Shown: positions 1-64,000 of the stretch, piece by piece
How positions within the stretch are numbered: position 1 is the stretch's first letter
Layout: each line of letters begins with the position of its first letter
Source: a bacterium
Lineage (GTDB): Bacteria; Zhuqueibacterota; Zhuqueibacteria; Oceanimicrobiales; Oceanimicrobiaceae
DNA length: 64,000 nucleotides
Direction of reading: 5' to 3'
Assembly (NCBI GenBank): GCA_037446635.1
Contig: JBBIIG010000016.1
Span: 14,065 to 78,064, forward strand
Position numbers and translations under genes: made by a program
The notes under the pieces: generated by a model
The model's input: only the letters and a program-made list of their open reading frames with translations
Told to the model about the DNA's origin: nothing
Databases searched by the model: none

Positions 1-673
1 GTAGAAGGGAATCGACCCAAGCGCCAGTTGCGTTTACCACCACCCGCCCGTGAATTTCCGACTCTTTGCCGGTCAACGCATCTCGAACTTTGACGCCGCG
101 AATCTGATCGTCCTCAATGAGCAGGTCGATGACTTTTGTATAATTTTGCACGACGGCGCCCGCAGCTTTCGCCAGCAAAATATTTTCCAAACAAAGACGT
201 TCCGGGTAGGTGAGCTGGCAATCGAAATAAGTGAAGCCGCCTTCGAGATTACGGGCGCGGATGTTGGGCTCGAAAGTGAGCAACTCCTCCGTCGAGTACG
301 ATTGGTGGTTTTCGAGGGTTTTATCATAAGAAAGAATGTCGTAGGCCAGCAGTCCCAACTTGACTTTGCCATAACCGTATTTGTTGTCTTCATAAATTGG
401 AATGACAAACTGAATGGGGTGGACGAGATGAGGGGCTTGTCGCAGCAGAATTTCCCGCTCCCGCAGAGACTCCCGCACCAGCCCGATTTCGTAATGTTCG
501 AGATAACGCAGGCCGCCGTGAATGAGTTTGGTGGAACGAAAGGTGGTGCCGAACGCAAAGTCATTTTTTTCGGCAAGATAAACAGAGAGTCCGCGTTCGG
601 CGGCATCGCGCGCAATGCCGGCGCCGTTGATGCCCCCGCCGATAATGATGAGATCGTAAATTGTATGCCTCAT
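1..673 (-). CDS. glpD: FAD-dependent glycerol-3-phosphate dehydrogenase (runs off the window start)
   Basis: Not in ORF track. Manual translation from ATG 673: MRHTIYDLIIIGGGINGAGIARDAAERGLSVYLAEKNDFAFGTTFRSTKLIHGGLRYLE; GxGxxG and STKLIHGGLRYL are GlpD motifs. Confidence 0.92.
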   Translation of the reverse strand, partial: MRHTIYDLIIIGGGINGAGIARDAAERGLSVYLAEKNDFAFGTTFRSTKLIHGGLRYLEHYEIGLVRESLREREILLRQAPHLVHPIQFVIPIYEDNKYGYGKVKLGLLAYDILSYDKTLENHQSYSTEELLTFEPNIRARNLEGGFTYFDCQLTYPERLCLENILLAKAAGAVVQNYTKVIDLLIEDDQIRGVKVRDALTGKESEIHGRVVVNATGAWVDSLL

Positions 674-974
674 GGTTCAATCGCCTTTGAATGGCGCAAT
701 ATCATTAAAAAAGGTTAAACAGTCAAGAGGCTGGCGGAGCCCACGCAGAGCGCGGAATCAAGATTAAGAAAGCGGAGCGGTCCTTGCCTGCCTGCGTAGG
801 CAAACGCAATGAAGCCATCTCCAAATTCTGAGCACCCACGCGGGAATTGCCTCGTCGTAGTCTTTTCAATAATATAAAGATTCGCCCCATCAATTATGTT
901 GATTTTTAGTGGCACGCTCTTTATATTTACGCCGTTATTTTAGCGTGCTCATCCATCCTAACCCGGAGGCGGTC

Positions 975-1388
975 ATGGATTCAAAAACGCTGCGATCCCC
1001 CATTGAAGCTTTAAATCCACCGAAAGCAGTGAGTGTCAAAGTTGGCACTAAGGTGGATGCAGTGATCAAACTCATGAAAGAAAAGCGTATTGGCTGCGTG
1101 TGCGTGGTGAGGAACAATCAGATGGCTGGCATCTTCACGGAGCGCGATGTGTTGAAACGGGTGGTCGGCGCGGGGCTGGACGTCAAAAAAGTGCAAATCG
1201 AAGAAGTGATGACCACTACCCCGGAATATCTTTACATTGACGATCAACTGGCATTCGCGCTTAACCGAATGGACCTCGGCGGGTTTCGCCACATCCTTTT
1301 AATCAACACCAAAGGCGAACCTTGCGGTGTGATTTCCATGCGCGACATCATGTCGCATTTAGTAGAAAACGTTGGGGAGAAAAATTAG
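975..1388 (+). CDS. CBS-pair domain protein
   Basis: GIFTERDVL and GVISMRDI CBS motifs; GGAGG RBS before ATG 975. Confidence 0.88.
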   Translation: MDSKTLRSPIEALNPPKAVSVKVGTKVDAVIKLMKEKRIGCVCVVRNNQMAGIFTERDVLKRVVGAGLDVKKVQIEEVMTTTPEYLYIDDQLAFALNRMDLGGFRHILLINTKGEPCGVISMRDIMSHLVENVGEKN

Positions 1389-1430
1389 GCAGGGGGAAAA
1401 GCCGAACAGCATAAAATCGAGGAGGCGCCA

Positions 1431-1979
1431 ATGGTAGTTAAAACGGATTTTGACAAATTCGATGATGAGCTGCGCACCATGCAGGAGCTGATGGAAGAGC
1501 AGGAAATCACCCTGCGCGATAAAGATTTGCTCGTGCCTATCAAGACTTTGAATTTGAAAAAAGCGGTGACGGTTGCGCCGGGAACATCCATCAAACAATG
1601 CGTGGAAACCATGCTTGCCCGCCATTTTGGGTGTTTGCTGGTAGTTAAAAACAAAAACTTGCAAGGCATTTTCACGGAGCGCGACGTGTTAATGAAGATC
1701 GCCGGCGAGAATATCGATCTGGCGAAAGCCAAAGTGGACGACTACATGACCCCCCATCCCGTAACCCTGACTCTGAAGGACCCCATCCTTTCAGCGCTGC
1801 GGCTGATGCACCACGGAGGCTATCGCCACCTAACCATCGTCGATGAAAAAGGCGAACCTGTTTCTGTGCTTTCCATTCGCGACGTTGTCCACTATATCGT
1901 CGAGTTTTTCCCGCAGGATGTTTTAAACTTGCCGCCGCACCCGCTTCGCGTTGGCGCCAAAAGCGCTGACGGCGGCTGA
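1431..1979 (+). CDS. CBS-pair domain protein, paralog of upstream gene
   Basis: GIFTERDVL, GGYRHL, VLSIRDVV; GAGGAGG RBS. Confidence 0.88.
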   Translation: MVVKTDFDKFDDELRTMQELMEEQEITLRDKDLLVPIKTLNLKKAVTVAPGTSIKQCVETMLARHFGCLLVVKNKNLQGIFTERDVLMKIAGENIDLAKAKVDDYMTPHPVTLTLKDPILSALRLMHHGGYRHLTIVDEKGEPVSVLSIRDVVHYIVEFFPQDVLNLPPHPLRVGAKSADGG

Positions 1980-2035
1980 ACGATGGATTTGCAATAAATC
2001 AACTGTTTTCAAATAAATTGGAGTAATCATAAAAG

Positions 2036-3868
2036 ATGAGTAAACCAGTCAAAACTCTCAACGAGGTGACTATCCGTTTCGCCGGCGACTCCGGCGACGG
2101 CATGCAGTTAGTCGGCAATGAATTGGCGAACACCTCGGCATTGCTTGGAAACGACATTGGTATTTTGCCGGACTTTCCGGCCGAAATTCGCGCCCCTGCC
2201 GGCACACTGCCCGGCGTCAGCGGCTACCAACTGCATTTCAGCAGCTATGACATTCACACGCCCGGCGAGCAATACGACGCTTTGATTGCTATGAATCCGG
2301 CGGCGTTGAAAATGAATATTGGCAACCTCAAACCCAACGGTATTTTGATTGTGAACTCCGAAGCTTTCAAAGATCGGAATTTGCAGCTCGCGCGCTATGA
2401 ACGCAATCCCCTGGAGGATGGCTCGTTAGACAAATATCAGTTGTTCGAAGTGGATATCACCGGCCTAACGCGCAAGGCGCTGGAAGAATTGAATCTCTCC
2501 GCCAAAGTAGTGGATCGTTGCAAGAATTTTTTTGCGCTTGGCATGGTTTTTTGGCTGTATAATCGCTCGATGGACCACGCCATCGCTTTGATCAAAGATA
2601 AATTTTCAAAGAAACCGGAATTGGTAGAAGCCAACCTGCGCGCATTGAAAGCTGGTTATGCATATTGTCTGGCAACGGAGCAATTTGCCACCTCGTATGA
2701 AGTCAAGCCGGCGAAATTGCCGCCCGGCAAATACCGCAGTTTGAGCGGCAACGATGCCATCGCGCTCGGTTTGATTGCCGCTTCTGTGAAATCGGGGTTG
2801 CCGCTGTTTTATGGCAGCTATCCCATTACGCCTGCCAGCGATATTCTGCACGAGCTTTCGCGCTACAAGAATTTTGGCGTGCGCACCTTTCAGGCGGAAG
2901 ATGAAATTGCGGCCGTGTGCGCCGCCATTGGCGCATCATACGCCGGCGCCTTGGGCACCACTGGCACCAGCGGCCCGGGGCTGGCGCTGAAAATGGAGGC
3001 CATTGGCCTGGCGGTAAGTGTGGAACTGCCGCTGGTGATTTGCGATATCCAGCGCGCGGGCCCCAGCACCGGCATGCCCACGAAAACCGAAGCCGCGGAT
3101 CTGTTGCAGGCCATCTACGGCCGAAACAGCGAGGCGCCGGTGCCGGTGGTGGCGGCGTCGCGGCCATCCGATTGTTTTGAAACCGCGTATGAGGCGTGCC
3201 GCATCGCCATCAAATACATGACGCCGGTAATTCTCCTCTCCGATGGCTATCTTGCCAATGGCGCGGAACCCTGGCCCGTGCCGGATGCCAGCAAGCTGCC
3301 GGAGATTCCAGTGAAATTCGCGACGGATCCGGAGAGCTTTGCGCCCTTTTTGCGGGATGAGATCACGCTGGCACGCCCGTGGGCGCTGCCTGGCACACCG
3401 GGGCTCGAGCATCGCATTGGCGGTTTGGAGAAAGAGGCCGTGACCGGCAATGTAAGTTACGATCCGCGCAATCACGAGTACATGTGCACCATCCGTGCGA
3501 AAAAGGTAGCGCAAATCGCTGACGATCTGCCGCCCACCCAAATTGAGGGTCCGCACTCCGGCGACCTGCTTGTCTTGGGCTGGGGCAGCACGTACGGCGC
3601 CATCAAAACGGCGGTCGAACACAAGCAGAAAGAAGGCAAATCGGTGTCGCAGGTTCACTTGCGTTATTTGAACCCATTGCCCAAAGACCTGGGGAAAATT
3701 CTTTCGAATTTCAAGAAGATATTGATCCCTGAGCTCAATTTGGGGCAATTGGTGAAAGTTATTCAAGCAACTTATCTTGTCCCGGTAGTTGGGTTCAGCA
3801 AAATTCAGGGACTGCCATTTTTCTCTTCTGAAATTGAAGAAAAAATCGATCAACTTTTGGAGAAGTAG
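2036..3868 (+). CDS. korA: 2-oxoacid:ferredoxin oxidoreductase alpha subunit (gamma-alpha fusion)
   Basis: FAGDSGDGMQL, YPITPAS, QAEDEIAA, TSGPG, QRAGPSTGMPTK. Confidence 0.93.
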   Translation: MSKPVKTLNEVTIRFAGDSGDGMQLVGNELANTSALLGNDIGILPDFPAEIRAPAGTLPGVSGYQLHFSSYDIHTPGEQYDALIAMNPAALKMNIGNLKPNGILIVNSEAFKDRNLQLARYERNPLEDGSLDKYQLFEVDITGLTRKALEELNLSAKVVDRCKNFFALGMVFWLYNRSMDHAIALIKDKFSKKPELVEANLRALKAGYAYCLATEQFATSYEVKPAKLPPGKYRSLSGNDAIALGLIAASVKSGLPLFYGSYPITPASDILHELSRYKNFGVRTFQAEDEIAAVCAAIGASYAGALGTTGTSGPGLALKMEAIGLAVSVELPLVICDIQRAGPSTGMPTKTEAADLLQAIYGRNSEAPVPVVAASRPSDCFETAYEACRIAIKYMTPVILLSDGYLANGAEPWPVPDASKLPEIPVKFATDPESFAPFLRDEITLARPWALPGTPGLEHRIGGLEKEAVTGNVSYDPRNHEYMCTIRAKKVAQIADDLPPTQIEGPHSGDLLVLGWGSTYGAIKTAVEHKQKEGKSVSQVHLRYLNPLPKDLGKILSNFKKILIPELNLGQLVKVIQATYLVPVVGFSKIQGLPFFSSEIEEKIDQLLEK

Positions 3869-3869
3869 A

Positions 3870-4919
3870 ATGAGAGTAAAAGAAGAAACCATGACCCCCA
3901 ATGGGCCAATCATAAATCTCACGAAAAAAGATTTCGAGTCCGATCAAGAAGTACGCTGGTGTCCCGGCTGTGGTGACTATTCGATTTTAGCGCAGACGCA
4001 GCGGACGCTTCCGAGTTTAGGCATTCCGCGGGAAAAGTTTGTGTTCGTCTCCGGCATCGGTTGCTCCAGCCGCTTTCCGTATTACATGAACACCTACGGC
4101 TTTCATGGCATTCATGGCCGCGCGCCGGCGATTGCCACCGGCGTCAAAATCACCAATCCGGAATTGTCAGTATGGGTGGCCACCGGCGACGGCGACGCCC
4201 TCAGCATCGGCGGCAATCATTTTATTCACTTGCTGCGCCGCAACCTCGATATCAACGTGATTCTTTTCAACAACCGAATTTATGGGTTGACGAAGGGCCA
4301 ATACTCGCCGACTTCTGAATTCGGAAAAATTACCAAGTCTTCGCCGTTCGGCTCTGTAGATCATCCGTTCAATCCCATCAGCGTGGCAATTGGCGCCGGC
4401 GCAACGTTTGTCGCCCGCACTATGGACCGCGATCCGGCACATATGCAGGAAACCATCAAAAAGGCAGCCGAGCACAAAGGTACCTCGTTTGTTGAGGTTC
4501 TGCAAAACTGCAATATCTTCAATGACGGTGCCTGGTTCAAATACACGGAAAAGGAAACCAAGCCGGAGAACGTGGTTTATCTCGAACACGGCAAGCCGCT
4601 CATTTTCGGTGCACAGAAAGACAAAGGCATTCGCTTGAATGGCTTCAAGCCGGAAGTGGTTTCCCTCAAAGACGGCAAATTTTCGGAAGTGGATTTGTTG
4701 GTGCATAATGAAAACGATCCCAACTCCACCTATGCTTATATTTTGAGCCACATGATGGACAACCCCGCGCTGCCCATTCCCGTCGGTGTGTTTCGCTCCG
4801 TTGAAGCGATGCGCTATGAAGACGCGTTGACCGAGCAGCTCAAACTAGCATCGCAGAAAATGGGCAAGCCCGATTTGCAGGCGCTGCTGGAGTCCGGCGA
4901 TACCTGGGAAGTCAAGTAA
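3870..4919 (+). CDS. korB: 2-oxoacid:ferredoxin oxidoreductase beta subunit
   Basis: WCPGCGD, SGIGCSSR, GDGD TPP motif, NNRIYGLTKGQYSPT; ATG 3870 follows korA stop. Confidence 0.93.
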   Translation: MRVKEETMTPNGPIINLTKKDFESDQEVRWCPGCGDYSILAQTQRTLPSLGIPREKFVFVSGIGCSSRFPYYMNTYGFHGIHGRAPAIATGVKITNPELSVWVATGDGDALSIGGNHFIHLLRRNLDINVILFNNRIYGLTKGQYSPTSEFGKITKSSPFGSVDHPFNPISVAIGAGATFVARTMDRDPAHMQETIKKAAEHKGTSFVEVLQNCNIFNDGAWFKYTEKETKPENVVYLEHGKPLIFGAQKDKGIRLNGFKPEVVSLKDGKFSEVDLLVHNENDPNSTYAYILSHMMDNPALPIPVGVFRSVEAMRYEDALTEQLKLASQKMGKPDLQALLESGDTWEVK

Positions 4920-4944
4920 GTCGCTCTCATTATGAACGACATTT

Positions 4945-5000
4945 GAAAAATACGAATATCGAAATCCGAACCCGAAACAAACCCGAAATTCAAAGATCAA
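4945..5000. repeat. Degenerate heptamer run (AAATxCG-like), related to 50265-50490
   Basis: aaaatacgaatatcgaaatccgaacccgaaacaaacccgaaattcaaa. Confidence 0.5.
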
Positions 5001-5051
5001 ATTAACGGTCGATTCTTCGATACCCAAAGTGTTCCTAATTCAGGTTTAATG

Positions 5052-5082
5052 AGCCCGGTGAATTACGCCGGGCTTTTTGTTT
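5052..5082 (+). terminator. Rho-independent terminator after korB
   Basis: agcccgg-tgaattacg-ccgggct followed by T-run. Confidence 0.75.
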
Positions 5083-5123
5083 TTACCACTTGAATATCCG
5101 GTTGGACTTTCTTATGTTGAACC

Positions 5124-5486
5124 ATGAACGTTGAAAAAATCAAAGCGCGTTGGCAGCGGCGGAATGACGCGCGTCTAACCTCATTGGAAAATCGAAGAAC
5201 CGCTCTACTGCAAAAACTTCGGGAATCTGTGCCGGAGTTTCTAAGCGAATTCCCCGAGGTCACTAAGCTGATCGTTTTTGGCTCACTGGTTCGGCCGGGG
5301 TACTTCTCTGTAATTTCGGATGTGGATATTGCTCTGAAGAATCTGCCAAACGCGCGTTATTGGGAAGCGTTGTTGTGGTTAGAGAAACGCCTGGCGTTTG
5401 AAGATATTGATCTGGTGAGAATCGAGGATGCCAGGCCCGGTATTTTGAAATTCATCGAGAGGGGCGTGGTCTTGTATGAAAACTAA
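5124..5486 (+). CDS. Minimal nucleotidyltransferase (MNT) antitoxin
   Basis: FGSLVRPGYFSVISDVD (GS..DxD), DIDLV; overlaps HEPN gene. Confidence 0.85.
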   Translation: MNVEKIKARWQRRNDARLTSLENRRTALLQKLRESVPEFLSEFPEVTKLIVFGSLVRPGYFSVISDVDIALKNLPNARYWEALLWLEKRLAFEDIDLVRIEDARPGILKFIERGVVLYEN

Positions 5487-5964
5487 ATTCGAGAGCCTCA
5501 AACTTCTCAAATCTGAAATTCACGAGGCTTTGGTAAGAGTCGGAGAATTGGACGACAAACTAATGTCGTTGAATCCCGAGCGAAGCAGCGATGATGTTTC
5601 CGAAGAAGATTTGATAATCATTGGATATTTTTTATCCGGAATCTATTCAACCATCGAAGAGATTTTTGTTAAAGTTGCAAAAGAGTTTGAAAACAAAATT
5701 GAGGATTCGATACACTGGCACGCAGAATTACTAAATAGGATGGCCTTAGACATTGATGAGGTTCGACCGGCGGTCATCTCAAAAAAATCGCGAAATTGTC
5801 TGGATGATCTTCGCAAGTTCCGGCATGTGTTCCGTTTTTCTTATGCGTATGAATTGCAGGCGGATAAGATGGCAATCGTTGTGAAGCGCTGGCTGAGTTG
5901 TCGGAAAAGCATTCAAGAAGATATTCAAAAATTTGTGAGCATTTTGGATCAACTGGCAAGCTGA
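5476..5964 (+). CDS. HEPN (HepT/DUF86-like) partner of MNT
   Basis: WHAELLNRM..IDEVRPAVIS..LRKFRHVFRFSY pattern; coupled to MNT. Confidence 0.8.
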   Translation: MKTKFESLKLLKSEIHEALVRVGELDDKLMSLNPERSSDDVSEEDLIIIGYFLSGIYSTIEEIFVKVAKEFENKIEDSIHWHAELLNRMALDIDEVRPAVISKKSRNCLDDLRKFRHVFRFSYAYELQADKMAIVVKRWLSCRKSIQEDIQKFVSILDQLAS

Positions 5965-5968
5965 ACTT

Positions 5969-6232
5969 ATGTCCACTCGCAAAACAAAACATTCCAGCCT
6001 GGTTTTAATCGTGCTTTCCTGGCTGCTAACCCGCTTGTGGCAGGGCATCGAATTATCGCGGCTGGCGATTTTTCGTTTCAAACCGCCAGCGGTGATCAAT
6101 TTCATAGCGCGCGACGCCCGGCAATTTCCGCGAAGCGTCTGGATGATGGAGCGAAACAAAGTTTATTTGCTCGCGCTTAATGAGCCCCCCGATCCCCTTC
6201 AAATCAAAACCACCATTTGTGAAACGAATTAA
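5969..6232 (+). CDS. Possible small hypothetical protein
   Basis: ATG ORF fills the gap between HEPN and rhomboid genes; hydrophobic N-terminus; no motif. Confidence 0.3.
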   Translation: MSTRKTKHSSLVLIVLSWLLTRLWQGIELSRLAIFRFKPPAVINFIARDARQFPRSVWMMERNKVYLLALNEPPDPLQIKTTICETN

Positions 6233-6249
6233 AATCATTTCAGGGTAGC

Positions 6250-7074
6250 GTGATGTCAGAGAAGAATAACCTTGGGGCGATCCTTTGCCCCAATTGTAAG
6301 AAACTTATCAGCGCCAATTCCGAGCAGTGCATCTATTGCGGCATGAAGAACCCCAACCTCTGGGGCTTCAGCGGGTATTTGCGGAAAATCTTTGGCGCGC
6401 AGGCGAGTCTCGTGCCGGCAATCACGATCGTTTGTGTCGTGTATTACGTTCTGAGTCTCCTCTTTGATCCTTCTGCCATCATGCACCCCGGCGGGATTTT
6501 TGATTTTCTTGGCCCGTCCAGCCACAGCTTATTTCGTCTCGGCGCCACCGGCACGTTGGCGATGTCGCTTGGTAAATGGTGGACGCTTATTACAGCCGTT
6601 TATCTGCACGGCGGGCTGCTGCACATTTTCTTCAATTTGTACTGGCTGCGGCAATTAGGCCCGCCTCTCGAAGAATTTTTCGGGGTGGCGCGCACGTTCA
6701 TTATTTTTACTGTTGCCGGAGTTTTGGGTTATGTCGCTTCCAATTTGGCTGAAATTGGATTCACCATCGGCGCTTCCGGTGCCAACTTTGGGCTGCTCGG
6801 CGCGTTGATTTATTACGGCCGCCGGCGCGGCGGCACCTTCGGCGCCCACATTTATCGCGAAGTGGGACAGTGGGCGATTGTGCTGTTTGCGATGGGATTT
6901 CTGTTTCCGGGCATCAACAACTGGGCTCATGCCGGCGGCTTCGTGGGCGGGTATGTAACCGCGGCGCTGGTGGGTTTCGCCGAAATCAAACCCGAGAACC
7001 AATTTCATCTTTTTGCGGCGCTGGCTTGCATCGCGGTGACCATTCTGGCGTTTGTGCTGGCGCTGCTGCCGTGA
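6250..7074 (+). CDS. Rhomboid intramembrane serine protease with N-terminal Zn ribbon
   Basis: CPNC..CIYC; WWTLITAVYLHGGLLHIFFN; GASG; NWAHAGG. Confidence 0.9.
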   Translation: MMSEKNNLGAILCPNCKKLISANSEQCIYCGMKNPNLWGFSGYLRKIFGAQASLVPAITIVCVVYYVLSLLFDPSAIMHPGGIFDFLGPSSHSLFRLGATGTLAMSLGKWWTLITAVYLHGGLLHIFFNLYWLRQLGPPLEEFFGVARTFIIFTVAGVLGYVASNLAEIGFTIGASGANFGLLGALIYYGRRRGGTFGAHIYREVGQWAIVLFAMGFLFPGINNWAHAGGFVGGYVTAALVGFAEIKPENQFHLFAALACIAVTILAFVLALLP

Positions 7075-7103
7075 GACGGCAGAGGGCAGAGGTGAGACGT
7101 TTT

Positions 7104-7179
7104 ATAACCGCAATGACCGCAAAGAGGGCGCAACAATTCTTCGCGTTCTTTGCGTTGTCTTTGCGAACCTTGCGGTTAA
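7104..7179. repeat. Imperfect intergenic inverted repeat (AACCGCAA...TTGCGGTT type)
   Basis: taaccgcaatgaccgcaaag ... ctttgcgaaccttgcggtta between convergent genes. Confidence 0.6.
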
Positions 7180-7183
7180 GTTG

Positions 7184-7957
7184 CTAAATGAAAACTTTGA
7201 ATGCAAACGCGAGGACAATCGAAATCTTCCAACCATCCAGCCTATTGCGGACGCCGGCATACGGCTCACGATTGGTGAATTTGATGAAGTCATCCGGGAA
7301 GCGGTCGCTGCCATCGAGAATTTTTTCCGGGGCGGAATCCCGCAGATGGCCGCCCGTGTTGGTTGCAAAAACTGGGCGGCTGATTTTAGCCATCAAAAAG
7401 GTGCGGTTTTTTCGGACGCCGAGCACGAGCCCGAGGTCGCCGGCGAAGAAGGATTGCGCTTTGTACGCACCGTCCAGGCGCTCCGAGTAGTCCGAGCCGG
7501 AAATATTTGAATAACTCGATTTCATGCTGACACGGCGGTTTAAAAAAAGCGTCAGCAGCCCGCCCACAAAAACGTTCCCCCACACTCTGCCGGCTTCCCC
7601 TTCTAAATAAAAGGCGTCGGAATGAATGCGAAAATTGCGGCTGTCGCCATTGTTGAACAGGCCGTTGCTGCTGCTGGTTAAGCGGCGCCAGCCCGCCAGC
7701 ACGGCCGTAGTCAGACGATATCCCACGTAGCGGTATCCGCCCTCAAAACGCAGCCCCACATAGTTATCGAAGCCGCTTAAAAATTGGCTCATGTTGGGCG
7801 CGTTGACGGCGTTGTAGGTTTGCTTAAAATGATTTAAGTCGGCGGAATCATAGAGGCTGAGAGTTACGCCCGTGCCCACCACGCCATAGTGCTGCGACCA
7901 CAGTTGTAACGAACATGACGATTCGATGATCAGGAGAAATAAAATGGTTCGCATCAT
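7184..7957 (-). CDS. Hypothetical exported protein, possible outer-membrane beta-barrel
   Basis: Signal-like N-terminus from ATG 7957; alternating aromatic/Gly strands; aromatic-rich end. Confidence 0.6.
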   Translation of the reverse strand: MMRTILFLLIIESSCSLQLWSQHYGVVGTGVTLSLYDSADLNHFKQTYNAVNAPNMSQFLSGFDNYVGLRFEGGYRYVGYRLTTAVLAGWRRLTSSSNGLFNNGDSRNFRIHSDAFYLEGEAGRVWGNVFVGGLLTLFLNRRVSMKSSYSNISGSDYSERLDGAYKAQSFFAGDLGLVLGVRKNRTFLMAKISRPVFATNTGGHLRDSAPEKILDGSDRFPDDFIKFTNREPYAGVRNRLDGWKISIVLAFAFKVFI

Positions 7958-7989
7958 TTGACGCCGCAATTTTTCCGGGAGAAATTTGC

Positions 7990-10533
7990 CTAACGAATTT
8001 TCGCCACGCACACCGTGAGATCATCGAAGCGAGCGCTGGCAGAAGCGTGCTGCTCCACCGCCTCGATGATGGCCAGGCCGATGCGCCCCGCTGGTTCCGC
8101 AGCCGCGTTTTTGATCACCTGCTGCAGACGATCCGTTCCAAACTCTTCACCGTTGTGATTCTTGGCTTCGGTGACCCCGTCGGTGTAGAAGACGAAAATG
8201 TCGCCGCGCTTCAACGGGATGGTTTTCGCGCGCGTTTGTTCAGCAAATTCCTGGGTTGAGCCCAGCCCCATTCCCATTCCGGGGCACTCCAAAACCTGGG
8301 TGATGTTTTTACGCGCGTCGTAGTGAATGGGCGGCTCATGACCGGCGCGCACCAGCGTCAGCTTTTTGGCGCGCAAATCAAACTTGCCGCCCACCTGCGT
8401 GATGAAGAAACTTTTTTCGAGATCGCTGCACATCAGAGAGTTGAGCCGAACAAAAAATTCCCGCGGCGATGGATGATAGGAATAAATGGAACGCATGATG
8501 CCCTGAATTTTGCTGACATACAGCGCCGCCGACGTCCCTTTGCCGGAAACATCCCCAACGATGATCATCAATTGCTTTTTGTTGAATTGCAGGAAGTCGT
8601 AGAAATCGCCGCCCACCTCGGTGGCGGGTTCGGAGTGAACAAAGATGTCGAGGCCCGCGATATTGGGGATGCCTTTCGGCAGCGAGCCGAGCTGAATTCG
8701 GCGGGCGATCTGCAGCTCATTCTTCATCCGCTCCTGCTGTTTTAATTCTTTGTAGAGGTTGGCGTTTTCCAGCGCCACCGCGGTTTGCGAAGCCGCAGCC
8801 TCCAATAGCTCCAGGTCTTCCACTTGGTAGTGATCTTCGGAGAGTTTTTCGCCGACTACGAACAATCCCAACAGGCGTCCGTTCAAAGCAATCGGCGCCA
8901 GAAATGAGACGCCCATTTTTTTGAGTTCAGAATTCCAGGAATTCAAGCTCTCCACCGGCTGGGCATGACCTTTACTTGCGATTTCTCGGACCCAATCATC
9001 GTCGCTGTGGAAATGCAGTTTCTGCCAGGTTTCAGGTTGAAAACCCGAAGCTTCGGCGGGAATCAGTTTGCCGTTTTCAGCCAAAAAGATGCCAATATTT
9101 TTTAGGCGCATCAATCCAGAAAGTTTTTCAATCACGTCGTGGCTCAGGCGCTTTTCATCCAAACAGCACGCGACGATGCCGCTGAACTCGGCTAGCGCTT
9201 TTTTGTAATCGTACTTCTCCTGATAAAATTTTCGCGCCACGCGCTTCTGCAGAAAAACCCGCAGCCGCCAGAGTATCAGAATGAACAAAATCGTTTCAAC
9301 CACCACGGCTTTGACCTTCCAGTGTTCGCGTTTTTCGGGCGGCAAATCGTTTACAAAGCCGATTTGAATTTGCTGATTGGTAAACCAGATTCCCGGATAA
9401 TTCAAGCGGAGCTTTGGTAACATCATAACGCCTGAGATCAGAATCACCGCCAGCCCAATATTAATCAGGATAGAAACCGTGACATAAACCCGGCTGCGGC
9501 GTATCACCGGATTGAAGTCGAGCAAGCGGAAGCGGTAGGTAGTATAAAGATACGAAAGGGGAAAAAGGATCAGCGCGATTAAGGCAAATTGGCCGTAGAT
9601 GAGCCACTCGATCTTGTACCAGATGCAGATGGCGGTGACCGCAAAAAAGGTCACGCCAACTACCCAGCCGCTCCATTTGAGGTAGCGGTTGAGGCGTTTA
9701 ACTTCGGGGGGTTTGGTTTTGCGATGAAAGAAAAAGATGCCAATTCCCACAAGAATCAGGAAAAGCAGCGAGCCATTGATGACGATTCCCAAATAGAAAT
9801 TGAATTTTATTTTTTGCAAAAACAACAGCGTCATCAAAACAACAATGACGGCGGACAGCGTGAACGCAGTGAAAATAAAGGTGCGATGCAACCAACGGCG
9901 CTTCAGGATATCGGGGCGGGGGACCGGAAAATACATGCGCGCATAAAAAAATAGCATGATAAAAATGGGTATCGCCGCGGCCTGCAGTATCGAGTTGATG
10001 GAAACTCGCACCGAGAGCGACAACAAAATCAAACTCCAAATCAGGAAGCTGGCAAAGAGCAGTCGCGCTGGTTTGAGATGCGGGCGCAGGAGGCCGAAAA
10101 ACGCCGCCGTCCCCAGACTCGCCAGTCCGGTCAGAAACAGCAGAACCAGATAGATATCCACGCCGATGGTGGCCATGGTAACCGGGATGGTGAGCTGCTG
10201 GCCCTCGCGCAGCACGATGTATTCAACGGTTTCGCCGGGGGCGATTTCGCGCAGGATGCGGTCGGCTTCGATGGCGTTCTGGAAGCGCCGCCCCTTAATG
10301 CTGAGAATCACGTCGCCCACTTGAATGCCCGCGCGATCAGATGCGCCGCCTTTGGTTACGGCTTTGACGGTGACGCCGAGTTTGCCGTCGTCAAAATAAT
10401 TTTGATCGGTGGCGGAGGAAATGGCGCGGCGAAAATTGCCGACGCCGTAAATCAAAACCAGCGCGATCAAAATCGCGAACAGCGCGCGCAGCTTTTGGCT
10501 GTCCGCAAAGAATTTCTGGGGTGATTTTAACAT
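7990..10533 (-). CDS. Membrane sensor PP2C phosphatase (PDZ - multi-TM - GAF - SpoIIE)
   Basis: PDZ (GGASDRAGIQVGDVI), TM block, GAF (APIALNGRLLG..ALENANLY), SpoIIE (VGGDFYD, GDVSGKG, AGH, YTDGVTE, DDLT). Confidence 0.9.
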   Translation of the reverse strand: MLKSPQKFFADSQKLRALFAILIALVLIYGVGNFRRAISSATDQNYFDDGKLGVTVKAVTKGGASDRAGIQVGDVILSIKGRRFQNAIEADRILREIAPGETVEYIVLREGQQLTIPVTMATIGVDIYLVLLFLTGLASLGTAAFFGLLRPHLKPARLLFASFLIWSLILLSLSVRVSINSILQAAAIPIFIMLFFYARMYFPVPRPDILKRRWLHRTFIFTAFTLSAVIVVLMTLLFLQKIKFNFYLGIVINGSLLFLILVGIGIFFFHRKTKPPEVKRLNRYLKWSGWVVGVTFFAVTAICIWYKIEWLIYGQFALIALILFPLSYLYTTYRFRLLDFNPVIRRSRVYVTVSILINIGLAVILISGVMMLPKLRLNYPGIWFTNQQIQIGFVNDLPPEKREHWKVKAVVVETILFILILWRLRVFLQKRVARKFYQEKYDYKKALAEFSGIVACCLDEKRLSHDVIEKLSGLMRLKNIGIFLAENGKLIPAEASGFQPETWQKLHFHSDDDWVREIASKGHAQPVESLNSWNSELKKMGVSFLAPIALNGRLLGLFVVGEKLSEDHYQVEDLELLEAAASQTAVALENANLYKELKQQERMKNELQIARRIQLGSLPKGIPNIAGLDIFVHSEPATEVGGDFYDFLQFNKKQLMIIVGDVSGKGTSAALYVSKIQGIMRSIYSYHPSPREFFVRLNSLMCSDLEKSFFITQVGGKFDLRAKKLTLVRAGHEPPIHYDARKNITQVLECPGMGMGLGSTQEFAEQTRAKTIPLKRGDIFVFYTDGVTEAKNHNGEEFGTDRLQQVIKNAAAEPAGRIGLAIIEAVEQHASASARFDDLTVCVAKIR

Positions 10534-10756
10534 GGCTTGAGGTACGAGAGTTAATGTTAAACACCGAATATAGTGAAACCCATCGAAGAATCTAAAGAAT
10601 TTTCAATGACGTTCGGTGACCTTTAGGGTTAATTTCTTAGCCCGGATAATTCACCGCAGAGATCAGAGGCTAAATAAAAACAATTAACTCTAACGGAAAC
10701 AACTCCGCGGCCTCTGCGCGCTCTGCGGTTCATGAATTAATCAGGATAAGCCCTTT

Positions 10757-11773
10757 TTAAAAGTAAATAGCTTCCGTGGATTTCACAATGTGCGCGCCGC
10801 TCTCGGCGAATTCTTTGAAAACGGCGTCCGCTTGATCGGTATAATCCACCACCCCCGGGACCACCACCGGCGACATGCAGTCCTCCAGCAGATAAACTTT
10901 TTTCACCAGCCGGTGATCTTTGTCCCAGATTTCTTTCAGAAGGTCTGCGATGGTCCAGGCGACGCAGTGGCTTTTGGCCTGGCCGGCAATGATCACCGCG
11001 TCGAACTCCAGCAGCTTGCGAATGAAGGCGCTGTTTTTTTTGGCAATTTTTTGGCCGGTTTGATCTTCCAGCACTTCTGGACTCAAAACCGAGTAGTTTT
11101 CCGTCAAGGGGTTGTTGCCTTTCACCTGAACGTCGGGTTGACTGCGGCGCGCGATGCTGTGAAAGAAAATCGCCTCTTCCACCGCCGACACCAGGGCGTG
11201 GCCGATGCCGCCCAACATCGCATGGTACGGCCAGATGGTGAGTTGATATTTTCCGCCCTTTGCCAGTTGGCTGGTGTAGTGCTGTAGATATTCCTGCCCG
11301 TATTTTTCATCGATTCCCAAGACGATCGCAACTTCCGGATTGAGTTTCCAGACGCCGTCGCGAATGTCTTTTTCCGAAATCAGTGTGTAGGGTTCGGGAT
11401 GCCGATTCTGATCATTGATTAGAAAAATGCTGTGGAAAATTTGCATGGCCTGATGGGTGTCCATGGTTGGGCAAATTTGCGTGATGACATTCAGGTTGCG
11501 GTAAATAAATTCGCACAGTCGGCGGTTGTCATCAACCGCGCCGGTACCGGAGCGTCCGCCTACAAACAGCTCGAAGTCTGGAATGCAAAAGGTATTTTGT
11601 ACATCCACGGCAATGAGGCAAACACGAAACTCATCGCGGGACGCCGGTTGAATGTTGTGCTGCCGCGCCCATTTTTCCGCTTGCGCCGCCCGCTCCTGAT
11701 ACGGGACGCGCCAGACTTCTCCAACTTTGCCAGGATCAAAATAGGAAGGAATGGGTAATTCGTTCGCTAACAT
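10757..11773 (-). CDS. Nicotinamidase-like cysteine hydrolase (isochorismatase family)
   Basis: [29 protein letters not shown]; downstream of pncB. Confidence 0.85.
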
Positions 11774-11807
11774 TTTCAATAAACCTCCTTCGTTCCATCA
11801 TCTATCT

Positions 11808-13370
11808 TTAATTCTCAAATGTTGATTGCTTCTTCATGCTCTCTACCAGATGCTGTTTTCGTTCCCAAAGGTTTTGCGTTATGGAAACGTGATAAATATG
11901 CGGGTTCATCAGTCGCTTCACGCCGGCGTCCAACCGATCTATATCGCGCTGGCGAATTTCGCGCATTTCCTGGATGGTTGGAAAATCCACAATCAGTTTT
12001 CCCTCTTTGAGAACGTCCGTCAATAAAGGTTCGATTTCCATAATTTGTGATTTATCCAAGACGCGATGGATAGTGGCGTCCGTTGGATGATGCAAATGAA
12101 TTGTTTTCCAGTCCCGCGGTTCTTCATCGGAGAGGCCAATGAGATCGGCGGTGGCCTTGCCGCGGCGGTCGTAAATTCGCCAGACGCGCTTGTTGTCCGG
12201 GTTGGGGGTTTTGGTCGGCGATTCCGAAATTTTGATCGCCGGCAGCCAGTGGTTGTCCCGCTGCAGCGCCACCAATTTATAAACGCCGCCCAGCGCGGAA
12301 TCACCGGCGGAAGTGATGAGCCGCGTGCCCACGCCGTACGCCAACCGTTTGATAAGCTGATTGGGATCGAGGTTGTGGCGCGGCGCCTCTTCTTCAATTT
12401 GAGTGATGATTTGCCAGATGTTCAATTCATCCAACTCGTTGGATAAAACAATCGTGGTATCCGCGAAGCCCGCGGCGTTGAGCCGTTTGGCGGTTTCGAT
12501 GCTGAGATAAGCCAGGTCGCCGGAGTCCAATCGCACGCCCACCGGCTGGTGTCCCTTTTTCTTCAACTCTTCAAAAACTTTGATGGCGTTAGGAACGCCG
12601 CTTTCCAGGGTATCGATGGTATCCACCAACAGAATGCAGTCGTCCGGATAAAGCTCGGCGAAGGCGCGAAAGGCATCGAGTTCGCTCATGCCCAGCGCCA
12701 GAAATGCCTGCACCATGCTGTGGGCGTGGGTGCCTTTGGGAGGCAGACCGAGGGCGTGTGAAATTCCAACGTTGGAGGTGAAATCCGCGCCGCCGATGAG
12801 CGCCGCGCGCGCGCCGGCCAGCACCCCGCGATCGTGCCCGCGCCGCGCGCCGAATTCTAAAATGAGCTGACCGTGACTGATTTCGCGGATGCGCGCGGCT
12901 TTGGTGGCAATCAGCGTCTGGTAATTAAGATGATTCAGCAGTGAGGTTTCTAAAATCTGCGCCATCGCCAGCGGGCCTTGCACCACGGCCAGCGGCACAT
13001 TGGGATGCACAACCCGTCCTTCCGGGATGGCCAACATGGAGATGGAATGGAAGCTGCCATTTTGTTCGAGCCACTTGAGAAAGTCATCAGCAAACAGCGG
13101 TTTGCCGGCGCGGCTTTTCTGGCTGCGCAAAAAAGAAATGTCCTCTTTGCGAAATCGCACCGAAAGCATCCAGTCCAATAGCCACTCCAGTCCGGCATTG
13201 ATGCAGTAGCCGGCTTTGTGGACGCCGTAATCCGGATAATCGCGGAAGAAGTAATCGAACTGCGCCGGTGTTTCGTGAAGGCCGTGGCGGAAGTAAAGCT
13301 GGGCCATCGTCAGTTGATACTGATCGGTGAAGAGGATGCCTTCGGCGGTGGCGCGATCGAAACGTCGCAT
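11808..13370 (-). CDS. pncB: Nicotinate phosphoribosyltransferase
   Basis: [42 protein letters not shown]. Confidence 0.93.
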
Positions 13371-13507
13371 GCTTTGCCGTTCCCAAATTAGTACGCGACC
13401 AATTTAATTCAAAAATTCCTGGGAGTCAAGTTATTGCCTGTTCTTGATTTTGATCCGGAATTGCGTTAAAATCGGTTCGATTTGTCGATTTTGTGGGTAT
13501 GTAAAGC

Positions 13508-13614
13508 AAACCTCTGGTTTGCGTTTTAAAGCATCGAAAAGCAGAGCGTTGAGTTACAGGGAAACCTCTGGTTTGCGTTTCAAAATTATCTCAAAGCGGA
13601 GCTTTGAGATACAG
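13508..13614. repeat. Two imperfect tandem ~54-bp REP-like units
   Basis: aaacctctggtttgcgttt at 13508 and 13562; second unit contains hairpin tatctcaaagc-gga-gctttgagata. Confidence 0.7.
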
Positions 13615-13640
13615 TTCATTTTCAAACGGAGGAGCAACTT

Positions 13641-14336
13641 ATGCCCGAAATTTTTTCTGGTTTTCCCAAAGAATGCGTTGCCTTTTTGAGCGAGCTTACA
13701 GAAAACAACAGCAAGCCGTGGTTCGAAAAACACAAGGACGATTACGAAAATTACGTTCTCGCGCCGGCGCGGGAGTTTGTCGTGGAGATGGGGAAACGCC
13801 TGCGAAAGATTTCCCCAAAAGTGAACGCCGATCCGCGGCCCAACAAATCGCTGTTTCGCATTCATCGCGATACGCGGTTCAGCAAAGACAAATCGCCCTA
13901 CAAAACACATTTGGGAATCATGTGGTGGGAGGGCAGCGGCCCGCGCATGGAATGCTCGTGCTATTATTTCCATCTCGAGCCGCCGAATCTGATGTTGGGA
14001 GTCGGCATTTACCAATTTCCAAAGCATCTGTTGGAGGCCTATCGCGCCGCGGTGGTGCATCAAACGCACGGCAAACAGTTGGCGCAGGCGATCAAAAAAG
14101 TCACCCAAAAGGGCGAATACGAATTAGGCGGGCGAGTTTATAAAAAGACGCCGCGCGGCTTTGATGCCGATCATCCGAACGCGGATATGTTGCTGTTTAA
14201 TGGACTCTACGCCGGCGCCACTACAAAAATTCCGCGAGAATTGCATTCGCCGGCGATCGTGGATTACTGCTTCGAGCGCTACAAAAAAATGGACCCGCTG
14301 CACAAGTGGCTGGTGGCGTTGACGGAACGGGTTTAG
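13641..14336 (+). CDS. DUF2461 (TIGR02453) family protein
   Basis: FLSELTENNSKPWF, FRIHRDTRFSKDKSPYK. Confidence 0.9.
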   Translation: MPEIFSGFPKECVAFLSELTENNSKPWFEKHKDDYENYVLAPAREFVVEMGKRLRKISPKVNADPRPNKSLFRIHRDTRFSKDKSPYKTHLGIMWWEGSGPRMECSCYYFHLEPPNLMLGVGIYQFPKHLLEAYRAAVVHQTHGKQLAQAIKKVTQKGEYELGGRVYKKTPRGFDADHPNADMLLFNGLYAGATTKIPRELHSPAIVDYCFERYKKMDPLHKWLVALTERV

Positions 14337-14456
14337 TTTGGTAGAGAGCCGGAGAGAAAGATTTTGCTGAGGAAGGTGCGCAAGTAAGGGGCTTCTTTGA
14401 AAAGGACTTTTCACCAAGAGGGGGACCACGCTTCGCGAGTGGGTGGTTAGAATAGT

Positions 14457-14882
14457 TTATTTCAAAATATATCCCATGATCACGCTGACAATTGTCGTGG
14501 ACCAGAAGATGAACATCCATTTTATTAAATCGGCGCGCTGGATGGCTAGCTTCTTGTCAATTTCAATACCCAGCCGTTCGATTTCGGAGCGTTGGGCGGT
14601 TAACTTTTGGTCAAAATCTATACCGAGTTGTTTTATTTCGGAGCGTTGGGCGGTTAACTTTTGGTCAAACGCAACAGCAAGTCGTTCGATTTGGTTAATC
14701 AGCAACTCCCGTGTGTGAGCAAGCTCATGCTGAAATTTTTCAAGCGTGCGGCCATTCAGGCGTTCCATCTCTTCGATCTGTGCTGTGTTAATTTGATTGA
14801 TTATCGCCACGAATTCTTGTGCGCCCGCTTCGCCTAACTTCGCGCGAAGATTCTTGGGAACCGTAATTGCGATCGTTGCCAA
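14457..14882 (-). CDS. DUF1640/CCDC90-like coiled-coil protein with 18-aa repeats and C-terminal TM
   Basis: LRAKLGEAGA head; FDQKLTAQRSEI..LGI repeats; ADLIKWMFIFW tail. Confidence 0.75.
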   Translation of the reverse strand: MATIAITVPKNLRAKLGEAGAQEFVAIINQINTAQIEEMERLNGRTLEKFQHELAHTRELLINQIERLAVAFDQKLTAQRSEIKQLGIDFDQKLTAQRSEIERLGIEIDKKLAIQRADLIKWMFIFWSTTIVSVIMGYILK

Positions 14883-15028
14883 AGTTCGCCTTCAATTTTT
14901 TGGAAAAAGATAATCATATTAAATTAGTTTTGCAAAATAAATTTTGCCACGCCGCTTGCATCCCAGCCGAATTATTTTAAATTCAGAACAATCTCAAATC
15001 AATGAACAAGTAAAAGGAGAGACGCGCT

Positions 15029-18000
15029 ATGAACAGACTTGTGTGGCGATGGGTTTTGGCTGTTCTGTTGGTGAATCTATGGTTTACTACTGGCTCACTG
15101 CAATCCCAAACCAAGCTGCTTCGCTTTCCCGACATTCACGATGACACCGTGGTGTTTTGCTACGGCGGCGATCTGTGGAAAGCTTCGGCCTCCGGCGGAC
15201 TCGCCGTGCGGCTCACCGCGCATCCCGGCCAAGAGCTGTTTCCCAAATTTTCTCCCAATGGCAAATGGATTGCGTTCACCGGCCAGTACGATGGCGACGA
15301 GCAGGTTTATGTGATCCCGGCCGAAGGCGGCGAGCCGAAACAGTTGACATACTATCCCGCGCACGGGCCGCTGGCGCCGCGTTGGGGTTACGATAACCAG
15401 GTTTATGGTTGGACTCCCGACGGCACAAAGATCGTGTTCCGCTCGCTGCGCGACGCCGACGGCGCCAACGTCCTGACTGCGCTTTACACCGTGAGCGTCG
15501 ATGGCGGCTTACCGGTGAAGCTGCCCATGCCTACTTCTGGCGCCGGCGATTTTTCACCCGACGGCGCCAAGATTGTTTATTCGCCGCTGTTCCGCGATTT
15601 TCGCACCTGGAAAAGATATGAGGGCGGTTGGGCGCAGGATTTATACATCTTCGATCTCAAAACTCATGATGCGCAGAAAATCGCCGCCAGCATCCGCAGC
15701 GAACGCGATCCCATGTGGATCGGCAACACCATTTATTTCACCTCCGATCGCGACGGCACCTACAATCTTTTTGCGTTTGATATTGCAAGCAACGATGTGC
15801 GCCAGCTCACCCAAAGCAAAACTTGGGACGTGCGCTGGCCGTCGTCGGACAATCGCAGCAAGATCGTTTATGAGCTCGACGGCGAGCTGCAAATCTTCGA
15901 CGTGACCACCAACGAAGATCGCCGCATCTCGATCACCGTTCCCGACGACGGGCTGGCCAGGCGCCCCTCGCGCTACTCCGCCGAAAAAAATATCGAAGAC
16001 TTCGAGCTTTCGCCGAAAGGAGAGCGCGCGCTGTTTGTGGCCCGCGGCGATATTTTCACCGCGCCCATCGAGAAAGGCCCGACCCGCAATCTCACCAACA
16101 CATCGAATGCGCACGACAAATGGGCGCGCTGGTCGCCGGACGGCGCGAAGATCGCGTTCATCTCTGATCGCAGCGGTGAGGATCAAGTCTATCTCATCAA
16201 TCAGGATGGTGGCCAGCCCGAGCAGCTCAGCACGCAATTCAAAGGAATGCTGTACGCTCCCGAGTGGGCGCCGGATGGCAGGCGCCTCGCTTTCTCAGAC
16301 AAAGATGGAAAGTTGTACGTGCTCACCATCGCCACGAAACAGGTGCAGGAGATCGCCGACGATGAATTTAGCGGCATCTTCGACTACACATGGTCGGCCT
16401 GCGGCGGCCACCTTGCATTTTCGATGAACGATTGGAGCGGCTACAGCTCGATTTATATTTGGAGCGTGAGCGATGGCCAGCGCCGCCGCATCACCGGCGA
16501 AAATTTTAATGAGTACGGACCGGCGTGGGATCCGGAAGGCAATTACCTCTACTATCTTTCCGATCGCGAGTTCGCGCCGCAAATCAGTAGTTGGGAATGG
16601 AACTTCGCCGGCAATCGCAGCACTGGCATTTTTGCACTGGCGCTGCGCAAAGACGTGAAGAATCCATTTGCGCCGGAGAGCGACGAAGTTACAATTGGCG
16701 AGGGTGAAAAGACGGAAAAAGAAAAAGGCGCGGAAGAAAAAAAGGACGAAAAGAAAGCCAAAGAGACTCCGAAAGAATACATCAAAATCGATTTTGATGG
16801 TCTCGCGCAACGGGTGGCAAAGGTCCCCGTCGAATCGGATAATCTCAACGCCCTCACAGCCATCAAAGGGCACCTCATTTACACCAGCGCCGGCGCGCCG
16901 TTTTATGGCCGCGACAGTTACAAGAAAACCAGCCTCGAGATTTTCGAATTCAAAGAGCGCAAAAGCTCGACACTGGCTGAAAACATCTCGGGTTACGCGC
17001 TTTCATCCGATGGCAGCAAAGTGCTGGTGCAGCAGGAGAAAGCGTACAACCTTTACGACGCCAAACCCAAGCCCGGCGAGAAGAAAACCGTCTCCACCAA
17101 AGGACTCATGGTCGATCGTGTGCCGGCGCAGGAATGGGCAGAAATTTTCGACGAGGTTTGGCGCCGCTACCGCGATTTCTTTTACGTCCGCAACATGCAC
17201 GGGTATGATTGGAAAGCGATTGGCGATCAGTACCGCACCCTGCTGCAGCACGTGGCGCATCGCTCGGATTTGAATTATGTTTTGGGCGAGATGGTCTCGG
17301 AGCTGAACGTCGGCCACGCTTACATTGTCGGCGGCGATTTTGAAATTCCCGAGCGGCCAAAAGTGGCGCTGCCGGGCGCGCGCTTCGAGTTGGATGAACA
17401 AGCCGGGCGCTATCGTATTTCAAAAATTTTCCGCGGAAGTAACGAAGAGGAAAAATACCGCTCGCCGCTGACCGAAGTTGGCGTCGATGCGAGAGTCGGC
17501 GATTATGTGTTAGCTGTCGACGGCGAGGAACTTAACGCCAACGACAATCCGTACCGGCTGCTGCAGCATAAAACCGATCCGGTCACGCTGACGCTGAACT
17601 CGCGGCCGGTGCTGGACGGCGCGCGCAAAGTTACGTACAAACCAATCAACGATGAGTCCGATCTGCTCTACAAAGAATGGGTTGATGGCAACCGCGAGAA
17701 AGTTTCGCAAATGACCGGCGGACGCGTGGCGTACCTGCATCTCCCCAACATGGGCGCTGACGGCATTTACGAGTTCATCAAATGGTACTATCCGCAAATC
17801 CGCAAAGAGGGGCTGGTGGTGGATGTCCGCTCCAACGGCGGCGGCAACGTCTCGCAGTGGATCATCGAACGCCTCGACACCAAACTGATGGGCACGCGCT
17901 TTGGCCAGTCCAGCGATAAGCCATTTACTTATCCGGCTGCAGTTTTCCACGGGCCAATGGTCTGTCTTATCAGCGAAACCTCGGCTTCGGATGGCGATAT

Positions 18001-18352
18001 CTTTCCGCACTATTTCCGCAAAGCTGGACTCGGACCATTGATTGGCAAGCGCACGTGGGGCGGCGTGGTCGGCATTTCCGGCCGCGGGCCACTGTTGGAT
18101 GGCGGAACCGTGTTCGTGCCTCTGCAGGGTACCAACGATGAAAATGGCAACTGGATCATCGAGGGCCACGGCGTCGATCCCGATATTGAAGTGGAGAACG
18201 ATCCCAAGAGCGTGCTGGCCGGCCGCGATCCGCAGCTCGAGCGCGGCGTGCAGGAAGTGCTGAAGCGGATGGACGAGAAGAAAATGAAGCTGCCGGCTCG
18301 TCCGCCGGATCCGTTGAAAATCAAAGCGCCGATTTCGACGAACGGACAGTAG
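15029..18352 (+). CDS. Tricorn-like S41 protease
   Basis: [10 protein letters not shown]40 repeats (FSPDG), [24 protein letters not shown]. Confidence 0.93.
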
Positions 18353-18391
18353 TGGAGTGTCAAGCTTCAGCTTGACCCCGCAGATGCCTGT

Positions 18392-18424
18392 AGATGAGAC
18401 TCATCTTTGAGATGAGTCTCATCT
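18392..18424. repeat. 33-bp nested palindrome (15-3-15), identical to 19894-19926
   Basis: agatgagactcatct-ttg-agatgagtctcatct. Confidence 0.85.
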
Positions 18425-18502
18425 TTCCCAAATTGACCCCGATCAAACTGGCGATGAATTTCTGAAGCGCAAATAACCAAACAAGATTCTCCCACTTAAA
18501 TC

Positions 18503-19912
18503 GTGACCTTCGAAATTTTCCACCGTTACCGTTCGATTATCGATGACTGGCCGGCGTTCCTCGACGCCCTCCGCCGTCCGCTGCCCACCTGCATTTGGGC
18601 GAACACCGCGCGCATTTCTCCGAGTCAGCTGCACGAAAGACTCACGCGCGACGGGATCGCTGTTAAGCCAATAGAATGGTACGAGGGCGCGTTTCGGCTG
18701 CCGCCGGAAATAAGCATCGGAAATCGATTAGAGTATCTCGCCGGTTTGTGTCACGCGCAGGAAGAAGCCGCGATGATTCCCGCCGTGCTGCTCGATCCGC
18801 AGCCCGGTGAGCGCGTGCTGGAATTGTGCGCGGCGCCGGGGAACAAAGTCGCGCAGATGTCGCTGAAAATGCAGCAGCGCGGCGCGGTGATCGCCAACGA
18901 TTTCAATTACCATCGCATGAGGGCGCTGCGCCGCATTATCGATCGGCTTGGACTCGTCAACGTGAGCGCAACCCTCTGCAACGCGGTTTCCTACCCGCGG
19001 CCGCCCGAATTGTTTGATCGCGTGCTGGTGGATGTGCCGTGTTCCTGCGAGGGTACGTCGCGCAAAAGTCCGGAAGTGCTGTTGCACGGCCGAATCAACC
19101 ATCTCGAAAGATTGCAAGCCGCAATTTTACGGCGCGGGCTGCAACTCTGCAAGCCCGGCGGCCGGGTGGTGTATTCCACCTGCACCTACGCGCCGGAAGA
19201 AAACGAGATGGCGGTGCAGGCCGCGCTCGATTTCCTGTCTCCAAAAATTCACGCCCGAATATTAGAAGCGAATTTGCCGGGATTGAACTGGAGTCCGGGC
19301 CTGGAACGCTGGCAGGGAACGGCCTTTCGCGCCGATATGCGCCACGCCATTCGCATCTATCCCCATCAAAATGATACCGGCGGATTTTTTATTGCGGTGA
19401 TCGAAAAATTGCAGGGTTCAAATTCCGGGTTGACAACGGAGGTGGCTGAATTGAATTGGGTGGATGGCCAGCCCTATTTAGAATATCTCGAAGAACGTTT
19501 TGGCATCCCGCGATCGGTTTTCGAGGGTTATCGTTTCTTTCGCGCCAACGCCAAATCCATCGCCATCATCAATGAAGATCATCGGATCGCTGCGCCGCTG
19601 CATTTTGCCGGCGTGTCGTTTGTTCACACCAACATGAAATACCCAAAACTCTCCACCGCCGCGGCGCTGGCCTTCGGAAAATATGTTACTCGTAATGTCG
19701 CCCAACTCGATCGTTTTCAAGCAGAAGACTATTTGAAAGGCAAGACGCTTTATGACGTGGTTGAAAATTTGGATGAGGGATACGTGTTTGTGAGGTACGC
19801 AGACATCACGCTTGGCGTGGGGGTTTTTTTCAAACACGAAAACACCACGGAGCTGCGCAGCTCATTTCCCAAAGCTTGGCAACTCAGTGCGCCAGATGAG
19901 ACTCATCTTTGA
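18503..19912 (+). CDS. RsmB/RsmF (NOL1/NOP2) RNA m5C methyltransferase
   Basis: CAAPGNK, DVPCSCEG, YSTCTYAPEENE, IYPHQNDTGGFF. Confidence 0.9.
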   Translation: MTFEIFHRYRSIIDDWPAFLDALRRPLPTCIWANTARISPSQLHERLTRDGIAVKPIEWYEGAFRLPPEISIGNRLEYLAGLCHAQEEAAMIPAVLLDPQPGERVLELCAAPGNKVAQMSLKMQQRGAVIANDFNYHRMRALRRIIDRLGLVNVSATLCNAVSYPRPPELFDRVLVDVPCSCEGTSRKSPEVLLHGRINHLERLQAAILRRGLQLCKPGGRVVYSTCTYAPEENEMAVQAALDFLSPKIHARILEANLPGLNWSPGLERWQGTAFRADMRHAIRIYPHQNDTGGFFIAVIEKLQGSNSGLTTEVAELNWVDGQPYLEYLEERFGIPRSVFEGYRFFRANAKSIAIINEDHRIAAPLHFAGVSFVHTNMKYPKLSTAAALAFGKYVTRNVAQLDRFQAEDYLKGKTLYDVVENLDEGYVFVRYADITLGVGVFFKHENTTELRSSFPKAWQLSAPDETHL

Positions 19913-19926
19913 GATGAGTCTCATCT
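19894..19926. repeat. 33-bp nested palindrome (15-3-15); supplies last codons and stop of the methyltransferase
   Basis: agatgagactcatct-ttg-agatgagtctcatct. Confidence 0.85.
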
Positions 19927-19931
19927 ATTTC

Positions 19932-20243
19932 CTATTTTCCATTCCATTGAAATTTCTGCAAATCTACTTGGCCGCTGCGGTTGAATTTCACGCCTTCTTT
20001 TTTGAGCAGCGCCGCTTGCAATTTTCTCTTCGCTTCTTCATCAAAAGAACTGCGGCCGCTGGCGTTGATGACCCGCTGCCACGGCAGGTCGAGTTCTGGC
20101 GGCGTGTTGTTGAGTGCCCAACCCACGGCACGCGCGGCGCGCGGCTTGCCGGCCAACGCCGCGATCTGGCCGTAGGTCGCCACTTTTCCTTTTGGAATTT
20201 TTTGGATTATTTTATAAATTCGCTCGAAGAAATCGGATGGCAT
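19932..20243 (-). CDS. Alkyltransferase-like (Atl/YbaZ) MGMT-family DNA-binding protein
   Basis: IPKGKVATYGQIA, ARAVG, PWQRV (Trp in place of the catalytic Cys of PCHRV). Confidence 0.88.
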   Translation of the reverse strand: MPSDFFERIYKIIQKIPKGKVATYGQIAALAGKPRAARAVGWALNNTPPELDLPWQRVINASGRSSFDEEAKRKLQAALLKKEGVKFNRSGQVDLQKFQWNGK

Positions 20244-20352
20244 TTCGTTCCTCGTCGCAAGATAATCATTACCTGATTTTTAAGCAAGAATTCTATTTCA
20301 AATATCGTTTCTTCCATGAAAATTCGTGTCCATCCGTGGTACGTTTTTTATT

Positions 20353-21777
20353 ATGAAACAATTTGAGCCCGAATCCAAACCTCTGCTTTATCGCCTCATC
20401 CGTGTGATCGTCAAAATCGCCATGGCGATTTTTTTTCAGAGGATTGAATTACGCAACGGCGAAAACGTGCCGGCGCGCGGCCCGGTGGTGTTCGTCGCCA
20501 ATCACCCCAACTCGATCATGGACGCCCTGGTGATGGGCGCCGTGACCCGCCGCAAAGTCAATTACATCGGCCACGCTGGACTCTTTTCCAACAAACTCAA
20601 ATCGTGGTTTCTGAGAAGCTGCGGCGTCATTCCGGTGTATCGCCGCGAAGACGCGCCCGATAAAATGGAGCAGAACATCGCTGCATTTGAGGCTTGCTTT
20701 CAGGCATTAGAAAAGGGTGAGACCATCGGCATTTTTCCCGAGGGCACCAGCGATATGCTGCGCAAAGTTAAGCGCGTGAAAACCGGTGCGGCGCGCATCG
20801 TGTTGGAAGCTGAGCGCCGCAACCATTACCAGTTGGGTGTAACCGTGCTGCCCATTGGACTCTACTTTTTCTCGCGCAGCCGCTTTCGCAGCAAAGTGCT
20901 GGTGAACGTCGGCAAGCCGATTGACCTCGCGCCATTTTTCGAGATCAACGAGCGCGACAACCCGGCAGCGGTTCAGCAGCTCACCGCGGAAATTCAGCGC
21001 CATCTCGAACGGCTCACCGTCAACATTCAGCATGAGGAGCTGGATCAATTCGTGCGCGACATCGAGTGGCTCTACCGCGATGAGTTGAAAGCCGAAACCT
21101 TCCCCGATGTGCGCTCGCAAAAGAGCGCGACCACAGATTTTATTCTCACCCAGAAAATCGCCGAGTGCGTGGAGTATTATTTCATGCATCAGCCGCGGCG
21201 GGTGCGCGACATGCAGGAAAAAATCAGTGCATACAAGCGAAAGCTCAATCGGCTGCATCTCAAAGACGCCATGCTCAAGGAAAAGCAAAATTTCTGGCAG
21301 CTTTTCCGAGAGAGTTTGGTGACATTGGTGAAGGCGCTGGTGGGTTTGCCATTCGCCGTTTATGGAGTGGTTAACAATTTTATCCCATATTTGATTGCCG
21401 AAAACCTCGCGAAAAAATTCATCGATGAGCGCACGAAAATTCTCTCGGCGCTGTTCATCGGCGGCGGGCTGGTGTTCATTTTTTTCTACGCGGTGCAGGT
21501 GTTCGCTGTCTGGTATTTCAAAGGGCCGCTGTGGTCCTCACTTTATTTGTTGACCCTCCCGATCGCTGGACTCTTCGCACTGGCTTACATTAAAGACATT
21601 CGGCAGGAGCAGGAGCGCATCAGCTTCTCGTTTTTCTTATTCACCAATCGCCAGTTGTTTTACAAAATGCGCCGCGAGCGCAAGCTGCTCATCGCCGAGA
21701 TGGATCAGATCAAAGAGGAGTATTTGAATTTGACAGGCCTGCAGGAGCAGACCAACACGTTGACTACCTCGGGGTGA
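20353..21777 (+). CDS. Lysophospholipid/glycerol acyltransferase (PlsC family) with C-terminal TMs
   Basis: ANHPNSIMD (HX4D), IPVYR, IFPEGTS. Confidence 0.88.
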   Translation: MKQFEPESKPLLYRLIRVIVKIAMAIFFQRIELRNGENVPARGPVVFVANHPNSIMDALVMGAVTRRKVNYIGHAGLFSNKLKSWFLRSCGVIPVYRREDAPDKMEQNIAAFEACFQALEKGETIGIFPEGTSDMLRKVKRVKTGAARIVLEAERRNHYQLGVTVLPIGLYFFSRSRFRSKVLVNVGKPIDLAPFFEINERDNPAAVQQLTAEIQRHLERLTVNIQHEELDQFVRDIEWLYRDELKAETFPDVRSQKSATTDFILTQKIAECVEYYFMHQPRRVRDMQEKISAYKRKLNRLHLKDAMLKEKQNFWQLFRESLVTLVKALVGLPFAVYGVVNNFIPYLIAENLAKKFIDERTKILSALFIGGGLVFIFFYAVQVFAVWYFKGPLWSSLYLLTLPIAGLFALAYIKDIRQEQERISFSFFLFTNRQLFYKMRRERKLLIAEMDQIKEEYLNLTGLQEQTNTLTTSG

Positions 21778-21785
21778 AATGCTGG

Positions 21786-21854
21786 TGTCATTCAGGAGGA
21801 ATCCTTTTTGTGAACAGCCGGGTCGTCAATAAAAAAGGTTCCTCCTGAGTGACA
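21786..21854. repeat. Intergenic inverted repeat (TGTCATT type)
   Basis: tgtcattcaggaggaatcc ... ggttcctcctgagtgaca. Confidence 0.65.
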
Positions 21855-21888
21855 TTCAGATTTTGATAACTTAACTAATCTTCAAATT

Positions 21889-22638
21889 ATGAACTTTTTT
21901 GGAAATCACTCAAGTCTTGGCCAAATTTTTGACGGCATCACGCTGCAATCGCTTTTGGGCGATCTCAGTCACGCCGTGGCACCGGAGCGGCTGGGTCCGA
22001 AAGTCACCGAGCGGGTGATTTGGCGCGCCGTCACCGATGAGCGCAAAATCGCGCTGACGTTTGACGACGGCCCGCATCCGCTTTACACGCCGCAATTGCT
22101 GGAAATTTTTGAGAAGCATTCCGCGCCCGCGACGTTTTTTCTTGTTGGAAAACATATTGAACAAAATTTTGGATTGGCGCAGCAAATTGTCCAACAAAAA
22201 CACGAAATTGCCAATCACACCTTCACTCATCCGCTGATGTTCAAATTGACAGACGAGCAAATGCGCGATGAGATTTCCCGCACCGACGCGCTGCTGCGCC
22301 AGCTCGGCAATTCCGCGCCAAAGTTTTTGCGGCCGCCGGTGGGACTGTTTTCCAAACGAGTGTTGAATATTGTGGAAGAATGCGGTTACCGTACCGTGGT
22401 GGGAGATGTTTATCCCCGCGACCCGCACCTGCCCGGCACAAATCGAATTGTGTCGCGCGTGCTCAGCCGCGTGGTCACCGGTTCGATTGTGATCATGCAC
22501 GACGGTGGCAACAGCGAACACGTGGATCGCTCGCAAACCATCGCCGCGGTGCAGGCGTTGCTTCCGCAGTTGCGAGAGAGAGGATTTGAGTTTGTGCGGT
22601 TGTCAGAGTTGGTGGGTAGTAAGTCTCAGGTTTACTAA
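21889..22638 (+). CDS. Polysaccharide deacetylase (CE4/NodB)
   Basis: LTFDDGP, NHTFTH, LRPP, IVIMHDG. Confidence 0.92.
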   Translation: MNFFGNHSSLGQIFDGITLQSLLGDLSHAVAPERLGPKVTERVIWRAVTDERKIALTFDDGPHPLYTPQLLEIFEKHSAPATFFLVGKHIEQNFGLAQQIVQQKHEIANHTFTHPLMFKLTDEQMRDEISRTDALLRQLGNSAPKFLRPPVGLFSKRVLNIVEECGYRTVVGDVYPRDPHLPGTNRIVSRVLSRVVTGSIVIMHDGGNSEHVDRSQTIAAVQALLPQLRERGFEFVRLSELVGSKSQVY

Positions 22639-22660
22639 ACCTTCACGGTTTAGTAAACCT
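22628..22660. repeat. 33-bp nested palindrome (15-3-15)
   Basis: aggtttactaaacct-tca-cggtttagtaaacct; near-identical to 55777-55809. Confidence 0.8.
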
Positions 22661-22664
22661 GTTG

Positions 22665-22898
22665 TTATTTTGCGAGCCGGAATTCTGCATCTACCGGCAA
22701 GGAAAACAGCTCGCTTCGCAATAACCGTGTGGAAAAGAACAAAACCTCCAAGTTCTCGATTTCACCCGTCGTAGGATTAAATCTGGCAATAATTTCATCC
22801 CCCAATTCGTCTGATTCCTGTTCCGCATACGGCGCGACTTTATTAATGTAAAGGATGTCTGCCTGGCGGTCGTAGTTAAATGTCAGCTTTTTGTCCAT
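22665..22898 (-). CDS. DUF2283-like putative antitoxin
   Basis: YDRQADILYI, GEIENLEVL; ATG 22898 overlaps upstream gene. Confidence 0.75.
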   Translation of the reverse strand: MDKKLTFNYDRQADILYINKVAPYAEQESDELGDEIIARFNPTTGEIENLEVLFFSTRLLRSELFSLPVDAEFRLAK

Positions 22899-23209
22899 AC
22901 AACATCTCCGTGTGTAAGTTTGCGTGTAAGATATGCGGTTATAATCCAATGTCGCTTTATTGGAAAAGATTCGCTGATAATTACGACGACAACGAATTTG
23001 CCGTTTTGAACTTGCTCAAACCATTTGCAAAATAACTGTGCATTACTAAAGCGTCTGCTGCGACGAACATGATCTGGATTCATGATGGTTTCAGAAAATT
23101 CTTTTTCATGAGCTGGCAGAAAATCTGGATGAGTATTGGCAATTTGCTGTTTACGTTCAGTTGTGAGTTCTACCTCTGTTTGCAAAAATGGGCAATTGAT
23201 TAATTCCAT
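22883..23209 (-). CDS. Putative RNase-fold toxin partner of DUF2283 gene
   Basis: LTTERKQQI..HP, ETIMNPD, VVVV, WIITAY; small overlapping gene pair; AT-rich. Confidence 0.6.
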   Translation of the reverse strand: MELINCPFLQTEVELTTERKQQIANTHPDFLPAHEKEFSETIMNPDHVRRSRRFSNAQLFCKWFEQVQNGKFVVVVIISESFPIKRHWIITAYLTRKLTHGDVVWTKS

Positions 23210-23316
23210 TTTTTTTGGCGATAATTTAAATACTAATCATAACGATTGCAATCAGATTTACTGTTTTCGCGCACCTTTGCTCATTTTATTTTGAAAATTT
23301 TTGCGTGCCGCTGCGA

Positions 23317-24426
23317 TCACAACATTTTTCCCCGGCCCGCAATTTTGAAAACCTGCTCCACCCGGCCCGTACGAACGCCGTACATTTCATCGAATTGGTT
23401 CACCACTACACAGGCGTGATTGGGGAGGATGCGCACTTTTTCGCCGATTTCAAAACGAGCGTCCGATTCGATGACGCCGTGTTCTTCCGAAAGCCGAGTG
23501 ATCGCGACTTCTTTCTCAACGACCCAGCCGTAGCCGCCCTCTTTGCCGCTCCGTCCGCGCGGATCGGAAGTGAACGCTTTTTTGCCGGCGTCAATTACCG
23601 CGCGATGTTTTGATGGGCAACTAATCACGGTTGCCAGCACCGCGAGTGCACAATCGTCCAACTCACAGGCGAAAAGATCGACTTGCGTCAAATCATAAAA
23701 CACGTACGTGCCCGGGCGAATCTCGGTGACGCCCGGCGCCGCTGCGCAGTACCGCGCCGCCGGCGTGGAACCGACGCTGACCGTCTCGACCGGGATGCCG
23801 TTTCGCCGCAACCGTTCCGCGGTTTCCACCATCACGCGGCCTTCCTCGCGGCCAATTTTTTCGATGGCCTCGCGGCTGGTTTGATTGTACGCGTGGCCGC
23901 CGTGCGTCATCAGTCCGCGCAGAGTCAGTTGTTTGAATTGGACGAGATTGTTTGCCAACTGCAGCGTCTCTTCGCCGGGCAAAACGCCGGCGCGATTTTG
24001 TCCGCAATTGATTTCGATGACAACTTCGAGAGTTTGGCCGGCTTGCCCGCCTCGGCGGGCCTGCGCCAGCGCGGCGTTTAAACTCTGCGCGCCGAAGACG
24101 CTGTCCACCGCGGCGCAGACTTTTGCTTTTGTTGAAAGCTCAATCAGCCGTTTGAACTTTTGCTCGCCGATGATCTCGTTGGCGATGAGAATGTCGTCGA
24201 TTCCCGCGGCGGCCATTGCTTCGGCCTCGCCCAACTTGGCGCAGGTGATGCCGGACGCTCCGGCCGCAATCTGCATTTTGGCGATCTCCGGGCACTTGTG
24301 GGTTTTGGTGTGCGGACGCAAATTGACGCCGTGGGATTTGGCCAGCGCCGCCATGCGCGCGATGTTGGCCTCGAGGCGATCTAAATCAATCAATAAGGCG
24401 GGGGTGTCGAGTTGTTGGAGATGCAT
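23317..24426 (-). CDS. Fold-type III PLP enzyme (D-threonine aldolase/DSD1-like)
   Basis: TPALLIDL, RPHTKTHK, GSTP, EIRPGTYVFYD, LSEEHG, PNHAC. Confidence 0.9.
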   Translation of the reverse strand: MHLQQLDTPALLIDLDRLEANIARMAALAKSHGVNLRPHTKTHKCPEIAKMQIAAGASGITCAKLGEAEAMAAAGIDDILIANEIIGEQKFKRLIELSTKAKVCAAVDSVFGAQSLNAALAQARRGGQAGQTLEVVIEINCGQNRAGVLPGEETLQLANNLVQFKQLTLRGLMTHGGHAYNQTSREAIEKIGREEGRVMVETAERLRRNGIPVETVSVGSTPAARYCAAAPGVTEIRPGTYVFYDLTQVDLFACELDDCALAVLATVISCPSKHRAVIDAGKKAFTSDPRGRSGKEGGYGWVVEKEVAITRLSEEHGVIESDARFEIGEKVRILPNHACVVVNQFDEMYGVRTGRVEQVFKIAGRGKML

Positions 24427-24661
24427 TGCATTGAAAATTTTGGTGTATTTTAAGGAAGATTGGCAGGGAAAGCAAGAGAAAAATTCACCTTGATTTTCTG
24501 CTTTTTTCGATTAGATTGACGGGTGTTGGGAACGAGCCTCTGATACCAGTTCCGGATTCTCTAAGCTGTGCGAGTTCTGAAGTTTCACTCTCTCCTGAAT
24601 ACGGTTACACAGCTTGCCTCCTACATACTTTTTTCCAAAATCATTTTCGAGGAGATATGTC

Positions 24662-26482
24662 ATGTTTAAAAAAAATCTTCTCGTGAGTTTTGTTCTATTA
24701 GTTTCATTAGGGCTATCACCAGAAATTCTCGCCCAGCCGCAATTTATCACCTCACTTTACCCACCTCAACACGGTCTCAACATTCCTATTGATGCTGAGC
24801 TGCGTGTGGGGTTAAACGCCGCTTTAGATCCGATTTCTATCTCGGATTCGTCGATCTATGTTTGGTCAGACATTACCGGTCTGCACAGACTAACAGTTAC
24901 AATGGAGAACGGCGACAAGGATTTGCGCATCGTGCCACGCCACTGGCGTTTGAATGCCCGCCCGCCTTTCAACGCCGGTGAGCGGGTAACGGTAACACTG
25001 ACAACTCGTTTACGCTACGCCGACGGCCAGCCGTTTGAGGGATTCACATGGCATTACACGGTAGCGACACGACAGAATTTTGGCGGAGATTTCAGGCCGG
25101 AGGCGGTCTTCGGAGGTGTTCTTTCAACTAATTTTATTGTTTCAGATTTCAATGGAGATGGCTCGCCTGACTTGATAGGCAATGCTGACATTGATTCGAA
25201 GATGCTGGTTTATTTTAATGATGGTTCAGGTATTATTCGATTCGACCACACCGACGATCCCATTAGTCCCGATACGGAGACTGCAGACCTTGACCGTGAT
25301 GGAGATCAAGACATCCCTTATACTGGCAATAGTTCTATCTTGAATGATGGGCTCGGCAATTTTTTTGAAAAGCAATTCCCTTTTATGTTAAATGGCTTTG
25401 CTAAAGCCCATGACTTCAATAATGATGGAATTATAGATTTCGTTATTGGAAGTGTTATCTCTGATACCCTTTATTTCGGCCTTAGTCAGGGCGGAATTTC
25501 TTTTAATGTTCTCCTGAAGTTGAAGCCTCCAATTCCTCAGCCTACCTTTTATCGCCCCGGCCTTTCTTATGACCTAAACAATGATGGCAGGATCGATTTT
25601 CTCTACGTTGGTGGGTTTATCGATACGATTCCCGGCTTTGCAAGTTTTGAAGCAACAGCAGATAGTATGCGCATATTACAAAAACTAGAACTTCCTTTTG
25701 AACAAAGCAGCTTTTTTGGTAATGATTTTGATAATGACGGCGATATCGATTATGCTTTTGTTCCGGGAATGTCAACTTTTGTTTCCGGGGATAAAAACAG
25801 ATACGTTACATTCTTTAACGATGGAACAGGACAATTAAGGCCGACTGGATTGCAGCGGGATAGCACAGATGTGCGACTGGCCGAAACCGTGGAGGGGGGG
25901 GACTTTGATGGCGACGGCGATATTGATTTAGCCTTTGCCAGTAGCAATCTAATATCGGCAATGCCTGAAACATACGAGCCGGACATTTCCATCTTTATAA
26001 ATGACGGAGATGGTAGGTTTTCATTAGCCAGCCGTGTGTCTCTGCCATTTAATCGCCCCCTCAGCCGGGGGCTTCGTGCTATCGACCTTGACCGCGATGG
26101 AGACCTCGATCTAATAGGTGTTGCCAACGGGTTATTTTTCGTTGTGGCAAATGGCAGTTATGCGACCGATGTCATTGAAGAACCATTTGTCCAAATGCCA
26201 AGTCAATTCTCAATCGCCCCTATTTATCCTAACCCTGTTAGAAATTCTGCAAATATTGAGTTGAGTTTGCCAAAGGGTGGAAACAAAACAATTACCATTG
26301 CAATTTTTGATGTCAAAGGTAGGCGAGTTCGTAGTTGGCAATTTGACCGTCCCGGAGAATCACTTCGATTCACATGGGATGCTCGCAATCAAACGTCAAA
26401 CCTCTTGCCCAGTGGGGTCTATTTTGTTCAGGCCCGAATGGGCAGGCTGTTCACGGTGCGAAAGCTTGTGCTATTGAAGTAA
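24662..26482 (+). CDS. Secreted Ig-like + FG-GAP/VCBS repeat protein with C-terminal FlgD/T9SS-like domain
   Basis: Signal peptide; DFNGDGSPDL, DLDRDGDQD, DFDGDGDIDL repeats; YPNP..SGVYFV tail. Confidence 0.85.
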   Translation: MFKKNLLVSFVLLVSLGLSPEILAQPQFITSLYPPQHGLNIPIDAELRVGLNAALDPISISDSSIYVWSDITGLHRLTVTMENGDKDLRIVPRHWRLNARPPFNAGERVTVTLTTRLRYADGQPFEGFTWHYTVATRQNFGGDFRPEAVFGGVLSTNFIVSDFNGDGSPDLIGNADIDSKMLVYFNDGSGIIRFDHTDDPISPDTETADLDRDGDQDIPYTGNSSILNDGLGNFFEKQFPFMLNGFAKAHDFNNDGIIDFVIGSVISDTLYFGLSQGGISFNVLLKLKPPIPQPTFYRPGLSYDLNNDGRIDFLYVGGFIDTIPGFASFEATADSMRILQKLELPFEQSSFFGNDFDNDGDIDYAFVPGMSTFVSGDKNRYVTFFNDGTGQLRPTGLQRDSTDVRLAETVEGGDFDGDGDIDLAFASSNLISAMPETYEPDISIFINDGDGRFSLASRVSLPFNRPLSRGLRAIDLDRDGDLDLIGVANGLFFVVANGSYATDVIEEPFVQMPSQFSIAPIYPNPVRNSANIELSLPKGGNKTITIAIFDVKGRRVRSWQFDRPGESLRFTWDARNQTSNLLPSGVYFVQARMGRLFTVRKLVLLK

Positions 26483-26518
26483 GCTTTTGGGATTATTTAG
26501 ATTAAAGGGAGGTGTGCT

Positions 26519-29500
26519 ATGTGCAAAAGAATTATTTTATACTGCCTTGTCATGCTAAGTCTTCCCTTGGCAAGCGTTCAAAATGGTCTAGCACAGTCTG
26601 TGTTTCGTCTCGGCGCCTGGTGCTTTCGTACCGGGGCGCTACCGGAGCCAATCTACGAACAAAGCCCTGGAGTTTGGCGTGTCAGAGGCTCCGAACGTGA
26701 CAGACTACTCGACCTCGGCTTGAACTACTTTATCGCCTGCACTGGCCTGAATGCTGAGCAAGCCATGGTTTTCATGGGAGATTCGCTAGCTTTGGCGCCG
26801 TCACCCAAAAATTTCAAAAACACATTAGAATGGTCCCCGGCCAATGCATCGTCGGCGACGCCATACCAGGTTTGGGATACAATTAGTCAACCTGGCGGCC
26901 CCGGTGATCCCGTTTGGGAGGCAAGAGTAAACAATGGTTACATTTCAATGAATACGCTGTATTCTGCCCATGCAGGACTTCACAGTTTCGTTTCTGGCGG
27001 CGAAAGAAACCTTCATCTTACTGATTATCATCCATGGGCGGAGTATATTTCTAATTCCGTTCATGTTAATGCTCCGGGGGTACAAGCACTTGTGCAAACG
27101 TGCCCTTTTGCGCCGGGAATTTTAAACTCTTTATTACAAACAGTTGCCAGCTTGGATATCTTCATGCATTGCAACTACCCTTTTCCTACCGGTACCCCGA
27201 GCAGCGGAAGTACCTTCCAGGACGCGCTGCAGTCATCGGCTAACCAGTTTTCCGAAGCCGCAACCGCAGTCAAGACGTACCAATCTGCCACACCTTTCTA
27301 CGCTATCATCCAAGCTCATAGGGCACAGGGTACCTTTAATTACCGCGCCCCAAGCTTGGAAGAAATTCTTTGCCAGATCAATCTCGCGCTGGCTTATAGC
27401 GCGAAAGGAATAGTTTATTATTTGTATGTTAGAGTTGGGTCCGCCAACAAATTTCCAAGAAGGGTTACTCGACGTCAACCGAAACCCTACAGCACAATAT
27501 GTTTCCGTACAAGCGATTCACAATAACTATCAAAGTACTGGCCAAAAACTCGTTGATATCGGCGCCAATTTTCTAAATCTCACCTGGCAAGCTGGCTTTT
27601 CAATTCATCAAAACACTACAGAGCCCATTAGCTCAAGTGCCAGTTTGTACGATGTCCAGGCCAGACCGCCCGGCGGCAGTTGGGATCTGGGTTCAGAAAC
27701 TTATGTCGAAGTGGGGCATTTCAAAGACGCCAATAACTTGGATAATTACCTGGTGGTCAATCGCCGCTGCACAACCACTGAAACCCGTGAGATCACCGTG
27801 AAATTTCTGAGCGTCGCAAACAATGCTTATTTAGTCACAGATGTTTTTGCTGCCACTCAAACGATCTATCAAACCACCGGAACAAATTTTTCTCACACGT
27901 TTACTCTGGGCCCCGGGGAAGCCAAGCTGCTCAAGCTCCAAGACCTTTCGAAATCAATTGATGCCGATGCCACCGCCCATAACTCAGGCCGGCGTCTCGT
28001 CAGAGATAGCGCTGGAAATTATCATCTGGTTTTCGGATCCGGTGGAGAGATTTTTTATCGTAAAAATGTTTCAGGAGCTTGGCAAATTACACGGCAGTTA
28101 AGCAGCGGCAACGGCGGCAACAAGTATCCCTCCATCACCGAACGCGGCGGCAAAGTCTTTGTCACCTGGCAGCGCAAAAACGGCAGCACTCACGATATTT
28201 GGTTCCATCGCAGCGATGATAGCGGCTCCTCGTGGCCTACTGCTAACCGAAAAGCGCTGGCCACCAGTGTGGGTTCCTCGGATCCGCTGCCGGTTATCAC
28301 CAGCCACACCACCAACAATCTTGTGGTGGTCTATCGCAAAAATGGCAATCTGGAATCCAAGCACAGCACCAACAACGGCGACAGTTGGCCAACCACCAAA
28401 AGCATTACCGGTACCACACTCACTTCTCCAACCGTGACCAACACCAACCCTAGTACTCCCACCACAGCCCTGGCCTACGGCAGTGGCGATAATCATGTTT
28501 ACTATCGTTACTACACGGGCAGTAGTTGGAGCAGCGCAACCAACTTGTCCAGCATCGTTCCCGGCACGGCCGTGCATCAGACGCCCTCGCTGGCAAGCCA
28601 GGGAGCGATTTCGAATAACCTGCACGCGGCGTGGCATCGCAAAACCGGCAGCGGTTCCAGTGCCACCGACCATCGCATCATTTATCGCAAATCCACCGCC
28701 TACAATAGTTGGCCTGCGCAATATACCCAACTCAGCACTCAGGATCAGCAGCGCCCCACGGTTGCGGCCTATGCCGCCAATAGTATCGACGTGGTTTATG
28801 AAACTTCGAACATTCCTCCTACCAATACTTTTATCATGAAACAGCACTACAACGGCTCGAGTTGGAGCATCCCCCTCGACGCCGGCTTTGGCAGCTATCC
28901 CTCGGTTTCAAGTGGAAGTACTCAAGCGAAATACGTTTGGACCAGTGTGGGAACGGCGCCCTATCTCATCAATCTCAGTTCAGAAACGCTCAGCAAAGAC
29001 GGAGATGGCGAGTTCTATTACGAGCGCCAGATTTCCTGGCTCGATAGCTTGGGTTCGCACCTGACGGTGCGGGTAAAAAATCTGAGCTTAAAAAACGCGA
29101 AAGGCGAAACACAAGTTCTATTGTTGCAGCCGGTGTCGTTGGATACGGTTGCGGATTTCACTCCCGCCAACGCCTTTGATTTTTTGGTCTCTGCGCCGAT
29201 CATATTGCCGGCGGATGCCGAAAGTCTGGTGGTGGATTTGACTTTGTGGGCGGAGAATGCAGAGAAAGTGGGATCGGGCAGCAGCCCGAAGCTCGCAGTA
29301 GAATTCAAAAGCGATGATGAGCAGTCGTTGCGCAAGATGGACGGCCCCGAGTTTTCCGCCACCGGCGCCATCGCCGAAACCGAGCTGCGGGTGGCCGTTC
29401 CATTAGAAAACGTTAAGCAATTGGCCGATTCCAAAAACGTGCAAGCGCTGGTGCGAGTCGAAGGATTGTCTCCCGTTGCGGACGTGTTTGCCAGCTTGGG

Positions 29501-29858
29501 ACATATTTACGATTTCAACAAGTCGGTGGAAAAAAGCTCGCTCAGCCAGCAGAGTGAAAGCACAAATGGGCAAATCCCCGCCGCGCTTGCTTTATTACAG
29601 AACTACCCCAACCCCTTCAATCCGGAAACCATCATCAAGTATCAAATCACTTCGCCTTCCGCGGTTTCTCTCAAAATCTACAACCTGCGGGGTCAGTTGG
29701 TGCGCACGCTGGTAGATGCCGTTCAAAACGCCGGCAATTACGAAATCCTTTGGGACGGCCGCGATGATTTCGGCAACGAGGTGGCATCGGGAGTGTACCT
29801 GTATCGCTTGCAGGCCGATGAGAGCATGGCGGTGAAAAAGCTGACGCTGCTGCGCTGA
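26519..29858 (+). pseudogene. Large secreted protein (GH-like N-terminus, Asp-box repeats, FlgD-Ig C-terminus) split by a +1 frameshift near 27425
   Basis: ORF 26519-27526 has the signal peptide and ORF 27426-29858 the QNYPNPFNP tail; they overlap in adjacent frames; SDDSGSSW and STNNGDSW Asp-boxes. Confidence 0.65.
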
Positions 29859-29868
29859 TTATTTTTTC

Positions 29869-29902
29869 ACCCTTGCGAAGGATTGCAAACCTTCGCAAGG
29901 GT
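29869..29902. repeat. Nested palindrome (15-4-15)
   Basis: acccttgcgaaggat-tgca-aaccttcgcaagggt. Confidence 0.7.
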
Positions 29903-29912
29903 CTTTGCACCC

Positions 29913-29950
29913 AAACCCCGGAGACAAACAGACTCCGGGGTTTTCTTTTT
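29913..29950 (+). terminator. Rho-independent terminator
   Basis: aaaccccggag ... ctccggggttt followed by T-run. Confidence 0.8.
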
Positions 29951-29956
29951 CATAGC

Positions 29957-29985
29957 TTGATTATCTTGGCGAGTATGTTTATATT
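29957..29985 (+). promoter_or_regulatory. Sigma70-type promoter for ftsH
   Basis: TTGATT-N17-TATATT. Confidence 0.65.
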
Positions 29986-30066
29986 CAGCCGTCACGAAAA
30001 TTGGTGCGTGAAATGAACGGCAAAAAAAATCAAAATAAAATTAATTAGAGGAAGCTGAGCTTCTCG

Positions 30067-31914
30067 GTGTGGTACATTTTGCTGGCGTTGTTCATCATGT
30101 ACTCGCTGCAGAGTTTTATTGTGCGCCAGGACGTCGAGAAAATTCCCTACAGCGAATTCAAACGGCTGCTGAACGAAGACAAAATCAAACGCTGCACCGT
30201 TTCCCCGGAAAAAATTTCCGGCATTAAAATCGCCGACAAAGTGGACGGCCAGGCCGCGCCTCCACCGGAAGATAATGTGTTCAGCTTTCAAAAATCAAAA
30301 TTGGGGCCGGGCGAAAGTTACTTTGAAACCGTGCGCGTGGAAGACCCCGATCTCGTCAAAGAGCTGCAAGCCAAAAACATCAAGTTCGACGGCAAGGTTG
30401 GCGACGATTGGTGGGTGAGCCTGGTTTTTTACTGGGTTTTGCCGATCATGATTTTGATTGCAATTTGGGGGTTTGCGTTCCGGCGCATGAACCCGCAGGG
30501 CGGCTTGATGTCGATCGGCAAAAGCAAAGCCAAAATTTACGTCGAAGGCAAAACCAAAGTCACCTTCAAAGACGTGGCGGGCATCGACGAAGCGGTGGAG
30601 GAGGTGAAAGAAGTGGTGGAATTTTTAAAGAATCCGGATAAATTCAAAAGCTTGGGCGGCAGAATTCCGAAAGGCGTGCTTTTGGTGGGGCCGCCGGGCA
30701 CCGGCAAAACCCTGCTAGCGAAAGCGGTGGCTGGCGAAGCGAGCGTGCCGTTTTTCAGTTTGTCCGGCTCGGACTTTGTGGAAATGTTCGTCGGCGTGGG
30801 CGCGGCGCGGGTGCGCGATCTTTTTCAGCAGGCGGCGCAGCAAGCCCCCTGCATCGTTTTTATTGATGAATTGGATGCGCTGGGCAAAGCGCGCGGCATC
30901 AATCCGCTGGCTGGCCACGACGAGCGCGAGCAAACTCTCAATCAACTGCTCACCGAAATGGACGGCTTCGATCCCAACGCTGGGGTGATTATTATGTCCG
31001 CCACCAACCGTCCGGAAATTCTCGACATGGCGCTGCTGCGTCCCGGCCGCTTCGACCGCCAGGTGGTGGTGGATCGCCCGGACATCAACGGCCGCGAAGC
31101 GATTTTGAAAGTGCACTCGCGCGCGATCAAACTGGCCCCCGAAGTTGACCTGCGGGTGATTGCGGCGCGCACTCCCGGTTTCGTCGGCGCCGATTTGGCC
31201 AACGTGGTGAACGAGGCCGCCCTGTTGGCGGCGCGGCTCGGCAAAAAGGACGTTTCACTAAAAGATTTAGAGGAGGCCATCGATCGTGTGATGGCAGGCC
31301 TGGAAAGAAAGAGCCGCGTTTTGAACAAAAAGGAAAAAGACATCGTCGCCTTTCACGAAGCTGGCCACGCCATCGTGGGCAGCAGCTTGACGGGCGTCGA
31401 TCGCGTGCACCGCGTGTCGATCATTCCGCGCGGCGTGGCGGCGCTGGGCTACACCCTGCACCTGCCAACCGAGGATCGCTACCTTTACAGCAAAGCCGAT
31501 CTGCAAAATCGCATCAAAGTTTTGCTGGGCGGGCGAGTGGCCGAGGAGATCACCTTCAAAGAAATTTCCAACGGCGCGTACGACGATTTGAAACGCGCGA
31601 CCTCTATCGCCCGCAGCATGGTGACGGAGTTTGGCATGAGCGAAAAGCTGGGCCCGCTCTCGTACGCGCAGGAACGCCGCCCGTTATTTCTGGGAACCGA
31701 AATCAACAACGGCGGCGCGTACAGCGAAAAGATCGCCAGTGAAATTGACCAGGAAGTGCGAAAAATTATTGAAGCCGCCTATCGCGAAGTCAAAAAATTA
31801 TTGCAGGCCAAAAAGAAGAAGCTGGGAGAATTGGCAAAATTGCTGCTGGAAAAAGAAGTCGTGGAAGGAGAAGAGTTGGAGAAGCTGTTGGATGGAAAGA
31901 AAAAGAGCGCCTGA
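30067..31914 (+). CDS. ftsH: ATP-dependent zinc metalloprotease FtsH (an upstream in-frame ATG 30013 is separated by TAG 30046)
   Basis: Two TMs, [19 protein letters not shown] ([16 protein letters not shown]), HEAGH. Confidence 0.95.
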
Positions 31915-31949
31915 AATAACCGCGCCGCTTAATTTTTTGAAAAGATAAA

Positions 31950-32276
31950 ATGAAACTCGGAACCGTTCACTACATCGATTGCGCGCACTTTCTCCCCGGG
32001 CATCCGAAATGCGGACAATTGCACGGCCACACTTACAAAATTGAAGTCATCATCGAAGGCGAAAACAAACACGGCATGGTGATCGATTTCGCCGATATGA
32101 AAAAAACCGTCAACGCGGTTTTGATGAACTATGATCATAAATCGCTGAACGATTTCCTGGAATACCCGTCTGTGGAAAATATCTGTGAGCTGCTGCAAGC
32201 GCGGCTGAAAGATAAGTTGAAATTTCCGTTCACCATTCGCGTTTGGGAAGGCGACGGCAAATGGGCGGAGTTGTAG
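31950..32276 (+). CDS. queD: 6-carboxy-5,6,7,8-tetrahydropterin synthase
   Basis: AHFL..CGQLHGHTY, GMVIDF, YDH..LN, PSVEN, VWE. Confidence 0.9.
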   Translation: MKLGTVHYIDCAHFLPGHPKCGQLHGHTYKIEVIIEGENKHGMVIDFADMKKTVNAVLMNYDHKSLNDFLEYPSVENICELLQARLKDKLKFPFTIRVWEGDGKWAEL

Positions 32277-32298
32277 AATTATAAATTAAGCGGTCAAA

Positions 32299-32475
32299 AT
32301 GCGTTACCTGGTGAATTTAGAAAAAACAGAAGAGGGATACGCCGTTTGGTGTCCAGGATTACCCGGATGCTGGTCGCAGGGGTGGACGGAGGAAGAAGCG
32401 CTGGAAAATATTAAAGACGCCATCCGATCTTATTTCTCTGGCTTGACGATTGACGAATTCAAGAATTTGCTTTAA
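32299..32475 (+). pseudogene. HicB antitoxin N-terminus fused to a HicA-like C-terminal tail (58 aa; not in ORF track)
   Basis: MRYLVNLEKTEEGYAVWCPGLPGCWSQGWTEEEALENIKDAIRSYF-SGLTIDEFKNLL*. Confidence 0.7.
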
Positions 32476-32483
32476 TCCCATTC

Positions 32484-32903
32484 ATGCCTGATAAAATAAA
32501 AACCTTTTCTTGGTTCGATCGACAGATCCTCAGCCTTACACTCAACTCTCCGAAAGGCAACGTCCTCGATCGCCAGATGATTTCCGAGCTGAGCGAAGCG
32601 GTCAAACGCGCGGGCTCGGATTCAAAAATAAAAGCGCTGGTGTTTGAAGGTGCGGGCGAAAATTTTTCGTACGGCGCCAGCATTCCAGAACATCAACAGG
32701 AAGTCGTCGCTGACCTGCTTTCCAAATTTCACGATTTTTTCCGGTCGCTCATTCAAATCAGCAAGCCCACTTTGGCGCTGGTGCGGGGACAGTGCCTCGG
32801 CGGCGGATTGGAATTGGCCGCATTTTGCAACTGGATTTTCGCCAGCGACGACGCGCAGTTCGGGCAGCCGGAAATCAAATTGGGAGTCTTCCCGCCGGTG
32901 GCG
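32484..32903 (+). pseudogene. Enoyl-CoA hydratase/isomerase (Dch-like), 3'-truncated
   Basis: NSPKGNVLD, FSYGAS, GQCLGGGLEL, QPEIKLGVFPP, then similarity is lost. Confidence 0.8.
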
Positions 32904-33784
32904 CGGTGCGCAATTCTGGCGTCGTCACAGGCGCTATTACTCAGAACGCGGCCGTACCCACGGTGCCGCTGCCAAGCCTTTCGTTTTCTGCAGGAGGCGA
33001 AAACGTCACGGTTACAAAGAACGGTTCGCTGGCCCTGCAGCCGGGTACATACGGTAACGTCCAGGTAAACACAAATGGCAGGTTAGAATTAGTGGATGGC
33101 GACTATTTTCTGGAAAACTTGAATCTCGACAAATCGGCGGTTTTAGTGATCGATGTTTCTGCAGGTTCGGCAACGGTGAATGTTTCGGGATTGATTGGCT
33201 TTGGTAAGAATTCGGAAGTGGAGATTACTCCGGGCGGTGAAAGTGCAACCCAGGAGGCGACGTTCAACAATTTAAATAATGGCACTTTGAAGATTCAAGC
33301 CAGCGCAAAAGTTTTGGGCTCGATCATGGCGCCGAAGGCGACGGTGGTGCTCGACAAGAACGCTCGTTTCAAGGGGGCGATTTTTGCGAAGGCCATCACT
33401 GTGAATAAGGGGGCGACTTTTTTGCATCACAGTTCGACCACCAGTTTACCGAAAGCCGCTCCGCTGGATGACGAAGCGCCGGCAGAGATCATCGCCTCGG
33501 CTCCAGCGAAATTTGAGTTAGGGCAGAACTATCCGAACCCGTTCAATCCCAGCACGACCCTTACGTTTGCGGTTCCGCGAGCCAGTGACGTTGCGCTTTC
33601 GATTTATAATCTCCGCGGCCAATTGGTTCGCAAGTTGGTTTCGGGATCCTTTGCGGCCGGCCGGCACCAGGCCGTTTGGGATGGCACGGACTCTGAGGGC
33701 GTGCGGGTCGCCAGTGGGATTTATTTTTACAGATTGCAAGCGCGGGATTTTGTCGCCGTCAAAAAGCTCTTGCTGGCGAAATAG
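32894..33784 (+). pseudogene. C-terminal fragment of a secreted protein with FlgD-Ig/T9SS-like domain; no own start or signal peptide
   Basis: LQPGTYGNV, GSIMAPKATV, QNYPNPFNP..SGIYFYRL. Confidence 0.75.
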
Positions 33785-33803
33785 TATCAAATGACCACAG
33801 GAG
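33784..33803 (+). repeat. Left terminal inverted repeat
   Basis: gtatcaaatgaccacaggag, continuing aagaag-ttata. Confidence 0.85.
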
Positions 33804-33846
33804 AAGAAGTTATAGGTTTTCTTAGGCATAACGAAGAAAATGGCTG

Positions 33847-33883
33847 ATTAAAGCTGGGAGGATTCATCGGGAATCCTCCCGGC
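33847..33883 (-). terminator. Terminator of the DUF1670 operon
   Basis: 10-bp perfect stem gggaggattc/gaatcctccc with 5-nt loop, followed by TTTAAT on minus strand; overlaps stop codon. Confidence 0.7.
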
Positions 33884-34793
33884 CATTTCCTTCGGTCCGA
33901 CTATCCCTGGCAGGTTGCTCCTCAGCAGAGCCTGCTTGCGTTTCGTCGGACGGATTTAATATAGCAGATGCAACCTCAGAATCAAGTCTATTTTGTTCTT
34001 TGAGTTTTTTGAGTTTGTCCGGTAGCAGATCGATGTATTGCTGGACCACTCGCGGCGCCAGACGGGTGAGCTGACTGATTTTGTCGAGTTGCTGAATGCC
34101 ATGTTTCCAGAGCATTTCCACGCGCTGGTAGTCGCGGATATAACGGTCGACCGATTCTGCAGCGTGGTTGGTTTTAATGGCGATGTCGGGCGTGAGATAA
34201 CCCTCGAGGTAGAGGGTGATAATCTCTCGTTTGTGAGTGATGGCGCCGGAGAGATCGTGGATGTTGCCGCGGGTCGGCAGCAGCTTGCCGTCTTTCTGGA
34301 TTTCACAGACGTACTGGCTGACGACGGCATCGCAGACGCCCAGCAGAACCGACAAATCGAGATTGGTCAAAACGGCGCCCTGGTCAAAGGCTTCATAGAC
34401 CCAACGTTCGAGGAGGCGTTTGCGCAGAGTTTTGGAATCGAAGCCGTGAGCCAAGTGCGCGATATCGTTATCGGTGACAAACGACAGCACCACCGGCTTC
34501 ATGCGAGTTTGCGCCAATGATTTGCCTTTTTGTGGGTATTCATCGACGGGCACCGCCATCCACACCAGTTGACCGTAATGGAGGTGGTGCAGGTCGTCGT
34601 CCAGAGAAGAAACCAGAAAATAATCATCGATGAGTTTGAGCAGGTCATCGATGATGGCGCGGGCGGTGACTTCGCCTTTGTCGTAGCCGTAATGGTTGAG
34701 GAAGCGGTGCAAGAGTAACTGGTGGAGACTTTTAGATTTAAGTCTCCGGAATTTCTTGAGTTGAATTTGTTCTTTGGTAAGCGGTTTACTCAT
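33864..34793 (-). CDS. DUF1670-like protein B (309 aa, multiple HTH)
   Basis: True start MSKPLTKEQ at 34793; GQLVWMAV, EAFDQGAVLTNLDL, PTRGNIHDLSGAITHK, KTNHAAESVDRY. Confidence 0.75.
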   Translation of the reverse strand: MSKPLTKEQIQLKKFRRLKSKSLHQLLLHRFLNHYGYDKGEVTARAIIDDLLKLIDDYFLVSSLDDDLHHLHYGQLVWMAVPVDEYPQKGKSLAQTRMKPVVLSFVTDNDIAHLAHGFDSKTLRKRLLERWVYEAFDQGAVLTNLDLSVLLGVCDAVVSQYVCEIQKDGKLLPTRGNIHDLSGAITHKREIITLYLEGYLTPDIAIKTNHAAESVDRYIRDYQRVEMLWKHGIQQLDKISQLTRLAPRVVQQYIDLLPDKLKKLKEQNRLDSEVASAILNPSDETQAGSAEEQPARDSRTEGNGREDSR

Positions 34794-35640
34794 GTTGGTC
34801 ACCCCCTGTGCGCGGTTGAGCAGCGGATTTTTTTCCCGCCGCCTCGCCGACTTGGGCTGGCGTGAGCAGCTCCTGCAAGCGCTCATTATCCTGTTGTTGA
34901 TAGGTTTGGTAGAGCTGGATGTACTCTCGCACCAAACGGTCGGACTTTCGAGCAATGAGGCGGATTTGATTGGGCGAGAAGTTTTGGCGGTGGAGAGTAG
35001 CCACTTGCAGGAAATCGGCCAAATAGCGTTTGACGCTGGACTCGGAGTGGTTGGTTTTGAGTTCGATGTCGGTGAAGGTGAAGCCTTTGAAGTAGAGGTC
35101 GAGGATAATAGTTTTGTGGGAGAGCCCCGGCCCCATGTCATGTTTGGTACCGCGCGTCATGATGAACTGCCCTTGTCGGCGCAGATGTTGAACATCGCGG
35201 CGAACGGTGGCGGGACTGGTGGTCAAGAGCATGGCCAGGTCTTCGTAGCTCAACAGCGCGCCCTGGTCATAGGCTTGTCGCGTCAGGCGAGCGAGGCGAT
35301 GGCGTCTGAGACCAGCCAAGCCATAATTAGCAAGGGCATCGAGATCGCTGTTCAAGTCGATGAGCTTGAGGCGAACGGTGACTTTACGGGTGAGGCGAAT
35401 GTGTTTGCCGGCGGGTTCCTCGGCGGCCACCGCCTCATAGGCAATCTCACCGGTGGAAAGAGAGACGTTGGCGTGTTCTTCGAAATAAAGCGAGAACTGT
35501 TGATAGAAGGCCTCGGCGATGATCGGAGTGAGATTGAAATCAGTGGCGAGTTTCTGGATGATAGCTGCCCGCGCCTCTTTAGACTTCAGTCGCAGGACGC
35601 CATAAGCCCCCTGCGTGCGATAACTTTGTGAACGAGCCAT
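34786..35640 (-). CDS. DUF1670-like protein A (284 aa, multiple HTH)
   Basis: Start MARSQ at 35640 after GAGGAGG; QAYDQGALLSYEDL, TRGTKHDMGPGLSHK, KTNHSESSVKRY. Confidence 0.75.
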   Translation of the reverse strand: MARSQSYRTQGAYGVLRLKSKEARAAIIQKLATDFNLTPIIAEAFYQQFSLYFEEHANVSLSTGEIAYEAVAAEEPAGKHIRLTRKVTVRLKLIDLNSDLDALANYGLAGLRRHRLARLTRQAYDQGALLSYEDLAMLLTTSPATVRRDVQHLRRQGQFIMTRGTKHDMGPGLSHKTIILDLYFKGFTFTDIELKTNHSESSVKRYLADFLQVATLHRQNFSPNQIRLIARKSDRLVREYIQLYQTYQQQDNERLQELLTPAQVGEAAGKKSAAQPRTGGDQHE

Positions 35641-35668
35641 AGGAGTTCCTCCTCTCTTGAACAGGGTT

Positions 35669-35697
35669 AATATAACTCCTATGGTCATTTGATACAA
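35669..35697 (-). promoter_or_regulatory. Promoter overlapping the right IR, driving the DUF1670 pair
   Basis: TTGTAT(35697-35692)-N17-TATATT(35674-35669), same -10 as other promoters in the window. Confidence 0.6.
35676..35695 (-). repeat. Right terminal inverted repeat
   Basis: ctcctatggtcatttgatac. Confidence 0.85.
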
Positions 35698-35726
35698 ACT
35701 TATGATAAAAGACATGAACTTGAGCC

Positions 35727-35807
35727 ACTGATTTTCACGGATGTTCACGGACGATCAATTTGAAAAAGCTTTGGCAACCCGTGTCATTAGTGTGAATCAG
35801 TGGCTCA
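35727..35807. repeat. Intergenic inverted repeat
   Basis: gagccactgattttcac ... gtgaatcagtggctc. Confidence 0.6.
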
Positions 35808-36089
35808 AAAACTTTGCTAAAAAAAACAATGTTGTCGGCTTGTAGTACTGATTTCCAATCAGTGAAGCGATCGGCTCGAAAACTTTAGATGTAAATTCGA
35901 TGCTTTCCGATAATCCGAGTTCGAGTTTTTAGCTCCCAAATTTTGCTTGACTTTTAAGCGAATATTGTTTACTTAGATTCGACATTTTTGGGCTCATACC
36001 GCGCTCTTTAACCTCTTAAGTTTTCAAGTCTTTTTAGTCATTTCGGGAGTGGAGGGTTCAAAGCGCAATTGTACTTAGAAAGGATAAAT

Positions 36090-37670
36090 ATGCCGAAAAT
36101 TTTGCTGGCCGCGGTCGCACTGCTTTTGCTTTTTTCCGGCGCAGCGATGGCGCTGACGCCGGTTGCGGCGTCGGAGGCGCAGCATGAAGCGGGTGGGTTG
36201 GGCGCGAGCTTGCCGGTGTGGAGCGTCATTCCATTTGTGGGCATTTTGCTCTCAATTGCGCTGTTTCCGCTGTTGGCGCCGAAATTCTGGCATCACAATT
36301 TTGGCAAAGTCTCGGCATTCTGGGCCGTGGTGTTTGCCGCGCCGTTTTTGTTTGCTTACGGGGGAGAAGCGCTTCATGAAGTCCTTCATATCTATTTAGC
36401 CGATTACATTCCTTTCATCATTTTGCTCTGGGCGTTGTTCACGGTGGCCGGCGGCATTTATGTCAAAGGCGCGTTGTGGGGTTCGCCCACCACCAATAGC
36501 GTGATGCTGCTTATCGGCACGGTGATCGCCTCGTGGGTGGGCACCACTGGCGCGTCGATGCTGCTGATTCGGCCGGTGCTGCGCATGAACAAAGCGCGTA
36601 AAAACAAAGTTCACATCATCGTCTTTTTCATTTTTTTGGTGAGCAACATTGGCGGCTCGCTGACGCCGTTGGGAGACCCGCCGCTGTTTTTAGGATTTTT
36701 ACACGGCGTGCCTTTTTTCTGGACGTTTCATCTCTTCCCGCCGATGCTGTTGGTATCCGTGCTGCTGCTGGCGATGTTTTTCATCTTCGATACCATCATG
36801 TACCGCCGAGAAGGTTTGGCGGGAACCCACACCATCCGTGATATCGATGTCGAGTTGGAAGAAGAACACGGCGGCACAATGGTGGTGGAAGAGGAAGTGA
36901 TGGCCAATCCCGGTTCGCGCCGCGTTACCAAAGAGAAGCTCTCCATCGAAGGATTGATCAACCTGATTTTTTTGGCGGGAATTGTTGGCGGAGTGTTGTT
37001 CAGCGGTTACGTGAAAATCGGCGAGCTGAATATTTTGGGCGTGCACATCCCTACGGAGTTCGCCATTCGCGATGTCTTTTTGGTTTTGATGGGACTGCTC
37101 TCGCTGCGTTTCACCGAGAAAGAAACCCGCGAAGGCAACGAGTTTTCCTGGTTTCCGATTAAAGAAGTGGCGATCCTGTTTGCGGGAATTTTTATGACCA
37201 TCATCCCGGCGTTGAAAATGCTACAAGCCGGCGCGCACGGCCATCTGGCGTTTATCATTGAAGCGGTCAAAGAGCCGTGGCATTATTACTGGATCACCGG
37301 CTCGCTGTCGAGTTTCCTCGATAACGCTCCGACCTATCTCACCTTTTTCAATACCGCCCTCGGTAGTTTACAATTGACGGAGGCGCAGATTGCCGAGGCC
37401 CTGCGCTATTCGCACGCGGTGCTGGCGCAGCACGGTTTCACGGAAGAGCTGATTCAAAAAATGGAAAGCTTCACGCCCATCCTGCTGGCGATTTCCTGCG
37501 GCGCGGTGTTCTTTGGCGCCAACACCTACATCGGCAACGCACCCAATTTTATGGTGAAATCCATCGCCGAAGAGAACAATATTAAAATGCCAAGCTTTTT
37601 TGGATATATGATGTACTCGATTGTGATTTTAATACCGCTGTTCATCCTGACGACGTTTATTTTCTTTTAA
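36090..37670 (+). CDS. Putative sodium:proton antiporter (IT superfamily)
   Basis: GTTGASMLLIRP, SNIGGSLTPLGDPPLFLGF, SSFLDNAPTY, TYIGNAPNFM; many TMs. Confidence 0.85.
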   Translation: MPKILLAAVALLLLFSGAAMALTPVAASEAQHEAGGLGASLPVWSVIPFVGILLSIALFPLLAPKFWHHNFGKVSAFWAVVFAAPFLFAYGGEALHEVLHIYLADYIPFIILLWALFTVAGGIYVKGALWGSPTTNSVMLLIGTVIASWVGTTGASMLLIRPVLRMNKARKNKVHIIVFFIFLVSNIGGSLTPLGDPPLFLGFLHGVPFFWTFHLFPPMLLVSVLLLAMFFIFDTIMYRREGLAGTHTIRDIDVELEEEHGGTMVVEEEVMANPGSRRVTKEKLSIEGLINLIFLAGIVGGVLFSGYVKIGELNILGVHIPTEFAIRDVFLVLMGLLSLRFTEKETREGNEFSWFPIKEVAILFAGIFMTIIPALKMLQAGAHGHLAFIIEAVKEPWHYYWITGSLSSFLDNAPTYLTFFNTALGSLQLTEAQIAEALRYSHAVLAQHGFTEELIQKMESFTPILLAISCGAVFFGANTYIGNAPNFMVKSIAEENNIKMPSFFGYMMYSIVILIPLFILTTFIFF

Positions 37671-37788
37671 GTATGATTGTTTGATAAATTTGGAGATTTA
37701 AAACCAGAAGTTTTAAAAACTCTGCGTTCTCCGCAACCTCAGCGGTGAATTATTTCAGACCGCTTGGAAATGAATAAGTAAAAACGCC

Positions 37789-38301
37789 ATGATGCCTACG
37801 CTATTTTTCGTATTTGCCATCCTCGCCATCGCCTCCGCGGTGATGATGATCGCCCATCGCAACCCCATTTACTGCGCCCTGTTTTTGATTGTCACTTTGT
37901 TTGCGCTCGCCGGCTTGTTTGTGCTGTTGAATGCGCCGTTTATCGCGGCGGTGCACATCATCGTTTACGCCGGGGCGATCATGGTGCTGTTTTTGTTCAT
38001 CATCATGCTTTTGAATTTAAAGAGCGACATCGCCAAAGAACGCCCGGGCCGCTGGATGCAATTTTTGGGAATTCTGCTGGCCGCGATTTTGTTCGTGCAG
38101 CTTGGCTTTATCCTGCAATCCCGCGACGCGAATTTTCTCGACGAAAGCGCCGCGCTGGGAACGCCGGTACAAGTGGGCGATACGCACACCATCGGCCAGT
38201 TGCTGTTCACCAAATATCTGTTTCCGTTTGAAGCCGCTTCGGTGCTGCTGCTCTCGGCTATTATCGGTTCGGTCATCCTGGCGAAACGGAAGGTCGAGTA
38301 G
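37789..38301 (+). CDS. nuoJ: NADH-quinone oxidoreductase subunit J
   Basis: NPIYCAL, IIVYAGAIMVLFLF, YLFPFE. Confidence 0.93.
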   Translation: MMPTLFFVFAILAIASAVMMIAHRNPIYCALFLIVTLFALAGLFVLLNAPFIAAVHIIVYAGAIMVLFLFIIMLLNLKSDIAKERPGRWMQFLGILLAAILFVQLGFILQSRDANFLDESAALGTPVQVGDTHTIGQLLFTKYLFPFEAASVLLLSAIIGSVILAKRKVE

Positions 38302-38607
38302 ATGACGATTCCAATTTCATATTACTTATTGCTGAGCGGAATTCTTTTCATCATCGGCGTCATCGGCGTGTTGACGCGCCGCAACGCCATCGTCATTTTT
38401 ATGTCTATCGAGTTGATGTTAAATGCCGTCAACCTCACGTTCATCGCATTTTCAAAACACCTCAACTCGTTGGACGGGCAGATTTTTGTGTTTTTTGTGA
38501 TGGTGGTTGCCGCGGCGGAAGTGGCCGTCGGGCTGGCGCTGATCGTCGCCATTTTCCGACTGCGTGAGTCCGTCTATGTGGATGAGATTAATATTATGAA
38601 GTGGTAG
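38302..38607 (+). CDS. nuoK: NADH-quinone oxidoreductase subunit K
   Basis: [27 protein letters not shown]. Confidence 0.95.
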
Positions 38608-38673
38608 GATTGTAGAGGATTGAAGATCGAAGATAGATCTTCTATCTTCGCTTAATTTCAAAACCAATTCAAA

Positions 38674-40533
38674 ATGACCGACTACATCTGGCTAATCCCC
38701 GCCTTCCCGCTGCTGGGATTTTTAATCAACGGACTTTTTGGAGCGCGGCTTCCGGAGCGCCAAATAGGAAGAATCGCCGCCGGCGCGATTGGCTTGTCCT
38801 TCCTGAGTGCCGCCGCTTTGTTTTTTCATCTCCTGAGTTTGCCAGCGCCTCAACGGGTGATCAATCAGACTCTCTATAGCTGGATTCGCACCGGCAACTT
38901 CGAGGTCTCCATCAGCTTTTTGCTGGATCCCCTTTCGATGGTGATGGTGCTGGTGGTTACCGGCGTGGGGCTGCTCATCCACATCTACTCCATCGGCTAC
39001 ATGCACGGCGACCGCGGGTTCGCCCGCTATTTTGCGTTTCTGAATTTGTTCACCTTCGCCATGCTGATTTTGGTGCTGGCGGATAATTTCCTGCTGCTGT
39101 TTGTCGGCTGGGAGGGCGTCGGACTTTGTTCGTATTTGCTGATCGGATTTTGGTACGAAGATAACTACAACGCCTACGCCGGCAGAAAGGCGTTCATCGT
39201 CAACCGTATCGGCGACTTTGGATTTCTGCTGGGCTTGTTTTTGATCTTTGTTCATTTTGGGTCGCTGCACTTTGATACGGTTTTTAGCAAAGCCGCCACG
39301 CTGCAATTGGGCAGTGGTCTGGCCACGGCCATCGCGCTGCTGCTGTTTGTGGGCGCCACCGGCAAGTCCGCGCAAATTCCCCTGTTTGTCTGGCTGCCGG
39401 ACGCCATGGCCGGCCCGACGCCGGTTTCCGCGCTCATTCACGCCGCGACCATGGTGACCGCCGGCGTGTACATGGTGGCGCGCTGCCACGCCATTTTCCT
39501 GCAGGCGCCCACCGCCATGCACGTGGTGGCGATCATCGGGCTGGCGACGGCGTTTCTCTCCGCCACCATCGCGCTGGTGAACTCCGACATCAAGCGGGTG
39601 CTGGCGTATTCCACCATCAGCCAATTGGGGTACATGTTTCTGGCCTGCGGCGTGGGCGCGTTTGGCGCCGGCATTTTCCACGTCAGCACGCATGCGTATT
39701 TTAAAGCGCTGCTGTTTTTGAGCGCCGGCAGCGTCATGCACGCCCTCCATAACGAAACCGACATGACCAAAATGGGCGGCTTGAAAAATAAGCTGCCGGT
39801 GACCTATCGAGTATTTTTGGTGGGCGCCATGGCGCTGGCAGGCGTGCCCTTTCTTTCAGGATTCTTTTCGAAAGATGAAATCCTGTGGAAAACCGTTAAC
39901 AACATCGAATTTCGCGGCTTCGAATTGTGGCTGATTGCAGTTTTAGTGGCCGGCATGACCGCGTTTTATTCCTTCCGACTCATTTTTATGACCTTTCATG
40001 GTCATTCGCGGGTGCCTCTGGAGAAGGCCGCCCACATTCACGAGTCACCGACGATCATGACGGCGCCGTTAGTGGTACTGGCGATTCTTTCCGTCGTTGG
40101 CGGCTGGATTGGCATCCCCCATTACTTCAACAAGTTTGATGAGTTTCTGACGCCGGTGTTCAATCAATATGTGGTTATCGAGCACCTCGAAGGTTCGCTC
40201 ACGTATGAATTGTTTACCATCGCGGTTTCGGTGATCATTGCCTTATGGGGGATCGGTCTGGCGTATCTATTTTATGTAGCGAAGCCCTCCATGCCCATGA
40301 ATTTGTCGCTGCGGCTGAAACGAACGTATCAGTTTCTTTACAACAAATGGTACGTGGATGAATTGTACGATTTTCTTGTGGTGCGGCCGTTGGCGTTTTT
40401 GTCGGAAGTGTTTTTGTGGCGCTGGCTGGATGTGAAAATCATCGACGGTACCATTAATTCGGCGGCGAATTTGATGCAGCGTTTCAGCGATCTCTCGCGG
40501 CGGCTGCAATCCGGCGTGCACTCACTTTGGTGA
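38674..40533 (+). CDS. nuoL: NADH-quinone oxidoreductase subunit L (last TM lies in another frame, to 40574)
   Basis: GWEGVG, NRIGD, GKSAQIPL..WLPDAMAGPTPVSALIHAATMV. Confidence 0.93.
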   Translation: MTDYIWLIPAFPLLGFLINGLFGARLPERQIGRIAAGAIGLSFLSAAALFFHLLSLPAPQRVINQTLYSWIRTGNFEVSISFLLDPLSMVMVLVVTGVGLLIHIYSIGYMHGDRGFARYFAFLNLFTFAMLILVLADNFLLLFVGWEGVGLCSYLLIGFWYEDNYNAYAGRKAFIVNRIGDFGFLLGLFLIFVHFGSLHFDTVFSKAATLQLGSGLATAIALLLFVGATGKSAQIPLFVWLPDAMAGPTPVSALIHAATMVTAGVYMVARCHAIFLQAPTAMHVVAIIGLATAFLSATIALVNSDIKRVLAYSTISQLGYMFLACGVGAFGAGIFHVSTHAYFKALLFLSAGSVMHALHNETDMTKMGGLKNKLPVTYRVFLVGAMALAGVPFLSGFFSKDEILWKTVNNIEFRGFELWLIAVLVAGMTAFYSFRLIFMTFHGHSRVPLEKAAHIHESPTIMTAPLVVLAILSVVGGWIGIPHYFNKFDEFLTPVFNQYVVIEHLEGSLTYELFTIAVSVIIALWGIGLAYLFYVAKPSMPMNLSLRLKRTYQFLYNKWYVDELYDFLVVRPLAFLSEVFLWRWLDVKIIDGTINSAANLMQRFSDLSRRLQSGVHSLW

Positions 40534-40574
40534 TCGGGGTGGTATTGTTGATAGGATATTTTCTGTTTAGATAA

Positions 40575-40701
40575 AAGTGCGTGGCACTTCCAAAGTGCCG
40601 CGCACTTACTTGAGAAAAAATGCCAGGCGCTTCCAAAGTGCGTGGCATTTAATGGAAAGGATACGTGAAGATGCCAGGCACTTTCAAAGTGCCTGGCATC
40701 T
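40575..40701. repeat. Cluster of three 33-bp nested palindromes (15-3-15)
   Basis: 40575 aagtgcgtggcactt-cca-aagtgccgcgcactt; 40618 aaatgccaggcgctt-cca-aagtgcgtggcattt; 40669 agatgccaggcactt-tca-aagtgcctggcatct. Confidence 0.85.
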
Positions 40702-40710
40702 AACAAAAAG

Positions 40711-42252
40711 ATGAACATGAATTTGCCCTATTTGTCTCTAATTACGTTTCTACCGCTGGCGGGCGCGCTGGCGCTGCTTTTTATCGATGGCCAGCGCCGC
40801 GAGCTGCTCAAACGCACCGCCTTCGCCATTTCGGTGATTGTTTTCGCGCTGTCGCTGCCGCTCTATTTTCAATTTCAGGAACAAGCGGGAATGCAATTTG
40901 TGGAGCGCGCCGAGTGGATTCCGGCGTTCGGCGTCAGCTACCACCTCGGCATCGATGGCATCAGCCTGTTCATGGTTTTGCTCACCACGTTTTTAACGCC
41001 CATCGTCATTTTGGCCTCGTGGAGCGGCATCGAAAAAAATCTCAAAGGCTATCTCATCTCCATGCTGATTCTCGAAACCGGCATGATCGGCGTTTTCGTC
41101 TCACTCGATCTTTTCTTGTTTTATGTTTTTTGGGAAGCGATGCTCATCCCGATGTATTTCATCATCGGAGTCTGGGGCGGCCAGAACCGCATTTACGCCG
41201 CCATCAAATTTTTCATCTACACAATGGTCGGCAGCTTGCTGATGTTAGTGGCGATTCTGGTGCTCTATTTTTATCACGGCGGCCTCACCGACAACTACAC
41301 CTTCGACATTTTAGCTCTGCAGCAGATCAACATTCCGCTGGGTTACCAAACCTGGCTCTTTCTGGCGTTCGGCCTCAGCTTCGCCATCAAAGTGCCGATG
41401 TTCCCGTTTCACACCTGGCTGCCGGACGCCCACGTGGAAGCGCCCACCGGCGGCAGCGTGATTCTGGCCGGTGTGCTGCTGAAAATGGGCACCTACGGTT
41501 TTCTGCGGTTCTGCCTGCCGTTTTTCCCAAACGCCGTCAGCCAATTCACGCCGTGGATTTTAGCGCTGGGAGTCATCGGCGTCATCTACGGCGCGCTGGT
41601 GGCGATGGTGCAGCCGGATCTCAAAAAACTGGTGGCCTACTCCAGCGTCAGCCATCTGGGATTTGTGATGCTCGGAATTTTTGCGCTCAACAACCAGGGC
41701 ATTCAGGGCGGGTTGCTGCAGATGATTAATCACGGCCTTTCCACGGGCGCGCTGTTTTTGATCGTCGGCATGATTTACGAACGCCGCCACACCCGGCTCA
41801 TCGCTGACTTCGGCGGCCTGGCGAAACCGATCCCCATTTTCACCGCCTTTTTTATGATCATCACCCTGTCGTCCATTGGTCTGCCGGGACTCAACGGCTT
41901 CGTCGGCGAGTTTCTGATTCTGCTGGGAACCTTTTTGAAAAGCAAGCTGTTTGGCGTGCTGGCCGCGAGCGGCGTAATTTTAGCCGCAGTCTATATGCTT
42001 TGGATGTTCCAGCGCGTGATGTTTGGAAAAGTGGAGAAGCCGGAAAATCAAAATCTAACTGATTTGACGAAACGGGAAATTGCGGTGCTGGTACCCATCG
42101 TGATTTTTGTGGTGCTGATTGGCGTCTATCCCAACGCTTTTTTGAAGAAGATGGAGCCGACGGTCAATCAATTAATCGAGACGGTGCAGACGAAGCAAGC
42201 GCAAAGCGCGCCGTTTGATACATTTTTTGTCGCAGAAAAAAAATTGGATTAG
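40711..42252 (+). CDS. nuoM: NADH-quinone oxidoreductase subunit M
   Basis: [51 protein letters not shown]. Confidence 0.95.
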
Positions 42253-42257
42253 CATGA

Positions 42258-42290
42258 AACCCTGTCAGGGTTTCGAACCCTGACAGGGTT
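42258..42290. repeat. 33-bp nested palindrome (15-3-15)
   Basis: aaccctgtcagggtt-tcg-aaccctgacagggtt. Confidence 0.85.
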
Positions 42291-42303
42291 GGATCACGAC
42301 CCT

Positions 42304-43779
42304 ATGAGTGAACTATCTCTTACAAACATGAATCTGGCGGTGGTAGCGCCGGCCATCGCGTTAACCCTCAGCGGTTTCGTGGTGGTGTTGCTGGGTTTGT
42401 TTTTCAAAAACGTCTCACGGGCGCTGTTTCTGACGGTAACCGCTTTAGGGTTGGCACTGGCCTTTGCGGCAACGTTCTCTCTTTGGGATCAAAATCAACT
42501 GGCTTTTGGCGGCCTGGTGGCAGCGGATAATTTTGCGCTGGTGTTCAATTGTGTTTTTCTAATTGGCGCGGTGATGAGTATTCTGCTTGCGCTGAATGCC
42601 CACGAGAGCGGCTACCTGCTTTATCCGGAATTTTTTGCAATTGTGATGTTTGCCGCCGTGGGGATGATTCTCATGGCGGGCGCAACCAACTTCCTGACGC
42701 TGTTCGTCGGTCTCGAAACCTTGTCCATTTCCCTTTATATTTTGGCCGGATTCAAAAAGAACGAAATCCGCTCACTGGAATCCGCCTTCAAATATTTTCT
42801 GCTGGGCGCGTTCGCCAGCGGATTTTTGTTGTACGGGATCGCCTTTATTTACGGCGCTGCCGGCAGCCTCGATCTCGCGCAGGTTTCCACTTACGTTAGA
42901 AACAACGGAATGGCAGAGAACCCGCTGATGCTGCTCGGCGGTTTGCTGGTGGTGGTGGGTCTCGGCTTCAAAGTGGCGATGGTTCCCTTTCACATGTGGG
43001 CGCCGGACGTTTATGAAGGCGCGCCCACGCCCATCACCGCGTTCATGTCCACCGGCTCCAAAGCCGCGGGCTTTGCCGCGCTGCTGCGAGTGCTGATTTC
43101 CTCCACCGACGGCGCCGTTTCGGACTGGGTTGCGGTCTTGTGGGTGCTGTCGGTTTTATCCATGTTCATTGGCAACATCGCCGCCATTGTGCAATCGAAT
43201 CTCAAACGAATGCTGGCGTATTCTTCCATCGCCCACGCCGGCTACGTGCTGGTGGGAATCGTCGCTTGCCTGCCTGTGCAGACAGGGAATGAAGCCGGGG
43301 CAGCCAGCGTCATCTTCTATTTGCTTTCCTACACGTTTATGAACATCGGAGCGTTTGGGGTCATTTCGATGATCAGCAGCAAAGAGAAGGAATATACCAC
43401 ACTCAACGACGTTCGCGGCCTCGCCTTTCAACAGCCATTTGTTGCCGTGGTGATGGCCTTATTTATGTTCTCGCTGGCCGGGCTTCCGCCAACCGCGGGC
43501 TTCGTGGGTAAGTTTTATTTGTTTTCAGCGGCAGTGAAGGCCGGACACATTCCGCTGGTGATCATTGGCGTCATCAATTCGATGATCTCCCTCTATTTTT
43601 ACCTCGGCGTGGTGGTGGTGATGTTCATGAAGGAAGCCCAGCAGCCCATTGCCGCTCCCAAAAGAATCGCAGCCGTGACCACGAGTTTGTTTCTCGCCGC
43701 CGTTGGTACGCTCGGTCTGGGTTTGTTTCCCTCACAGTTAATTGGCCAATTACGAATTGTGGTTAGCCGCTTGCTGTGA
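42304..43779 (+). CDS. nuoN: NADH-quinone oxidoreductase subunit N
   Basis: ESAFKYFLLG, FKVAMVPFHMWAPDVYEGAP, KRMLAYSSIAHAGY, SLAGLPPTAGF. Confidence 0.95.
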   Translation: MSELSLTNMNLAVVAPAIALTLSGFVVVLLGLFFKNVSRALFLTVTALGLALAFAATFSLWDQNQLAFGGLVAADNFALVFNCVFLIGAVMSILLALNAHESGYLLYPEFFAIVMFAAVGMILMAGATNFLTLFVGLETLSISLYILAGFKKNEIRSLESAFKYFLLGAFASGFLLYGIAFIYGAAGSLDLAQVSTYVRNNGMAENPLMLLGGLLVVVGLGFKVAMVPFHMWAPDVYEGAPTPITAFMSTGSKAAGFAALLRVLISSTDGAVSDWVAVLWVLSVLSMFIGNIAAIVQSNLKRMLAYSSIAHAGYVLVGIVACLPVQTGNEAGAASVIFYLLSYTFMNIGAFGVISMISSKEKEYTTLNDVRGLAFQQPFVAVVMALFMFSLAGLPPTAGFVGKFYLFSAAVKAGHIPLVIIGVINSMISLYFYLGVVVVMFMKEAQQPIAAPKRIAAVTTSLFLAAVGTLGLGLFPSQLIGQLRIVVSRLL

Positions 43780-43867
43780 CCACTTTTCAAATTTAAATCA
43801 AAGAAAAGAAATAAAGCTGTATAAAAGTTTGTTCGCTTCCTCCCAACGAAGTCGAGGGCAGGATTAA

Positions 43868-44794
43868 ATGAAACAGAGCTATCAAAATTTACTGGAAGAC
43901 GTTAAAACCGATCACACTTCGGGGGCGTCGGTGGTGGCTAAAAAGGCCATCAGCTGCCTGGAGGCGCTGGCGAAAGAAAAGTCGGGGTCGGGCGTTGCCG
44001 AATTGACCTCAGAAATCGAACGCGTGGCGAGTGAAATTGTGAAAGCCCAGCCCAACATGGCGCAGCTTACCAATCTTTTCAACACGATTTTTGTTACTCT
44101 CGACGCCGCGCCCTCGGACGACTCGCTGGCGCTGGCGCGAAAAATTTCCGGCGAAGCCAAGCGCTTCGCGGAAAACGCCAAAAAGGCCGTGGCGAAAGTT
44201 GCCGAATTAGGCGCGCAGCTCATCTCCGCCGACGACACCGTGCTGACTCACAGCAACAGCAGCACGATTTTGGCGATCATCAAAAAAGCGCACGAGGCCG
44301 GCAAACCCTTTCAAGTGATCATCTCGGAATCACGGCCAGCGTGCGAGGGCCGGGAGCGCGCCCGGGAGTTGTCGAAGATGGGCATTCGCACCATCTATTT
44401 GACCGACGCCGCGATCAGCATGGGGGTGGAGCGCGCCGATATCGTGCTGTTGGGCGCCGACAGCATTTCGGAAAGTTCATTGGTCAACAAAATTGGCTCG
44501 AAGGCCATTTGCCTGCTGGCGCGTGAGGCGCTGGTTCCATGTTACGCCGCCAGCGAATCCAGCAAATTTACCCCGCAAAAACTGACTCCCAAAAAAGAAC
44601 CCCTGCGCGATCACAATGAAGTTTGGGAGAATCCGCCGCCGGAAACAACGGTGGAGAATTACTATTTTGACGAGACGCCGCTGGATCTCTTCACCGGCAT
44701 CATCACCGAGGCCGGCGTGCTGACGCCGGAGGAAATGGGCGGGAAGATTCGCGCGCAGGTGCTGCATCCCCGGCTTTTAGAAATATTAAAATGA
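43868..44794 (+). CDS. eIF-2B alpha/beta/delta family protein (R15P-isomerase-like)
   Basis: SGA, QPNMA, VLTHSNSS, SESRP..EG, GAD, NKIGS, FDETP, ITEAG. Confidence 0.85.
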   Translation: MKQSYQNLLEDVKTDHTSGASVVAKKAISCLEALAKEKSGSGVAELTSEIERVASEIVKAQPNMAQLTNLFNTIFVTLDAAPSDDSLALARKISGEAKRFAENAKKAVAKVAELGAQLISADDTVLTHSNSSTILAIIKKAHEAGKPFQVIISESRPACEGRERARELSKMGIRTIYLTDAAISMGVERADIVLLGADSISESSLVNKIGSKAICLLAREALVPCYAASESSKFTPQKLTPKKEPLRDHNEVWENPPPETTVENYYFDETPLDLFTGIITEAGVLTPEEMGGKIRAQVLHPRLLEILK

Positions 44795-46278
44795 TGAACG
44801 TTCGCGTTAAACAAACAAAACTGCAGAATGAACCCTGCGAGGTCTTGATTTTAGGGGTTTGGAAAAACGCCAAAACCTTGCCGCTCGGCGGCAATCCGCG
44901 GCTGCAAAAGGTTTGCAAGGAGTTTTTGGCCGCCAATGATTTTAAGGGCAAGAGCAGTGAAACCGTCGTTTTGTTTCACCCCGCTAATTTGCCCGCCAAA
45001 CGAATTGCGTTGGTGGGGTTAGGGGATAAAGACGGCTACGATTTGGAGCGCATCCGCCAGGCTTGCGGCGCGGCCGCCAAAACTCTGATGCGGCTCGGGC
45101 TGCGGCGCGTCGCTCTGGCCGTGGAAACCTTTGCCGCGGATGACCTGCCAATTTCCGATGTCAGCCAATCTGCCGTGGAGGGGATGATTCTGGCCGCTTA
45201 TCAATATACCGCCTTCAAAGAAGTAAAGCCCGAGGAAAAAATATCCCTCGATGAGACGACCCTTCTGTTTGAGGAAGCGGTTCGCAAAGAGGTGGAGGAG
45301 GGAGGCCGTTGGGGAAAAATTGTTGCGGAGGCGACGAATTTTGCCCGCGATTTACAAAATCATCCCGGCAACTTCGTTACCCCCACGAAATTAGCCGAAG
45401 CCGCAAAAACGGTGGCGGCCGAGGCGGGTTTACGATGCAAAGTCTTAGAAAAAGCCCAGATGGAAAAACTTGGGATGGGGGCGCTGCTCGGCGTGGCCAG
45501 GGGCAGTTTGGAGTCGCCGAAGTTTATCATTCTCGAACATAAGCCGGCAAAGGCAACCTCGCCGGCGGTGGTTTTGGTGGGCAAGGGCATCACGTTTGAC
45601 AGCGGCGGCATTTCCATCAAACCCAGCGACCGCATGGAGGAGATGAAGTTCGATATGTCCGGCGGCGCCGCGGTCATCGGCGCGCTGAAGGCCGCAGCGC
45701 AATTGAAACTGCCGGTTCATGTGGTTGGACTGATTCCCTCCTGCGAAAATTTGCCCAGCGGAACCGCCATGAAACCCGGCGACATTCTGCGCGCCAGCTC
45801 CGGCACCACCATCGAAATTGTCAACACCGACGCCGAGGGCCGCTTGATTTTGGCGGACGCCCTCCATTACGCCAAACGTTATAAGCCCGCCGCGGTCATC
45901 GATCTCGCGACCTTGACCGGCGCCTGCGTGGTGGCCCTGGGCACGTACGCTTCCGGGCTGTTCAGCCGCGACCCGGAATTAGCCGCCGCCCTGCAGCGCG
46001 CCGGCGAAAAAAGCGGCGAGCGCGTCTGGCAACTGCCGCTGTGGGACGACTACAACGAAGACATCAAAAGCGATTACGCCGACATCAAAAATTCCGCGGG
46101 CCGTGCCGGCGGGGCCATCACCGCGGCCGCGTTTCTTGGTAAGTTCGCCGAGGGCTACCCCTGGGCGCATCTTGATATCGCCGGCACCGCCTGGGCGGAT
46201 AAAGAAAAGGGTTATTTTTCTAAAGGCGGCACCGGAGTCGGGGTGCGGCTGCTGGTGGAGTATTTGAGATCTCGCTAA
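44791..46278 (+). CDS. pepA: Leucyl aminopeptidase (M17)
   Basis: GKGITFDSGG, MKFDMSG, NTDAEGRL, DLATLTGA, WAHLDIAG. Confidence 0.95.
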   Translation: MMNVRVKQTKLQNEPCEVLILGVWKNAKTLPLGGNPRLQKVCKEFLAANDFKGKSSETVVLFHPANLPAKRIALVGLGDKDGYDLERIRQACGAAAKTLMRLGLRRVALAVETFAADDLPISDVSQSAVEGMILAAYQYTAFKEVKPEEKISLDETTLLFEEAVRKEVEEGGRWGKIVAEATNFARDLQNHPGNFVTPTKLAEAAKTVAAEAGLRCKVLEKAQMEKLGMGALLGVARGSLESPKFIILEHKPAKATSPAVVLVGKGITFDSGGISIKPSDRMEEMKFDMSGGAAVIGALKAAAQLKLPVHVVGLIPSCENLPSGTAMKPGDILRASSGTTIEIVNTDAEGRLILADALHYAKRYKPAAVIDLATLTGACVVALGTYASGLFSRDPELAAALQRAGEKSGERVWQLPLWDDYNEDIKSDYADIKNSAGRAGGAITAAAFLGKFAEGYPWAHLDIAGTAWADKEKGYFSKGGTGVGVRLLVEYLRSR

Positions 46279-46357
46279 GGACAGTCATGCGAGATTTTTC
46301 TTTTGACTTTTAGGATCGAAAAACTATATTTCGATAAAAAAGTGTAAGGCTGCAATC

Positions 46358-46666
46358 ATGCCTGAATACGTTACAAAAGAAGAGCTCTACGAAATTTTAG
46401 ACGAGCGTTTTGATATTCGCCAGGATATCGAAGGTTTAAAGCGAGACGCTTCCGAATTGAAGGTTGAGGTTTCGACCATAAAAGTTGAGTTAAAGCGATT
46501 CGAGGTTGAGCTAAGGCGGGTAGAGGAAACGCTGCGCACGGAGATTAAACGCCTCGATGAGAGATTCGACGGTTTGAAGCAAACCCTAAATCTTCATTTG
46601 ACGTTGATTCTGCTTTTGTTTGGTACCATCATTTCAGGATTTGTGAAGCTTATTTTTTTCCCGTAA
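46358..46666 (+). CDS. Small coiled-coil protein with C-terminal TM (DUF1640/CCDC90-like), copy 1
   Basis: YVTKEEL, heptad stalk, hydrophobic tail. Confidence 0.7.
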   Translation: MPEYVTKEELYEILDERFDIRQDIEGLKRDASELKVEVSTIKVELKRFEVELRRVEETLRTEIKRLDERFDGLKQTLNLHLTLILLLFGTIISGFVKLIFFP

Positions 46667-46679
46667 AAAAGTTTTGAGT

Positions 46680-46934
46680 ATGCCCGAATACGTTACAAAA
46701 GAAGAGCTCTACGAAATCTTAGACGAGCGTTTTGATATTCGCCAGGATATCGAGGGTTTGAAACGCGACGTATCTGATTTGAAAGTTGAAGTGGCCACAG
46801 TGAAAGTTGAGATCAAACGTCTTGACGAAAAATTCGACGGTTTGAGGCAGACACTTAATCTTCATTTGACGCTGATTCTGCTTCTGTTTGGCGCCATCAT
46901 TTCAGGATTTGTGAAGCTAATTTTTTTCCCTTAG
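46680..46934 (+). CDS. Small coiled-coil protein with C-terminal TM, copy 2 (18 aa shorter)
   Basis: Near-identical tandem paralog. Confidence 0.7.
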   Translation: MPEYVTKEELYEILDERFDIRQDIEGLKRDVSDLKVEVATVKVEIKRLDEKFDGLRQTLNLHLTLILLLFGAIISGFVKLIFFP

Positions 46935-46956
46935 GTTTTGCGGCCACCAGCCGGAC

Positions 46957-48726
46957 TCACCTCACCAAAAGCATCTTCTTTATTTCACTAAATCTCCCCA
47001 ACTCAATTTTGTAAAAATACAAACCGCTGGGCGCTGCATCGCCGCGATCATTTGTCCCATCCCAGAACGCCGAATAGCGGCCGGCCGTTTGAGTTTCATC
47101 AACCAACGTTTTGACTTTCTGTCCCAAGATGTTGAAGACGTACAATCGAACATGAAACTCCGCCGGCAGCTCGTAGCGAATTTCGGTGCTGGGGTTAAAT
47201 GGATTGGGGAAATTCTGGTGAAGCTGGAAGAATTTGGGAAGAGGCTCGGGTATTTCCTCCCCTTCCGCATTGAGAGAAAGACTGAAGTTGCTTGCGGCCA
47301 TCAGCCTTGCCCAGCCCGCATTATATTTCATAGTTGAAACGCTGGCCAGGTGCCCCGGCCCCAAACCGCCTACTACCGCAATGATAACCTCCTGAGTATC
47401 GCCCAGCGCCATTGAAAATGGGCCTGTGACTAAATGCATCCGGCGATCATCCGGATTTGCGTCAAGCCAACCCGTGCCCGTGACCGGGTCGCCGGGCACC
47501 CGAAATTTTGTCGGCTTACCGGTTGGATCAAGCCAGGGATCGGGGAGACATTCTGGCCTTGGCCTGTAACTGCGGAAAAGATTCCACCATTGTAGCGCGC
47601 TGAACGGAGGCCTCTCTGGACTAGCGCTAAAAAAAGCAAAAGCGTCCATGCCGCGATTTAGCGCGCCTCTTACTTCGCGCAAATTGAACCGGGCTTCATC
47701 TTGTGGGTTCCCGGTAAATACCCGTGGGCCTTGAACCAGTACGTAGCCAATCGCGGGCGGCGGTAAATTGAACTCTTGAAATACCGGGTCGAAGGTGGAG
47801 TTGTAACAGTAGCCGATGGAACGAAGGGTGTCGCAGCCAACCAGATCGTCTCCCAAATAGCCCACGTCTGGGTCGGAAAACTGCGCAACATACATGCTAT
47901 CGATGTGTGCGGTATCGGGAGTGGCGATCGTGCCTTTGTAGATGAGGCGGTATCGTTTGAAGATGATGTTTTGTAACGCCTCCGTTAACGGGGAACCGCG
48001 GCGATTATATGCCCACAAGGTTACCTGGACTTCCAGCCCTATTGGCGGCGATCCGTACAAGGCTAAGGTGGAAATTGAATCCAAATCATTGGCAACGAAC
48101 CAGACCACTTGATCGGCCTGTGCCAGCCCCGGCTCTTCGCCGTCATCCATCATGCCGTTATGATTGGTATCATAAAACGGCGCACCTTTTTGCCACGGCT
48201 ACTCCAGCCAGTCTGTTTCATATTGCGCACGAACAAAATTGATTTCGGCGTCGGTTATGCTATCCGGCAAAAGGTTAAAAAACTCAGCGGCGTCCTGTTC
48301 GAGATCGGCGGTTTGCCAGTCTCGGCGGATCCGCCAGATTCTCACGTCCGGGGCAACTGGGTCTTCGGCCACACCTCTTTCAATAATTCTTCCCGGCAGT
48401 AATCCTGAAGAATAAACCGTTCCGCCAACTCGGGTAAACGATGGTGCAGGAGGAAAAATGCATCCAACTCCAATCAGCCTGCCGTCTTTGACCTGGCCTC
48501 CCCAAAGAACGCCATCGCTGAAAATTACGCTACCGGTACCTCGTGGGTAAGTAGCTCCTGGTCCACCTGAAGGATCATTCGCGGTGACACCATCTTCGTG
48601 AATCCACATTGAAAGTTTGTTGATGGTGACCAGGGTTGCGCCGACGTCCTCATTAGACCGCAGAAATTTCGCCTGGCCGAATAGCCAGGATGTTTGTAGT
48701 ATCCAAATGATTAGAATAAACTTCAT
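46957..48726 (-). pseudogene. Secreted FlgD-Ig/T9SS-like C-terminal domain protein interrupted by in-frame TAG at 48201-48199
   Basis: Signal peptide ORF and C-terminal ORF are in one frame: ..YETDWLE*PWQKGAPFYD..; QNFPNPFNP tail. Confidence 0.8.
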
Positions 48727-48888
48727 TTTGGGCGCGAAAAAGAGTTACTCATTTTAATATTTTTTCACCAACGTATCGTGGCTGAAATTTCGCCTACAAT
48801 TTAAAGTTGCCTGAGTTCAAAATCAAAATAAATTATTTCGTTAGTAAAAAATAACGTTTATTTTCAAGTGTCTAATTCCAAAAATAAC

Positions 48889-48917
48889 TTGCGAATGGCG
48901 CGATATTTCTTTATATT
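48889..48917 (+). promoter_or_regulatory. Sigma70-type promoter for ffh
   Basis: TTGCGA-N17-TATATT. Confidence 0.6.
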
Positions 48918-48944
48918 GCCTTCCGCATTTTTAAGATTTCAGGC

Positions 48945-50264
48945 ATGTTTCAAGAACTTACTGAAAAATTTGAAGACGTTTTCAAGAAGCTGCGCGGGCA
49001 CGGCAAGCTGACGGAGACCAACATCTCCGAAACCATGCGCGAAGTGCGCCGCATTTTGTTGGAAGCCGATGTCAATTTCAAGGTGGCGAAGGACTTTATT
49101 GCCCGGGTGCAGGAACGGGCGCTGGGCCAGGAAGTTTTAAGAAGCATCACGCCGGCGCAGTTGGTCATTAAAATCATTCATGATGAGTTGGTGACGTTGA
49201 TGGGCGCCGCGGATGCGGGGTTGGTATCGCCAAGTTTACCGCCCACCACGATTATGTTGGTGGGATTGCAGGGTTCCGGCAAAACTACGTTGGCCGGCAA
49301 ATTAGCAAAATTTCTTAAAAACAAAGGGCGAAACCCGCTGCTGGTGGCGGCCGATCTTCAACGTCCGGCGGCGGTGGAGCAATTGCAGATAGTGGGTGAA
49401 CAAGCGGGGGTCGACGTGTTCGCTCAAAAAGACAGTACGCCCGTGCAGGTTTGCAGCGACGCGGTGAAATTTGCCCGTAAAGATGGTTTCGACGCCGTCA
49501 TTCTCGATACCGCCGGCCGTTTACACATTGACGAAGAACTGATGGCCGAGCTTTCTCAGATTAAAGAGCAGGCTCACCCACACGAAATTTTGTTCGTCGC
49601 CGACGGCATGACCGGGCAGGATGCGGTCAACACCGCGCAGGAATTCACGCGGCGATTGGATATTACCGGTATCGTATTAACCAAGCTCGATGGCGATGCC
49701 CGCGGCGGCGCGGCGCTCTCCATTCGCGCGGCGACCGGCAAGCCCATTAAATTCATCAGCGTCGGTGAAAAATTAGACGCGCTGGAAAAATTTCACCCCG
49801 AGCGCCTGGCCTCACGCATCTTGGGAATGGGCGACGTGGTTTCGCTGGTGGAAAAGGCCCAGCAGGCGGTGGATGTTGAAAAAGCGCAGAAATTAGAAAA
49901 GAAACTGCGCCGCCAGGAGTTCACGCTGGAAGATTTTTACGATCAGCTTCAGCAAATCAAAAACATGGGGCCGCTGGAAGAGCTGATGCGAATGATTCCC
50001 GGCCTGGGCGGCAAAGCGCTGAAGGGATTGAATGCGGACGAGCGGGCTTTGATCCGTACGGAGGCCATCATCAATTCCATGACGCCAGAGGAGCGCCGCA
50101 AGCCGAATATCATCAACGGCAGCCGGCGCAAACGCATCGCCAACGGCAGCGGCGCCAGCGTGCAGGAAGTGAACAAGCTGTTGAATCAATTCCAAATGAT
50201 GCAAAAGATGATCAAACGAATGAGCAAATTGGGTGGAAGGGGGTTGCCTTTCAGTTTTTCATAA
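48945..50264 (+). CDS. ffh: Signal recognition particle protein
   Basis: GLQGSGKTT, DTAGR, TKLDGDARGGAALS, Met-rich M domain. Confidence 0.97.
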   Translation: MFQELTEKFEDVFKKLRGHGKLTETNISETMREVRRILLEADVNFKVAKDFIARVQERALGQEVLRSITPAQLVIKIIHDELVTLMGAADAGLVSPSLPPTTIMLVGLQGSGKTTLAGKLAKFLKNKGRNPLLVAADLQRPAAVEQLQIVGEQAGVDVFAQKDSTPVQVCSDAVKFARKDGFDAVILDTAGRLHIDEELMAELSQIKEQAHPHEILFVADGMTGQDAVNTAQEFTRRLDITGIVLTKLDGDARGGAALSIRAATGKPIKFISVGEKLDALEKFHPERLASRILGMGDVVSLVEKAQQAVDVEKAQKLEKKLRRQEFTLEDFYDQLQQIKNMGPLEELMRMIPGLGGKALKGLNADERALIRTEAIINSMTPEERRKPNIINGSRRKRIANGSGASVQEVNKLLNQFQMMQKMIKRMSKLGGRGLPFSFS

Positions 50265-50490
50265 ATACGAAAGGCTCAAAAATCCGAAATTCGAAAATCG
50301 AAATTCGAAAACAAATACGAAGCCCAAAATTCAAAACTCTTAAACCGGAAATCAGAAACCAATATGAAAAACCTAAAAAGTAAATTCAAAATGAGAGCAC
50401 TGACTGCGGGTTTCGGTAATTGGTAATTTGAATTCCGGATTTGTTTCGTATTTTGTATTTCGTATTTCGATATCCGAATTTTCGAACTTG
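50265..50490. repeat. Heptamer-based long imperfect inverted repeat
   Basis: aaatccgaaattcgaaaatcgaaattcgaaaacaaatacgaa ... ttcgtattttgtatttcgtatttcgatatccgaattttcga. Confidence 0.7.
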
Positions 50491-50533
50491 AGATTTAAAA
50501 AACATCATCATAACAAATTTAAGGAGGTAAATT

Positions 50534-51052
50534 TTGTCGGTTAAGTTACGCTTACGTCGGATGGGACGAAGAAATCGCCCGTACTATCGCATCGTGGCTA
50601 TCGACTCCAGGGTGGCGCGCGATGGCCGTTATCTCGAAAATCTCGGCACCTACGATCCCCTCGTCCATCCTGCGCAAATCGATTTAAGCGAAGAGCGCGC
50701 CCTTTACTGGCTGCAGAATGGCGCGATTCCTTCGGATACCGTGAAAAGTTTTCTCAGAAAGAAAGGGGTTCTTTTCAAACTGCATCTGATGCAGCAGGGG
50801 GTGGACGGCGCGACCATTGAAGAGGAATTCAAAAAATGGCAAGTGCAGCAGTTAGAGAAACAAAAACGCCAGGAAGCGCTGCTGGAACAAAAGAAGCGCG
50901 AATCCAAAAAGAAAAAAACGGCGGAGCCGAAAGCTGAGGCGCAAGGGGAAGCCCCGGCTGCCGCGGAAGCTGCGCCACCAAGTGCTACCGTCGAGGCTGT
51001 TCAGGAGACAGCAGCCGAAACGACGGCCGCAGAAGATACTCAGAAAAACTAA
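50534..51052 (+). CDS. rpsP: 30S ribosomal protein S16 with long C-terminal extension
   Basis: VKLRLRRMG..PYYRIVAIDSR..RDG..LGTYDP; TTG start after AAGGAGG. Confidence 0.95.
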   Translation: MSVKLRLRRMGRRNRPYYRIVAIDSRVARDGRYLENLGTYDPLVHPAQIDLSEERALYWLQNGAIPSDTVKSFLRKKGVLFKLHLMQQGVDGATIEEEFKKWQVQQLEKQKRQEALLEQKKRESKKKKTAEPKAEAQGEAPAAAEAAPPSATVEAVQETAAETTAAEDTQKN

Positions 51053-51151
51053 CATCGCTTTACAGCCTTAGAGTCAAAGGGGCAGCAGAAGTCGCTGGTT
51101 CTTTTATTTTTGTTCACGGGTGTGGATAGCAATTCAAATGGAGGTGAGACC

Positions 51152-51382
51152 ATGAAGGAGTTCATCGAATTCATTGTCAAGCACTTGGTGGATTACCCCG
51201 ATAAAGTCGTCGTCAACGAGATCGACGGCGAACGTACAATCGTTTTCGAGCTGCGGGTGGGACAGGGCGATATGGGTAAGGTTATCGGCAGAAGAGGACA
51301 AACGGCGCGGGCGCTGCGCACGCTGCTGGCGGCGGCCTCCGCCAAAATGGGCAAACGCTCGGTTCTCGAAATTCTTGAGTGA
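51152..51382 (+). CDS. khpA: KH-domain RNA-binding protein
   Basis: [18 protein letters not shown]; position between rpsP and rimM. Confidence 0.88.
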
Positions 51383-51905
51383 TTTGAAACCAGAGTTTCC
51401 GGATTACATCATTGTCGGCGAGGTGGTGCGCGCCCACGGCGTTCGTGGGGGAGTTAAAGTTAAACCCATTAGTGATTTTCCGCACCGTTTTAGCCAATTA
51501 AAAAAAGTCGTCGTTGAGATGCCGAGGGGACCAACGACAGAGTTAGAAATCGTCAGCGCCGCCGTCAGGAAAAATTTTGTGTTTTTGACTTTATCCGGCA
51601 TCGACAGTCGAGAAAAAGCGCAGGCGCTGCAGGGCGGCTTCTTAAAAATTCCCTCCGCCCAAGCCGCTCCGCTGGCCGACGATGAGTTTTACCACTTCGA
51701 GGTCATCGGCTTCGAGGTGCAGACCACGGCGGCGCAATCGTTGGGGCTTGTGGAAGAAGTGCTGGCTCTTCCCGCCAACGATGTTTTGGTGGTGCAAGCG
51801 AATGAGCGCGAGTATCTCATTCCAGTGATTAAAGACGTCATCAAAAAAATCGATCGCCCGGCGCGGCGGATTACCATCGAAGCGATCGCCGGACTGCTTG
51901 ATTAG
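51375..51905 (+). CDS. rimM: Ribosome maturation factor RimM (start approximate)
   Basis: [31 protein letters not shown]. Confidence 0.92.
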
Positions 51906-51910
51906 TTACA

Positions 51911-52603
51911 ATGAAGATTTTTATCGTTACCGCTTTTCCTGGATTTTTCGACGGCCCGCTCAGCGAGAGCATCATCAAGCGCGCCCGCGAAAATAAAATC
52001 GTCGAAATCGAATGCTACGATTTGCGGGATTTCGCCAGCGACAAACATCGGCAGGTTGATGACTATCCCTACGGCGGCGGCCCGGGGATGATCCTCAAAC
52101 CCGAGCCCTTTTTCAAAGCGGTGCAGCATATAACTGATACCAGGAAATTAATCAACCCCGAGATCATCCTCACGACGCCGCAGGGAAAAACTTACAACCA
52201 GCAAACGGCGAAAGCTCTGGCCTTGAAAAAAGAGATGATTTTGCTTTGTGGACATTACAAAGGCGTGGATGAACGCGTTCGCGAGTATCTCGCCACCGAT
52301 GAGATTTCCATCGGCGATTACATTCTCTCCGGCGGCGAGCTGGCAGCAATGGTGATCGTGGATTCGGTGGTGCGGCTTTTGCCGGGCGCCATCGGCGATT
52401 TCGATTCCGCCAAAAGCGATTCCTTCGAGGACGGTTTGTTAGAAGGACCGCAATATACCCGCCCGGAAAATCTGAACGGCATGAAAGTGCCGGAGGTTTT
52501 GCTCTCCGGCCATCACGCCGAAATTGAAAAATGGCGAAAAGAACAATCGCTGCGGCGCACTCGAGAGCGCCGCAGCGATCTTTTGCAGATAAATAACGAA
52601 TAA
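51911..52603 (+). CDS. trmD: tRNA (guanine37-N1)-methyltransferase
   Basis: [43 protein letters not shown]. Confidence 0.96.
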
Positions 52604-52632
52604 GCTAAACAGAAAAGAGCGGAGGTAGTTTC

Positions 52633-52974
52633 ATGCATAAAATGGATTCATTGCTGGCCGGGGAATTAAAAACCGATCTTCCCGATTTCGGCCCCGGCGA
52701 CACCGTGGCCGTGCATACTAAAGTCGTTGAGGGCGACAAGGAGCGCGTACAGGTTTTTGAGGGCATCGTGATCAAAAGAAAAGGCGAAGGCGTCAACACG
52801 ACGTTCACGGTGCGCAAAATTTCCAACGGCGTTGGGGTGGAGAGAATTTTTCCGCTGCACTCGCCCAATATCGAAAAAATTATTAAGCTCAAATCCGGCC
52901 ACGTCCGGCGCGCGAAGCTCTACTACCTCCGCGACTTGACCGGCAAAGCGGCGCGCATCACCGAAAAGAAATAG
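52633..52974 (+). CDS. rplS: 50S ribosomal protein L19
   Basis: [31 protein letters not shown]. Confidence 0.97.
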
Positions 52975-53031
52975 CGGTGATAAAGCGATTGCTCGAAAAG
53001 CGCCGACTTTTTTATAATCGTTAAAAGATGC

Positions 53032-53060
53032 TTGACATTGCCGTCGAGAATTTGTATTTT
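53032..53060 (+). promoter_or_regulatory. Sigma70-type promoter
   Basis: TTGACA-N17-TATTTT. Confidence 0.55.
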
Positions 53061-53135
53061 CATCGCGTTTATTTTTCCTGCTGCCTCTTTCTAATCCAAT
53101 TGTCACTCTCCAACTAACTCATTGGAGGGGTTGCG

Positions 53136-53582
53136 ATGCGACTCAGAACGGTAAAAGTCGAAAACCCGGACGGATTGAATATCATTATGGGGCAGTCGCG
53201 CGTTATCCGCACCGTCGATGAAATTTACGAGGCGCTGGTCGGCGCGATCCCCGGCATTCGCTTCGGCGTCGCGTTTAACGAAGGCGCAGGCGAACCGGAA
53301 GTGGTAAGATTCTCCGGAACGGATAAATCGCTGGTGGAATTGGCCAAACGCAATGCTCTCAACATCGGCGCCAATCACCTCTTCGTCCTCCTCACTCAAA
53401 ACGCTTTTCCGATCACTGTGATGAAAAGCTTGAAAGCAATTTCGGATATTTCCGAGATTTATTGCGCCACCGATAACGCAGTGGAAGTTATTGTGGTGGA
53501 CAGCGACCACGGCCGCGGCGTGATGGGGTTGGTGGACGATCAGGTGGCCGTCGCTCGCCAACGGGCGGCGCCAAACCTCTAA
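53136..53582 (+). CDS. Adenosine-specific kinase / AMP-transferase family (DUF355-like)
   Basis: NIIMGQS, FGVAFNE, IYCATDNAVEVIV, GRGVMGLVD. Confidence 0.75.
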   Translation: MRLRTVKVENPDGLNIIMGQSRVIRTVDEIYEALVGAIPGIRFGVAFNEGAGEPEVVRFSGTDKSLVELAKRNALNIGANHLFVLLTQNAFPITVMKSLKAISDISEIYCATDNAVEVIVVDSDHGRGVMGLVDDQVAVARQRAAPNL

Positions 53583-53601
53583 AGCCGATTATCTCAATTT
53601 T

Positions 53602-53632
53602 AAAAACCCTCTATTCTGTTGGAGGGTTTTTT
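53602..53632 (+). terminator. Rho-independent terminator
   Basis: aaaaaccctc ... gagggtttttt. Confidence 0.7.
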
Positions 53633-53644
53633 CATTTTCAGTCG

Positions 53645-55246
53645 ATGACGCCCTTTTATAATTTTGCGAAATTGTGCGACCAGCTCGCCGCTGCCAGTAA
53701 AAAGTTGGAGAAAATATCCCAGCTTGCGGATTTTCTTCTTCGCTTGCACGATGATGAATTACGCGCGGCGCCGCTCTTCATTTTAGGAAAAGCCTTCCCG
53801 GATTACGATTCCCGCACCCTCGATGTGAGCTGGCGCACTTTGCAGCGGGTTTCGGAAAATTTGGGTGAGGGCAATTCTGCTCACGCACTTTCGTTGTTAG
53901 AAGTCGCCGACTACTTCTCAAGAATCGCGCAGATCAGCGGCAAAGGCTCGCGCCAAAAAATTGACGAGCTGCTCACGGAGATGCTTTTACGAGCTGATGA
54001 TTTTGAACGAAAATGTCTGTTCAAAATCATATTTGGTGAAATGCGCATTGGGGTTGCGGAAGGGGTTTTGCTGGAGAGCATCGCCCGCGCCGCCAGCGCG
54101 CCATTGGAGTTGGTGCGCCGCGCCAACATGTATTTGGGCGATCCCGGCGAAGTAGCGTTCGTGGCGTTGCGCAATGGGCGCGATGGCCTCGCCGGAATCA
54201 ATCTGCAATTGTTTAGGCCGGTGCAGCCGATGCTGGCCGAGCTGGCGGAAGATTTTTCAAAAGTCTTCAAAGAGCACGGCGGGCGAACTTCATTAGAATT
54301 TAAATTTGACGGCGCGCGTGTGCAAATTCACAAACGCGGCGATCGGGTTCGAATCTACAGCCGTCACTTAAGTGACGTGACTGGCAGCCTGCCCGACGTC
54401 ATTGCAATTGTTTGCCGCGGCCTGCGAGCCGAACGCGCCATGGTTGAAGGCGAAGTGGTGGCCGTCGGCCGCGACGGCAAACCGTTGCCGTTTCAAGAAT
54501 TGATGCGGCGCTTCCGTCGGGTTCATAGCATAAACGAAATTCAAAAAGAAGTACCGGTAAAACTTTTTCTTTTTGATCTATTATTGCATGAAGGTGATCC
54601 GCACGTGGATTCAACGTACGAGCGGCGGTGGAGCATTCTGAGCGAGATTACTGATCCCGATCTACTGGTCAATCGTCTGATTACCTCCGACGAGCGCGAA
54701 GCCAAAGCATTTTTGCAATCGGCCCTCGAACAGGGACACGAAGGTTTGATGGCGAAAAAATTAGACAGTGAATATACCCCCGGCTCGCGCGGCAAGCGCT
54801 GGTTCAAAATTAAACCGGCGGAGACGTTGGATTTAGTGATCACCGCCGCGGAGTGGGGCAGCGGCCGGCGCGTGGGCTGGCTCTCGAACTATCATCTCGC
54901 CGCCCGTGATGAGGACACCGGCGAATTCATGATGTTAGGCAAAACCTTCAAAGGCCTGACTGACGAGCAATTCAAATGGATGACCAGTAAACTGCAAAGT
55001 CTCAAAATTCACGAAGATCGCTACACCGTTTATGTGAAGCCGGAGTTGGTAGTCGAAGTGGCGTACAACGAAATTCAACGCAGTCCGCATTACAACTCCA
55101 AATTCGCGCTGCGCTTCGCCCGCATCAAACGCATTCGCGAGGACAAAACGCCGGCGCAAGCCGACACGATGACGCGCGTGCGAAAATTGTTCGAACAGCA
55201 ATTCGCGCGCAAGGCTGAAACCGCGGAGAGGACGAAGTTTAAGTGA
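53645..55246 (+). CDS. ATP-dependent DNA ligase (LigB/archaeal type)
   Basis: EFKFDGAR (KxDG), EGE, FDLL, EGLMAK, WFKIK, LRFARI. Confidence 0.93.
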   Translation: MTPFYNFAKLCDQLAAASKKLEKISQLADFLLRLHDDELRAAPLFILGKAFPDYDSRTLDVSWRTLQRVSENLGEGNSAHALSLLEVADYFSRIAQISGKGSRQKIDELLTEMLLRADDFERKCLFKIIFGEMRIGVAEGVLLESIARAASAPLELVRRANMYLGDPGEVAFVALRNGRDGLAGINLQLFRPVQPMLAELAEDFSKVFKEHGGRTSLEFKFDGARVQIHKRGDRVRIYSRHLSDVTGSLPDVIAIVCRGLRAERAMVEGEVVAVGRDGKPLPFQELMRRFRRVHSINEIQKEVPVKLFLFDLLLHEGDPHVDSTYERRWSILSEITDPDLLVNRLITSDEREAKAFLQSALEQGHEGLMAKKLDSEYTPGSRGKRWFKIKPAETLDLVITAAEWGSGRRVGWLSNYHLAARDEDTGEFMMLGKTFKGLTDEQFKWMTSKLQSLKIHEDRYTVYVKPELVVEVAYNEIQRSPHYNSKFALRFARIKRIREDKTPAQADTMTRVRKLFEQQFARKAETAERTKFK

Positions 55247-55297
55247 GCGGCATGTTCGACGGCTCGCTTGCAAAAAATTTGTATTGACGAAGTGCAG

Positions 55298-55768
55298 ATG
55301 CTCATCAAAATCCTCACCGTTGGCAAAACCAAATCCCGCCACTGGCAATTGGCCGAAGCGGAGTACATTCAGCGGATTCAAAAGCATTCGGAAGTGCAGC
55401 AAGCCACCGTCAAAGATGCGGCGCGCGCGGCCATGAGCAATCCGGAGCTGGCCAAAGAAGCTGAGGGAAAGAATTTACTCGCGAAAATTTCAGCCGATGA
55501 GTATGTGGTGGCGTTGGATGCCAGCGGTCGGCAAATATCGTCTGAGCAGTTCGCCGAATTTTTCCACACTCAGATGCTGCGCGGGGTGAGCAAGTTTGCA
55601 TTTGTGATCGGCGGGCCGCTGGGACTTTCTCCGCAAGTTTTGAAGAAAGCTGGTATGGTACTATCTCTTTCAAAAATGACGCTGCCGCACGAGCTGGCGA
55701 AGGTCGTTTTAGTAGAGCAGATTTACCGGGCATTTTCTATTTTGCGAAATGAGAAATATCACAAATGA
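55298..55768 (+). CDS. rlmH: 23S rRNA (pseudouridine1915-N3)-methyltransferase
   Basis: VGK, FVIGGPLG, LSLSKMTLPH, EQIYRA, YHK. Confidence 0.95.
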   Translation: MLIKILTVGKTKSRHWQLAEAEYIQRIQKHSEVQQATVKDAARAAMSNPELAKEAEGKNLLAKISADEYVVALDASGRQISSEQFAEFFHTQMLRGVSKFAFVIGGPLGLSPQVLKKAGMVLSLSKMTLPHELAKVVLVEQIYRAFSILRNEKYHK

Positions 55769-55776
55769 ATCCCATT

Positions 55777-55809
55777 ACGTTTACTAAACCTTTAAGGTTT
55801 AGTAAACGC
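55777..55809. repeat. 33-bp nested palindrome (15-3-15)
   Basis: acgtttactaaacct-tta-aggtttagtaaacgc. Confidence 0.8.
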
Positions 55810-55827
55810 GGGGTTGGAAATTATTCT

Positions 55828-55856
55828 TTGATTTTCAATTTACGTCTCTCTATATT
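55828..55856 (+). promoter_or_regulatory. Sigma70-type promoter for ispH
   Basis: TTGATT-N17-TATATT. Confidence 0.6.
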
Positions 55857-55865
55857 TACGTCGAT

Positions 55866-57098
55866 ATGATCGAAGCTTTGGAAGAAAAAAATAGCGCCTC
55901 CCAATTTTATCAAAAAGGATTGGGACTCAAAAAAGAAGTCGCGGACATTCTCAAGCGCGACTACCACAGCCGACTTGTGGAGGAAATCCGCGCGCGGGAT
56001 TTTCGCTTACAGGTTGATGGTGTGACTATTTTTCTTGCGCGGGAATTTGGATTCTGCTATGGCGTCGATCGCGCGGTCGATTACGCCTACCAAACCCGCG
56101 AAAAATTTCCGGACCGCCGCATCTTTTTGACGGGAGAGATTATTCACAATCCGCACGTCAACCAGCGGCTCATTGAAATGGGCATCCAATTTCTAAGCGG
56201 GCAATACAGCAACGGCACCACTCTCGAAGATTTGACTCCACAAGACGTGGTGATTTTGCCGGCCTTCGGGGTTTCGGTTGGCCAGTTCAGGGAGCTGCAG
56301 AAACTTGGCTGCATTTTAGTGGACACCACCTGCGGCTCGGTGCTCAATGTTTGGAAGCGGGTGGAGTTTTATGCGCGAAGCGGTTACACCTCGATCATTC
56401 ACGGCAAATATTTTCATGAAGAAACTATTGCTACCAGCTCGCAGGCGCTGAAATATCCCGGCGGCAAATACCTCATCGTGCGCAACATGGAAGAGGCGCT
56501 AATCGTGTGCGACTACATTTTGCATCGCGGCGACAAAGAAAAACTGATGAGCCAATTTGCAAAAGCACTTTCCCCGAATTTTGATCCCGATCGCGATCTC
56601 GACAAAATCGGCGTTGCCAATCAGACGACCATGCTCAGCAACGAGTCGCTGGCCATTGCCGAAGAATTCAAAAAAGTAATGCTCAAAAAATTTGGCGCCG
56701 AAAATCTCGACGCCCATTTTCAGAATTTCGACACCATTTGCAGCGCCACCCAGGAACGGCAGGACGCGGTGCTCGACATGGTTCAGAAAAACAAGTTGGA
56801 CATGATGCTGGTCATCGGCGGTTACAATAGCAGCAACACCAACCACCTCGCGGTGATGGCGTCTCAGCATTGCCCGACGTTTCATATCGACGATCCAGCG
56901 TGCATGATCAGCGCCGATGAAATTCGCCACAAGCAAATCGGCGGCTCAGAAATCGTCACCACTCGTGACTGGCTTCGGGATAGCAATTTGAAAATCGGGA
57001 TGACCGCCGGCGCCTCGACCCCCAACAACAAAATTGGCGAAGCGATCGCGAAATTGCTGACCCTGCGCGGCATCGATGTTGAGGCGATATTCAACTAA
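55866..57098 (+). CDS. ispH: 4-hydroxy-3-methylbut-2-enyl diphosphate reductase (long, cyanobacterial/plant-like N-terminus)
   Basis: FGFCYGV, IIHNP, DTTC, HEET, NQTTM, TICSATQERQ, SSNT, TAGASTP. Confidence 0.95.
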   Translation: MIEALEEKNSASQFYQKGLGLKKEVADILKRDYHSRLVEEIRARDFRLQVDGVTIFLAREFGFCYGVDRAVDYAYQTREKFPDRRIFLTGEIIHNPHVNQRLIEMGIQFLSGQYSNGTTLEDLTPQDVVILPAFGVSVGQFRELQKLGCILVDTTCGSVLNVWKRVEFYARSGYTSIIHGKYFHEETIATSSQALKYPGGKYLIVRNMEEALIVCDYILHRGDKEKLMSQFAKALSPNFDPDRDLDKIGVANQTTMLSNESLAIAEEFKKVMLKKFGAENLDAHFQNFDTICSATQERQDAVLDMVQKNKLDMMLVIGGYNSSNTNHLAVMASQHCPTFHIDDPACMISADEIRHKQIGGSEIVTTRDWLRDSNLKIGMTAGASTPNNKIGEAIAKLLTLRGIDVEAIFN

Positions 57099-57125
57099 AT
57101 TTTTTTTATGATTTTCGATTAGAGT

Positions 57126-57160
57126 AAAAAGGCAAGTAGTGAGACTGCTTGCCTTTTTGT
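57126..57160 (+). terminator. Rho-independent terminator
   Basis: aaaaaggcaagtag-tgaga-ctgcttgccttttt. Confidence 0.8.
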
Positions 57161-57175
57161 TTTTTGGGTGATATT

Positions 57176-57280
57176 CTCCTCCCCCAAATTCCGTTTTTTG
57201 GGAATTTGGGGGAGGCCGGGAGGGGGTCTGACCCCCACCTGGCCTCCCCCATTTTCGCTTTTCAAAAATGGGGGAGGAAC
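57176..57280. repeat. Inverted pair of GC-rich hairpin repeats (CTCCCCC...GGGGGAGG type)
   Basis: ctcccccaaattcc..ggaatttgggggaggccgggagggg followed by an inverted related copy. Confidence 0.7.
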
Positions 57281-57297
57281 TTTTCGTAAGAAAAACC

Positions 57298-60210
57298 ATG
57301 GAAGACATCATTCACGAATTGCGCCAACGCCTCGCTGGCGAAGTCCGCTTCGATTCCTACTCGCGCGTTCTTTACAGCACCGATGCCAGCATATACGAAA
57401 TTGAGCCGAAGGGTGTGGTGGTTCCGCGCCGCGCCGAGGACATTCAAGCGACAGTGGAGATCGCCAGCCAGCACTCGATTCCCGTTGTTCCGCGCGGCGC
57501 CGGCACCAGCATAGTCGGCAATGCCATCGGGCCGGGCATCGTCATCGACTGCTCGAAGTATTTGAATCAAATCCTCGAAGTTAACACGGAGGAGCGCTGG
57601 GCGCGGATTCAGCCGGGCGTGGTGCTGGATCAGCTCAATTTTCATCTCAAACCGATGAATCTGCTGTTCGGCCCGGACGTCGCCACCAGCAGCCGCGCCA
57701 CCCTCGGTGGAATGATGGGCAACAATTCTTCGGGGGCGCATTCTCTGGTTTATGGCAAGACCAGCGATCATGTGATCGAGCTGAAGGTGTTGCTTTCAAA
57801 TGGAGAATTTGCCACACTCACCCCGCTGACTCAGGTCGAATGGAAAAACAAAATCGGACAAAATGGTTTTGTTAATTCGCTGTACGCCAAAGTCGATCAA
57901 CTGGTGCACGATCATGGCGAGGAGATCGATCGCCGTTTCCCCAAAATTCTGCGCCGCGTCGCGGGATATAATCTCGATGAATTCGTGCGGCAGTCGCATA
58001 ATAATCTCGCCAAGTTGATTGCCGGCTCCGAAGGCACGCTGGCGGTGATGGTGGAGGCGAAGGTGAATCTCGTGCCGCTGCCGAAACATCGCGTGCTGGC
58101 GGTGGTGCATTTCACGGATTTGTTCGCGGCGCTGCAAGCGGTGAACGGCATTCTCGAATTCCAGCCCTACGCGGTTGAACTTCTCGATAACAACATTCTT
58201 GATCTCACTCGCACCACACAGGAATACGCTCGCCGCCTCACATTTGTAAATGGATTTCCGGCCGCGCTGCTGCTCGTAGAATTTCACGGCGATTCAAAGC
58301 CGGAGCTGCTACATAAATTAGATAAACTATCGCACTATCTCACGCACAACAAAATCGGATACGATTGTCCTAAATTGATTGAAGCAGAGGAGCAGGCCAA
58401 TGTGTGGTACATCCGCAAGGCCGGGCTCGGATTGTTGATGGGCACAAAGGCCGCCCGCAAGCCGATTGGTTTTGTGGAAGACTCGGCGGTGGCGCCGGAG
58501 AAACTGCCAGAGTACATTCGGCGCTTCGATGAAATCGTCCACTCGTACGGCACCAGCGCCGCGTACTACGCCCACGCCAGCGTCGGTTGTCTGCACATTC
58601 GTCCCAAGCTGAATTTGAAAGACCCGCAGGACGTGGAAATCATGGCGAAGATCGCCGATGACATCAGCAACCTCGCGCTCGAATTTGGCGGCACCATCAG
58701 CGGCGAACACGGCGATGGTCTTTCCCACAGTTGCTGGAACGAGAAAATGTTCGGGACAAAATTGTACGCGGCGTTTCGCGAGTTGAAGCGGGCGTTCGAC
58801 CCGAAAAACATTCTCAATCCTGGCAAAATCGTGGACGCCCAGTTTCTGACGGAAAATTTGCGCCAGCCGCCGAAGTTGGAAATTCAACCCATCAAGCCGT
58901 TTTTTGATTACTCCCGCGATGGCGGATTTCACAACGCAATTGAATTGTGCAATGGCAACGGCGTGTGCCGAAAAAAAACCGAAGGCACGATGTGTCCCTC
59001 GTACATGGTGACGCTGGAGGAGGAGCACTCTACTCGCGGTCGCGCCAACGCCTTGCGCGCGGTGCTCACTGGCAAGCTCGACAAAAGCGAGTTCACCGGC
59101 CAGCGCATGTATGAGGTGCTGGAGTTGTGCATCGCGTGCAAGGGCTGCAAAGGCGAATGCCCCACCAACGTCGATATGGCGAAGTTGAAGTATGAGTTTC
59201 TCTATCATTATCACAAGGCCCACGGCGTGCCGCTGCGGGATCGATTGTTCGGCCATGTCGAGATGATCAACCGCCTCGGCTGCGCGACGGCACCGCTCTC
59301 GAATTGGGCGCTGGCCACGTTGCCAGCACGCTGGCTTTTGGAAATATTTGGCGGCATTTCCCGTTTTCGCAAACTGCCGCCATTTGCGAAACAGACGTTT
59401 GCGCGATGGTTTAAAAATCATCGCGTGAATTGTCATTCTGAGTCTCGACGCTTTTCCAGTCGAGACGAAGAATCTGATTACCAACCATCAAGCGGTGCTA
59501 AAAATAAAATCGCGCTCTTCCACGATACTTTCATGAACTACAATTACCCGGCGATTGGCGTCGCGGCGGTGAAGGTATTAGAGGCCGCCGGTTATGAAGT
59601 GATTTTGCCGGACAAAAAATGCTGCGGCCGGCCGTTTCTCTCGAAGGGGATGTTGGAGGAAGCCCGCGATTGCGCGAAATATAATATCGAAAAACTATAC
59701 CCTCTGGTCGAGCGGGGCATTCCGATTGTCGGCTGCGAGCCGAGCTGCATGATGACCTTTCGTGATGAGTATCCGGATTTGCTGAATGATTCACGGGTAC
59801 GGGCGGTTGCGGAAAACACCTTTTTGGTAGAAGAATTTTTTGCTAAAGAAACAACACTCGCACTTGCTTTAACGCCAGCCAAAAAGAAATTTCTGCTGCA
59901 CGGGCACTGCCATTTGAAAGCATTAGTGGGAACCGCGCCGACGGTCAATTTTCTCAAACGCATTCCCGGCGCTGAGGTTCAAGTAGTGGACGCCGGTTGC
60001 TGCGGCTTGGCCGGCTCGTTCGGATTCGAAAAAGAACATTATCAAATCTCGATGGCGATGGGGCGCCGCCGGTTATTTGACGCGGTGGAATCAATAAACG
60101 ACGATTGGGAAATTGTAGCGCCGGGGGTGTCGTGCCGGCAGCAGATTGAGCACGGGACGGGAAAACGGGTGAAACATCCGGTGGAGGTGGTAGCTGATAG
60201 TTTGATTTGA
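57298..60210 (+). CDS. FAD-linked oxidase with 4Fe-4S and CCG domains (YdiJ/GlcD-GlpC fusion type)
   Basis: PRGAGTS, GSEGTL, HASVGCLH, SGEHGDG, CNGNGVC, CIACKGCKGECP, CCG x2. Confidence 0.92.
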   Translation: MEDIIHELRQRLAGEVRFDSYSRVLYSTDASIYEIEPKGVVVPRRAEDIQATVEIASQHSIPVVPRGAGTSIVGNAIGPGIVIDCSKYLNQILEVNTEERWARIQPGVVLDQLNFHLKPMNLLFGPDVATSSRATLGGMMGNNSSGAHSLVYGKTSDHVIELKVLLSNGEFATLTPLTQVEWKNKIGQNGFVNSLYAKVDQLVHDHGEEIDRRFPKILRRVAGYNLDEFVRQSHNNLAKLIAGSEGTLAVMVEAKVNLVPLPKHRVLAVVHFTDLFAALQAVNGILEFQPYAVELLDNNILDLTRTTQEYARRLTFVNGFPAALLLVEFHGDSKPELLHKLDKLSHYLTHNKIGYDCPKLIEAEEQANVWYIRKAGLGLLMGTKAARKPIGFVEDSAVAPEKLPEYIRRFDEIVHSYGTSAAYYAHASVGCLHIRPKLNLKDPQDVEIMAKIADDISNLALEFGGTISGEHGDGLSHSCWNEKMFGTKLYAAFRELKRAFDPKNILNPGKIVDAQFLTENLRQPPKLEIQPIKPFFDYSRDGGFHNAIELCNGNGVCRKKTEGTMCPSYMVTLEEEHSTRGRANALRAVLTGKLDKSEFTGQRMYEVLELCIACKGCKGECPTNVDMAKLKYEFLYHYHKAHGVPLRDRLFGHVEMINRLGCATAPLSNWALATLPARWLLEIFGGISRFRKLPPFAKQTFARWFKNHRVNCHSESRRFSSRDEESDYQPSSGAKNKIALFHDTFMNYNYPAIGVAAVKVLEAAGYEVILPDKKCCGRPFLSKGMLEEARDCAKYNIEKLYPLVERGIPIVGCEPSCMMTFRDEYPDLLNDSRVRAVAENTFLVEEFFAKETTLALALTPAKKKFLLHGHCHLKALVGTAPTVNFLKRIPGAEVQVVDAGCCGLAGSFGFEKEHYQISMAMGRRRLFDAVESINDDWEIVAPGVSCRQQIEHGTGKRVKHPVEVVADSLI

Positions 60211-60290
60211 TACCCACACCAAATCACAAAGAAAGTTTTTTGCGATTCGTCTGGTTCGTAGTTACAATCTGAGAAACTCCAGGAGGAAAA

Positions 60291-62162
60291 TTGAAAAACC
60301 GGGCTTTGCTTTTCGTTGCCTTTGCGCTAACCATTTTGCCACTAACTCTCTATTCACAAGAATGCCTTATGCCGCCGGCCGGCCCACCAGGTCCCATAAA
60401 TGAAACCACCCTGCGACTATTGCAATCGCAGTCGCTTCGCGGCGAGATCAGCGAGCCCAGTAACCTCGTGTTGCACGGGCAGGCGCAGGGCACGTGGCAG
60501 GCGCTGGTCATTCTCATCGATTTTCCGGATTATCGCTGGAACCACCAAGCCGATGCCAATTTTTCCAATCAGGACACGCTTTATACGCGAGATCATTTCA
60601 ACGACATGCTGTTCAGTTTGCGAACATACAAAGACCCCTACAGCCAGAGCGCGTACACCGGCAGCATGCGTGATTTTTATCTCGAAAATTCTTACGGCGC
60701 GTTTGAGGTGATCGGCACGACCACCGTGTGGTACACCGCGGAACATTCGTGGCGGTACTATTCCAACCACGATAGCATCAACGGTACGAGTGACGACAAT
60801 GGCTTTGGCTTATATCCTCACAATGCAGTTCGTCTGGTTGAGGAGGCGGTGGAGTTAGCAAATGCCGACGTTGACTTTTCAAATTTCGATAACAACGGCG
60901 ACAGCGTCGTTGATGCGCTGTTCGTGGTGCACGCCGGGCCCGGCGCCGAAGAAATTTACACCCGGAATTTTGCGCAGCATTTCAATTATCTTTGGTCCCA
61001 CAAATCCTCCATTCAAACGAAGTTGGTGGATGGCGTGCAAGTTCGCGGCTACACCCTTGAGCCGCAGAACGGCACCATTGGCGTGTTTTGCCATGAGTTC
61101 GGTCACGAGCTGGGGCTGCCAGATTTGTACGATACCGACAACTCTTCCGAAGGCATTGGCGAGTGGTGCTTGATGGGCGGCGGCGGCTGGTGCTTCCGCA
61201 CTGGCGATCAGCTCGGCACCTCGCCCGCGCATTTTTCGGCCTGGAGCAAAGCGCAGCTTGGCTGGCTGCAGCCCATAAACGTAACCGAAAATTTGATCGC
61301 GCTGGACATTCCGCCGGCGGAAACCCATGCGGTGGCGTATCGGGTTTGGCGAAATGGCGAGATGGGCCCGGAGTATTTTTTGATTGAAAACCGGCAGCCG
61401 TTGCTTTTCGACGCCGGCTTGACGCGCCGGCAAAAAGATTTTGGGTTGGCCGATCCCGCCGGCTTGATCATTTATCACGTCGACAACTTGGGGCGGCAAA
61501 ATGTTGATAGCAGAAGAAGAATTGATGTTGAGGAGGCAAGCCCATTTTTTACCGCAAACGGTTACTTTGAGCAGCTCGATTTGCCGCGCCTGCCGCCAGC
61601 TCACGAGTTTTTGTACAACGGCAACCGCGGCGACAACGGCGATCCTTTCCCCGGATTTAGTTTGGCCAACGACGAAGCGACCGACTTTGTCGGCGCGCGC
61701 GATCGCACCGAATTCAGCGCCGCCTCGATCCCCAATTCTCACGATAACTCCGGCAACCCCACAGACGTTCGAATTTCAAACATTCGGCAGGTTGGCGAGA
61801 ATATGCTGGTGGATATTACCGTCCAAACGGTGACGGCCGTTGAAGACGGCTCGGCCGCGTCTTCGGTTCCCGAGCGTTTTAGCCTATCGGCAAATTTTCC
61901 CAATCCATTCAACCCCACGACGGTCATCTCTTACACTGTGCCGGCGTCATCGAAAAATGGGGTGCGGGTGCAGCTCGTGATTTATAATCTTAAAGGAGAG
62001 CGGGTGCGGGTACTCATCGATCAAACCCATTTTCCCGGCGAGTACTCGATCAATTGGGATGGCCGCGCGGATAATGGCGCGGCCGTGGCTGCCGGCGTTT
62101 ACCTGTATCGCATGCAAGCCGGAGATTTTTGGCAGTCAAAAAAGATGGCGTTGGTGCACTGA
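60291..62162 (+). CDS. M6 (immune inhibitor A) family metalloprotease with FlgD-Ig C-terminus
   Basis: CHEFGHELGLPDLYD, WCLMGGG, EYFLIENRQ, NFPNPFNP. Confidence 0.92.
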   Translation: MKNRALLFVAFALTILPLTLYSQECLMPPAGPPGPINETTLRLLQSQSLRGEISEPSNLVLHGQAQGTWQALVILIDFPDYRWNHQADANFSNQDTLYTRDHFNDMLFSLRTYKDPYSQSAYTGSMRDFYLENSYGAFEVIGTTTVWYTAEHSWRYYSNHDSINGTSDDNGFGLYPHNAVRLVEEAVELANADVDFSNFDNNGDSVVDALFVVHAGPGAEEIYTRNFAQHFNYLWSHKSSIQTKLVDGVQVRGYTLEPQNGTIGVFCHEFGHELGLPDLYDTDNSSEGIGEWCLMGGGGWCFRTGDQLGTSPAHFSAWSKAQLGWLQPINVTENLIALDIPPAETHAVAYRVWRNGEMGPEYFLIENRQPLLFDAGLTRRQKDFGLADPAGLIIYHVDNLGRQNVDSRRRIDVEEASPFFTANGYFEQLDLPRLPPAHEFLYNGNRGDNGDPFPGFSLANDEATDFVGARDRTEFSAASIPNSHDNSGNPTDVRISNIRQVGENMLVDITVQTVTAVEDGSAASSVPERFSLSANFPNPFNPTTVISYTVPASSKNGVRVQLVIYNLKGERVRVLIDQTHFPGEYSINWDGRADNGAAVAAGVYLYRMQAGDFWQSKKMALVH

Positions 62163-62189
62163 ATTCTTTTCAAAAAACAATATGTAGCC

Positions 62190-62218
62190 TTGATTTTAAG
62201 GCGCGAAAGCTATACATT
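62190..62218 (+). promoter_or_regulatory. Sigma70-type promoter for nth
   Basis: TTGATT-N17-TACATT. Confidence 0.55.
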
Positions 62219-62250
62219 GCCATCGACTTTTTGCATGCGGAGGGTAGAGA

Positions 62251-62898
62251 TTGTCCGAAACATTGCGCCAACGCGCGCTGCAGATTGTTGACCGCCTCGA
62301 TCAGGCCTACCCTGAAGCCCATCAGGAGCTGAATTTTTCCTCGGCGTTTGAGTTGTTGATCGCCACCATTTTGGCCGCCCAATGCACCGACGCTAAAGTC
62401 AACCAGGTTACGAAAACGCTATTCAAAAAATATCCCACCCCGCAATCCTTTTTAAAGGCTGATTTTTCGCAGCTGGTCAAAGACCTGGAAGGCATCACCT
62501 TTGCCGGCAGCAAGGCAAAGTACATCCAAAAAAGTTGTGAGAGGATTATTAACGAATTTGGCGGTGAGGTGCCGAACACGGTCGAGAAATTGACGAAGCT
62601 TGCTGGCGTCGGGCGCAAAACCGCCAACATCGTGCTGGCCAACGCCATGGGCATTCCCGCGATTGGTGTGGATACGCACACCATCCGCGTGCCCAACCGG
62701 CTGGGGCTGGTTGCTACAAACGATCCGAACAAAATCGAGGCCCGGCTGTGCGAGTTGCTGCCCAAAGAGAAATGGCATCGCGCCAACATTGTCATTCAAT
62801 GGCATGGCCGTTACACCTGCCAGGCCAAAAAGCCGAAGTGCGGCCAGTGCGTGGTATTCGACTTGTGTGAATGGGGCGAAAAAGAGTTATTCAATTGA
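62251..62898 (+). CDS. nth: Endonuclease III
   Basis: LLIATILAAQCTD, LAGVGRKTAN, VDTH, CX6CX2CX5C. Confidence 0.95.
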   Translation: MSETLRQRALQIVDRLDQAYPEAHQELNFSSAFELLIATILAAQCTDAKVNQVTKTLFKKYPTPQSFLKADFSQLVKDLEGITFAGSKAKYIQKSCERIINEFGGEVPNTVEKLTKLAGVGRKTANIVLANAMGIPAIGVDTHTIRVPNRLGLVATNDPNKIEARLCELLPKEKWHRANIVIQWHGRYTCQAKKPKCGQCVVFDLCEWGEKELFN

Positions 62899-62957
62899 TT
62901 GGAATTGACGGTAATATTGAGGAGTAAATTTTTAACAAATTTTTGGAGAACGCAGCC

Positions 62958-63332
62958 ATGGAAAACTCCACCGATTTTTACCACAATGAACATGAGCCGC
63001 CGCAACCAAAAGTAACCCCGATTGCGGATATTATTTCTCTGGAAACAGTGGTTAATATGCTGGTTCAAAAGGGCGTTTGTACAGCAGAAGAGTTGTATGA
63101 AGAGGAACGCCGCCACCGTGAAATTAGCAGGCAATTAGGAAAAATTAGAATCGTTCAAACCCCCATCGATCCGGAACAGCTGCAGCGCGAGGAGCTGCGC
63201 AAAAAGCAGAATTGGCTGAAACGAAAAATGAGCAAGCATCGTTGGTCGCGACAACTGGGTACAAAAGTTTTTGGCTGGCAGTGGAAAAAAGTACGAGTCG
63301 CACCCCATGTGGACAAAACTAATCTTCATTAG
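62958..63332 (+). CDS. Hypothetical protein
   Basis: GGAG RBS; LETVVNMLVQKGVCTAEEL motif; basic Trp-rich tail. Confidence 0.65.
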   Translation: MENSTDFYHNEHEPPQPKVTPIADIISLETVVNMLVQKGVCTAEELYEEERRHREISRQLGKIRIVQTPIDPEQLQREELRKKQNWLKRKMSKHRWSRQLGTKVFGWQWKKVRVAPHVDKTNLH

Positions 63333-64000
63333 AAGGCGTCAGCATTTAGCATCCATTGTAGTTACATTTTTTCTGATTTGCCCGAAGATGATTTTCACTC
63401 AGGGCAAATTCCCCGCGCCCAAAGGTCATGTCAACGACTTCGCGAACATCATTCCTCCCGCCATCGAACAGCAAATCGAAAGCATCTGTTTAGAAGTTCG
63501 CCAAAAAACCGGCGCCCAGATCGCGGTGGTCACCGTCGATAGCGTCGGCGACGAATACTATTCCGAGTACGCCAACAAACTTTTTACGGTGTGGGGCATT
63601 GGCGAAAAGGGCAAAGACAACGGCGTGCTGCTTTTCAATACCATTCAAGAACGCAAGCTGTGGATTGAAGTCGGCTACGGCTTGGAGGGCATTTTGCCCG
63701 ATGGTTTGGTGGGCGCGATTTTAGATGATTATGTGATTCCCTACTACCGGCGCGGCGAGTTTGGCGAGGGGTTGCTGGCCGGGACGAAGGCGCTGGCGGG
63801 GGTGATCGCCAAAGATGCCGGAGTGGAAATCACCGGCTCCATTGAGCCGATCAGACCTCGTGGCCGGCGCCGGGAAAACAATGTGAATTTTCTTCCGTTT
63901 CTATTTTTCCTCCTCTTTTTTATTTTTCCGATGATTGGCCGGATTCTGGGTTTCGGCTCCCGCCGCAGGCGGCGAGACAGCAACTGGCCCTTTTTCTTTG
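63307..64000 (+). CDS. TPM domain (YgcG-like) protein, runs off the window end
   Basis: Not in ORF track. Manual translation: GHVNDFANII, TGAQIAVVTV, WGIGEKGKDNGVLL, IEVGYGLEGILPD. Confidence 0.9.
   Translation, partial: MWTKLIFIRRRQHLASIVVTFFLICPKMIFTQGKFPAPKGHVNDFANIIPPAIEQQIESICLEVRQKTGAQIAVVTVDSVGDEYYSEYANKLFTVWGIGEKGKDNGVLLFNTIQERKLWIEVGYGLEGILPDGLVGAILDDYVIPYYRRGEFGEGLLAGTKALAGVIAKDAGVEITGSIEPIRPRGRRRENNVNFLPFLFFLLFFIFPMIGRILGFGSRRRRRDSNWPFFF

Follow-up and report, generated by a model that had tools for sequence, protein, structure and literature searches.

Genetic organization of the locus

The window, a 64,000-nucleotide stretch of contig JBBIIG010000016.1, carries a 1.9 kb unit at the 3' end of a gene for a secreted protein. 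Its features, with the evidence for each, are listed below.

32792..33784, + strand: target gene, whose secreted product has a C-terminal sorting domain for type IX secretion
33779-35702: whole element, 1.9 kb, ends set by comparison with relatives
33779-33784, + strand: left terminal 6-mer AAATAG, an element-borne replacement for the last codon and stop; the left repeat starts with its final G
33784-33803, + strand: left inverted repeat GTATCAAATGACCACAGGAG, from a repeat search; the same core lies at the ends of relatives
33853-33883: GC-rich hairpin of 13 pairs overlapping the geneB stop, from a terminator call
33864..34793, - strand: geneB, DUF1670 paralogue of 309 aa (Pfam, structure model, dN/dS)
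34786..35640, - strand: geneA, DUF1670 paralogue of 284 aa (Pfam, HTH_DeoR, structure model)
35676-35695, + strand: right inverted repeat CTCCTATGGTCATTTGATAC, from a repeat search
35696-35702, + strand: right-end spacer AAACTTA, 7 nt, outside the right repeat, inside the element and kept in relatives
35703-35708, + strand: 6-mer TGATAA, at the site where relatives have the displaced last codon and stop of the host gene

The inverted repeats described in the original prediction are present: their 20-nt arms are 95% complementary (19/20) and spaced by 1872 nt, and such a pair is expected by chance about 3e-4 times per 3.5 kb according to an arithmetic estimate. The extension of the left repeat to TTATA, if a 6-nt insert is allowed on that side, can also be read from the sequence. 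The two co-oriented genes lie on the minus strand and overlap by 8 nt as described (34786-34793, ATGAGTAA on the coding strand), and the G at 33784 does both close the TAG stop of the neighbour and open the left repeat. The boundaries first proposed, 33784..35695, proved too narrow: when relatives are compared, conservation continues for 5 nt beyond the repeat on the left and 7 nt on the right. The non-coding stretches of the element amount to about 80 nt (33785-33863) and 62 nt (35641-35702), and an Rfam search of the element gave no match at E <= 1.

The unit had been credited with a promoter at one end and a terminator at the other, of which only the terminator was called. It is the hairpin at 33853-33883, which we read as a two-way terminator serving geneB and, presumably, the host gene. 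A sigma-70 promoter scan called none for geneA, and a weak TTTGTA-18 nt-TATATT readable over the right repeat is the only promoter-like sequence before this gene. Judged by its sequence, the window copy is an intact mobile element whose sole genes are the DUF1670 pair.

The DUF1670 proteins

Both products match Pfam DUF1670 (PF07900) over model positions 3-220 of 220, at 194.9 bits for geneA and 200.3 bits for geneB against a curated cut-off of 25 bits, which bears out the family assignment of the original prediction. They share 31% identity across 237 aa. DUF1670 carries no assigned function in Pfam, and a literature search found no mention of 'DUF1670' or 'PF07900'. A profile search places the family in 1264 protein clusters at 50% identity, from genomes labelled as many phyla. 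Compared with the copy in L028, dN/dS is 0.081 for geneA and 0.046 for geneB, values (0.05-0.08) that indicate evolution under purifying selection.

Beyond DUF1670, searches of Pfam, NCBIfam, PHROGs and PADLOC returned helix-turn-helix (HTH)-type matches or nothing for both proteins, among them an HTH_DeoR match at residues 130-164 of the geneA product (25.8 bits); profile searches against PDB sequences gave no match below E 0.08. The structure models are moderate (pLDDT 79.6 and 76.1, pTM 0.47 and 0.49). The geneB product is modelled as a winged helix plus a helix-turn-helix, and each model shows two to four short strands with no strand-rich RNase H-like core. In comparisons that barely covered residues 1-100, Foldseek found no match to either model at E <= 1e-3, a structure aligner gave winged-helix and HTH matches only (Z <= 6.6), and catalytic domains of nucleases, recombinases or transposases were absent from the fold-search lists. 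Look-alikes in the ESM Atlas were HTH_23-type clusters only, at 0.77-0.81, below the trustworthy level. Prediction of an A+B complex gave a median score of 0.31 against a mark of 0.32, which counts neither for nor against pairing.

Polar residues are near-invariant over 79 A and B sequences. Those near-invariant in both paralogues are R163, H175, K176, H198, R205 and Y206 (A numbering), a set confined to a span of 44 residues in predicted HTH helices. The A family additionally has invariant acidic residues at D99, E133, D134 and D149. Fusions are frequent: about 22 of the 150 best cluster representatives contain two DUF1670 domains and 4 contain three. Eleven fused representatives that were scanned carry only DUF1670 repeats, HTH motifs and one EamA match.

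Copies, relatives and relics

Six copies on one closed chromosome of the same class are 99.68-100% identical over 1855-1881 bp, and homology among the copies of this closed genome ends no more than a few bases away from the repeats. The related elements (n=69) span 1699-2105 bp, with exactly two ORFs of at least 200 aa in 59 of them. Distant DUF1670 pairs, only 25-34% identical, are likewise bounded by inverted repeats, whose cores are palindromic in every protein clade though their sequence differs between clades. The same two-gene unit is multi-copy or recently active in genomes labelled KSB1, Ignavibacteriota, Poribacteria, Gemmatimonadota, Zixibacteria, Cloacimonadota and others. Of 151 genomes of the phylum 28 contain DUF1670, as do 12 of 41 relatives; the element family is multi-copy and patchily distributed. 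Among the 120 best geneB homologues, 88 have a longest contig of no more than 3 kb, and such mostly short contigs fit repeats that break assemblies. A tblastn search of geneB against plasmids gave no match. IS892, an unclassified insertion sequence with two ORFs, may be a member of the same family.

These copies, the two-ORF relatives and the relics described below agree with the original view of a self-contained IS-like unit, and both the flanking repeats at other pairs and the end of homology at the repeats are as that view foresaw. Its variant, a derivative that has lost a known transposase, found no support: a third gene is absent from all relatives examined, and the fusions add no transposase to the DUF1670 repeats.

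The genome containing the window has one intact DUF1670 pair, together with relics at unrelated loci on contigs C3, C52, C1 and C19. The hairpin persists in the relics on C3 and C52, and the right end of the C52 relic also reads AAACTTA, the same 7 nt as in the window. At the end of 7 of the 102 secretion-tail genes in this genome, TAG leads into the start of a repeat that belongs to the element or to a relic, and old relics have AGA, AGG, CGG and CGA as left codons.

Empty sites, which the original prediction also proposed to look for, were found neither in relatives nor in two public sequencing runs. Searching relatives with the left flank returned only paralogous sorting-domain matches; the right flank led to a short contig from the same genus that carries the orthologue of the transporter but shows no usable synteny; and one flank used as query in relatives of the closed genome gave no match. 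The two sequencing runs (16% of words) contain contigs of a related strain, one of which, 465 bp long, crosses the left junction and includes element sequence, and in neither run was a joint that skips the element found. With no empty site at hand, the insertion point given below comes from junction statistics.

Insertion at the 3' end of type IX secretion substrate genes

The target gene product matches Por_Secre_tail (29.0 bits, cut-off 27), FlgD_ig (46.6 bits) and CHU_C in Pfam. Its current last codon AAA and stop TAG are part of the 6-mer of the element, and its C-terminus, ..VKKLLLAK*, matches the pattern of the 102 sorting-domain genes of its own genome. At 120 related loci the order is host gene, 6-mer, repeat, two genes, repeat, 7-nt spacer, and host codon with stop. 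Most insertion points fall immediately upstream of the final codon in genes with a type IX secretion tail. The left flank has a period of 3 nt that reflects the last strand of the sorting domain; past the right 6-mer, conservation is absent.

The two junctions differ in character. AAATAG is the left 6-mer in 63 of the 86 left-junction candidates from these 120 loci. On the right, 80 of 89 junctions read a codon and then a stop; the codon is AAA in 56, AAG in 19 and an arginine codon in 8, and the stop is TAA in 48, TAG in 17 and TGA in 15. AAG occurs just once at left junctions, compared with 19/89 on the right. The spacers at the same 89 junctions are AAACTTT (33), AAACTTA (18), AAACTAT (13), TAACCTA (5) and others (20). 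The closed genome (6 + 8) and one other genome (3) together provide 17 near-identical copies; their left codon is constant, and 4 of them have AAG as the right codon. A constant left side and a variable right side in near-identical copies assign the left 6-mer to the element and the right 6-mer to the host. The 6-mer and the hairpin replace the codon, stop and terminator of the host gene, and so the host protein is unchanged or altered in its last residue only.

Left and right 5-mers are equal in only 30 of 60 unique copies, and the junctions indicate that insertion involves no target duplication. The two ends are nevertheless related: by codon class the 60 copies include 48 K/K, 5 R/R, 0 K/R and 0 R/K (left/right), figures to be read with the small size of the arginine sample, in which two of the 5 copies have a common left flank, and with the relatedness of copies by descent. 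Positions 1, 2 and 4 of the element and target 6-mers co-vary. The window copy departs from this codon matching, with AAATAG on the left and TGATAA on the right; TGATAA also occurs as the left 6-mer in other DUF1670 elements.

At one stacked locus the order is host gene, AAATAA, an element of a second family, TAAACGT, AAATAG, an element of the first family, AAACTTT, AAATAG. Right junctions adjoin the left end of another element in 6 of 83 cases, and incoming copies can stack before the 6-mer of a resident copy.

Other readings of the junctions were rejected. Duplication of TA (2 bp) or of AAATA (5 bp) does not accommodate the mismatched 6-mers in near-identical copies, and insertion after the last codon but ahead of the stop, the right codon being element-borne, does not accommodate the variation of that codon (AAA/AAG, 4/17). 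Flanks resembling REP hairpins turned out, at the loci analysed, to be abutted ends of a second DUF1670 family or its miniatures, and do not form a separate class of target. The strict target, the supplied codon, stop and terminator, the asymmetric ends and the missing target duplication did not figure in the original prediction.

Comparison with known mobile elements

Near-identical copies at multiple loci and terminal repeats, two general marks of an insertion sequence, are both found here; a direct target duplication, the third, is not. No DDE, HUH/Y1, serine-recombinase or IS110 motif had been seen in the two proteins, and in Pfam each of these is indeed unmatched.

The element is like IS110/IS1111 in inserting at a specific sequence without target duplication, in having asymmetric ends whose repeats are inset on at least one side, and in the sequence relation between end and target. 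Members of that group have a DEDD transposase gene together with a long guide (bridge) RNA that is non-coding. In the present element DEDD is unmatched, DUF1670 covers both ORFs with no space for another, and the non-coding stretches of only about 80 and 62 nt compare with 100-250 nt for a guide RNA region. Tn7, steered to attTn7 by TnsD, likewise makes a safe-harbour insertion at the 3' end of a conserved gene whose product stays intact. Tn7 lands past the stop, makes a 5-bp duplication and uses five proteins, including DDE and restriction-like nucleases, whereas the DUF1670 element enters the reading frame before the last codon, rebuilds the gene end and has two HTH proteins.

IS630/Tc1-mariner elements have a single DDE transposase and duplicate TA. 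They resemble the present element in compact size, a short fixed target and short terminal repeats, bound in their case by a paired-HTH region, but here there are two genes, a DDE fold is not recognized in the moderate models and the duplication is absent. IS200/IS605 and IS607 share with it the lack of target duplication and a short specific site resembling the other end of the element, but they have no long terminal inverted repeats like those found here. For HUH (Y1) enzymes, Y1_Tnp is unmatched in Pfam and a His-hydrophobic-His motif is absent from the conserved columns. For serine recombinases, the Pfam resolvase family is unmatched, and the Tn3 and Sin resolvases align to B through their HTH parts only (Z 5.3-5.4). 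For tyrosine recombinases, Phage_integrase is unmatched in Pfam and the family is absent from the fold-search lists; their catalytic domain, with R-K-H-R-H/W-Y, is far less compact than the 44 residues that hold the near-invariant R, H, K, H, R and Y of DUF1670. Elements that exploit Xer insert at dif, in contrast to the targets here, which are gene ends and not one chromosomal site.

Proposed mechanism and alternatives

We interpret 33779-35702 as a site-specific insertion sequence whose DUF1670 pair is predicted to bind the repeat cores, and we lean towards the view that the pair performs the insertion itself. Its movement is likely due to a type of enzyme so far undescribed. A and B, which are translationally coupled and often fused in relatives, would act jointly. 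A dimer would sit on the palindromic core (GGTCAWWTGACC type) of each end, and the two ends would be joined or synapsed, bringing the spacer next to the 6-mer. Strand exchange with the target would be conservative and depend on partial identity of the element and target 6-mers, with the near-invariant R163, H175, K176, H198, R205 and Y206 as candidates for the active site.

Alternatively, the unit may be mobile but non-autonomous, the DUF1670 pair recognizing DNA and perhaps regulating while an enzyme of the host or of another element, for example of the Xer type, cuts and joins. Elements that exploit Xer do exist, an HTH factor is reported to activate Xer for a satellite phage, and the modelled stacks of winged helix and HTH, in which no catalytic fold is recognized, would suit such a partner, as duplication-free insertion would suit a conservative recombinase. 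However, the same two-gene unit is recently active or multi-copy in genomes labelled as many phyla, so a helper enzyme would need to be nearly universal; the target lacks Xer-like palindromic arms, only the 6-mer and the upstream coding context being conserved; and near-invariant histidine and tyrosine residues in both paralogues would be odd for plain operator binding. We regard a helper enzyme as rather unlikely.

We give very little credence to cut-and-paste movement of the IS630/Tc1-mariner type, in which TA is duplicated and a divergent DUF1670 fold conceals an acidic catalytic triad. Both kinds of element have terminal repeats of about 20 bp and several HTH domains, TA is found at the left junction (in TAG) and a few bases from the right repeat in most copies, and the A family does have the invariant acidic residues D99, E133, D134 and D149. 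Under TA duplication, however, the restored target would have no stop in the window and at C52, and all other hosts would have to read TAA followed by ARTRR, whereas the right 6-mers show all three stops; nor does either model have a strand-rich RNase H-like core, or either protein match a transposase family. It also seems improbable, and strongly so, that the window copy is an immobile, possibly domesticated cassette in which the proteins are transcription regulators and the repeats their operators. The single intact pair in the genome would agree with this, as would the element sequence that the related strain in the two public runs has at the same left junction, and the right repeat does overlap the sole promoter-like sequence before geneA. 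Insertion sequences usually autoregulate through their repeats, so an operator role is no argument against mobility, and the intact ORFs under purifying selection, the 19/20 repeats and the clear mobility of the family in other genomes argue against a fixed cassette.

Returning to insertion by the pair itself, DUF1670 might represent a new, HTH-only class of recombinase, an idea that we put forward tentatively and partly by analogy. It would work as an A/B pair with a catalytic tyrosine beside an arginine on a DNA-binding helix, would insert without duplication, would choose its site partly by a 6-bp copy of the target, and would have dozens of tail genes per genome available at no cost to the host. 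Type II topoisomerases have a winged-helix domain that carries the catalytic tyrosine next to an arginine.

Implications

To our knowledge, every described IS family takes its definition from a short list of enzyme types, namely DDE, DEDD, HUH, serine and tyrosine recombinases. The DUF1670 elements are widespread and insert with single-base precision, yet sequence and fold searches recognize none of the known recombinase types in them. If the pair is the enzyme, it would represent a new class of recombinase whose short target is specified in part by the element itself, and would be relevant to the chemistry of DNA insertion and to programmable integration. If a host enzyme acts instead, the element would represent a new mode of hijacking one. 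Either way, the family follows a so far undescribed 'harmless' strategy, in which it enters the reading frame before the last codon and provides a substitute codon, stop and terminator of its own. Genes for type IX secretion substrates are thereby marked at their 3' ends as hot spots for insertions and scars.

Structure and gene content of the element

The element occupies positions 33779-35702 of the window and reads, from left to right, AAATAG, left repeat, hairpin, geneB, geneA, right repeat and AAACTTA, geneA and geneB being its two DUF1670 paralogues. The inverted repeats around two co-oriented genes that the original prediction described were recovered by a repeat finder as two arms, 95% complementary and spaced by 1872 nt, that enclose two minus-strand ORFs. 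Chance alone would give about 3e-4 such pairs in 3.5 kb by our own arithmetic, and the remaining inverted pairs within the same 3.5 kb are shorter or poorer.

Features of the element and its neighbours (window positions)
32792..33784, left neighbour gene, ending in a type IX secretion sorting domain (Por_Secre_tail, 29.0 bits; FlgD_ig; CHU_C)
33784-33803, left inverted repeat, arm of 20 nt
33853-33883, hairpin of 13 pairs, called as a terminator
34793..33864, minus strand, geneB, ORF of 309 aa between the repeat arms
35640..34786, minus strand, geneA, ORF of 284 aa between the repeat arms
35676-35695, right inverted repeat, arm of 20 nt
Right neighbour, a CitMHS_2 transporter

The two genes overlap by 8 nt (ATGAGTAA), as had been claimed, and their products are 31% identical. 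The proposed family also proved correct when checked with HMMER: the Pfam model DUF1670 covers geneA and geneB end to end, with 194.9 and 200.3 bits against a cut-off of 25. In geneA, HTH_DeoR is above its Pfam cut-off at residues 130-164. The pair had no match near any cut-off in NCBIfam, the model set by which NCBI names IS transposases, none in PADLOC, and only 'transcriptional regulator' families in PHROGs; an Rfam search of the element found no match. Of the promoter and terminator that the unit was said to carry, the terminator stands, but a sigma-70 promoter scan called none for geneA. The observation of a repeat-bounded DUF1670 pair is confirmed.

The flanks have features of their own. 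On the left, a 58-aa ORF (32299-32475) belongs to a HicB-like antitoxin family (34.2 bits; cut-off 27), and an enoyl-CoA hydratase ORF (32484-33068) that matches only positions 5-140 of a 251-position model extends into the sorting-domain gene, whose ORF (32792-33784) is long and begins with GTG; the hydratase gene may be truncated, or else the sorting-domain gene was called with too early a start. On the right lie a 24-nt inverted repeat (35720-35743 / 35785-35808, 83% complementary) and a stretch of about 80 bp (35776-35857) with dozens of matches at 76-98% identity in relatives, including G009, G002, G004 and G001. The repeats at 35720-35857 are a separate small repeat family.

Copies and distribution

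The search for further copies upheld the claim of a mobile element. A closed 6.5-Mb chromosome of the same class carries six copies at scattered positions, 99.68-100% identical over 1855-1881 bp (family 1, of the window type), and pieces occur elsewhere in the window's own genome, all of which indicates that the element is real and mobile. A second DUF1670 family, whose repeats differ, is present on the same chromosome (G041 = G093) in about seven or eight copies (family 2; loci L031-L037 and L171-L188); its ends are GGAAAATTTTCCGG and CCGGAAATATTTCC, with AAATAA as the left 6-mer and TAAACGT as the spacer.

The window copy is the one intact DUF1670 pair in its own genome. The pieces are a 257-bp relic on contig C3, 75% identical to the element's left end and beginning at the same TAGTATCAAATGACC, a derivative of about 350 bp on C52 with both ends present, and a 147-bp fragment of geneB on C1. 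The 11-nt repeat core has 8 exact occurrences in this genome against about 2 expected by our arithmetic; six of the eight sit at element ends or at the TAG stops of sorting-domain genes. In seven of 102 sorting-domain genes collected by the motif N[YF]PNPF, a terminal TAG leads into 12-20 nt of repeat sequence. Four of these sites, C1:278247, C28:54399, C20:31864 and C20:11315, are short scars, in which the TAG stop has 12-18 nt of left-repeat sequence behind it and then unrelated DNA. The next ORF after the C1 scar codes an HNH-type motif (..CPNHHREAH..). A pattern search also found a solo left repeat (19/20 bases) on C19, directly behind another sorting-domain gene; on the minus strand near 45640 it is followed by a fragment coding the last strand of yet another sorting domain (..EFVQTKKVTVMK*), as if two occupied genes had undergone a rearrangement or deletion between them.

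Public proteins include 1287 homologues of geneB at E <= 1e-3. Of the 120 best of these, 88 have no contig longer than 3 kb, as is characteristic of repeats at which assemblies break. Of 41 relatives, 12 carry DUF1670, as do 28 of the 151 genomes in a sample of the phylum, with one to at least nine pairs per carrying genome. Relative to the closest fetched copy, dN/dS is 0.081 for geneA and 0.046 for geneB, indicating purifying selection on both. A related strain, mostly 90-95% alike, is represented by contigs at low depth in two public sequencing runs labelled hot-spring metagenome (X1, X2); one of these contigs (465 bp) spans the left junction and has small deletions within the repeat.

Anatomy of the junctions

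Related loci were fetched from species genomes (40) and metagenomes (80), and their junctions were extracted via the repeat core. In the orientation of the window the layout is constant: host gene, 6-mer, left repeat, geneB, geneA, right repeat, 7-nt spacer, 6-mer and unrelated flank, the final base of the left 6-mer being base 1 of the left repeat. Lengths of 1699-2105 bp (median 1855) were measured for the 69 elements in which both ends are present, 59 of which have exactly two ORFs of at least 200 aa, leaving no room for, and no sign of, a further protein. Repeat cores differ by protein clade (GGTCAWWTGACC, GGTATCAGGTGATACC, TGCCAWWTGGCA, CCGGAAAWWTTTCC) and are palindromic in every case, which fits binding by a predicted dimer.

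The left 6-mer in 86 candidate junctions is AAATAG (63), AAATAA (8), CGATAG (4), CAATAG (3), AGATAG (2) or another (6). The seven codons ahead of it code [KRQ][KR]xxxx in 65 of the 86, which is the last strand of the sorting domain, and the position profile of this flank has T at -2, -5, -8 and -11 and AAR AAR at -18 to -13. Across 89 right junctions the spacers are AAACTTT (33), AAACTTA (18), AAACTAT (13), TAACCTA (5) and others (20); the first triplet of the right 6-mer is AAA in 56, AAG in 19, an Arg codon in 8 and TGA in 2, and the second is TAA (48), TAG (17), TGA (15) or a non-stop (9). The profile shows no conservation past the right 6-mer. The 102 sorting-domain genes themselves end mostly in K (59) or R (30), in KK once, and use all three stop codons. 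Loci L113 and L117 share their left flank and left 6-mer (CGATAG) with L115 and differ from it on the right (CGATAG gagg.. vs CGCTAA tctg..), which could reflect recombination between copies or chimeric assembly.

Point of insertion and the choice of target

Three readings of the paired 6-mers were compared: a target duplication, insertion before the stop codon, and insertion before the last codon by an element that brings a spare codon and stop. The near-identical copies, comprising the six of family 1, eight left and eight right ends of family 2 and three copies (98.5-99.2% identical) from another genome, decide between them. Their left 6-mer is invariant, whereas the right one varies in both codon (AAG in 4 of 17) and stop; over all loci there are 19 AAG codons on the right against one on the left. 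The left and right 5-mers agree in only 30 of 60 unique copies with both junctions, so that, together with the fixed left and variable right 6-mers, a target duplication is ruled out. Had the element entered before the stop, the host's last codon would have stayed on the left, where it never varies. The left 6-mer is thus the element's own, and the right one the host's original last codon and stop, moved 1.9 kb downstream. By these junction statistics the element enters the reading frame directly 5' of the last codon and replaces that codon and the stop, and presumably the host terminator as well.

Since the 6-mer of a resident copy behind the same gene is again a target, this model predicts stacking. 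At one locus two families follow one gene (..MLLMK codons, AAATAA, family 2, TAAACGT, AAATAG, family 1, AAACTTT, AAATAG, flank), and another element's 6-mer and left repeat adjoin 6 of 83 right junctions.

The two 6-mers also co-vary. Positions 1, 2 and 4 agree in nearly all pairs, and 3, 5 and 6 differ freely. In the 60 unique copies the element and displaced codons are K/K (48), R/R (5), Q/K (2), stop/stop (2), K/H (1), stop/D (1) and K/stop (1), with no K/R or R/K pair, in a set whose Arg-type sample is small and whose copies are kin by descent. Selection after insertion is an unlikely cause of the matching because natural genes use K and R alike. Strand exchange may instead require partial identity of element end and target.

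In the window copy the right 6-mer, TGATAA (35703-35708), lacks the usual Lys or Arg codon ahead of a stop; a homologous gene in a relative ends in ..KLAITK* (AAG TAA). TGATAA may have arisen by mutation from a displaced CGA or AGA TAA, or may be a naturally occurring double stop or the left 6-mer of an older, decayed resident element; TGATAA and TAATAA act as left 6-mers in some DUF1670 subfamilies. Old relics in this genome have AGA, AGG, CGG or CGA ahead of TAG, which may be attributed to Arg-type elements or to drift of a now-functional last codon. The window copy itself is intact and probably an old resident.

Protein models and proposed mechanism

Both proteins were modelled by structure prediction, which had been suggested together with Foldseek as a check. 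From alignments of 38 A and 41 B sequences (down to 25-30% identity) models were obtained with pLDDT 79.6 (A) and 76.1 (B) and pTM 0.47 and 0.49. In both, three helices at the N-terminus precede a beta hairpin, a long helix, a winged helix and, after a loop, two more helix-turn-helix units. Foldseek gave no match in the PDB at E <= 1e-3 (best, the MntR winged helix at 0.04), and profile searches of PDB sequences gave none below E 0.08. A structure aligner run over 48,161 chains, with residues 1-100 barely covered, returned only winged-helix (NiaR, Z 6.1 and 6.6) and HTH matches (TrpR-like, Mor, sigma region 4, small terminase, resolvase HTH), none at Z 8. Among 1.84 billion cluster representatives HMMER found 1264 clusters at E <= 1e-3; the best 150 include about 22 two-repeat (500-660 aa) and 4 three-repeat (930-952 aa) DUF1670 fusions, the latter (P0132, P0135, P0136, P0147) with no other Pfam domain. 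A Pfam scan of eleven of these representatives gave only DUF1670 and HTH matches, apart from a single EamA match that appears to stem from a fused gene call.

The sequences show mobility, anatomy, insertion point, lack of duplication, the supplied codon and stop, stacking and co-variation; beyond this, we propose that A and B form a recombination complex. It would bind the palindromic cores, join the ends so that spacer meets 6-mer, recognise the end of a sorting-domain gene and carry out conservative strand exchange immediately 5' of the target 6-mer. When 79 sequences are aligned jointly, the residues conserved at 93% or above in A as well as B (A numbering) are R17, K21, G64, R112, R118, Q126, L130, D134, R163, G164, H175, K176, I179, H198, R205, Y206 and Y240, and the near-invariant Arg/His/Lys/Tyr set may serve the chemistry. 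In the main rival explanation the DUF1670 pair supplies specificity only, and a host recombinase does the recombination.

A full-text literature search found no mention of 'DUF1670' or 'PF07900'. In behaviour the IS110/IS1111 group and IS200/IS605 are the nearest known systems, as they too insert site-specifically, without duplication and with an element end related to the target; in strategy the nearest is Tn7 at attTn7. The DUF1670 element has none of the enzyme features that define these systems, and its enzyme is probably of a new kind.
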